Program-made: the position numbers and the translations under genes
IMG/VR virus record: IMGVR_UViG_2534681657_000006
Length of the DNA: 4,506 nucleotides
Direction: 5' to 3' (one strand)
From: a virus
Taxonomy: Duplodnaviria; Heunggongvirae; Uroviricota; Caudoviricetes
Part shown: positions 1 to 4,506 of the stretch, one piece after another
Position numbering within the stretch: the first letter of the stretch is position 1
Layout of the letters: the number at the start of each line of letters is the position of its first letter
The notes under the pieces: generated by a model
Told to the model about the DNA's origin: nothing
Database searches by the model: none
What the model saw: the letters and a program-made list of their open reading frames with translations, nothing else

Positions 1-224
1 ATGTGCTGCTGTGCTGTTTTGGTTCATCGGTGCCGAATCATGCCGCCATTTACTGCGGCGACGGTGAGCTGCTGCACCATATTCCTGAACAACTGAGTAA
101 ACGAGAGAGGTATACCGACAAATGGCAGCGACGCACACACTCCCTCTGGCGTCACCGGGCATGGCACGCATCTGCCTTTACGGGGATTTACAACGATTTG
201 GCCGCCGCATCGACCTTCGTGTGA
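1..224 (+). CDS. K: Tail assembly protein K, C-terminal part (5' end lies outside the window; first full codon at 3, stop TGA 222-224)
   Basis: Open frame runs from the window edge to TGA at 222-224. The translation (...AAIYCGDGELLHHIPEQLSKRERYTDKWQRRTHSLWRHRAWHASAFTGIYNDLAAASTFV) matches my recollection of the C-terminus of lambda gpK, and the gene sits immediately upstream of and overlapping gene I as in lambda. The M at position 3 in the ORF track is a GTG internal codon, not a real start. Confidence 0.8.
   Translation, partial: VLLCCFGSSVPNHAAIYCGDGELLHHIPEQLSKRERYTDKWQRRTHSLWRHRAWHASAFTGIYNDLAAASTFV
103..110 (+). promoter_or_regulatory. Putative Shine-Dalgarno for gene I (GAGAGAGG), 11 nt upstream of the ATG at 122
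   Basis: Purine-rich GAGAGAGG at 103-110 inside the 3' end of K, followed by ATG at 122. The spacer is on the long side. Confidence 0.4.
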
Positions 225-769
225 AAACGGGGTCTGAAGCCATCCGGGCGCTGGCCATGCAGATCCCGGCGTTTCGTCAGAAACTGAATGACGGCTGGTA
301 TCAGGTGCGCATTGCCGGGCGTGATGCAGGTGAAACCGAATTGTCTGCCCGTCTTAATGAGCCGCTGGCAAATGGTGCCGTGATCCACATCGTGCCGCGT
401 CTGGCGGGAGCTAAAAGTGGCGGTGTGTTTCAGGTGGTGCTGGGGGCGGCGCTGATTGCGGTGGCATGGTGGAACCCTGTGGGCTGGCTGGGTGCCGCGG
501 CTGTATCGGGCATGTATGCGGCAGGGGCCAGTATGATCCTGGGCGGAGTGGCGCAGATGCTGGCACCGAAAGCCAGGACGTCCACGGCAGCAAGTACAGA
601 TAACGGCAAACAGAACACCTATTTCTCCTCACTGGATAACATGGTTGCCCAGGGCAATGTTCTGCCTGTTCTGTACGGTGAAATGCGCGTGGGGTCACGC
701 GTGGTTTCTCAGGAGATCAGCACGGCAGACGAAGGGGATGGTGGTCAGGTTGTGGTGATTGGTCGCTGA
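122..769 (+). CDS. I: Tail assembly protein I (215 aa)
   Basis: Complete ORF ATG 122 to TGA 767-769. N-terminus MAATHTLPLASPGMARICLYGDLQRFGRRIDLRVKTGSEAIRALA and C-terminus DNGKQNTYFSSLDNMVAQGNVLPVLYGEMRVGSRVVSQEISTADEGDGGQVVVIGR match my recollection of lambda gpI. It has a central Gly/Ala-rich hydrophobic segment. The start lies inside the 3' end of K in a different frame (103-nt overlap), as in lambda. Confidence 0.9.
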   Translation: MAATHTLPLASPGMARICLYGDLQRFGRRIDLRVKTGSEAIRALAMQIPAFRQKLNDGWYQVRIAGRDAGETELSARLNEPLANGAVIHIVPRLAGAKSGGVFQVVLGAALIAVAWWNPVGWLGAAAVSGMYAAGASMILGGVAQMLAPKARTSTAASTDNGKQNTYFSSLDNMVAQGNVLPVLYGEMRVGSRVVSQEISTADEGDGGQVVVIGR

Positions 770-787
770 TGCAAAATGTTTTATGTG

Positions 788-815
788 AAACCGCCTCCGG
801 GCGGTTTTGTCGTTT
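788..815 (+). terminator. I-J intergenic GC-rich hairpin with interrupted T-tract (possible weak terminator, attenuator or RNA-stability element)
   Basis: AAACCGCC (788-795) and GGCGGTTT (800-807) are exact reverse complements around the loop TCCG, followed by TTTTGTCGTTT. The T-tract is interrupted, so this is not a canonical strong terminator. Confidence 0.3.
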
Positions 816-817
816 AT

Positions 818-821
818 GGAG
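818..821 (+). promoter_or_regulatory. Shine-Dalgarno for J (GGAG), 8 nt upstream of the ATG at 830
   Basis: GGAG at 818-821 with ATG at 830-832; spacing is typical. Confidence 0.6.
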
Positions 822-829
822 CATGACGA

Positions 830-1900
830 ATGGGTAAAGGCAGCAGTAAGGGGCATACCCCGCGCGAAGCAAAGGACAACCTGAAGTCCACGCAGTTGCT
901 GAGTGTGATCGATGCCATCAGCGAAGGGCCGGTTGAAGGTCCGGTGGATGGATTAAAAAGCGTGCTGCTGAACAGTACACCGGTGCTGGACAGTGAGGGG
1001 AATACCAACATCTCCGGTGTCACGGTGGTGTTCCGGGCAGGTGAGCAGGAGCAGACACCGCCGGAGGGATTTGAATCCTCCGGCTCCGAGACGGTGCTGG
1101 GTACGGAAGTGAAATATGACACGCCGATCACCCGGACCATCACGTCGGCAAACATCGACCGTCTGCGCTTTACCTTCGGTGTGCAGGCACTGGTGGAAAC
1201 CACCTCAAAGGGGGACAGGAATCCGTCGGAAGTCCGCCTGCTGGTTCAGATACAACGTAACGGTGGCTGGGTGACGGAAAAAGACATCACCATTAAGGGC
1301 AAAACCACTTCACAGTATCTGGCCTCGGTGGTGGTGGATAACCTGCCGCCGCGCCCGTTTAATATCCGGATGCGCAGGATGACGCCGGACAGCACCACAG
1401 ACCAGCTGCAGAACAAAACGCTCTGGTCGTCATACACCGAAATTATCGATGTGAAACAGTGCTACCCGAACACGGCACTGGTCGGCGTGCAGGTGGACTC
1501 GGAGCAGTTCGGCAGCCAGCAGGTGAGCCGTAATTATCATCTGCGCGGGCGTATTCTGCAGGTGCCGTCGAACTATAACCCGCAGACGCGGCAATACAGC
1601 GGTATCTGGGACGGAACGTTTAAGCCAGCATACAGCAACAACATGGCCTGGTGTCTGTGGGATATGCTGACCCATCCGCGCTACGGCATGGGGAAACGTC
1701 TTGGTGCGGTGGATGTGGATAAATGGGCGCTGTATCTTATCGGCCAGTACTGCGACCAGTCAGTGCCGGACGGCTTTGGCGGCACGGAGCCGCGCATCAC
1801 CTGTAATGCCTGGCTGACCACCAGCGTAAGGCGTGGGATGTGCTCAGTGATTTCTGCTCTGCGATGCGCTGTATGCCGGTATGGAACGGGCAGACGCTGA
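830..1900 (+). CDS. J: J segment 1 (frame 2); J-like translation ends near 1822, and the last 25 codons before the stop at 1900 are out-of-frame readthrough
   Basis: ORF-track ORF with an SD-supported ATG. The J-like sequence is read through ...RITCNAWLTT, then becomes SVRRGMCSVISALRCAVCRYGTGRR. Confidence 0.6.
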   Translation: MGKGSSKGHTPREAKDNLKSTQLLSVIDAISEGPVEGPVDGLKSVLLNSTPVLDSEGNTNISGVTVVFRAGEQEQTPPEGFESSGSETVLGTEVKYDTPITRTITSANIDRLRFTFGVQALVETTSKGDRNPSEVRLLVQIQRNGGWVTEKDITIKGKTTSQYLASVVVDNLPPRPFNIRMRRMTPDSTTDQLQNKTLWSSYTEIIDVKQCYPNTALVGVQVDSEQFGSQQVSRNYHLRGRILQVPSNYNPQTRQYSGIWDGTFKPAYSNNMAWCLWDMLTHPRYGMGKRLGAVDVDKWALYLIGQYCDQSVPDGFGGTEPRITCNAWLTTSVRRGMCSVISALRCAVCRYGTGRR

Positions 1901-2454
1901 CGTTCGTGCAGGACCGACCGTCGGATAAGGTGTGGACCTATAACCGCAGTAATGTGGTGATGCCGGATGATGGTGCGCCGTTCCGCTACAGCTTCAGCGC
2001 CCTGAAGGACCGCCATAATGCCGTTGAGGTGAACTGGATTGACCCGAATAACGGCTGGGAGACGGCGACAGAGCTTGTTGAAGATACGCAGGCCATTGCC
2101 CGTTACGGTCGTAACGTCACGAAGATGGATGCCTTTGGCTGTACCAGCCGGGGGCAGGCACACCGCGCCGGGCTGTGGCTGATTAAAACGGAACTGCTGG
2201 AAACGCAGACCGTGGACTTCAGCGTGGGTGCTGAAGGGCTTCGCCATGTACCGGGCGATGTCATTGAAATCTGCGATGATGACTATGCCGGTATCCGCAC
2301 CGGTGGGCGCGTGCTGGCGGTGAACAGCCAGACCCGGACGCTGACGCTCGACCGTGAAATCACGCTGCCATCCTCCGGTACCACGCTGATAAGCCTGGTT
2401 GACGGAAGTGGAATCCGGTCAGCGTGGAGGTTCAGTCCGTCACCGACGGCGTGA
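1840..2454 (+). CDS. J: J segment 2 (frame 1); J-like reading extends upstream to about 1822 (QRKAWD precedes the nominal GTG at 1840) and ends near 2412
   Basis: The frame 1 translation QRKAWDVLSDFCSAMRCMPVWNGQTLTFVQDRPSDK... continues the J protein with no SD or start of its own. The nominal start is an internal GTG. Confidence 0.55.
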   Translation: MLSDFCSAMRCMPVWNGQTLTFVQDRPSDKVWTYNRSNVVMPDDGAPFRYSFSALKDRHNAVEVNWIDPNNGWETATELVEDTQAIARYGRNVTKMDAFGCTSRGQAHRAGLWLIKTELLETQTVDFSVGAEGLRHVPGDVIEICDDDYAGIRTGGRVLAVNSQTRTLTLDREITLPSSGTTLISLVDGSGIRSAWRFSPSPTA

Positions 2455-2666
2455 AGGTGAAAGTGAGCCGTGTTCCTGACGGCGTTGCTGAATACAGCGT
2501 GTGGGGGCTGAAGCTGCCGACGCTGCGCCAGCGCCTGTTCCGCTGCGTGAGTATCCGTGAGAACGACGACGGCACGTATGCCATCACCGCCGTGCAGCAT
2601 GTACCGGAAAAAGAGCCATCGTGGATAACGGGGCGCACTTTGACGGCGACCAGAGCGGCACGGTGA
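2424..2666 (+). CDS. J: J segment 3 (frame 3); J-like reading from about 2412 (NPVSVEVQ...) to about 2615
   Basis: Frame 3 encodes [68 protein letters not shown], continuous with the J sequence. The nominal start is an internal GTG. Confidence 0.55.
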
Positions 2667-4306
2667 ATGGTGTCACGCCGCCAGCGGTGCAGCACCTGAC
2701 CGCCGAAGTCACCGCAGACAGCGGGGAGTATCAGGTGCTGGCGCGCTGGGACACGCCGAAGGTGGTGAAGGGCGTGAGCTTCATGCTTCGCCTGACCGTG
2801 GCAGCGGATGACGGCAGTGAGCGGCTGGTCAGCACGGCCCGGACGGCGGAAACCACATACCGCTTCACACAACTGGCGCTGGGGAACTACAGGCTGACAG
2901 TCCGGGCAGTAAATGCGTGGGGGCAGCAGGGCGATCCGGCATCGGTATCGTTCCGGATTGCCGCACCGGCAGCGCCGTCGCAGATTGAGCTGACACCGGG
3001 GTATTTTCAGATAACCGCCACGCCGCATCTTGCGGTTTATGATCCGACGGTACAGTTTGAGTTCTGGTTCTCGGAAAAGCGGATTGCGGATATCAGGCAG
3101 GTTGAAACCGCAGCCCGCTATCTTGGCTCGGCGCTGTACTGGATAGCTGCCAGTATCAATATCAAACCGGGCCATGATTATTATTTTTACGTTCGCAGTG
3201 TGAACACCGTTGGCAAATCGGCATTCGTGGAGGCTGTTGGTCAGCCGAGTGATGACGCATCCGGCTATCTGGATTTTTTCAAAGGCGAGATAGGGAAAAC
3301 CCATCTGGCTCAGGAGCTGTGGACGCAGATTGATAACGGTCAGCTTGCGCCTGACCTGGCTGAAATCAGGACGTCCATTACGGATGTCAGCAATGAAATC
3401 ACGCAGACCGTCAATAAGAAACTGGAAGACCAGAGTGCGGCAATTCAGCAGATACAGAAGGTTCAGGTTGATACAAATAATAACCTGAACAGCATGTGGG
3501 CTGTGAAGCTGCAGCAGATGCAGGACGGACGCCTTTATATCGCGGGTATTGGTGCCGGTATTGAGAACACCCCTGACGGCATGCAGAGTCAGGTGCTGCT
3601 GGCGGCAGACAGGATTGCGATGATTAATCCTGCGAATGGCAACACAAAGCCGATGTTTGTTGGGCAGGGCGATCAGATATTCATGAACGACGTGTTCCTG
3701 AAACGCCTGACGGCTCCCACCATTACCAGCGGCGGTAATCCTCCGGTATTTTCCCTGACACCGGACGGGTGGCTGACGGCGAAAAATGCCGATATCAGCG
3801 GTAACGTGAATGCGAACTCCGGGACGCTCAACAACGTCACGATTAACGAGAACTGTCGGGTTCTGGGAAAACTGTCCGCCAACCAGATTGAAGGCGATCT
3901 CGTTAAAACAGTGGGCAAAGCTTTCCCCCGGGACTCCCGTGCACCGGAACGGTGGCCATCAGGGACCATCACCGTCAGGGTTTATGACGATCAGCCGTTT
4001 GACCGGCAGATTGTTATTCCGGCGGTGGCATTCAGCGGCGCTAAACATGAGAGGGAGAATAACGATATTTATTCGTCATGCCGCCTGATAGTACGGAAAA
4101 ACGGTGCTGAAATTTATAACCGTACCGCGCTGGATAATACGCTGATTTACAGTGGTGTTATTGATATGCCAGCTGGTCGCGGCCACATGACGCTGGAGTT
4201 TTCGGTGTCATCATGGCTGGTAAATGACTGGTATCCCACAGCAAGTATCAGCGATTTGCTGGTTGTGGTGATGAAGAAAGCCACCGCAGGCATCAGTATC
4301 AGCTGA
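2621..4306 (+). CDS. J: J segment 4 (frame 2, same frame as segment 1); J-like reading from about 2615 ([11 protein letters not shown]...) to stop at 4306; contains FN3-like repeats and the distal putative receptor-binding region
   Basis: Longest uninterrupted ORF (561 aa). Two segments, [63 protein letters not shown] and [26 protein letters not shown]...[23 protein letters not shown], look like fibronectin-type-III-like beta-sandwich repeats as reported for J-type central fibres. The nominal start is an internal GTG. Confidence 0.6.
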
Positions 4307-4325
4307 ATTTTATAACCCATATACG

Positions 4326-4352
4326 GGCGCCAGAAATGGCGCCTTTTTTATT
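4326..4352 (+). terminator. Rho-independent terminator downstream of J
   Basis: Perfect 7-bp GC-rich stem GGCGCCA (4326-4332) and TGGCGCC (4337-4343) around a GAAA tetraloop, immediately followed by TTTTTTATT (4344-4352). It starts 20 nt after the J stop. Confidence 0.7.
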
Positions 4353-4362
4353 GCAGAAAAGC

Positions 4363-4368
4363 GAGAGG
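4363..4368 (+). promoter_or_regulatory. Shine-Dalgarno for lom-like gene (GAGAGG), 5 nt upstream of the ATG at 4374
   Basis: GAGAGG at 4363-4368 with ATG at 4374-4376. Confidence 0.55.
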
Positions 4369-4373
4369 TAATT

Positions 4374-4506
4374 ATGCGTAAAGTTTGTGCAGCCATTTTG
4401 TCCGCAGCCATCTGTCTGGCCGTATCCGGTGCGCCTGCATGGGCGTCTGAGCAGCAGGCCACACTGAGCGCAGGGTATCTTCATGCCCGTACGAACGCTC
4501 CCGGCA
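4374..4506 (+). CDS. lom: Lom-like outer-membrane protein (Ail/Lom/PagC family), N-terminal part with signal peptide; 3' end lies outside the window
   Basis: ATG 4374 with SD, open to the window end. The translation MRKVCAAILSAAICLAVSGAPAWA|SEQQATLSAGYLHARTNAPG has a classic Sec signal peptide (basic n-region, hydrophobic core, A-W-A cleavage motif). Position directly downstream of J behind its own terminator is the lambda lom position. Only 44 codons are visible, so family assignment rests mostly on synteny. Confidence 0.7.
   Translation, partial: MRKVCAAILSAAICLAVSGAPAWASEQQATLSAGYLHARTNAPG

Follow-up and report, generated by a model that had tools for sequence, protein, structure and literature searches.

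Single-base gaps in a lambda-type J gene of an Escherichia coli draft contig as probable consensus errors over co-assembled prophage paralogues

Collapsed repeats and mixed pileups are a source of consensus errors that yield spurious frameshift pseudogenes in draft and long-read assemblies. The DNA analysed here (4,506 bp, hereafter the window) is the entire draft contig APXG01000018.1 of E. coli 2860650 (assembly GCA_000356445.2), and it resembles such cases in three respects: it is a short contig from a region that is multi-copy in the species, its lesions are deletion-only and lie where copies differ, and similar damage recurs in the same deposit batch. It differs from them in the small number of affected columns, with only 3 of about 127 variable, donor-informative columns dropped between positions 750 and 3000. 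The closest described counterpart of its main gene is the lambda tip attachment protein J (gpJ; TipJ family; PDB 8iyk, 8k35, 8xcg), which it matches in domain set and in the K-I-J-lom-stf gene order. Lambda gpJ has 1132 aa, whereas the J of the window has 1159 aa once repaired, and is interrupted by three 1-nt gaps as deposited.

The features of the window, in the order K'-I-J-lom', are collected in Table 1. In alignments, the ORF at its 5' end matches the 3' terminus of the CDS annotated as K or C40 family peptidase in three homologous loci, L001-L003, in which Lom is annotated directly after J and the full order L-K-I-J-lom-stf is found. The I protein has exact matches on 6 contigs.

Table 1. 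Features of the 4,506-bp window, with the basis of each assignment
Feature	Position	Strand	Basis or remark
K 3' end (tail-tip assembly, C40 peptidase family)	1..224	+	truncated by contig start; ORF 3-224
I, tail assembly gene, intact, 215 aa	122..769	+	ORF; Pfam PF06805 Lambda_tail_I
Zone of near-alike J copies (96-99%); window a patchwork of alleles of several copies	750..3000	+	comparison with ETEC 602354
J, lambda-type tail-tip attachment gene	830..4306	+	four ORFs, homologue alignment, six GpJ Pfam domains
Gap 1	1821..1822	+	third base of codon 331, Thr ACG/ACA; context ACCAC[G/A]CAGC
Gap 2	2411..2412	+	third base of codon 528, Gly GGC/GGT/GGG; context GTGG[C/T/G]AATCC
Gap 3	2614..2615	+	third base of codon 596, Glu GAG/GAA; context AAAAAGA[G/A]GCC
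Copy-specific 3' part: J receptor-binding end, J-lom spacer, lom start; error-free	3001..4506	+	identity with L001
lom 5' end (Ail/Lom outer-membrane protein)	4374..4506	+	truncated by contig end; PF06316 Ail_Lom

No single uninterrupted J frame exists in the deposited sequence. The gene is read in four ORFs, 830-1900 (frame 2), 1840-2454 (frame 1), 2424-2666 (frame 3) and 2621-4306 (frame 2), which confirms the frame order given in the preliminary description of this DNA, and each of the four fragment proteins is found on this contig only among approximately 15 billion proteins. Global alignment with intact J loci, and with a panel of 83 homologous J loci aligned by MAFFT, bears out the earlier count of exactly three 1-nt gaps, located after positions 1821, 2411 and 2614, with no further indel in J. 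That the three losses sum to -3 and restore the starting frame is correct as arithmetic and goes no further, as stop codons follow each shift (at 1900, 2454 and 2666). With the first deletion in codon 331, the predicted translation product comprises about 330 J residues followed by 26 out-of-frame residues, in agreement with the approximately 331 translated N-terminal residues proposed previously.

Restoring the three bases extends J from 3477 to 3480 nt and yields a clean ORF of 1159 codons, the product of which differs from the intact protein WP_095908817.1 at 7 of 1159 residues. The repaired product contains FNIII-A_GpJ, Phage-tail_3, Ig_J, Ig_J_second, Phage_Tail_Tip and Ig_GpJ_C, each above its Pfam gathering score; in the deposited form these families are distributed over the four fragments. 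It aligns with lambda gpJ (8iyk_J) from residue 1 to 835 of both query and chain (E = 0, 2182 bits), and its C-terminal domain matches 8xcj and 9wca. Judged by domains and homology, region 830-4306 is thus an ordinary lambda-type J, and the earlier identification of the gene stands.

A base is present at each of the three gap columns in 83/83 panel loci, and a change of frame at these sites is needed in none of the panel members that are complete across J. Among those members the only other one with a broken frame is the draft contig L062, in which the affected sites are different. All three missing bases occupy third-codon, synonymous positions, and all three fall on columns with a minor-allele frequency of at least 0.19 among the 83 homologues, a class that makes up 9-10% of J columns, the background in the test of placement being 9-14%. 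The probability is approximately 8e-4 for exact placement, or 0.003-0.015 if the ambiguity of placement within homopolymers is allowed for. The panel shows G16/A67 at gap 1, C51/T15/G16/A1 at gap 2 and G46/A37 at gap 3, so that the loss of C, A and G assumed in the preliminary description does not agree with the alleles of the columns (G/A, C/T/G and G/A). The suggestion that the lesions lie at homopolymers likewise fails: in the intact reference the missing bases belong to runs of 1, 1 and 2 nt, none of them as long as 3. The gap 2 column is also deleted in loci L095 and L096, and the gap 3 column in L085, L094 and L098. Locus L097 (E. coli 3431) fits the pattern of the third junction as well, but its J is about 80% identical and poorly aligned.

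E. coli genomes contain a median of 3 places that match the region covered by the window, and the closest complete genome, that of the enterotoxigenic (ETEC) strain 602354, contains at least 3 J copies, three of them at 3896316-3899795, 3441052-3444549 and 4378866-4382261 (NZ_CP025847.1). One of these, L001, is an intact gpJ prophage locus at 3.896 Mb (encoding WP_095908817.1). Its nucleotide identity to the window is 98.4% overall and reaches 100% in 3001-4506, an interval in which the remaining two copies give 50-98% per 250-bp bin. Of the 67 nucleotide differences between the window and L001, all located within 1-2836, 63 match an allele of one of the other two ETEC 602354 copies. Between 750 and 3000 no position of the 2,251 is left unexplained by the three copies, with 23 switches of donor, and the 43 mismatches to L001 in this interval are all accounted for by the other two copies, whereas among the most similar real sequences the explained share is 74-87% (Fisher p = 9e-4); L002 is nearly as well explained by the three copies as the window. 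No one copy agrees with the deposited J throughout, which would make it a chimera. At all three gap columns the three ETEC 602354 copies differ among themselves (G/A/A, C/G/T and G/G/A for gaps 1 to 3). Two substitutions that appeared private to the window relative to the panel, 1710 T and 1736 C, proved to be alleles of the ETEC 602354 copy L086. A greedy mosaic parse against the 83-locus panel divides positions 1-2868 into 31 segments; since real J genes with equally distant donors require 16-32 segments, a fine-scale mosaic is not diagnostic by itself, and natural mosaicism could mimic part of the allele mixing seen in the window.

Damage of the same type is evident in other contigs of the deposit batch. 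In P0302293.3, five 1-nt deletions are found in K, all at variant columns. The J region 830-3000 contains 39 deletion runs in p0305293.4 and 58 in P0302293.10, with 0 insertions in either case, and these runs are enriched at variant columns (p = 1e-16 and p = 3.5e-18, respectively). The batch as a whole shows 135 deletion runs and 0 insertions. Certain columns are deleted recurrently across assemblies, column 2617 four times and column 2413 three times. P0302293.3 and P0302293.10 are sister colonies from one sample series. A literature search under the assembly accession and the strain names did not find the platform and assembler used for the batch.

Among 5,426 complete E. coli genomes, junctions 1 and 2 were found in none (junction 1 being searched at full length). 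Junction 3 occurs in a single, unrelated complete genome, that of strain 04-00955, and is private there too: the J of 04-00955 is otherwise 100% identical to that of VG38-53E1, which lacks the deletion. Common descent of this junction was rejected, as identity between the window and 04-00955 is confined to a stretch of 244 bp, beyond which the two sequences diverge widely; judging from these sequences, we treat the two as independent occurrences. A "frameshifted" gpJ is annotated in two RefSeq complete genomes, 04-00955 (NZ_CP035498.1) and MS7163 (NZ_CP026853.1). As in the window, the lesions are 1-nt deletions only, two and three in number respectively, all of which can be placed on variant columns, and one of them is at the window's gap 3 column. 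Unlike the draft contig studied here, the two genomes are finished, and they come from different laboratories; PacBio sequencing was used for MS7163 (PMC6106082).

In all likelihood the three gaps are a deletion-only consensus artefact over co-assembled J paralogues and do not mark a real pseudogene. Related genomes suggest that E. coli 2860650 very probably contains several lambdoid prophages, whose J copies would be 96-99% identical over the first two-thirds of the gene and would diverge at the receptor-binding end. Reads or sub-assemblies of several such copies may have been piled into a single consensus, in which one allele would be emitted at most variable positions and no base at three of them, leaving the 1-nt gaps; the exact assembler step that dropped the base is one that we infer. 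Most likely, the J genes that the cell actually carries are intact. Of the two origins considered in the preliminary description, mutation or an assembly error at homopolymers, assembly error is thus retained, and the homopolymer mechanism is replaced by gaps on columns that vary between paralogues.

Alternatively, the deletions could be real, recent mutations that freshly inactivated J, with translation ending near residue 331 and no adsorbing particles produced. The gaps do exist in the deposited sequence, the rest of the J coding sequence is undamaged, as would be expected of very recent lesions, and complete genomes such as 04-00955 and MS7163 have annotated gpJ pseudogenes with frameshifts. 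This scenario would nevertheless require three independent deletions outside homopolymers, all on common synonymous variant columns (P = 8e-4 to 1.5e-2) and with no accompanying private substitution in the fully explained interval 750-3000. The absence of junctions 1 and 2 from complete genomes also argues against it, as does the otherwise perfect identity of the 04-00955 J, which shares junction 3, with an intact J of another strain, and contigs of the same batch have as many as 58 deletion runs in one J, which is incompatible with biological decay. We therefore regard real mutation as very unlikely. The comparison with related genomes to which the preliminary description had appealed shows that the lesions are absent from them and that the bases are present; together with the coincidence with variant columns and the deletion-only damage in the batch, this speaks against the newly inactivated J and non-infectious prophage that it had envisaged. 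Deletions could also be real if co-resident prophage J copies recombined and heteroduplex mismatches were processed in an error-prone manner, which would likewise predict lesions at paralogue-variable columns in a sequence built solely from the alleles of co-resident copies. If true, this would be a previously undescribed mutational process, in which heteroduplex mismatches would now and then end as 1-nt deletions and gene conversion between prophages would inactivate tail genes where the copies differ, and it would account for the "frameshifted" gpJ of 04-00955 and MS7163 too. We know of no heteroduplex mismatch mechanism that gives deletion-only outcomes, however, the lesions are not inherited, and a pipeline artefact fits far better with 39-58 deletion runs per gene, including in sister-colony contigs; the probability of such a process appears slight.

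Ordinary read-level error without any involvement of paralogues, for instance through miscalled homopolymers or random indels where coverage is low, is compatible with the draft status of the assembly and has a parallel in L062, whose J carries three T indels, one lengthening T6 to T7 and another shortening a TT pair. It is a poor candidate here and quite improbable: the runs at the affected sites are only 1, 1 and 2 bases long, random errors are not expected to cluster on variant columns, and insertions would be expected, yet the batch has only deletions. Finally, the resumption of J sequence in another frame past each junction is the only observation in favour of programmed ribosomal frameshifting or other recoding. 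Three +1 events would be required, at columns that elsewhere are plain synonymous polymorphisms; the base at each column is universal in the panel, and the frame change is conserved in no homologue complete across J. Single-frame homologues effectively refute programmed frameshifting, and the chance that recoding operates here is negligible.

Consensus error over co-assembled J copies being the likely cause of the gaps, no inference on the function or inducibility of the prophage is warranted, and the frameshifts should not serve as a guide to the inducibility or infectivity of the E. coli 2860650 prophage. As it stands the finding is of no biological importance, and its practical value concerns data quality. 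The public E. coli drafts 2860650, P0302293.3, P0302293.10 and p0305293.4 appear to contain deletion-only consensus errors where co-resident prophage copies differ, and spurious fragment proteins are now present in NCBI nr (ENB03682.1, ENB03684.1, ENB03685.1, ENE19211.1, ENE26302.1 and ENG74402.1). Such assemblies bias pseudogene counts, calls of prophage completeness and protein clustering. Since two finished genomes show the like signature, it seems that some RefSeq calls of a "frameshifted" gpJ merit a check at the level of reads.

The lambda-type tail-tip attachment gene J is broken into four open reading frames (830-1900, 1840-2454, 2424-2666 and 2621-4306, in frames 2, 1, 3 and 2). Global alignment to the intact J genes of ETEC 602354 (NZ_CP025847.1, prophage at 3.896 Mb; locus L001), strain GE3 and phage vB_EcoS-640R1 showed the window to have 1-nt gaps at exactly three positions, tabulated below. 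In a MAFFT alignment with a panel of 83 homologous loci, these are the sole J columns where the panel has a base (83/83) and the window none. Restoring the three bases yields an unbroken ORF of 1159 codons. Its product differs from the ETEC 602354 protein at 7 residues, has the complete set of six GpJ Pfam domains and scores 2182 bits against the solved lambda gpJ (8iyk). The preliminary description, which had proposed a lambda-type J read in frames 2, 1, 3, 2 through three single-base losses, was thus correct in observation and in gene identity. Its arithmetic of a net change of -3 returning to the starting frame also holds, but J translation is not rescued, because a stop follows each shift (at 1900, 2454 and 2666).

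Genes of the window and the three gaps in J, with codons and base counts in the panel of 83 loci
Feature	Position	Context	Codons	Panel bases
Tail gene K, 3' end	1-224			
Gene I, 215 aa	122-769			
J-like gene	830-4306			
Gap 1	after 1821	ACCAC[G/A]CAGC	ACG/ACA	G16/A67
Gap 2	after 2411	GTGG[C/T/G]AATCC	GGC/GGT/GGG	C51/T15/G16/A1
Gap 3	after 2614	AAAAAGA[G/A]GCC	GAG/GAA	G46/A37
lom, start	4374-4506			

Two annotations of the gene I start are found in relatives (L001 and a second J locus of ETEC 602354, L086; phage vB_EcoS-640R1; strain 04-00955): 215 aa, beginning about 100 nt inside K, or, in some, 182-190 aa, beginning at the K stop. An antisense ORF of 290 aa (minus strand, window 2432-3304) sits in the most GC-rich part of J (63-65% GC), and most likely reflects base composition.

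Homopolymer error, suggested earlier as one source of the gaps, was rejected: the intact reference examined has no long homopolymer at any of the three sites, with run lengths of 1, 1 and 2. All three gaps fall instead on third positions of synonymous codons and on columns that are common polymorphisms in the panel, a variability equalled in only 9-10% of J columns. Three random 1-nt deletions would all land on such columns with P of about 8e-4 if placement is exact, or 0.003-0.015 once all placements inside a homopolymer are counted.

Searches with the junctions surfaced other J copies in ETEC 602354, the closest complete genome, and its three J genes vary at all gap columns (G/A/A, C/G/T and G/G/A). 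Window 3001-4506 is 100% identical to L001, in a part where the ETEC 602354 copies diverge strongly. Across 750-3000, which includes all three gaps, the copies are 96-99% alike, and the best-matching copy shifts repeatedly. Each of the 2,251 window bases in this zone is shared with one or more of the three copies, the donor switching 23 times. The 43 mismatches to L001 are all accounted for by alleles of the other two copies, compared to only 74-87% of mismatches so explained for the closest real sequences (Fisher p = 9e-4). The nonsynonymous bases T at 1710 and C at 1736 (A294V, V303L) occur in none of the 83 panel loci; both are carried by the L086 copy, and are therefore real alleles of one J lineage, neither private substitutions nor errors. 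Such a composition is as expected of a chimeric consensus over co-resident copies, but is supportive rather than decisive, since fine-grained mosaicism is also natural among lambdoid J genes.

The window corresponds to the whole of APXG01000018.1, a 4,506-bp contig in the GCA_000356445.2 draft assembly of Escherichia coli 2860650; by exact look-up among some 15 billion proteins, each of the four J fragment proteins was found on that contig alone. Across E. coli the region is highly repeated (matched in 4,674 of 5,426 complete genomes, with a per-genome median of 3 places), and a stand-alone 4.5-kb contig out of a repeated region is typical of repeat-limited assembly. Strain 2860650 itself presumably has several J copies.

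The three gaps are thus very probably a consensus artefact, with bases lost as near-identical co-resident J copies were merged. Position and type of the lesions, their location on columns that vary between paralogues, the mix of alleles in the contig and the recurrence of damage in its batch are direct observations; the consensus step would have left three mixed columns without a base. A base could be lost in this way if two alleles were set in separate, half-occupied alignment columns. Real recent mutations are improbable: they would have no reason to select synonymous variant columns, whereas a multi-copy consensus does, and 60-nt queries centred on junctions 1 and 2 had no full-length exact match in 5,426 complete genomes. 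Read error unrelated to paralogy, equally indifferent to variant columns if random, is less probable still, and more exotic readings share the slight remainder.

Lesions of the same type recur in draft assemblies of the same deposit batch. An I protein identical to that of the window is also encoded on AQAB01000066.1 (GCA_000356805.2) of E. coli P0302293.3. In this contig (L088), gene K has lost five single bases over a 70-bp stretch (9925-9995, equivalent to window 46-113) that lies about 760-830 bp short of the contig end. With no mismatch, the five deletions can be placed on window columns 47, 56, 59, 63 and 113, each of them polymorphic in the panel. The broken gene is annotated as encoding a "hypothetical protein" of 203 aa (ENE19211.1; usual length 247 aa). 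Further contigs with the junctions of the window turned up when the IMG/VR collection was scanned for exact junction matches. Over J 830-3000 (reference positions), the four well-aligned contigs have 58 (L096, E. coli P0302293.10), 39 (L094, E. coli p0305293.4), 27 (L098) and 11 (L095) deletion runs and no insertions; enrichment of single-base deletions on variant columns has binomial p = 3.5e-18, 1e-16, 7e-9 and, for L095, only 0.06. Strains p0305293.4 and P0302293.10 share accession series (ENB/ENE/ENG) and naming family with strain 2860650. Column 2617 recurs four times across assemblies, and 2413, 2050, 2233, 2569 and 1975 three times each. No gene is known to decay through dozens of deletions confined to synonymous variant sites, without an insertion. 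The batch damage is a systematic consensus artefact, of which the window is very probably a mild case. A different error signature is seen in IMG/VR contig L062 (IMGVR_UViG_2537561689_000021), with three single-T indels in J equivalent to window 3181, 3273 and 4170 (a T lost from a TT pair at a conserved column, a T6 run lengthened to T7, and a T inserted between CC and AG).

Junction 3 had one match among the 5,426 complete genomes, in strain 04-00955, whose gpJ (NZ_CP035498.1, 4453776-4457253) is annotated "frameshifted" in RefSeq. It matches the intact J of VG38-53E1 at 100% of aligned positions and departs from it only by two 1-nt deletions, each on a variant column. In another complete RefSeq genome, that of MS7163, gpJ (NZ_CP026853.1, 5031333-5034809) is likewise annotated "frameshifted" and has three 1-nt deletions as its sole lesions, all placeable on columns varying between J copies; this strain was sequenced with PacBio reads (PMC6106082). 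The tail-fibre gene adjoining it is also flagged frameshifted. Over the window, P0302293.3, 04-00955 and MS7163, all 13 deletions can be placed on variant columns (P of about 4e-8, one deletion being non-independent as 04-00955 was located via junction 3). The pseudogene calls in 04-00955 and MS7163 may be consensus or polishing artefacts.

The J defect had been put forward as a guide to prophage inducibility, but the contig supports no conclusion on J function or inducibility. The frameshifts are not novel biology, and serve only to warn of spurious pseudogenes and fragment proteins in this assembly batch. Across the batch, damaged contigs such as L094, L095, L096 and L098 feed spurious J fragments into public protein databases, and some finished genomes may be affected by spurious pseudogenes too.

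Follow-up and report, generated by a model that had tools for sequence, protein, structure and literature searches.

We propose that the frame break between positions 1821 and 1822 of this 4,506-nucleotide stretch of DNA (hereafter the window), which interrupts the lambda-like tail tip gene J, is a collapsed-repeat consensus artefact of the assembly. Taking the provenance of the sequence together with sequence comparison, we put the probability of this reading at roughly 0.8. The break is real in the deposited sequence, where it is a 1-nt deletion relative to intact genes. We regard it as a product of consensus calling because it lies in a short-read contig bounded by repeats, because the deletions in that contig fall where paralogues differ, and because a sister assembly carries worse damage of the same kind. 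The preliminary description of this DNA read the break, by implication, as a gene mutation, whereas the evidence points to the consensus.

The window holds the tail tip module of a lambda-like prophage, with the genes K, I, J and lom in that order on the plus strand, as in lambda and in annotated prophages and phages. The contig begins inside K and ends inside lom. The 3' end of K (3..224), a tail tip assembly gene of the C40 (NlpC-P60) peptidase type, was assigned from its open reading frame and from homologues annotated 'C40 family peptidase' or 'tail tip assembly protein K'. Gene I (122..769), called as an open reading frame and matching PF06805 (Lambda_tail_I), encodes a 215-aa tail assembly protein, and its start overlaps the end of K as it does in lambda. 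The exact I protein is encoded on six contigs. Between I and J, at about 788-808, lies an inverted repeat, AAACCGCC/GGCGGTTT, recognized at the level of consensus. J spans 830..4306 and is split into four open reading frames. Downstream of it, a GC-rich, terminator-like hairpin with a T-run (4325..4354), found by consensus match, separates J from the 5' end of lom (4374..4506), which encodes an Ail/Lom outer-membrane protein by PF06316 and homologue annotations. In its biology the locus is unremarkable, a lambda-like tail tip module of the usual kind.

The first segment of J is read in frame 2 and covers 830..1821, that is, codons 1-330 and the AC- of codon 331, by both open reading frame call and alignment. 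Across the break, frame 2 runs TGG CTG ACC ACC AGC GTA AGG CGT GGG ATG (W-L-T-T-S-V-R-R-G-M), and the open reading frame that it belongs to (830..1900) ends at a stop codon at 1898-1900. Frame 1 from 1822 reads CAG CGT AAG GCG TGG GAT GTG CTC AGT GAT TTC TGC TCT, and its product, Q-R-K-A-W-D-V-L-S-D-F-C-S, matches lambda J from residue 332 onward. The letters and translations that the preliminary description gave for a move from frame 2 to frame 1 are thus exact, and so is its statement that frame 1 continues J. It had also proposed that one base is missing relative to an intact gene, and this held in alignments to the intact J genes of E. coli 602354, phage vB_EcoS-640R1, lambda, E. coli 55989 and DA33133, where the window has one gap of 1 nt between 1821 and 1822. 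The missing base is J nucleotide 993, the third position of codon 331. In the rebuilt J protein, the Phage-tail_3 domain (residues 330-498, E = 1.4e-43) starts at this break. Eight bases before the break, at 1811-1813, the window has Trp (TGG) at J codon 328, where lambda has Tyr (TAC). This is a natural allele outside the damage, present in 35 of 120 IMG/VR loci, in E. coli 55989 and in O104:H4 strains.

The identity of the missing base bears on how it was lost. The preliminary description had read the break as a contraction of CCC to CC, with an intact gene expected to carry ACC ACC CAG, and this part of its account did not survive comparison. Across 156 intact loci the base is A in 128, G in 28 and C in none, giving ACC-ACA-CAG or ACC-ACG-CAG. 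Among the 36 loci drawn from genomes and phages, 34 have ACC ACA CAG and two have ACC ACG CAG; the 120 IMG/VR prophage loci have A (94) or G (26), with C or T in none. A further 47 complete-genome E. coli records equal window positions 1772-1871 apart from one extra base. That base is A (ACC ACA CAG) in all three of these records that were fetched, and all carry the window's TGG, so the copies with an identical local haplotype share the base found in most homologues. The deletion-bearing form is ACCACCAG and the base-bearing forms are ACCACACAG and ACCACGCAG; the two Cs meet at the junction only through the loss of the A or G that separates them.

A homopolymer contraction would require the ancestral form ACCACCCAG, from which slippage or a sequencing error removed one C. 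There is indeed a CC at the junction, and a restored C would both mend the frame and keep Thr. However, a query with the C inserted found an exact match at none of 10,224 J-gene places, and copies identical to the window in the flanking 100 nt have A. The reads come from the Illumina platform, which is not prone to homopolymer errors. Nor do the two other breaks in J, described below, favor such a process: at break 2 the references read GGC, GGG or GGT before AAT and never GGA, and break 3, where they read GAG or GAA before GCC, would be a run contraction only if the lost base were G. Judged by these comparisons, contraction at break 1 appears essentially refuted, and we consider it very improbable as an account of the break.

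J is interrupted twice more downstream. Segment 2, in frame 1 (1822..2411), carries codons 332-527 and the GG- of codon 528; break 2 (2411..2412) lacks one base in GG[N]AAT, where intact homologues have C (53), G (23) or T (18). Segment 3, in frame 3 (2412..2614), carries codons 529-595 and the GA- of codon 596; break 3 (2614..2615) lacks one base in GA[N]GCC, where intact homologues have G (47) or A (40). Segment 4, in frame 2 (2615..4306), carries codons 597-1159 and the stop. The called open reading frames accordingly lie at 830..1900 (frame 2), 1840..2454 (frame 1), 2424..2666 (frame 3) and 2621..4306 (frame 2), all on the plus strand, and the deposited pieces of J measure 356, 204, 80 and 561 aa. 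These three 1-nt deletions, after 1821, 2411 and 2614, are the only indels in J; there is no insertion, and together they bring the gene back to its original frame after 2614. All three remove third codon positions (codons 331, 528 and 596) that are common synonymous polymorphisms in the population.

Restoring one base at each site yields a 3480-nt open reading frame of 1159 codons with no internal stop, within the length expected of a single J reading frame (about 1130-1165 codons), where the deposited sequence has four. The frame change is thus not a chance effect: translated, the restored gene shows 83% identity to lambda J and has the domain architecture of lambda-like J proteins (TipJ/gpJ), a result for which the fragments were searched as well: FNIII-A_GpJ, Phage-tail_3, Ig_J, Ig_J_second, Phage_Tail_Tip and Ig_GpJ_C all score above their curated cut-offs. 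The N-terminal fragment matches gpJ chains in the PDB at E of about 1e-224. The failure of J to appear as a single open reading frame is most likely a property of the assembly rather than of the gene.

We also considered that the frame change might be functional, through programmed -1 ribosomal frameshifting or a phase-variable J switch. Programmed frameshifting is indeed known from another place in lambda-like tail operons, at G/GT. Here, the existence of a frame change is all that speaks for recoding. The slippery X XXY YYZ heptamer is absent at CTGACCACCAGCG, and no conserved two-frame layout accompanies the break, since J is single-frame in all homologues; three separate shifts would be required to read the deposited gene, and the CC run is too short for phase variation. 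We judge recoding to be the least probable of the explanations considered, scarcely to be entertained.

The 356-aa fragment is encoded on one public contig only, APXG01000018.1 (GCA_000356445.2), which is 4506 bp long, identical to the window and assigned in GenBank to Escherichia coli 2860650. GenBank enters the J fragments as separate proteins (ENB03682.1, ENB03685.1). One trivial source of lost bases, the stripping of IUPAC ambiguity codes (R, Y and R at the three sites), was examined and rejected: the public contig is itself 4506 bp and the GenBank proteins are frameshifted fragments. Strain 2860650 is an ETEC isolate from Bangladesh (ST443, CS5+CS6; accession APXG00000000, run SRR446794) that was sequenced on a HiSeq 2000 with 100-bp reads and assembled with the Celera Assembler (Sahl et al. 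2017, PMC5469772). The same authors ran SPAdes 3.6 as well. Provenance and methods together make the window one complete, short contig from an overlap-layout-consensus assembly of short reads.

The region occurs in multiple copies in E. coli. Matches to the window occur in 4674 of 5426 complete E. coli genomes, at a median of three places per genome, and genomes related to the source strain have two to five matching places each. Each related ETEC genome has at least two J copies: ETEC 602354 (CP025847) carries an L001 and an L004 type, as we call them, and ETEC E1779 has one chromosomal J (LR883006) and another, L038, on a 46-kb circular replicon. E1779, going by its isolate name and L5 label, presumably shares the lineage of the source strain (ST443, CS5+CS6). 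L038 (NZ_LR883007.1, 'plasmid 2' of E1779) is a circular lambdoid phage genome with frameshifts flagged in its tape measure, K, J, lom and tail fibre genes, all at other positions than the window's; these frameshifts may be long-read errors, or may mark a decaying or episomal prophage. Both ends of the contig lie in stretches about 99% identical between the J-region copies of this lineage. Near-identical stretches are where assemblers break, and a multi-copy region whose contig ends in such repeats is what would be expected of a collapsed repeat.

The two halves of the contig relate differently to these copies. Positions 2837-4506 (1670 bases) are 100% identical to L001, the chromosomal J prophage shared by 602354 and E1779. 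Positions 1-2836 show 67 differences from that same prophage, and their alleles are those of other copies of J, I and K; the character of the contig changes sharply at 2836/2837. For the haplotype at 830-2836 we found no parent among complete genomes, the best of 15,357 places reaching 98.4%. Three other contigs with the exact I protein (L161, L163 and L164) are no closer to the window, with many synonymous differences. Three J copies from relatives of 2860650, namely L001 and L004 from 602354 and L038 from E1779, together explain all columns of 830-2836 except two substitutions (979 and 2304) and the three deletions. Building this stretch from them needs at least 17 parent switches. This mosaic test is partly trivial, as at a biallelic site any sequence will mimic a mix of two divergent references. 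J alleles in nature are mosaic too: controls needed 4-26 switches overall, close natural alleles 4-9, and distant alleles more, with 28-39 private differences.

All three deletions fall in columns that differ among the three lineage copies, which make up 100 of 2010 columns (P = 1.2e-4). With the two E1779 copies alone, 56 of 2010 columns differ and the same coincidence has P = 2e-5; against seven general references, P = 8e-4. The errors thus coincide with differences between copies. A biological deletion has no reason to choose synonymous polymorphic sites, whereas a consensus drawn from mixed reads does.

Searches for the same damage elsewhere were negative. With a 100-nt query, the site-1 deletion was absent from 5426 complete E. 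coli genomes (best match 100/101), and the exact pattern at that site gave no matches in IMG/VR, GTDB species genomes or JGI metagenomes. The three larger J fragment proteins are each found on the one contig only. We observed one assembly with comparable damage, contig AQDJ01000090.1 (L160; 5861 bp) of E. coli 2865200, a strain that shares a table with 2860650 (Sahl et al. 2017, PMC5469772). Its J (879-4344) is called as five open reading frames and has 23 deletion events and no insertions in the first 2.4 kb, within a stretch of about 1.2 kb. Sixteen of the 23 touch polymorphic columns, compared with a background of 9% (P = 3e-10); one coincides exactly with site 3 of the window, and a second overlaps site 2. 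So many deletions over about 1.2 kb, 23 in all, cannot be of biological origin. Errors of this type thus recur in a second assembly of the pipeline, and no independent sequence searched has the site-1 deletion. The pattern in L160 looks like a systematic consensus problem in that assembly set.

Two further sets of contigs came up in these comparisons. One is a draft contig with a neighbouring accession, AQAB01000066.1 (L162; GCA_000356805.2), which carries the window's exact I protein. At about 5880-6754, small deletions set its K apart from that of the window (near window positions 46, 59-61 and 113), and the called K protein is 203 aa long rather than 247. This contig, 35.7 kb long, stops right where I meets J, which would be expected of an unresolved repeat in the 5' part of J. 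The other set (L007-L036) consists of short contigs of roughly 1x coverage that carry a lambda-haplotype J in unrelated genomes, among them Neobacillus, Kitasatospora, Enterococcus, Shewanella, Pseudomonas and Bradyrhizobium; contamination of those assemblies with phage lambda DNA is the most likely source.

The principal alternative is a genuine pseudogene, in which one lambdoid prophage of 2860650 lost three single bases of J. Its tail tip protein would be truncated at codon 331 and it would form no infectious particles, an instance of ordinary prophage decay. The deletions do stand in the deposited record, where GenBank gives the fragments as separate proteins, and defective E. coli prophages with frameshifted tail genes are common, as the J, K and lom genes on the 46-kb replicon of E1779 illustrate. 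Several points keep this reading alive. Between 2837 and about 3800, where L001- and L004-type copies are 93-98% identical, the window is purely L001-type, contrary to what simple collapse would predict; of about 100 polymorphic columns only three were dropped; and the copies used for comparison were taken from relatives. Against it, three independent deletions would all have had to strike third-position polymorphic sites (P about 1e-4) in a gene with only two private substitutions and no insertions, a tally that we infer to be unlike the spectrum of neutral decay. Decay of a single prophage also fits poorly with the fact that, of all sequences searched, this one alone has the site-1 deletion and the larger three fragment proteins, with a 5' J haplotype that as a whole has no counterpart elsewhere, and with a sister assembly that shows the same damage to an implausible degree. 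We consider a pseudogene unlikely. Less probable still, to our minds, is that the three deletions are genuine in a particular sense, as a very recent loss of the tail tip gene at sites polymorphic among co-resident prophages. If that were true, it would hint at error-prone recombination or mismatch correction between paralogous prophages that deletes mismatched bases.

A collapsed-repeat consensus artefact could have arisen as follows. In genomes of this ETEC lineage there are several lambdoid prophages, and their K-I-J-lom modules share 93-100% identity across the first ~2 kb of J; judging from its relatives 602354 and E1779, strain 2860650 would itself have several such copies. Reads from these paralogues may have been layered into one multiple alignment, giving a consensus that mixes their alleles. 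At three of the differing sites (A/G, C/G/T and G/A) no base would have been called and the column would have been dropped. This would probably have happened because the alternative bases were put in staggered columns so that the gap outvoted each base. Such a loss would be easiest at near-even allele proportions or with three alleles; at site 2 the three lineage copies indeed carry three different bases. The genes beneath the consensus are probably intact J genes, each encoding a 1159-aa tip attachment protein.

Break 1 is thus probably best filed as a collapsed-repeat consensus error and not as a feature of the organism. This carries a caution, given that at least two J fragments (356 and 561 aa) sit in protein databases under different names and that the apparent J pseudogene could be miscounted as prophage decay. 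Deletions at sites polymorphic between copies are a signature of consensus errors that mix paralogues, and looking for it is a simple way to screen draft E. coli genomes with several prophages for false frameshifts, at least among this project's assemblies.

Set beside known systems, the window's J is a typical lambda J (TipJ) family member. Lambda gpJ (NP_040600.1; cryo-EM structures 8IYK and 9E7M) is the same gene, with the same K-I-J-lom order and the same six Pfam domains, and the 83% identity of the rebuilt protein extends over its full length; the window's J differs in being split, as deposited, into four open reading frames by three 1-nt deletions. It also differs from lambda J in the central coiled region and the C-terminal receptor-binding domain, where nucleotide identity is about 45-57%, a divergence that is usual among lambdoid J alleles. 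The closest relative is the gpJ of the 602354 and E1779 chromosomal prophage (WP_095908817.1; 1159 aa), a prophage that matches the window at 98.4% identity from end to end and at 100% over 2837-4506, with a J of equal length once the three bases are restored. The gene for WP_095908817.1 is intact, whereas the window departs from it at 46 positions in 830-2836, where it carries alleles of other co-resident J copies. The damage itself resembles the collapsed-repeat consensus errors of short-read overlap-layout-consensus assemblies, which likewise occur in short, repeat-bounded contigs that mix paralogue alleles, place indels at inter-copy SNPs, consist of deletions only and recur in assemblies from the same pipeline. 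The extent varies, with three of about 100 heterogeneous columns lost in the window compared with 23 events in the sister contig L160.

Follow-up and report, generated by a model that had tools for sequence, protein, structure and literature searches.

Gene Content of the Window

The window, meaning the whole stretch of 4506 bases that was analyzed, is the distal tail module of a lambda-type prophage and contains the 3′ end of K, the genes I and J, and the 5′ end of lom. It displays 98.4% DNA identity to prophages of complete E. coli genomes, in which J is a single 3480-nt gene annotated as "phage attachment tail tip protein J", and 96% identity to phage vB_EcoS-640R1. The features, all on the plus strand, are as follows.

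1–224 (+): 3′ end of the tail tip assembly gene K (C40/NlpC-P60 peptidase), truncated by the contig end; from annotated homologues and the ORF
122–769 (+): tail assembly gene I, 215 aa, intact; Pfam Lambda_tail_I, with the exact protein in 5 other assemblies
830–4306 (+): gene J overall, as four ORFs (830–1900, 1840–2454, 2424–2666, and 2621–4306)
830–1821 (+): J segment 1, frame 2, from the true J start to break 1; PF24801 FNIII-A_GpJ; the ORF extends out of frame to 1900
1821/1822 (+): break 1, 1-bp deletion in ACCAC-CAGCG, where G or A occupies the Thr wobble position (ACG/ACA) of intact alleles; MAF 0.23
1822–2411 (+): J segment 2, frame 1; ORF 1840–2454; PF13550 Phage-tail_3
2411/2412 (+): break 2, 1-bp deletion GTGG-AATCC; intact alleles have mostly C, else T or G, never A; wobble base of Gly, MAF 0.31
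2412–2614 (+): J segment 3, frame 3; ORF 2424–2666; in GenBank, the 80-aa hypothetical protein ENB03684.1
2614/2615 (+): break 3, 1-bp deletion in AAAGA-GCCAT, where the Glu codon of intact alleles is GAA or GAG; wobble base, MAF 0.49
2615–4306 (+): J segment 4, frame 2, ending with the stop codon of J; within ORF 2621–4306; Ig_J, Ig_J_second, Phage_Tail_Tip, and Ig_GpJ_C
4325–4350 (+): terminator-like hairpin and T-run in the J-lom spacer, seen in the sequence
4374–4506 (+): lom 5′ end (Ail/Lom outer-membrane protein), truncated by the contig end; from homologues and Pfam

The gene order K-I-J-lom is common to the window and to the lambdoid prophages that encode lambda gpJ/TipJ, the protein of tail tip attachment and host specificity. 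The Pfam domain series of this family also occurs in the window J, in the expected order over the four fragments (FNIII-A_GpJ, Phage-tail_3, Ig_J, Ig_J_second, Phage_Tail_Tip, and Ig_GpJ_C). Its domains, its synteny, and its near-identity to annotated genes make the window J an ordinary member of the gpJ/TipJ family. The difference is that lambda gpJ/TipJ is encoded by one ORF (~1130–1165 aa), whereas the deposited gene is divided into four, and the departure from a single ORF is due to three 1-bp gaps only.

Several smaller features accompany these genes. The I ORF as called (215 aa, ATG at 122) overlaps the end of K by ~100 nt, and the true start of I is ambiguous because phage record ON470612 annotates a shorter I, with a start near window position 221. 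The I-J spacer carries a GC-rich hairpin at 788–807, AAACCGCC-TCCG-GGCGGTTT. In E. coli GE3 (locus L003), the stem of the terminator-like hairpin between J and lom is one base short.

A Frame Break in Gene J

Over positions 2401–2416, the window reads GAC GGA AGT GGA ATC CGG…, and the deletion form as deposited is GTGGAATCC. The triplets GGA (2410–2412) and AAT (2412–2414) share A2412. Frame 1 (ORF 1840–2454) encodes …LISLVDGSG up to the break, followed by 13 further residues to a stop codon, while J quits frame 1 after GG (2410–2411) and resumes in frame 3 from AAT (2412–2414). The resulting protein join, …LVDGSG to NPVSVEVQ…, matches intact J.

In a MAFFT alignment with three intact relatives, the window lacks a single base at exactly three points, after positions 1821, 2411, and 2614, and the best matches correspondingly span 4509 bases versus 4506 in the window. 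At break 2, the homologues reveal a lone 1-bp gap between G2411 and A2412. Restoration of the three bases converts J to an uninterrupted 1159-codon ORF with no internal stop, and the peptide across the restored break 2 is identical to that of the intact J of E. coli 602354. Given the alignment gap and the identical junction peptide, the frame break truly exists in the sequence as deposited, rather than being a chance pattern of ORFs. Frames, ORFs, and homologue alignment thereby agree with part of what the initial annotation had proposed: a break at about 2412–2413 with a shared A2412, the loss of one base exactly at the GGA/AAT junction, continuation of J in the downstream frame 3, and an intact gene that reads Gly-Asn here. 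In the aligned relatives, that dipeptide is encoded by GGC-AAT or GGT-AAT.

Identity of the Missing Base

To identify the lost base, 71-mers, each with one restored base between the two 35-nt flanks taken from the window, were searched in 5,426 complete E. coli genomes, which hold ~7,600 homologous places. Restoration of C (GGC-AAT) retrieved exact matches in 1,414 records and restoration of T (GGT-AAT) in 728, whereas the complete genomes contained no exact match with G restored (GGG-AAT), and all ~7,600 places yielded none with A restored (GGA-AAT). The deletion form in its ±35-nt context was likewise absent from these ~7,600 places. A looser pattern applied to 120 IMG/VR loci returned C (78), T (26), and G (17) at the site but no A, with the base absent in one locus. 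A panel of 86 distinct "clean" alleles over window positions 1650–2950 provided a third comparison. Its alleles with 0 mismatches to the window have C (20) or T (8) over ±35 nt, and C (6) or T (1) over ±75 nt.

Since C and T match in context and A and G never do, the lost base is, as read from these alleles, the C/T wobble base of a Gly codon; it lies between G and A, outside any homopolymer. The initial annotation had instead proposed contraction of AAA to AA and had named homologues lacking an extra A at this site as evidence that would speak against it. Neither the ~7,600 places in complete genomes nor the 120 IMG/VR loci include a homologue with GGA-AAT, which refutes the AAA-to-AA reading by that very standard.

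A homopolymer contraction in the wider sense, in which slippage or a sequencing error removed one base from an ancestral GGA-AAT (AAA run) or GGG-AAT (GGG run), is highly improbable. The sequence GG/AAT is formally compatible with the loss of A from GGAAAT or of G from GGGAAT, and the G allele is known in other flank contexts, namely those of the 17 IMG/VR loci noted above, 3 of which have an AAGT context. This account is opposed by the lack of A at the site in both the IMG/VR loci and the complete genomes, by the lack of G in the window's own ±35-nt context in the complete genomes, and by the nearest panel alleles around the site, which have C or T only. Break 1 (CAC[G/A]CAG), too, lies unambiguously outside a homopolymer. 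Illumina chemistry, moreover, is little prone to errors in 3-base runs.

Placement of the Breaks on Polymorphic Wobble Sites

Breaks 1 (1821–1822) and 3 (2614–2615) are events of the same type as break 2, each lacking one base at a position of frequent synonymous polymorphism. In the 86-allele panel, all three deletions fall on third-codon columns, with MAF values of 0.23, 0.31, and 0.49. Columns with MAF >0.2 make up 5.9% of the total, and the placement of three out of three deletions on them has a hypergeometric p of 2e-4. The deletions also coincide, again three out of three, with sites at which the two J copies of strain 602354 (L001 and L009) differ; such sites account for 3.7% of positions (p about 5e-5). 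Random mutation offers no reason for this placement, which would be expected of a consensus derived from reads of two diverged copies.

The relationship of the window to the two 602354 copies changes along its length. Relative to L001, the window has zero mismatches after position 2836 (~1,670 bp), while positions 1–2836 contain 67 differing sites (about 2.4%), 51 of which carry the L009 base. The change at 2836/2837 may be either a recombination boundary or a partial blending of copies in the consensus. A fine mosaic was also considered as proof of a chimeric consensus and was dropped, given that the window displays 31–40 switches between L001 and L009 and genuine alleles from finished genomes and phages display 32–37. 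In a leave-one-out copying model of the 86 alleles, the window had a cost of 12 versus a median of 10, and the clearly faulty loci L108 (cost of 8) and L031 (cost of 13), described below, also went unflagged, so that the model has no power here. By these tests the substitutions of the window do not look chimeric, which speaks against an artifact, although the tests fail to pick out L108 and L031 as well.

The Same Signature in Other Contigs of the Project

Among the 120 IMG/VR loci, the deletion form at break 2 was found in only one locus besides the window. This locus, L108 (= L130), is the whole of the short contig AQAC01000076.1 from E. coli P0302293.4 (GCA_000356785.2), and its J allele is 96.8% identical to that of the window over the common 2.7 kb. 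L108 combines the same deletion at 2411 with eleven more 1-bp deletions within ~360 bp (L108 596–960). Of its twelve deletions, seven are located on columns with MAF >0.2 (p = 1.4e-6). An antisense ORF of L108 (639–857, −) has been deposited as ENE31525.1 and forms a singleton cluster.

Two further loci from the same study display this pattern. In L031 (E. coli BCE034_MS-14), 28 single-base deletions are spread over 1.3 kb (L031 12037–13312), several at the positions affected in L108, and 15 of the 28 are on columns with MAF >0.2 (p = 1.9e-12). In L006 (P0302293.3, AQAB), ~5 single bases are missing in K (L006 5885–6000), at the wobble polymorphisms GCC/GCT/GCA, TGC/TGT, GGC/GGT, and TAT/TAC. 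All three loci were assigned to the GSCID ETEC project; for L108, the assignment was made through the protein names (E. coli P0302293.4), AQAC being absent from Table S1 of the project's publication. In that table (PMC5469772), P0302293_3, a sibling isolate of the L108 strain, is listed as ST155, versus ST443 for 2860650, the strain from which the window derives.

The remaining 90 panel loci are free of deletions of this kind. Otherwise, frameshifting indels occur in the panel only in L101, L129, and L051, located mainly in a G-run at ~2147–2155 (CCGGGGGC) and amounting to −1 or +2. These represent the classical class of homopolymer error or slippage and are distinct from the breaks of the window, which is in frame at this G-run.

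The breaks of L108 and L031 are consensus failures, because 12–28 frameshifts accompanied by normal substitution patterns cannot be natural. On the strength of their sequence pattern, the three breaks of the window belong to the same class, one of them being at the identical site, and the recurrence within one project points to a consensus problem that affects multi-copy prophage regions across the project. What counts against an artifact is that the window contains 3 deletions only, versus 12–28 in the clear-cut artifact contigs.

Source Assembly and Multi-Copy Context

The Celera Assembler is an overlap-layout-consensus program. The window is the entire contig APXG01000018.1 from the draft genome of the ETEC strain E. 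coli 2860650 (GCA_000356445.2). This strain is a CS5/CS6 ETEC of ST443 from Bangladesh (APXG00000000; reads SRR446794; Sahl et al. 2017, Table S1, PMC5469772), and the methods of the same paper give 100-bp Illumina HiSeq 2000 reads as the input and the Celera Assembler as the program. By the authors' statement, SPAdes 3.6 was applied to every genome as well; the project comprises 94 Celera assemblies. Exact protein look-ups returned APXG01000018.1 alone and no second, independent assembly of strain 2860650.

Homologues of the whole window occur at a median of 3 places per complete E. coli genome. Several lambdoid prophages, with K-I-J-lom regions ~94–98% identical, are usual in an E. coli genome, and single genomes can contain both the C and the T allele of break 2 between identical 35-nt flanks. 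One example is the closest complete genome, strain 602354, whose two J copies lie in different prophages, L001 with C and L009 with T. Across window positions 600–3000, these copies are 94–98% identical. The multi-copy state and the identity between copies were measured in related genomes, from which we infer them for strain 2860650 itself. In 602354, the ends of the window contig do not match a boundary of divergence between the copies, which are 90–97% identical well past both ends; this comparison is uninformative for strain 2860650 itself.

Origin of Break 2

Break 2 is very probably a consensus error of the 2013 draft assembly and not a mutation in the organism, a reading based on comparison of deposited sequences. 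Reads from at least two co-resident lambdoid prophages, with K-I-J-lom regions ~94–98% identical, would have been merged into one contig, a collapse that we infer for 2860650. At some columns on which the copies disagree, the Gly wobble position with its C or T among them, the consensus would emit no base, which would yield GG/AAT and an apparent −1 frameshift. A possible inner step is that the two alleles were placed in adjacent half-gapped columns, each of which was then called as a gap. An artifact of this kind predicts that the reads at break 2 would be a mixture of GTGGCAATCC and GTGGTAATCC, with few or none containing GTGGAATCC.

The closest parallel is the class of consensus indel errors that arise when repeats collapse in short-read drafts. 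In these as in the window, a multi-copy region appears as a short contig standing alone, with gaps where copies differ, and the errors recur within one project and assembler and are absent from finished genomes. The usual textbook error class is homopolymer length. The window departs from this class, as its lost bases are at non-homopolymer SNP positions of a putatively collapsed repeat.

A real loss of the C/T wobble base, as one of three independent frameshifts inactivating the J of a decaying (cryptic) lambdoid prophage in 2860650, is unlikely, even though the deletion is present in the sequence as deposited and E. coli commonly carries prophage tail genes that have become pseudogenes. Frameshifted pseudogenes of cryptic prophages do share the apparent outcome, a tail gene broken by single-base frameshifts. 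Unlike them, the window J displays no relaxed selection and no sharing by lineage, and its breaks fall nonrandomly on polymorphic wobble sites. Three random losses would all have had to hit high-frequency synonymous polymorphisms (p about 2e-4, as above), and one of them would have had to coincide exactly with a loss in a different J allele, that of L108, from an unrelated strain processed by the same pipeline. The deletion is absent from all 5,426 complete genomes, and its sole other occurrence is in the error-ridden L108. J otherwise appears to be under purifying selection and free of stop codons: compared with the nearest intact allele, the restored gene has 33 synonymous and 7 nonsynonymous codon differences, and codon position 3 accounts for 36 of the 43 nucleotide differences. 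This comparison gave no sign of relaxed selection, whether as stops or as a nonsynonymous excess. Three independent frameshifts within 800 bp are not expected under neutral decay when the rest of the gene looks selected, and the decaying J gene implied by the initial annotation is accordingly doubtful, the pattern fitting a consensus error of the assembly.

Real deletions may also be imagined to arise from recombination or gene conversion between diverged co-resident J copies, in which faulty mismatch repair of heteroduplexes would generate 1-bp deletions at polymorphic sites, recurrently across strains; the prospect that this explains break 2 is very slim. Programmed ribosomal frameshifting, or another form of recoding through the break to full-length J, has a practically negligible probability and is rejected for want of conservation and of a slippery site: nothing favors it beyond the continuation of J in the downstream frame, while J is a single ~1159-aa ORF in every homologue, the break is conserved in no finished genome, three separate +1 events would be required within 800 nt, and GUG GAA UCC contains no slippery sequence. 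Even taken together, homopolymer contraction and recoding are very unlikely.

Implications

Break 2 is best filed as an assembly artifact rather than a genuine feature of the organism. Through the three breaks, one ordinary 1159-aa tail-tip protein has become four database entries, those with accessions bearing misleading names: ENB03682.1 ("putative host specificity protein J"), an unaccessioned 204-aa ORF, ENB03684.1 ("hypothetical protein"), and ENB03685.1 ("fibronectin type III family protein"). Surveys of pseudogenes would score the breaks in the window J as prophage decay. If the consensus-error reading is true, break 2 would represent a data-quality caution rather than new biology, and its signature, single bases missing at common non-homopolymer SNPs in multi-copy prophage genes from one project, can be used to flag false frameshifts in those ETEC drafts.

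Follow-up and report, generated by a model that had tools for sequence, protein, structure and literature searches.

The closest described counterpart of the locus studied here is lambda gpJ (TipJ family), the tail-tip attachment and host-specificity protein. The window, by which we mean the whole 4,506-nt stretch of DNA that was analysed, holds a tail-tip module of the lambda type. It shares with lambda the gene order K-I-J-lom and, once J is repaired as described below, the gpJ domain set, and its J DNA matches annotated gpJ genes at 98.4% identity; it differs from lambda gpJ in that the J of the window, as deposited, consists of four open reading frames (ORFs). The features on which the following account draws are these:

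3-224, + strand: 3′ end of K (C40/NlpC-P60 peptidase), an ORF whose homologous region is annotated 'C40 family peptidase'; the contig begins within K.

122-769, + strand: tail assembly protein I, intact, 215 aa (Pfam PF06805, Lambda_tail_I).

830-4306, + strand: J (tail-tip attachment / host-specificity), split into four ORFs by three 1-nt deletions.

830-1900, 1840-2454, 2424-2666 and 2621-4306, + strand: the J ORFs as deposited, from the ORF list.

1820-1823, + strand: break 1, a base missing between C1821 and C1822, so that CAC[G/A]CAG has become CACCAG; a singleton base.

2409-2413, + strand: break 2, a base missing between G2411 and A2412, so that GTGG[C/T/G]AAT has become GTGGAAT; a singleton base.

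2613-2617, + strand: break 3, GAGCC where intact genes read GAGGCC or GAAGCC; one base lost.

4325-4344, + strand: terminator-like hairpin and T-run 3′ of J, from a consensus scan only.

4374-4506, + strand: 5′ part of lom (Ail/Lom outer-membrane protein), from PF06316 and the annotation of relatives; the contig stops inside lom.

The I protein of the window also adjoins intact J genes on other contigs. The stretch 786-812 between I and J combines an inverted repeat with a T-rich tract on its 3′ side (AACCGCCTCCGGGCGGTTTTGTCGTTT) and is absent from the terminator scan list.

The window is the entire contig APXG01000018.1 (4,506 bp) of draft assembly GCA_000356445.2, from E. coli 2860650. Strain 2860650 is an ETEC isolate of ST443 from Bangladesh with the CS5+CS6 profile and reads deposited under SRR446794 (supplementary table, Sahl et al. 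2017, PMC5469772); the reads are 100-bp Illumina HiSeq 2000 reads at high coverage, and the assembler was Celera Assembler (PMC5469772). Proteins deposited from the split J include ENB03682, ENB03684 and ENB03685. In the protein collection searched, each of the four J fragments is found on one contig only, although the contig record gives three samples for APXG01000018.1.

A sequence-only reading of the window had placed three frame breaks in J, the third at about 2615. Translation confirms how it described this third break: frame 3 reads ...AVQHVPEKE and then runs to a stop at 2664-2666, frame 2 is open from 2615 through the J stop at 4306, and the sequence has a single G, G2615, that is common to GAG (2613-2615) and GCC (2615-2617). 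The same reading took all three breaks to be contractions of short homopolymers, which is wrong, given that the base lost is a singleton at both break 1 and break 2. Break 3 amounts to a contraction of GG to G only in comparison with homologues that carry GAGGCC. Of the 83 J homologues compared, 46 have GAGGCC at this site and 35 have GAAGCC, and thus the lost base corresponds to a third codon position that varies between G and A. All 80 J genes examined from viral contigs are in frame through this site.

The closest intact J region, from ETEC 602354, spans 4,509 nt against the 4,506 nt of the window and is 98.4% identical to it. Relative to this region the window lacks exactly three bases, one after 1821, one after 2411 and one at 2614/2615. 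With the three bases put back, J reads as 1,159 uninterrupted codons, and its product has the full gpJ set of Pfam domains (FNIII-A_GpJ, Phage-tail_3, Ig_J, Ig_J_second, Phage_Tail_Tip and Ig_GpJ_C).

J is commonly present more than once in the same cell, with a median of three J places per complete E. coli genome. Co-resident copies were compared in E1779, a relative of 2860650 that serves as a PacBio reference and has the same CS5+CS6 profile (PMC8085198). The copies compared thus all come from E1779, not from 2860650, and comprise two chromosomal copies, c1 and c2, and one on a 46-kb circular element; two further J-like places in the E1779 chromosome lie outside this three-copy comparison. 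The chromosomal pair is located in NZ_LR883006.1, at 2864915-2868394 and 3292910-3296407, and the copy on the element in NZ_LR883007.1, at 2332-5723. E1779 has at least three J copies that are 94-99% alike over window positions 751-3000 (1-6% difference), a copy number known from E1779 and not from 2860650. At each of the three positions where the window has lost a base, the E1779 copies disagree with one another: they carry G/A/A at break 1, C/T/G at break 2 and G/A/G at break 3. Variable columns account for 2.7% of 830-2836 when c1 is compared with the 46-kb copy, and for about 5% when all three copies are considered. From these fractions, the probability that three of three deletions would fall on variable sites by chance is P = 2e-5 to 5e-4 (1.2e-4 with the sites variable among all three copies). 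The 46-kb element is NZ_LR883007.1 ('plasmid 2' of E1779, 46,243 bp, circular). It is a lambdoid phage genome and not a plasmid, and every one of its tape measure, K, J, lom and tail-fibre genes carries a frameshift annotation, suggesting either PacBio consensus errors or a defective element.

Comparison with the E1779 copies divides J and its downstream sequence into two zones:

830-2836, + strand: consensus-like (collapsed) zone, with sequence intermediate between co-resident J copies.

2837-4506, + strand: clean zone, with no mismatch to the c1-type chromosomal prophage of 602354.

In the first zone, 97 sites vary among the E1779 copies, and the window has the majority (2-of-3) allele at 84 of them and the minority allele at the other 13. 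Only two window bases in this zone are unlike all three copies; in the real E1779 copies, alleles are private at about 20 to 40 of those variable sites. A search of complete E. coli genomes covered 15,357 J places, and the best of them matches window 830-2836 at 98.4%. In the second zone, the window is 0.0% different from E1779 c1 from 3001 on. Beyond about 3000, where the other E1779 copies are about 1-58% different from c1 in each 250-nt segment, the window tracks c1 alone; the consensus-like zone coincides with the zone in which the copies differ by only 1-6%. Two properties of a collapsed repeat are thus present in the window: its sequence is a consensus or mosaic rather than one natural haplotype, and its errors, three deletions out of three, lie at sites where the copies differ.

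The K/I segment of the window (1-829) is c1-like, about 3% different from c1, and contains several bases found in none of the three E1779 copies, which points to at least one further source sequence besides these copies. Contigs that encode an identical I protein (L090-L093) were considered as representatives of a natural haplotype carrying real mutations, and this candidate was rejected: their DNA differs by about 3%, and each break site that they cover is intact.

A third property of a collapsed repeat, recurrence of the defect within the same pipeline, is provided by contig AQDJ01000090.1 from strain 2865200 (ST155, CS23), an unrelated strain sequenced in the same project. This too is a short K-I-J-lom contig. 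Its J (L089, 879-4344) is missing 32 bases in 23 events, all of them in the 5′ 2.1 kb and with no insertions, and splits into at least five ORFs. Fourteen of the 32 deleted bases fall where the E1779 copies differ from one another (P about 1e-10), and the contig shares the exact GAG-CC deletion of break 3 (L089, 2633-2652). Another contig, AQAB01000066.1 (35.7 kb; GCA_000356805.2), belongs to the draft series of the same institute, the Institute for Genome Sciences. It ends just past I, about 45 bases into J, and has several bases missing in K relative to the window, a pattern consistent with breaks in assembly and errors in the consensus at this repeat.

Taken together, these sequence comparisons make it very likely that the break at 2615 arose as a consensus artefact over a collapsed repeat in the draft assembly and is not a biological feature. 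Because the deletions sit exactly at inter-copy differences and two of them lie outside homopolymers, they point to consensus calling over a collapsed repeat rather than to slippage, whether cellular or during sequencing. The sequence-only reading had offered polymerase slippage or homopolymer sequencing error as the cause; its suspicion of an error rather than biology holds, whereas neither of the mechanisms it proposed does. As to how the artefact may have arisen, strain 2860650 very probably contains several lambdoid prophages whose J genes would be about 97% identical over the first ~2 kb, judging by the set of copies in E1779. An overlap-based assembler would pool the 100-bp reads of those copies into one contig, and the pooled consensus would take the majority base at most variable sites. 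At three of the about 100 variable sites a gap would have been emitted instead, giving rise to the missing bases at 1821/1822, 2411/2412 and 2614/2615. After about 3000, the stronger divergence between copies would leave reads of one copy only, and with them clean sequence. The disagreement may have been turned into a gap by the way in which the Celera consensus step handles gaps.

The alternative that survives best, which we nevertheless consider unlikely, is that 2860650 harbours a decaying prophage whose J truly lost three bases and is now a pseudogene. Prophage tail genes often decay. Frameshifted gpJ genes are annotated by RefSeq in some complete genomes, including E. coli 04-00955, which carries the break-3 deletion, and the J on the 46-kb element of E1779 is another so annotated. 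However, compared with 79 distinct J 5′ regions, the window shows two private deletions and no private substitutions. Repaired J differs from E1779 c1 at 43 nt, and 36 of these 43 differences are at third codon positions. Three indels that come with no private substitutions and with such a third-position bias do not form a pattern of neutral decay. The other marks of a decaying pseudogene, namely further signs of relaxed constraint and lesions common to close relatives, were not found for this J. Moreover, J is intact in complete genomes with identical 3′ sequence, including 602354 and E1779 (c1). That all three indels fall on inter-copy variable sites, in a haplotype that mixes co-resident copies finely or follows their majority, and that 32 such deletions occur in the unrelated strain 2865200 of the same pipeline, likewise argues against genuine loss in 2860650.

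A related proposal, which we regard as improbable to a greater degree, is that GAG GCC following the A5 run is a real hotspot at which recurrent deletions inactivate the tail tips of lambdoid prophages. The GAG-CC deletion is present in three independent assemblies, those of the window, of 2865200 and of 04-00955, and its occurrence in the last of these, a complete genome (NZ_CP035498.1; L002, 4254-7731) whose gpJ is annotated 'frameshifted' by RefSeq, makes a real recurrent mutation possible. The gpJ of 04-00955 resembles that of the window in the base missing at GAG-CC and in its annotation as frameshifted. In an alignment of 4,505 positions, however, 313 (about 7%) differ between the two; breaks 1 and 2 are absent from the gpJ of 04-00955, which carries a C5-to-C4 deletion of its own opposite window position 3925. 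In complete E. coli genomes, 10,058 places match an 81-mer over break 3. Among the matches listed, the sole exact one is this single record, 04-00955, and the other listed matches are 98.8% identical over 82 bases, that is, one base longer. A 34-mer across break 3 had no exact match in the species-representative genome collection.

Slimmer still are the chances that the sequencer under-called GG as G at break 3. This break can be read as a GG-to-G change beside an A5 run. Illumina HiSeq, though, is a platform that is not prone to dropping one base of GG (dinucleotide under-calls), and a homopolymer read error at GG is thus not expected in these high-coverage HiSeq reads. Breaks 1 and 2 lie outside homopolymers, and an association of deletions with paralogue-variable sites would not be expected from read errors. 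The combination that identifies a homopolymer error, a deleted base within a run and a run-length-prone platform, is not what the three breaks present.

Least credible of all, and for programmed frameshifting at break 3 excluded in practice, is a recoding event, either −1 ribosomal frameshifting or transcriptional slippage at GGAAAAAGAG, that would restore J: the A5 run just upstream (2608-2612) could in principle let tRNA-Lys slip back one base, but three separate shifts would be required and no slippery sequence is present at breaks 1 and 2, the 80 viral-contig J genes are all in frame at break 3, the only exact 81-mer match among those listed has its gpJ annotated as frameshifted and the other listed matches are one base longer, the window has no match to any Rfam family, recoding is not known from lambda J, and the conserved frame change, slippery site and stimulatory element that together would identify recoding were not found.

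With a consensus artefact over a collapsed repeat as the preferred explanation, the site at 2615 offers no basis for conclusions on slippage, pseudogenisation or recoding. It does call for caution over data quality: short, stand-alone contigs of older overlap-based short-read assemblies that cover multi-copy prophage genes can hold false frameshifts, with the result that a single gene is deposited as several 'proteins' and pseudogene counts are inflated.

Compared with the collapsed-repeat errors of short-read drafts in the multi-copy lambdoid prophage regions of E. coli, the window has the same form, a short stand-alone contig over a multi-copy segment with a sequence intermediate between the copies. 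It also has the same distribution of errors, which are placed at inter-copy differences and recur in another genome from the same pipeline. The difference lies in the kind of error: collapsed repeats usually give rise to chimeric SNP calls, whereas in the window, and 32 times in AQDJ01000090.1, they appear as one-base deletions.

Follow-up and report, generated by a model that had tools for sequence, protein, structure and literature searches.

Exchange of the C-terminus of the tail protein J is a textbook means of changing host range. The window analyzed here, a 4506-nt stretch of DNA, carries a J gene whose distal third departs from that of phage lambda. This raises the question of whether the distal third is a mosaic receptor-binding region and, if so, which receptor the resulting fiber would recognize. 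The best overall explanation, to which we assign a probability of roughly 0.7, is that J is a recombinant gene whose intact protein would form a trimeric fiber directed at a porin, most likely OmpC.

The window and the state of its J gene

The window is the entire contig APXG01000018.1 of the draft assembly GCA_000356445.2 (Escherichia coli 2860650) and represents the K-I-J-lom segment of a lambdoid prophage in that strain (Table 1). The order K-I-J-lom is that of lambda and of many lambdoid prophages. The region is highly repeated in E. coli, with matches in 4674 of 5426 complete genomes at a median of three places per genome, and the contig, itself part of a draft assembly, resembles a collapsed prophage repeat.

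Two of the neighbors of J merit brief description. The non-lambda patch of gene I (residues ~68–160 of its product) has 54–70% nucleotide identity to lambda and includes a hydrophobic stretch that is eight residues shorter than its lambda counterpart; the patch is a second mosaic segment within the same operon as J. The lom fragment shares 93–98% identity with its counterparts in cdtI, WGPS2, and phage 204576, 87–92% with that in 434, and only ~55% with that in lambda.

Table 1. Features of the 4506-nt window (residue numbers refer to repaired J)
Feature	Position (nt)	Strand	Remarks
K, 3' end (C40 peptidase)	1..224	+	truncated at contig start
I, tail assembly gene, 215 aa	122..769	+	gene call; non-lambda patch at nt 301–600
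J, tail-tip/central-fiber gene, 1159 codons once repaired	830..4306	+	split by three 1-nt deletions
Lambda-like part of J: hub and two Ig/FN3-like domains	830..3234	+	90–100% aa and 88–100% nt identity to lambda
Shaft module S1, residues ~804–944	~3235..3658	+	~50% identical to lambda
28 extra residues relative to lambda (836–856 and 860–866)	3332..3424	+	MAFFT alignment; in predicted long helix
Conserved lower β-prism island, residues 945–1010	3659..3856	+	89% aa identity to lambda
RBD of type R-A, residues 1011–1159	3857..4303	+	Pfam Ig_GpJ_C; naturally exchanged module from ~nt 3791
Terminator-like hairpin, GC-rich, followed by T run	4325..4344	+	between J and lom
lom, 5' part (Ail/Lom outer-membrane protein)	4374..4506	+	first 133 nt; PF06316; truncated at contig end

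The initial annotation followed the J product as one protein, but in this contig J does not form one ORF; three frameshifts that had gone unnoticed cut the gene. The ORF list divides J among three different frames (nt 830–1900, 1840–2454, and 2621–4306), and an uninterrupted frame of about 1130–1160 codons does not occur in this contig. Alignment to phage vB_EcoS-640R1 and E. coli 602354, in both of which J is intact, placed three 1-nt deletions, one after nt 1821, one within nt 2405–2412, and one within nt 2613–2615. As written, J is frameshifted and this copy could therefore not make a fiber; annotators of this contig should mark the gene accordingly. Because the three deletions total −3, distal J returns to its original frame. 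The distal ORF that carries the divergent region is intact, the frameshifts lying outside nt 3280–4306. Once repaired, J is 1159 aa long, which is the length of the intact homologues in its 90% cluster. Relative to E. coli 602354, the nearest complete genome, nt 2851–4506 are 100% identical to intact J and its flank. The 67 mismatches and three indels against that genome all fall in nt 1–2850, a distribution that fits a collapsed or chimeric repeat consensus.

Modules of the distal third of J

Repaired J was aligned globally to lambda J (NC_001416), and identity was calculated per 50-residue block. Amino acid identity is 94–100% up to residue 750 and 90% for residues 751–800, in keeping with the initial description of the first two thirds of J, FN3-like repeats included, as close to lambda gpJ. 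It then falls to 44% (residues 801–850), 28% (residues 851–900, with the 28-residue insertion), and 60% (residues 901–950), returns to 94% (residues 951–1000), and drops again to 37–54% (residues 1001–1159). Nucleotide identity to lambda is 88–100% at nt 601–3200, 82% at nt 3201–3300, and ~40% at nt 3301–3500; it is back up to 88% at nt 3701–3800 and stands at ~58% for nt 3801–4400. Mismatches are dense from nt 3235, continuous from nt 3287, sparse across nt 3649–3856, and dense once more from nt 3857, which makes the originally proposed onset of divergence at nt 3280 accurate. The stretch FFKGEIG begins at residue 817 (nt 3275).

Plotted along the alignment in this way, identity is not uniformly high over the C-terminal 350 residues. 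The distinct C-terminal portion of about 150 residues that had been singled out is borne out, as the RBD (residues 1011–1159) is 44% identical to lambda J residues ~985–1132. The distal third as a whole is divergent, as claimed, but it is not one block: the conserved island at residues 945–1010, which is 77–94% identical in all 13 J proteins compared, splits it into two modules.

Domain names follow cryo-EM work on lambda (PMC11101478). The Pfam models Ig_J (residues 610–714, 144 bits) and Ig_J_second (residues 716–818, 137 bits) match the center of the protein, and PF24801 and PF13550 match the upstream J ORFs. Toward the C-terminus, PF09327 (Phage_Tail_Tip) spans residues 872–1000 (108 bits) and PF12421 (Ig_GpJ_C) spans residues 1029–1159, scoring 134 bits against a cut-off of 26.2; the RBD thus belongs to the same family as that of lambda. 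Based on hub and Ig homology, the fiber and RBD families, and gene order, J is predicted to be a lambda-type tip attachment protein (TipJ/gpJ). It has the domain order of lambda gpJ (P03749; PDB 8iyk, 8xcj, and 8xck), which binds LamB: hub, two Ig/FN3 domains, helical shaft, β-prism fiber, and Ig-like RBD. Compared with lambda gpJ, the window protein has a shaft that is ~50% identical and 28 residues longer, an RBD that is 44% identical, and a different likely receptor, OmpC.

The shaft module S1 corresponds to the α-helical shaft and upper β-prism of lambda. Within the stretch of extra residues, I, L, or V recur at a spacing of three to four. AlphaFold2, run in single-sequence mode on the distal 360 residues, returned a poor model (mean pLDDT 41) in which residues 843–898 form a helix at pLDDT ~50–74. 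The hydrophobic pattern and this low-confidence helix agree with the earlier description of a Q/N-rich, probably helical stretch. The 28 extra residues probably constitute a longer helical shaft; at 1.5 Å per residue, we estimate that, were they helical throughout, they would add ~4 nm to the helix. The longer shaft would be expected to change fiber length alone.

Thirteen J proteins were compared over their last 560 residues, which distinguished four shaft types and four RBD types. Shaft S1 (129 aa) is found in the window, phage 21, cdtI, PhiR55_1, PPompW, and phage 204576, which share it at 97–100% identity. Shaft S2 (101 aa) occurs in lambda, 434, 2H10, and PhiR49_1, shaft S3 (129 aa) in BP-4795 and Stx2a_WGPS2, and shaft S4 (202 aa) in PhiR49_2. 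The RBD types are distributed differently. Type R-A is carried by the window, 204576, PhiR55_1, WGPS2, PPompW, and PhiR49_2 (91–99% identical to the window), R-B by phage 21, BP-4795, and 2H10 (63–68%), R-C by lambda (44%), and R-D by 434, cdtI, and PhiR49_1 (42%). Nine shaft and RBD combinations are represented among the 13 proteins, and the shaft and the RBD are two independent modules. Natural helical shafts are 101, 129, or 202 aa long, that of PhiR49_2 J being 73 residues longer than that of the window.

The same pattern is evident in the DNA. Between nt 2600 and ~3740 the window shares 92–100% identity with phage 21 and cdtI, after which identity drops to 48–67% in the RBD. Its shaft is 98% identical to that of phage 21 J, with DNA near-identical up to nt 3690, but its RBD is 68% identical to that of this phage, which natively uses LamB. 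The cdtI shaft is 100% identical to that of the window, and the cdtI RBD, of another type, is 42% identical. Against Stx2a_WGPS2 the relationship is reversed: identity is 60–82% as far as nt 3790, apart from one 60-nt bin at 87%, and 87–98%, mostly 95–98%, beyond it, the two being near-identical from nt 3791. These reciprocal identity patterns indicate recombination rather than gradual divergence, and the reciprocal breakpoints against phage 21, cdtI, and Stx2a_WGPS2 uphold the proposal of a mosaic receptor-binding region. Recombination junctions map to about nt 2951–2973, 3235–3287, 3649–3660, and 3791–3860. The first of these lies inside the Ig/FN3 region, where the J genes of PPompW and phage 204576 are 60–80% identical to the window upstream and 93–100% identical downstream.

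The conserved lower prism is likely to serve as the crossover zone between the shaft and RBD modules. Engineered gpJ chimeras were fused at lambda J aa 964, a position within the conserved island (PMC11338833, Methods). The window J combines a lambda-like hub and Ig domains with an extended helical shaft like that of phage 21 and cdtI, joined, across the conserved β-prism stretch, to an RBD of the VT1-Sakai/PPompW/Stx2a_WGPS2/PhiR55_1 type.

Polymorphism within type R-A affects 18 of 149 sites in the RBD vs 4 of 129 in the shaft, a concentration that is expected of a receptor-contact module. Residue 982 (nt 3758–3772) is W in the window J and R or K in 49 other R-A variants. The TGG codon is also present in E. 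coli 602354, which identifies W982 as a lineage variant and not an error.

The receptor of the R-A type

Receptors are established for several relatives. Lambda uses LamB and phage 434 uses OmpC (PMC11101478; PMC12502783); 434 is the classical J-mediated user of OmpC, and its RBD, of another type, is 42% identical to that of the window. The native receptor of phage 21 is LamB, and OmpC was gained by one J mutation (PMC11336670). Two gpJ chimeras also use OmpC. A8 works with both the K-12 and EDL933 alleles, and 1A2 works with the EDL933 allele and some others but fails with that of K-12 (PMC11338833).

By sequence, A8 gpJ (PDB 9wca and 9wcb) is the closest solved structure to the window J (E = 4e-128), ahead of lambda J (8xcj and 8iyk, E ~1e-107); 9wcb also holds three OmpC chains. 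The A8 protein has an Ig-like RBD that uses OmpC. Read from 9wca, this RBD matches that of phage 2H10 (type R-B) exactly and is 63% identical to that of the window. With A8 as the side described, the comparison of the two RBDs gives a loop six residues longer after KHE and a loop four residues shorter after FPR. A8 accepts the K-12 OmpC allele, which 1A2 does not. The residue numbers of the lambda receptor-contact loops L1–L4 are not given in the text of PMC11101478.

The chimera 1A2 (Brodel et al., 2024; PMC11338833) is among the closest known systems and shares its RBD type with the window, the E. coli O157 prophage PPompW, and VT1-Sakai J. The DNA of its gpJ was taken from the supplement of PMC11338833 as a noisy PDF extraction and decoded by frameshift-tolerant alignment. 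The 1A2 RBD is of type R-A and agrees with PPompW at every reliably read position; HEKEHTD, AGHGH, SAWLVNNW, and GITIS are among the motifs they share. The window RBD is itself 95.3% identical to that of PPompW over residues 1011–1159 with no gaps, within the bounds of type R-A (at least 90% identity and no indels). Identity between the window and 1A2 RBDs is ~95% at reliably read positions and 92% over readable positions, with a strict lower bound of 88% over the last 155 residues. The seven reliable differences (R1076K, N1078H, N1079T, R1118H, S1129A, D1134N, and S1157T) lie for the most part where RBD types differ from one another and where R-A itself is polymorphic. The natural module boundary in the window J lies in the same fiber stretch as the engineered fusion at aa 964; apart from the seven RBD substitutions, the two proteins differ in that 1A2 has the short shaft of lambda and the window has the 28-residue longer shaft of the phage 21 type.

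In cells deleted for lamB and ompC, 1A2 delivery reached ~98% with some supplied ompC alleles and ~2% with others (PMC11338833, Extended Data Fig. 1 source data). Delivery into wild-type, LamB+ MG1655 was 5% at a multiplicity of infection of 50, compared with ~90% for wild-type lambda (PMC11338833). By analogy with these data, phages of the R-A type would use OmpC in an allele-restricted manner and not K-12 LamB. Since a near-identical RBD works through OmpC alleles and barely through LamB, OmpC is the likely receptor here, and the window allele would most likely recognize certain alleles of this porin rather than LamB. The initial suggestion of a receptor other than LamB is thus supported by the published work on 1A2, from which we infer the specificity of the window allele. 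In the source data for Extended Data Fig. 2 of PMC11338833, the 1A2 and A8 numbers in panel c (OmpC-EDL933) are the same as those in panel b (OmpC-MG1655), probably because values were copied by mistake when the file was prepared for deposition.

By homology with lambda (PMC11101478) and the A8 gpJ structures, the intact J trimer would form the tail-tip cone and central fiber. Its three Ig-like RBDs would dock from outside the cell, bottom loops first, into a porin trimer that is most likely OmpC. As the RBDs spread, the β-prism would twist, the helical shaft would flip and partly refold, the Ig domains would be released, and the tube would open.

Other sources add little on the receptor. The outer-membrane receptor of R-A phages is not given in PMC13190303, which describes the PhiR phages, in a receptor-prediction preprint, or in the phi330 paper. 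Phage phi330 uses OmpC and was considered as a carrier of an R-A type J; it was rejected, as the phage is closest to phage WGPS6 and has limited identity to lambda tail proteins. Among the PhiR phages, growth on K-12 was recorded for none of the six with an R-A RBD vs 5 of 18 others, numbers too small for significance.

The receptor question would be moot for this copy if J were a dead gene in a decaying prophage, its frameshifts real and its fiber never made. In favor of such decay, the three deletions leave the first ORF truncated at 356 aa, the truncated product is on record from this contig alone, and a 38-mer spanning the first deletion has no exact match in the GTDB representative genomes. 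We give this reading appreciable weight but put it clearly below an even chance, as the contig is a 4.5-kb draft fragment that ends inside K and lom, the region is present at a median of three copies per E. coli genome, the confinement of every mismatch and indel to nt 1–2850 is the pattern of a collapsed or chimeric consensus, and the deletions sum to a restored frame. A different history, in which the distal third drifted gradually from a lambda-like ancestor without recombination, appears extremely improbable. Divergence from lambda does set in gradually, over nt 3235–3287 and with no single sharp point, but drift is at odds with the 28-residue indel, with a conserved island standing between two divergent blocks, with the reciprocal identity to phage 21/cdtI and to WGPS2, and with the nine combinations of shaft and RBD.

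The RBD of the window J might still use LamB, as those of lambda and phage 21 do, its divergence reflecting drift or adaptation to LamB variants. Membership of the same Pfam family as the lambda RBD is consistent with this, as is the 68% identity of the window RBD to that of phage 21, a native user of LamB. Single mutations can shift specificity in the J family, and the phage 21 case (PMC11336670), in which few mutations suffice to change the receptor, also argues against certainty about OmpC; the phage 21 RBD is 81% identical to that of the OmpC-using A8. We nevertheless regard continued use of LamB as improbable, given that 1A2 delivers poorly into LamB+ MG1655 relative to lambda and that, in a host lacking lamB, its delivery varies with the ompC allele provided. 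As weak evidence in the same direction, none of 57 phage records with an R-A RBD gives K-12 as the propagation host. It is conceivable, though rather unlikely in our estimation, that the window allele, which is shared with an ETEC group and is distinguished by W982 and its seven differences from 1A2, might recognize a different range of OmpC alleles, or a porin other than OmpC, and that its extended shaft might tune fiber reach or the trigger for tail opening. Our preferred reading remains that of a recombinant J whose fiber would be directed most likely at OmpC.

Prevalence of the J tip types in E. coli

The feature described here is well known and very common: it is annotated in thousands of genomes, and lambda particles have already been redirected to OmpC with a near-identical RBD. 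A protein search with the distal third gave 97–98% identity in the best 120 of 8000 candidates passing the threshold, and the 90% cluster of the window J has 6699 members. The prevalence of each RBD type was determined by megablast against 5426 complete E. coli genomes, counting genomes that matched most of the query. Type R-A is present in 3350 genomes (62%) at 7603 places in all, R-B (2H10/A8) in 2407 genomes, and R-D (434) in 2091 genomes. Type R-C, that of lambda, is present in 96 genomes (98 with any match), and the three of these that were listed by name belong to laboratory strains. Every match to the lambda RBD has at least 99% identity, which indicates that the R-C and R-A types do not cross-match. 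Among natural J variants in E. coli, R-A is the most frequent; a tip unlike that of lambda is the norm, and that of lambda is the exception.

Two consequences follow for this family of fibers. The LamB-binding tip of lambda is a rare form in natural E. coli. Shaft and RBD modules are combined independently of each other on either side of a conserved fiber stretch, which offers natural fusion points for engineering.

Follow-up and report, generated by a model that had tools for sequence, protein, structure and literature searches.

How is a gene expressed that starts 21 nt behind a terminator-like hairpin in the tail region of a phage, and what would its product do? The question is raised by positions 4307–4506 of the DNA analysed here, a stretch of 4,506 bp (hereafter the window) that is the entire contig APXG01000018.1 of the NCBI draft assembly GCA_000356445.2. 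We consider it very probable that this region is the J–lom junction of a lambda-like Escherichia coli prophage, in which a hairpin (T1) closes the tail-tip gene J and lom is expressed mainly by late read-through transcription. The gene itself is no novelty: its first 44 codons are those of an ordinary, widely annotated lambda-type lom behind J, a textbook arrangement that is already known, and the labels 'Ail/Lom family outer membrane beta-barrel protein', 'Lom' and 'terminator' (the last in phage Ayreon) are already public. The J–lom junction is also found in the majority of complete E. coli genomes, and taken by itself it is of little consequence. What the locus does offer is a cassette with no room for a promoter, a point of relevance to the lom promoter, which has yet to be mapped, and to the recent proposal of late self-exclusion, and, as a by-product, a clean map of the edges of that cassette.

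The nearest relatives of the window were all E. coli prophages, at ∼98% identity, in agreement with the initial annotation, which had proposed a temperate element in an enterobacterial host. The whole window was matched in 4,674 of 5,426 complete E. coli genomes, in a median of three places per genome, and 184 phage records, mostly of Stx-converting and other lambdoid coliphages, matched the J–lom junction; in 173 the match covered at least 80% of its length. Exact copies of 4307–4506 occurred in 17 of 80 viral contigs, and over its last 1,500 nt the window shows no difference from a prophage in E. coli 602354 (NZ_CP025847). Because the window is a complete contig, lom is cut after codon 44 and its own record allows no extension. 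The contig ends are probably boundaries of repeats common to several paralogous lambdoid prophages, which would explain why the gene is cut off.

Upstream of the junction the window carries, all on the + strand, the 3′ part of tail gene K (1–224; ORF 3–224, a C40/NlpC-P60 peptidase that aligns to the 'C40 family peptidase' of NZ_CP025847), a complete gene for the 215-aa tail assembly protein I (122–769; Pfam Lambda_tail_I, 83.6 bits) and the tail tip/host-specificity gene J (830–4306; Pfam FNIII-A_GpJ, Ig_J, Ig_J_second, Phage_Tail_Tip and Ig_GpJ_C), the stop codon of which is a TGA at 4304–4306. K overlaps the start of I, as it does in lambda. In the closest annotated relatives the order on this strand is K-I-J-lom-side tail fibre (stf), which is also the order of lambda, and the window stops before stf. 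With J upstream in the window and stf downstream in those relatives, the lambda lom arrangement that had been read from the window is the one found. The whole window had no match in Rfam at E ≤ 1.

The ATG of lom lies at 4374–4376, and a Shine–Dalgarno (SD) motif, GAGG (4365–4368), ends 5 nt upstream of it, so that the gene does have the SD of its own that had been claimed for it. This SD, together with a separation of 67 nt from J, indicates that lom is translated independently of J. The 44 codons present encode MRKVCAAILSAAICLAVSGAPAWASEQQATLSAGYLHARTNAPG, which divides into a Sec-type signal peptide, MRKVCAAILSAAICLAVSGAPAWA (codons 1–24, 4374–4445, + strand), and the start of the mature Ail/Lom beta-barrel, SEQQATLSAGYLHARTNAPG (codons 25–44 and one further base, 4446–4506, + strand; Pfam Ail_Lom), at which point the contig ends. 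By a rule-based assessment the signal peptide has an MRK n-region (charge +2), a 16-residue hydrophobic core with a mean Kyte–Doolittle value of 2.31 (against −0.68 over the next 20 residues), an A-W-A motif before SE, after which signal peptidase I is predicted to cut, and no lipobox, all as expected of the cleavable signal peptide first proposed. When mature Ail and OmpX from the PDB are aligned to a full-length relative, the alignment begins only at its residue 26–29, which lends independent support to residues 1–24 being a signal peptide.

Membership in the Ail/Lom family, for which a Pfam search had been suggested as the check, is apparent from the 44-aa fragment alone (PF06316, Ail_Lom: 69.1 bits against a cut-off of 23, E = 5.8e-19, positions 1–44 of 199). 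The fragment is identical to residues 1–44 of WP_001462065.1, an 'Ail/Lom family outer membrane beta-barrel protein' that matches the same model at 415.3 bits (positions 1–199 of 199) and OMP_b-brl at 81 bits; at 199 aa this relative falls within the predicted 170–210, while the window's own ORF has only 44 codons. An intact 199-aa lom ORF was present in 79 of 80 related loci. Among PDB entries the full-length relative matched 'Outer membrane protein lom' (9wso, E = 4e-49), followed by Ail (3qra) and OmpX (1qj8) at E of about 1e-19, and the product would thus be an 8-stranded outer-membrane beta-barrel. The NCBIfam OmpX and Rck-type models gave 99.7 bits against a cut-off of 176 and 111.6 against 258; matches below these equivalog cut-offs mark the protein as a Lom-type member and not as an OmpX or Rck orthologue. 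The chromosomal 8-stranded beta-barrels Ail of Yersinia and OmpX of E. coli are homologous to it over the whole mature domain, while Lom is phage-borne and has longer loops (a 199-aa precursor against 171 and 185 positions in the OmpX and Rck-type models).

Between J and lom lies T1, an intrinsic-terminator-like element at 4325–4352 on the + strand. Its stem-loop (4325–4344), GGGCGCCA-GAAA-TGGCGCCT, has eight pairs (six of them G-C), a 4-nt loop and a folding energy of −15.1 kcal/mol, and is set off from the J stop by an 18-nt spacer. The T-run TTTTTTATT occupies 4344–4352; this tail, TTTTT-ATT with six T, reaches 4352, and T4344 is at once its first letter and the last base of the stem. From the window alone the evidence that T1 exceeds chance is modest: the 68-nt J–lom intergenic region folds with a z-score of −2.49 relative to shuffled sequences, and a scan of the window returned two terminator-like sites where 0.7 ± 1.0 were expected.

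Comparative evidence, in the form of covariation, settles that T1 is more than chance. The 70 nt upstream of lom were collected from 76 related viral contigs and reduced to 16 distinct sequences, of which 15 were aligned. The eight-pair stem was 100% paired in all 15 of these variants, with two pairs compensated on both sides (G-C to A-U and C-G to U-A) and one G-U intermediate; the percentage paired and the covariation score were reached by none of 500 shuffles, and all slid controls scored lower. T1 is, on this alignment, a real element under selection for structure. Lambda has a stem at the same place, CGTCCG-GGAA-CGGGCG followed by TTTTATTAT, that is unrelated to the window's and lies in a less stable hairpin region (−8.9 against −15.1 kcal/mol). 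The hairpin structure is therefore conserved and its sequence is not, as expected of a functional terminator or 3′ hairpin. Since no T-run follows the hairpin on the − strand, T1 is a one-way element of the + strand only. With a GC-rich stem-loop, a T-run and a conserved structure it has the make-up of an intrinsic (Rho-independent) terminator, and would accordingly terminate transcription; in the Ayreon record both T1 and a second hairpin, T2 (described below), are annotated as 'terminator'.

Two smaller features of this stretch may be recorded here. The T1 loop (4332–4337) occurs either as AGAAAT or as its reverse complement ATTTCT with the stem unchanged (the window compared with loci L008, L009, L010, L018 and L025), which points to an inversion of the loop, either by strand switching or by recombination within the palindrome. 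Two ORFs on the − strand (4299–4484 and 4310–4462; 61 and 50 aa) overlap T1 and the start of lom and are probably spurious.

The sequence that follows T1 is a 21-nt leader, GCAGAAAAGCGAGAGGTAATT (4353–4373, + strand), which contains the SD and forms the left end of the lom cassette; among 76 related loci only one had a substitution in it, and that a single one. Phages ev017, Lambda_2G7a and HannyBb are without lom and match the window only as far as 4352. In such phages (loci L004 1595–1620, L005 and L006) J is followed by the T1 stem-loop, TTTTTTATT and then directly by TGTGGAGTGAATATG, the SD and start of the side-tail-fibre gene. Used as a query, this lom-less junction was uninterrupted in 22 phage records, and against lom-bearing phages it was split into a left match that runs to position 164 and a right match that begins at 159, both inside the T-run. 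In lom-bearing phages the leader, lom, a 27-nt spacer and T2 are interposed before the same GTGGGGTGAATATG. T2, which lies outside the window and is known from its relatives, is a hairpin of eight pairs (GCCCGCCGG-TTCA-GGCGGGC plus TTTTTT; −16 to −18 kcal/mol).

As judged from the loci compared, these alignments show lom to be an accessory cassette, made up of the 21-nt leader, the gene and T2, that lies behind T1 and ahead of where the side-tail-fibre gene begins, with both edges in terminator T-runs. Terminator T-runs may be the joints at which cassettes such as lom are gained and lost. The retention of T1 in phages without lom makes it a part of J's 3′ end, and this changes the reading of the junction in two respects. 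The initial annotation had placed a strong terminator at 4326–4352 between J and lom; the hairpin is there to within 1 nt (4325–4352), but it is not specific to lom. It had also described lom as independently terminated, which holds in so far as relatives have T2 behind the gene, but the terminator inside the window is J's. Nor is the cassette always self-terminated, since T2 follows lom in about three-quarters of the related loci and in the remaining quarter or so the sequence behind lom is another one and shows no obvious terminator. In loci L059, L066, L071 and L056 a 685-aa ORF begins ∼150 nt downstream of lom. The moron-like, accessory status proposed for lom is upheld by its presence in some lambdoid phages and its absence from the same site in others, the 22 phage records with J-T1-stf and no lom.

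Presence or absence at a fixed site is what a classical moron would display, and such a reading would go further than an accessory cassette: lom would be an autonomous gene with its own constitutive promoter, expressed mainly from the prophage as a lysogenic-conversion factor (adhesion or serum resistance), and T1 would insulate it from the tail operon. In addition to the polymorphism, it can draw on the gene's own terminator downstream in relatives, and on a 41%-identical Ail/Lom gene that occurs in 933W-type phages in another context, behind a 90-nt AT-rich spacer. The morons of HK97 and HK022 (Juhala et al. 2000; Cumby et al. 2012, PMC3594210) are likewise extra genes present in some related phages at one intergenic site in the tail region, with a terminator directly downstream. 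They differ from lom in two points: lom has no detectable promoter, and its GC content is the same as that of its neighbours.

A promoter between the terminator and the start codon had been anticipated for lom, and here the anticipation fails. From the end of T1 to the ATG there are only 21 nearly invariant nucleotides, among them the SD, and with its left edge at 4353 the cassette brings no promoter along. Simple consensus scans, which would miss weak, sigma-S or activator-dependent promoters, found no sigma-70-like site on the + strand in 3800–4506, no sigma-70 consensus in the J-3′/lom region of a relative (locus L001 7900–9200) and none within 270 nt upstream of lom, either here or in lambda. 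A lenient scan of 4100–4400 and of the lambda equivalent returned a sole weak site, ATGACG-16-CATCAT, 160 nt inside J, which was rejected as unconvincing and not conserved. Upstream of the same Lom allele the J 3′ ends are 40–100% identical to the window's, so that a promoter inside J would not be conserved. The GC content of lom equals that of J (0.560 and 0.568, with 0.534 for stf), and lom carries no compositional signature of horizontal transfer. Neither a promoter of its own (by consensus scans only) nor a base composition different from its surroundings was thus found for lom.

Published expression data point both ways, and the lambda literature on lom expression in the prophage state is inconsistent. 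Transcription of lom in lysogens has been reported (PMC1151598), and Chen et al., together with reviews, place lom among the few lambda genes that lysogens express (PMC7067206, PMC1151598, PMC3594210), but lom went undetected in a lysogen in one array study, which called its promoter uncharacterised (PMC2147009). The lom orthologue of phi24B is reported to be expressed equally in lysogens and in induced cells (PMC3342100); such uncoupling from induction would fit an independent promoter better than pure late read-through. In the account given in PMC12366544, Liu et al. (2013) found Lom to be low in lysogens and to rise strongly late in infection. Taken with the anatomy of the junction, these data leave an independently transcribed moron unproven, and we regard the classical moron as a somewhat unlikely description of this gene.

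Read-through late transcription is the best-supported route for lom. With no space for a promoter behind T1 and none detected further upstream, lom would be transcribed chiefly as part of the Q-antiterminated late message. From the anatomy of the junction and the biology of lambda, Q-modified polymerase would ignore both T1 and T2, lom would be co-expressed with the tail genes, and large amounts of Lom would be made late in infection. Stray upstream transcription by unmodified polymerase would be stopped at T1 in the repressed prophage, and any basal expression of lom would come from leakage or from an unmapped, non-consensus start. Going by what holds for the family, Sec would export the product, signal peptidase I would cut it after Ala24, and BAM would place it in the outer membrane as a small 8-stranded beta-barrel of ∼175 mature residues.

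At the cell surface, to judge from the lambda literature, Lom may promote adhesion, lower the adsorption of lambda-type phages to phage-carrying or phage-producing cells, or both. A role of lambda Lom in adhesion to epithelial cells is credited to Vica Pacheco 1997, as cited in PMC3594210. Expression of Lom gave strong protection against lambda-vir and not against T7, which its authors interpreted as possible self-exclusion (PMC12366544). The allele of the window is only 43% identical to lambda Lom, and for this reason adhesion or self-exclusion is here a hypothesis. It is conceivable, if rather doubtful, that lom is a late gene without a promoter of its own, gated by T1 and made in quantity only through Q read-through, and that it serves the phage as an anti-adsorption protein rather than the host as a virulence factor. 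Anti-adsorption has already been proposed for lambda Lom (PMC12366544); if the idea is right, what would be new is its extension to a 43%-identical allele and the architecture with no promoter of its own.

A matching of Lom to the receptor-binding end of J was considered and rejected. The same Lom allele (≥ 90% identical) stands beside J receptor-binding domains that are only ∼40% identical to the window's (loci L007, L073, L080 and L088), and the diversity of the J tips found next to one allele speaks against a close fit of Lom to the receptor-binding domain of its own phage. The C-terminal end of J in the window (3899–4303) is itself 44% identical to the lambda J tip. A lead towards a 'Pas sRNA' was likewise dropped, as the match in the preprint was to 'Lomsadze' in the reference list alone.

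The J of this contig is in a condition that raises a further question, namely whether the locus still belongs to a working prophage. J is broken into four ORFs (830–1900, 1840–2454, 2424–2666 and 2621–4306) by three 1-nt deletions, near 1821, 2411 and 2614, relative to intact relatives, none of them in a long homopolymer. No such deletion was found in 5,426 complete E. coli genomes, IMG/VR, the GTDB representatives or the gene index, exact-pattern scans over one of the deletion sites returned nothing from the viral and genome contig collections, and the frameshift-specific J product occurs, among the collections searched, in this contig alone. The three frameshifts may mean that the prophage is defective or that the contig is poorly assembled. 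On the first of these readings the element would be a decaying, non-inducible prophage with J inactivated, and the lom fragment would be carried along, perhaps inactive here; the broken frame and the uniqueness of the deletions both speak for it. The deletions, however, sum to −3, so that J is back in its original frame within ∼800 nt and keeps to it for the C-terminal 561 aa. The contig is moreover a short, repeat-bounded piece of a draft, and the deletions are no less likely to be consensus errors made where prophage repeats were collapsed. The 1,500 nt shared with NZ_CP025847 include T1 and the start of lom and are the same in intact prophages, and the exact copies of 4307–4506 in other viral contigs also tell against decay. 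We therefore think it unlikely that the locus is a relic. An annotator can take the region as the mark of a lambdoid prophage in an E. coli draft genome, one whose J is either damaged or mis-assembled.

It is quite improbable, finally, that T1 is mainly a stability or processing element at the 3′ end of the J message, or a recombination hot spot, and not a transcription stop: although it lies within an operon transcribed in lytic growth by terminator-resistant polymerase, is retained even where the tail-fibre gene directly follows J, coincides in its T-run with the breaks in lom cassette homology and has a loop found in both orientations, all the parts of an intrinsic terminator are present (a GC-rich stem, then six T in a run), on one strand only, the tail on the − strand not being T-rich, and such roles are in any case compatible with termination.

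The E. coli lambdoid prophage locus of WP_001462065.1 (NZ_CP025847) has the same T1, leader, SD, K-I-J-lom-stf order and residues 1–44, and the window differs from it only in ending at codon 44 and in the three 1-nt deletions in J. The junction is 94–98% identical to those of named phages with a 'Lom', among them JLK-2012, YYZ-2008, PhiR5_1 and many Stx1- and Stx2-converting phages. Lambda lom (NP_040601, 206 aa) occupies the same place between J and the side-tail-fibre gene, and there too a hairpin plus T-run is followed by GAGAGGT, an ATG, a signal peptide and a protein of the same Pfam family; the J–lom spacer is 61 nt in lambda and 67 nt in the window, and lambda Lom is 7 residues longer than the window-type protein. 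Chain C of PDB 9wso, at 206 aa, has the same length as lambda Lom; J is not among the chains of that entry, and a literature search found no paper describing it.

The lom genes of lambda and of the window type (compared as L003 5550–5680 and L001 8940–9070) are nearly identical in their last ∼35 nt, the spacer and T2. A shared 3′ end in two genes whose products are only 43% identical points to a recombination joint inside the gene. In the short-tailed Stx2 phage PA18 (933W type; L093 2243–3030) the 41%-identical Ail/Lom gene stands in a context without J, and downstream of it is a terminator of its own with a tail, TTTTTATTGC, that resembles the tail of T1 in the window. The occurrence of an Ail/Lom gene in a 933W-type context indicates that members of the family are mobile cargo in more than one type of phage.
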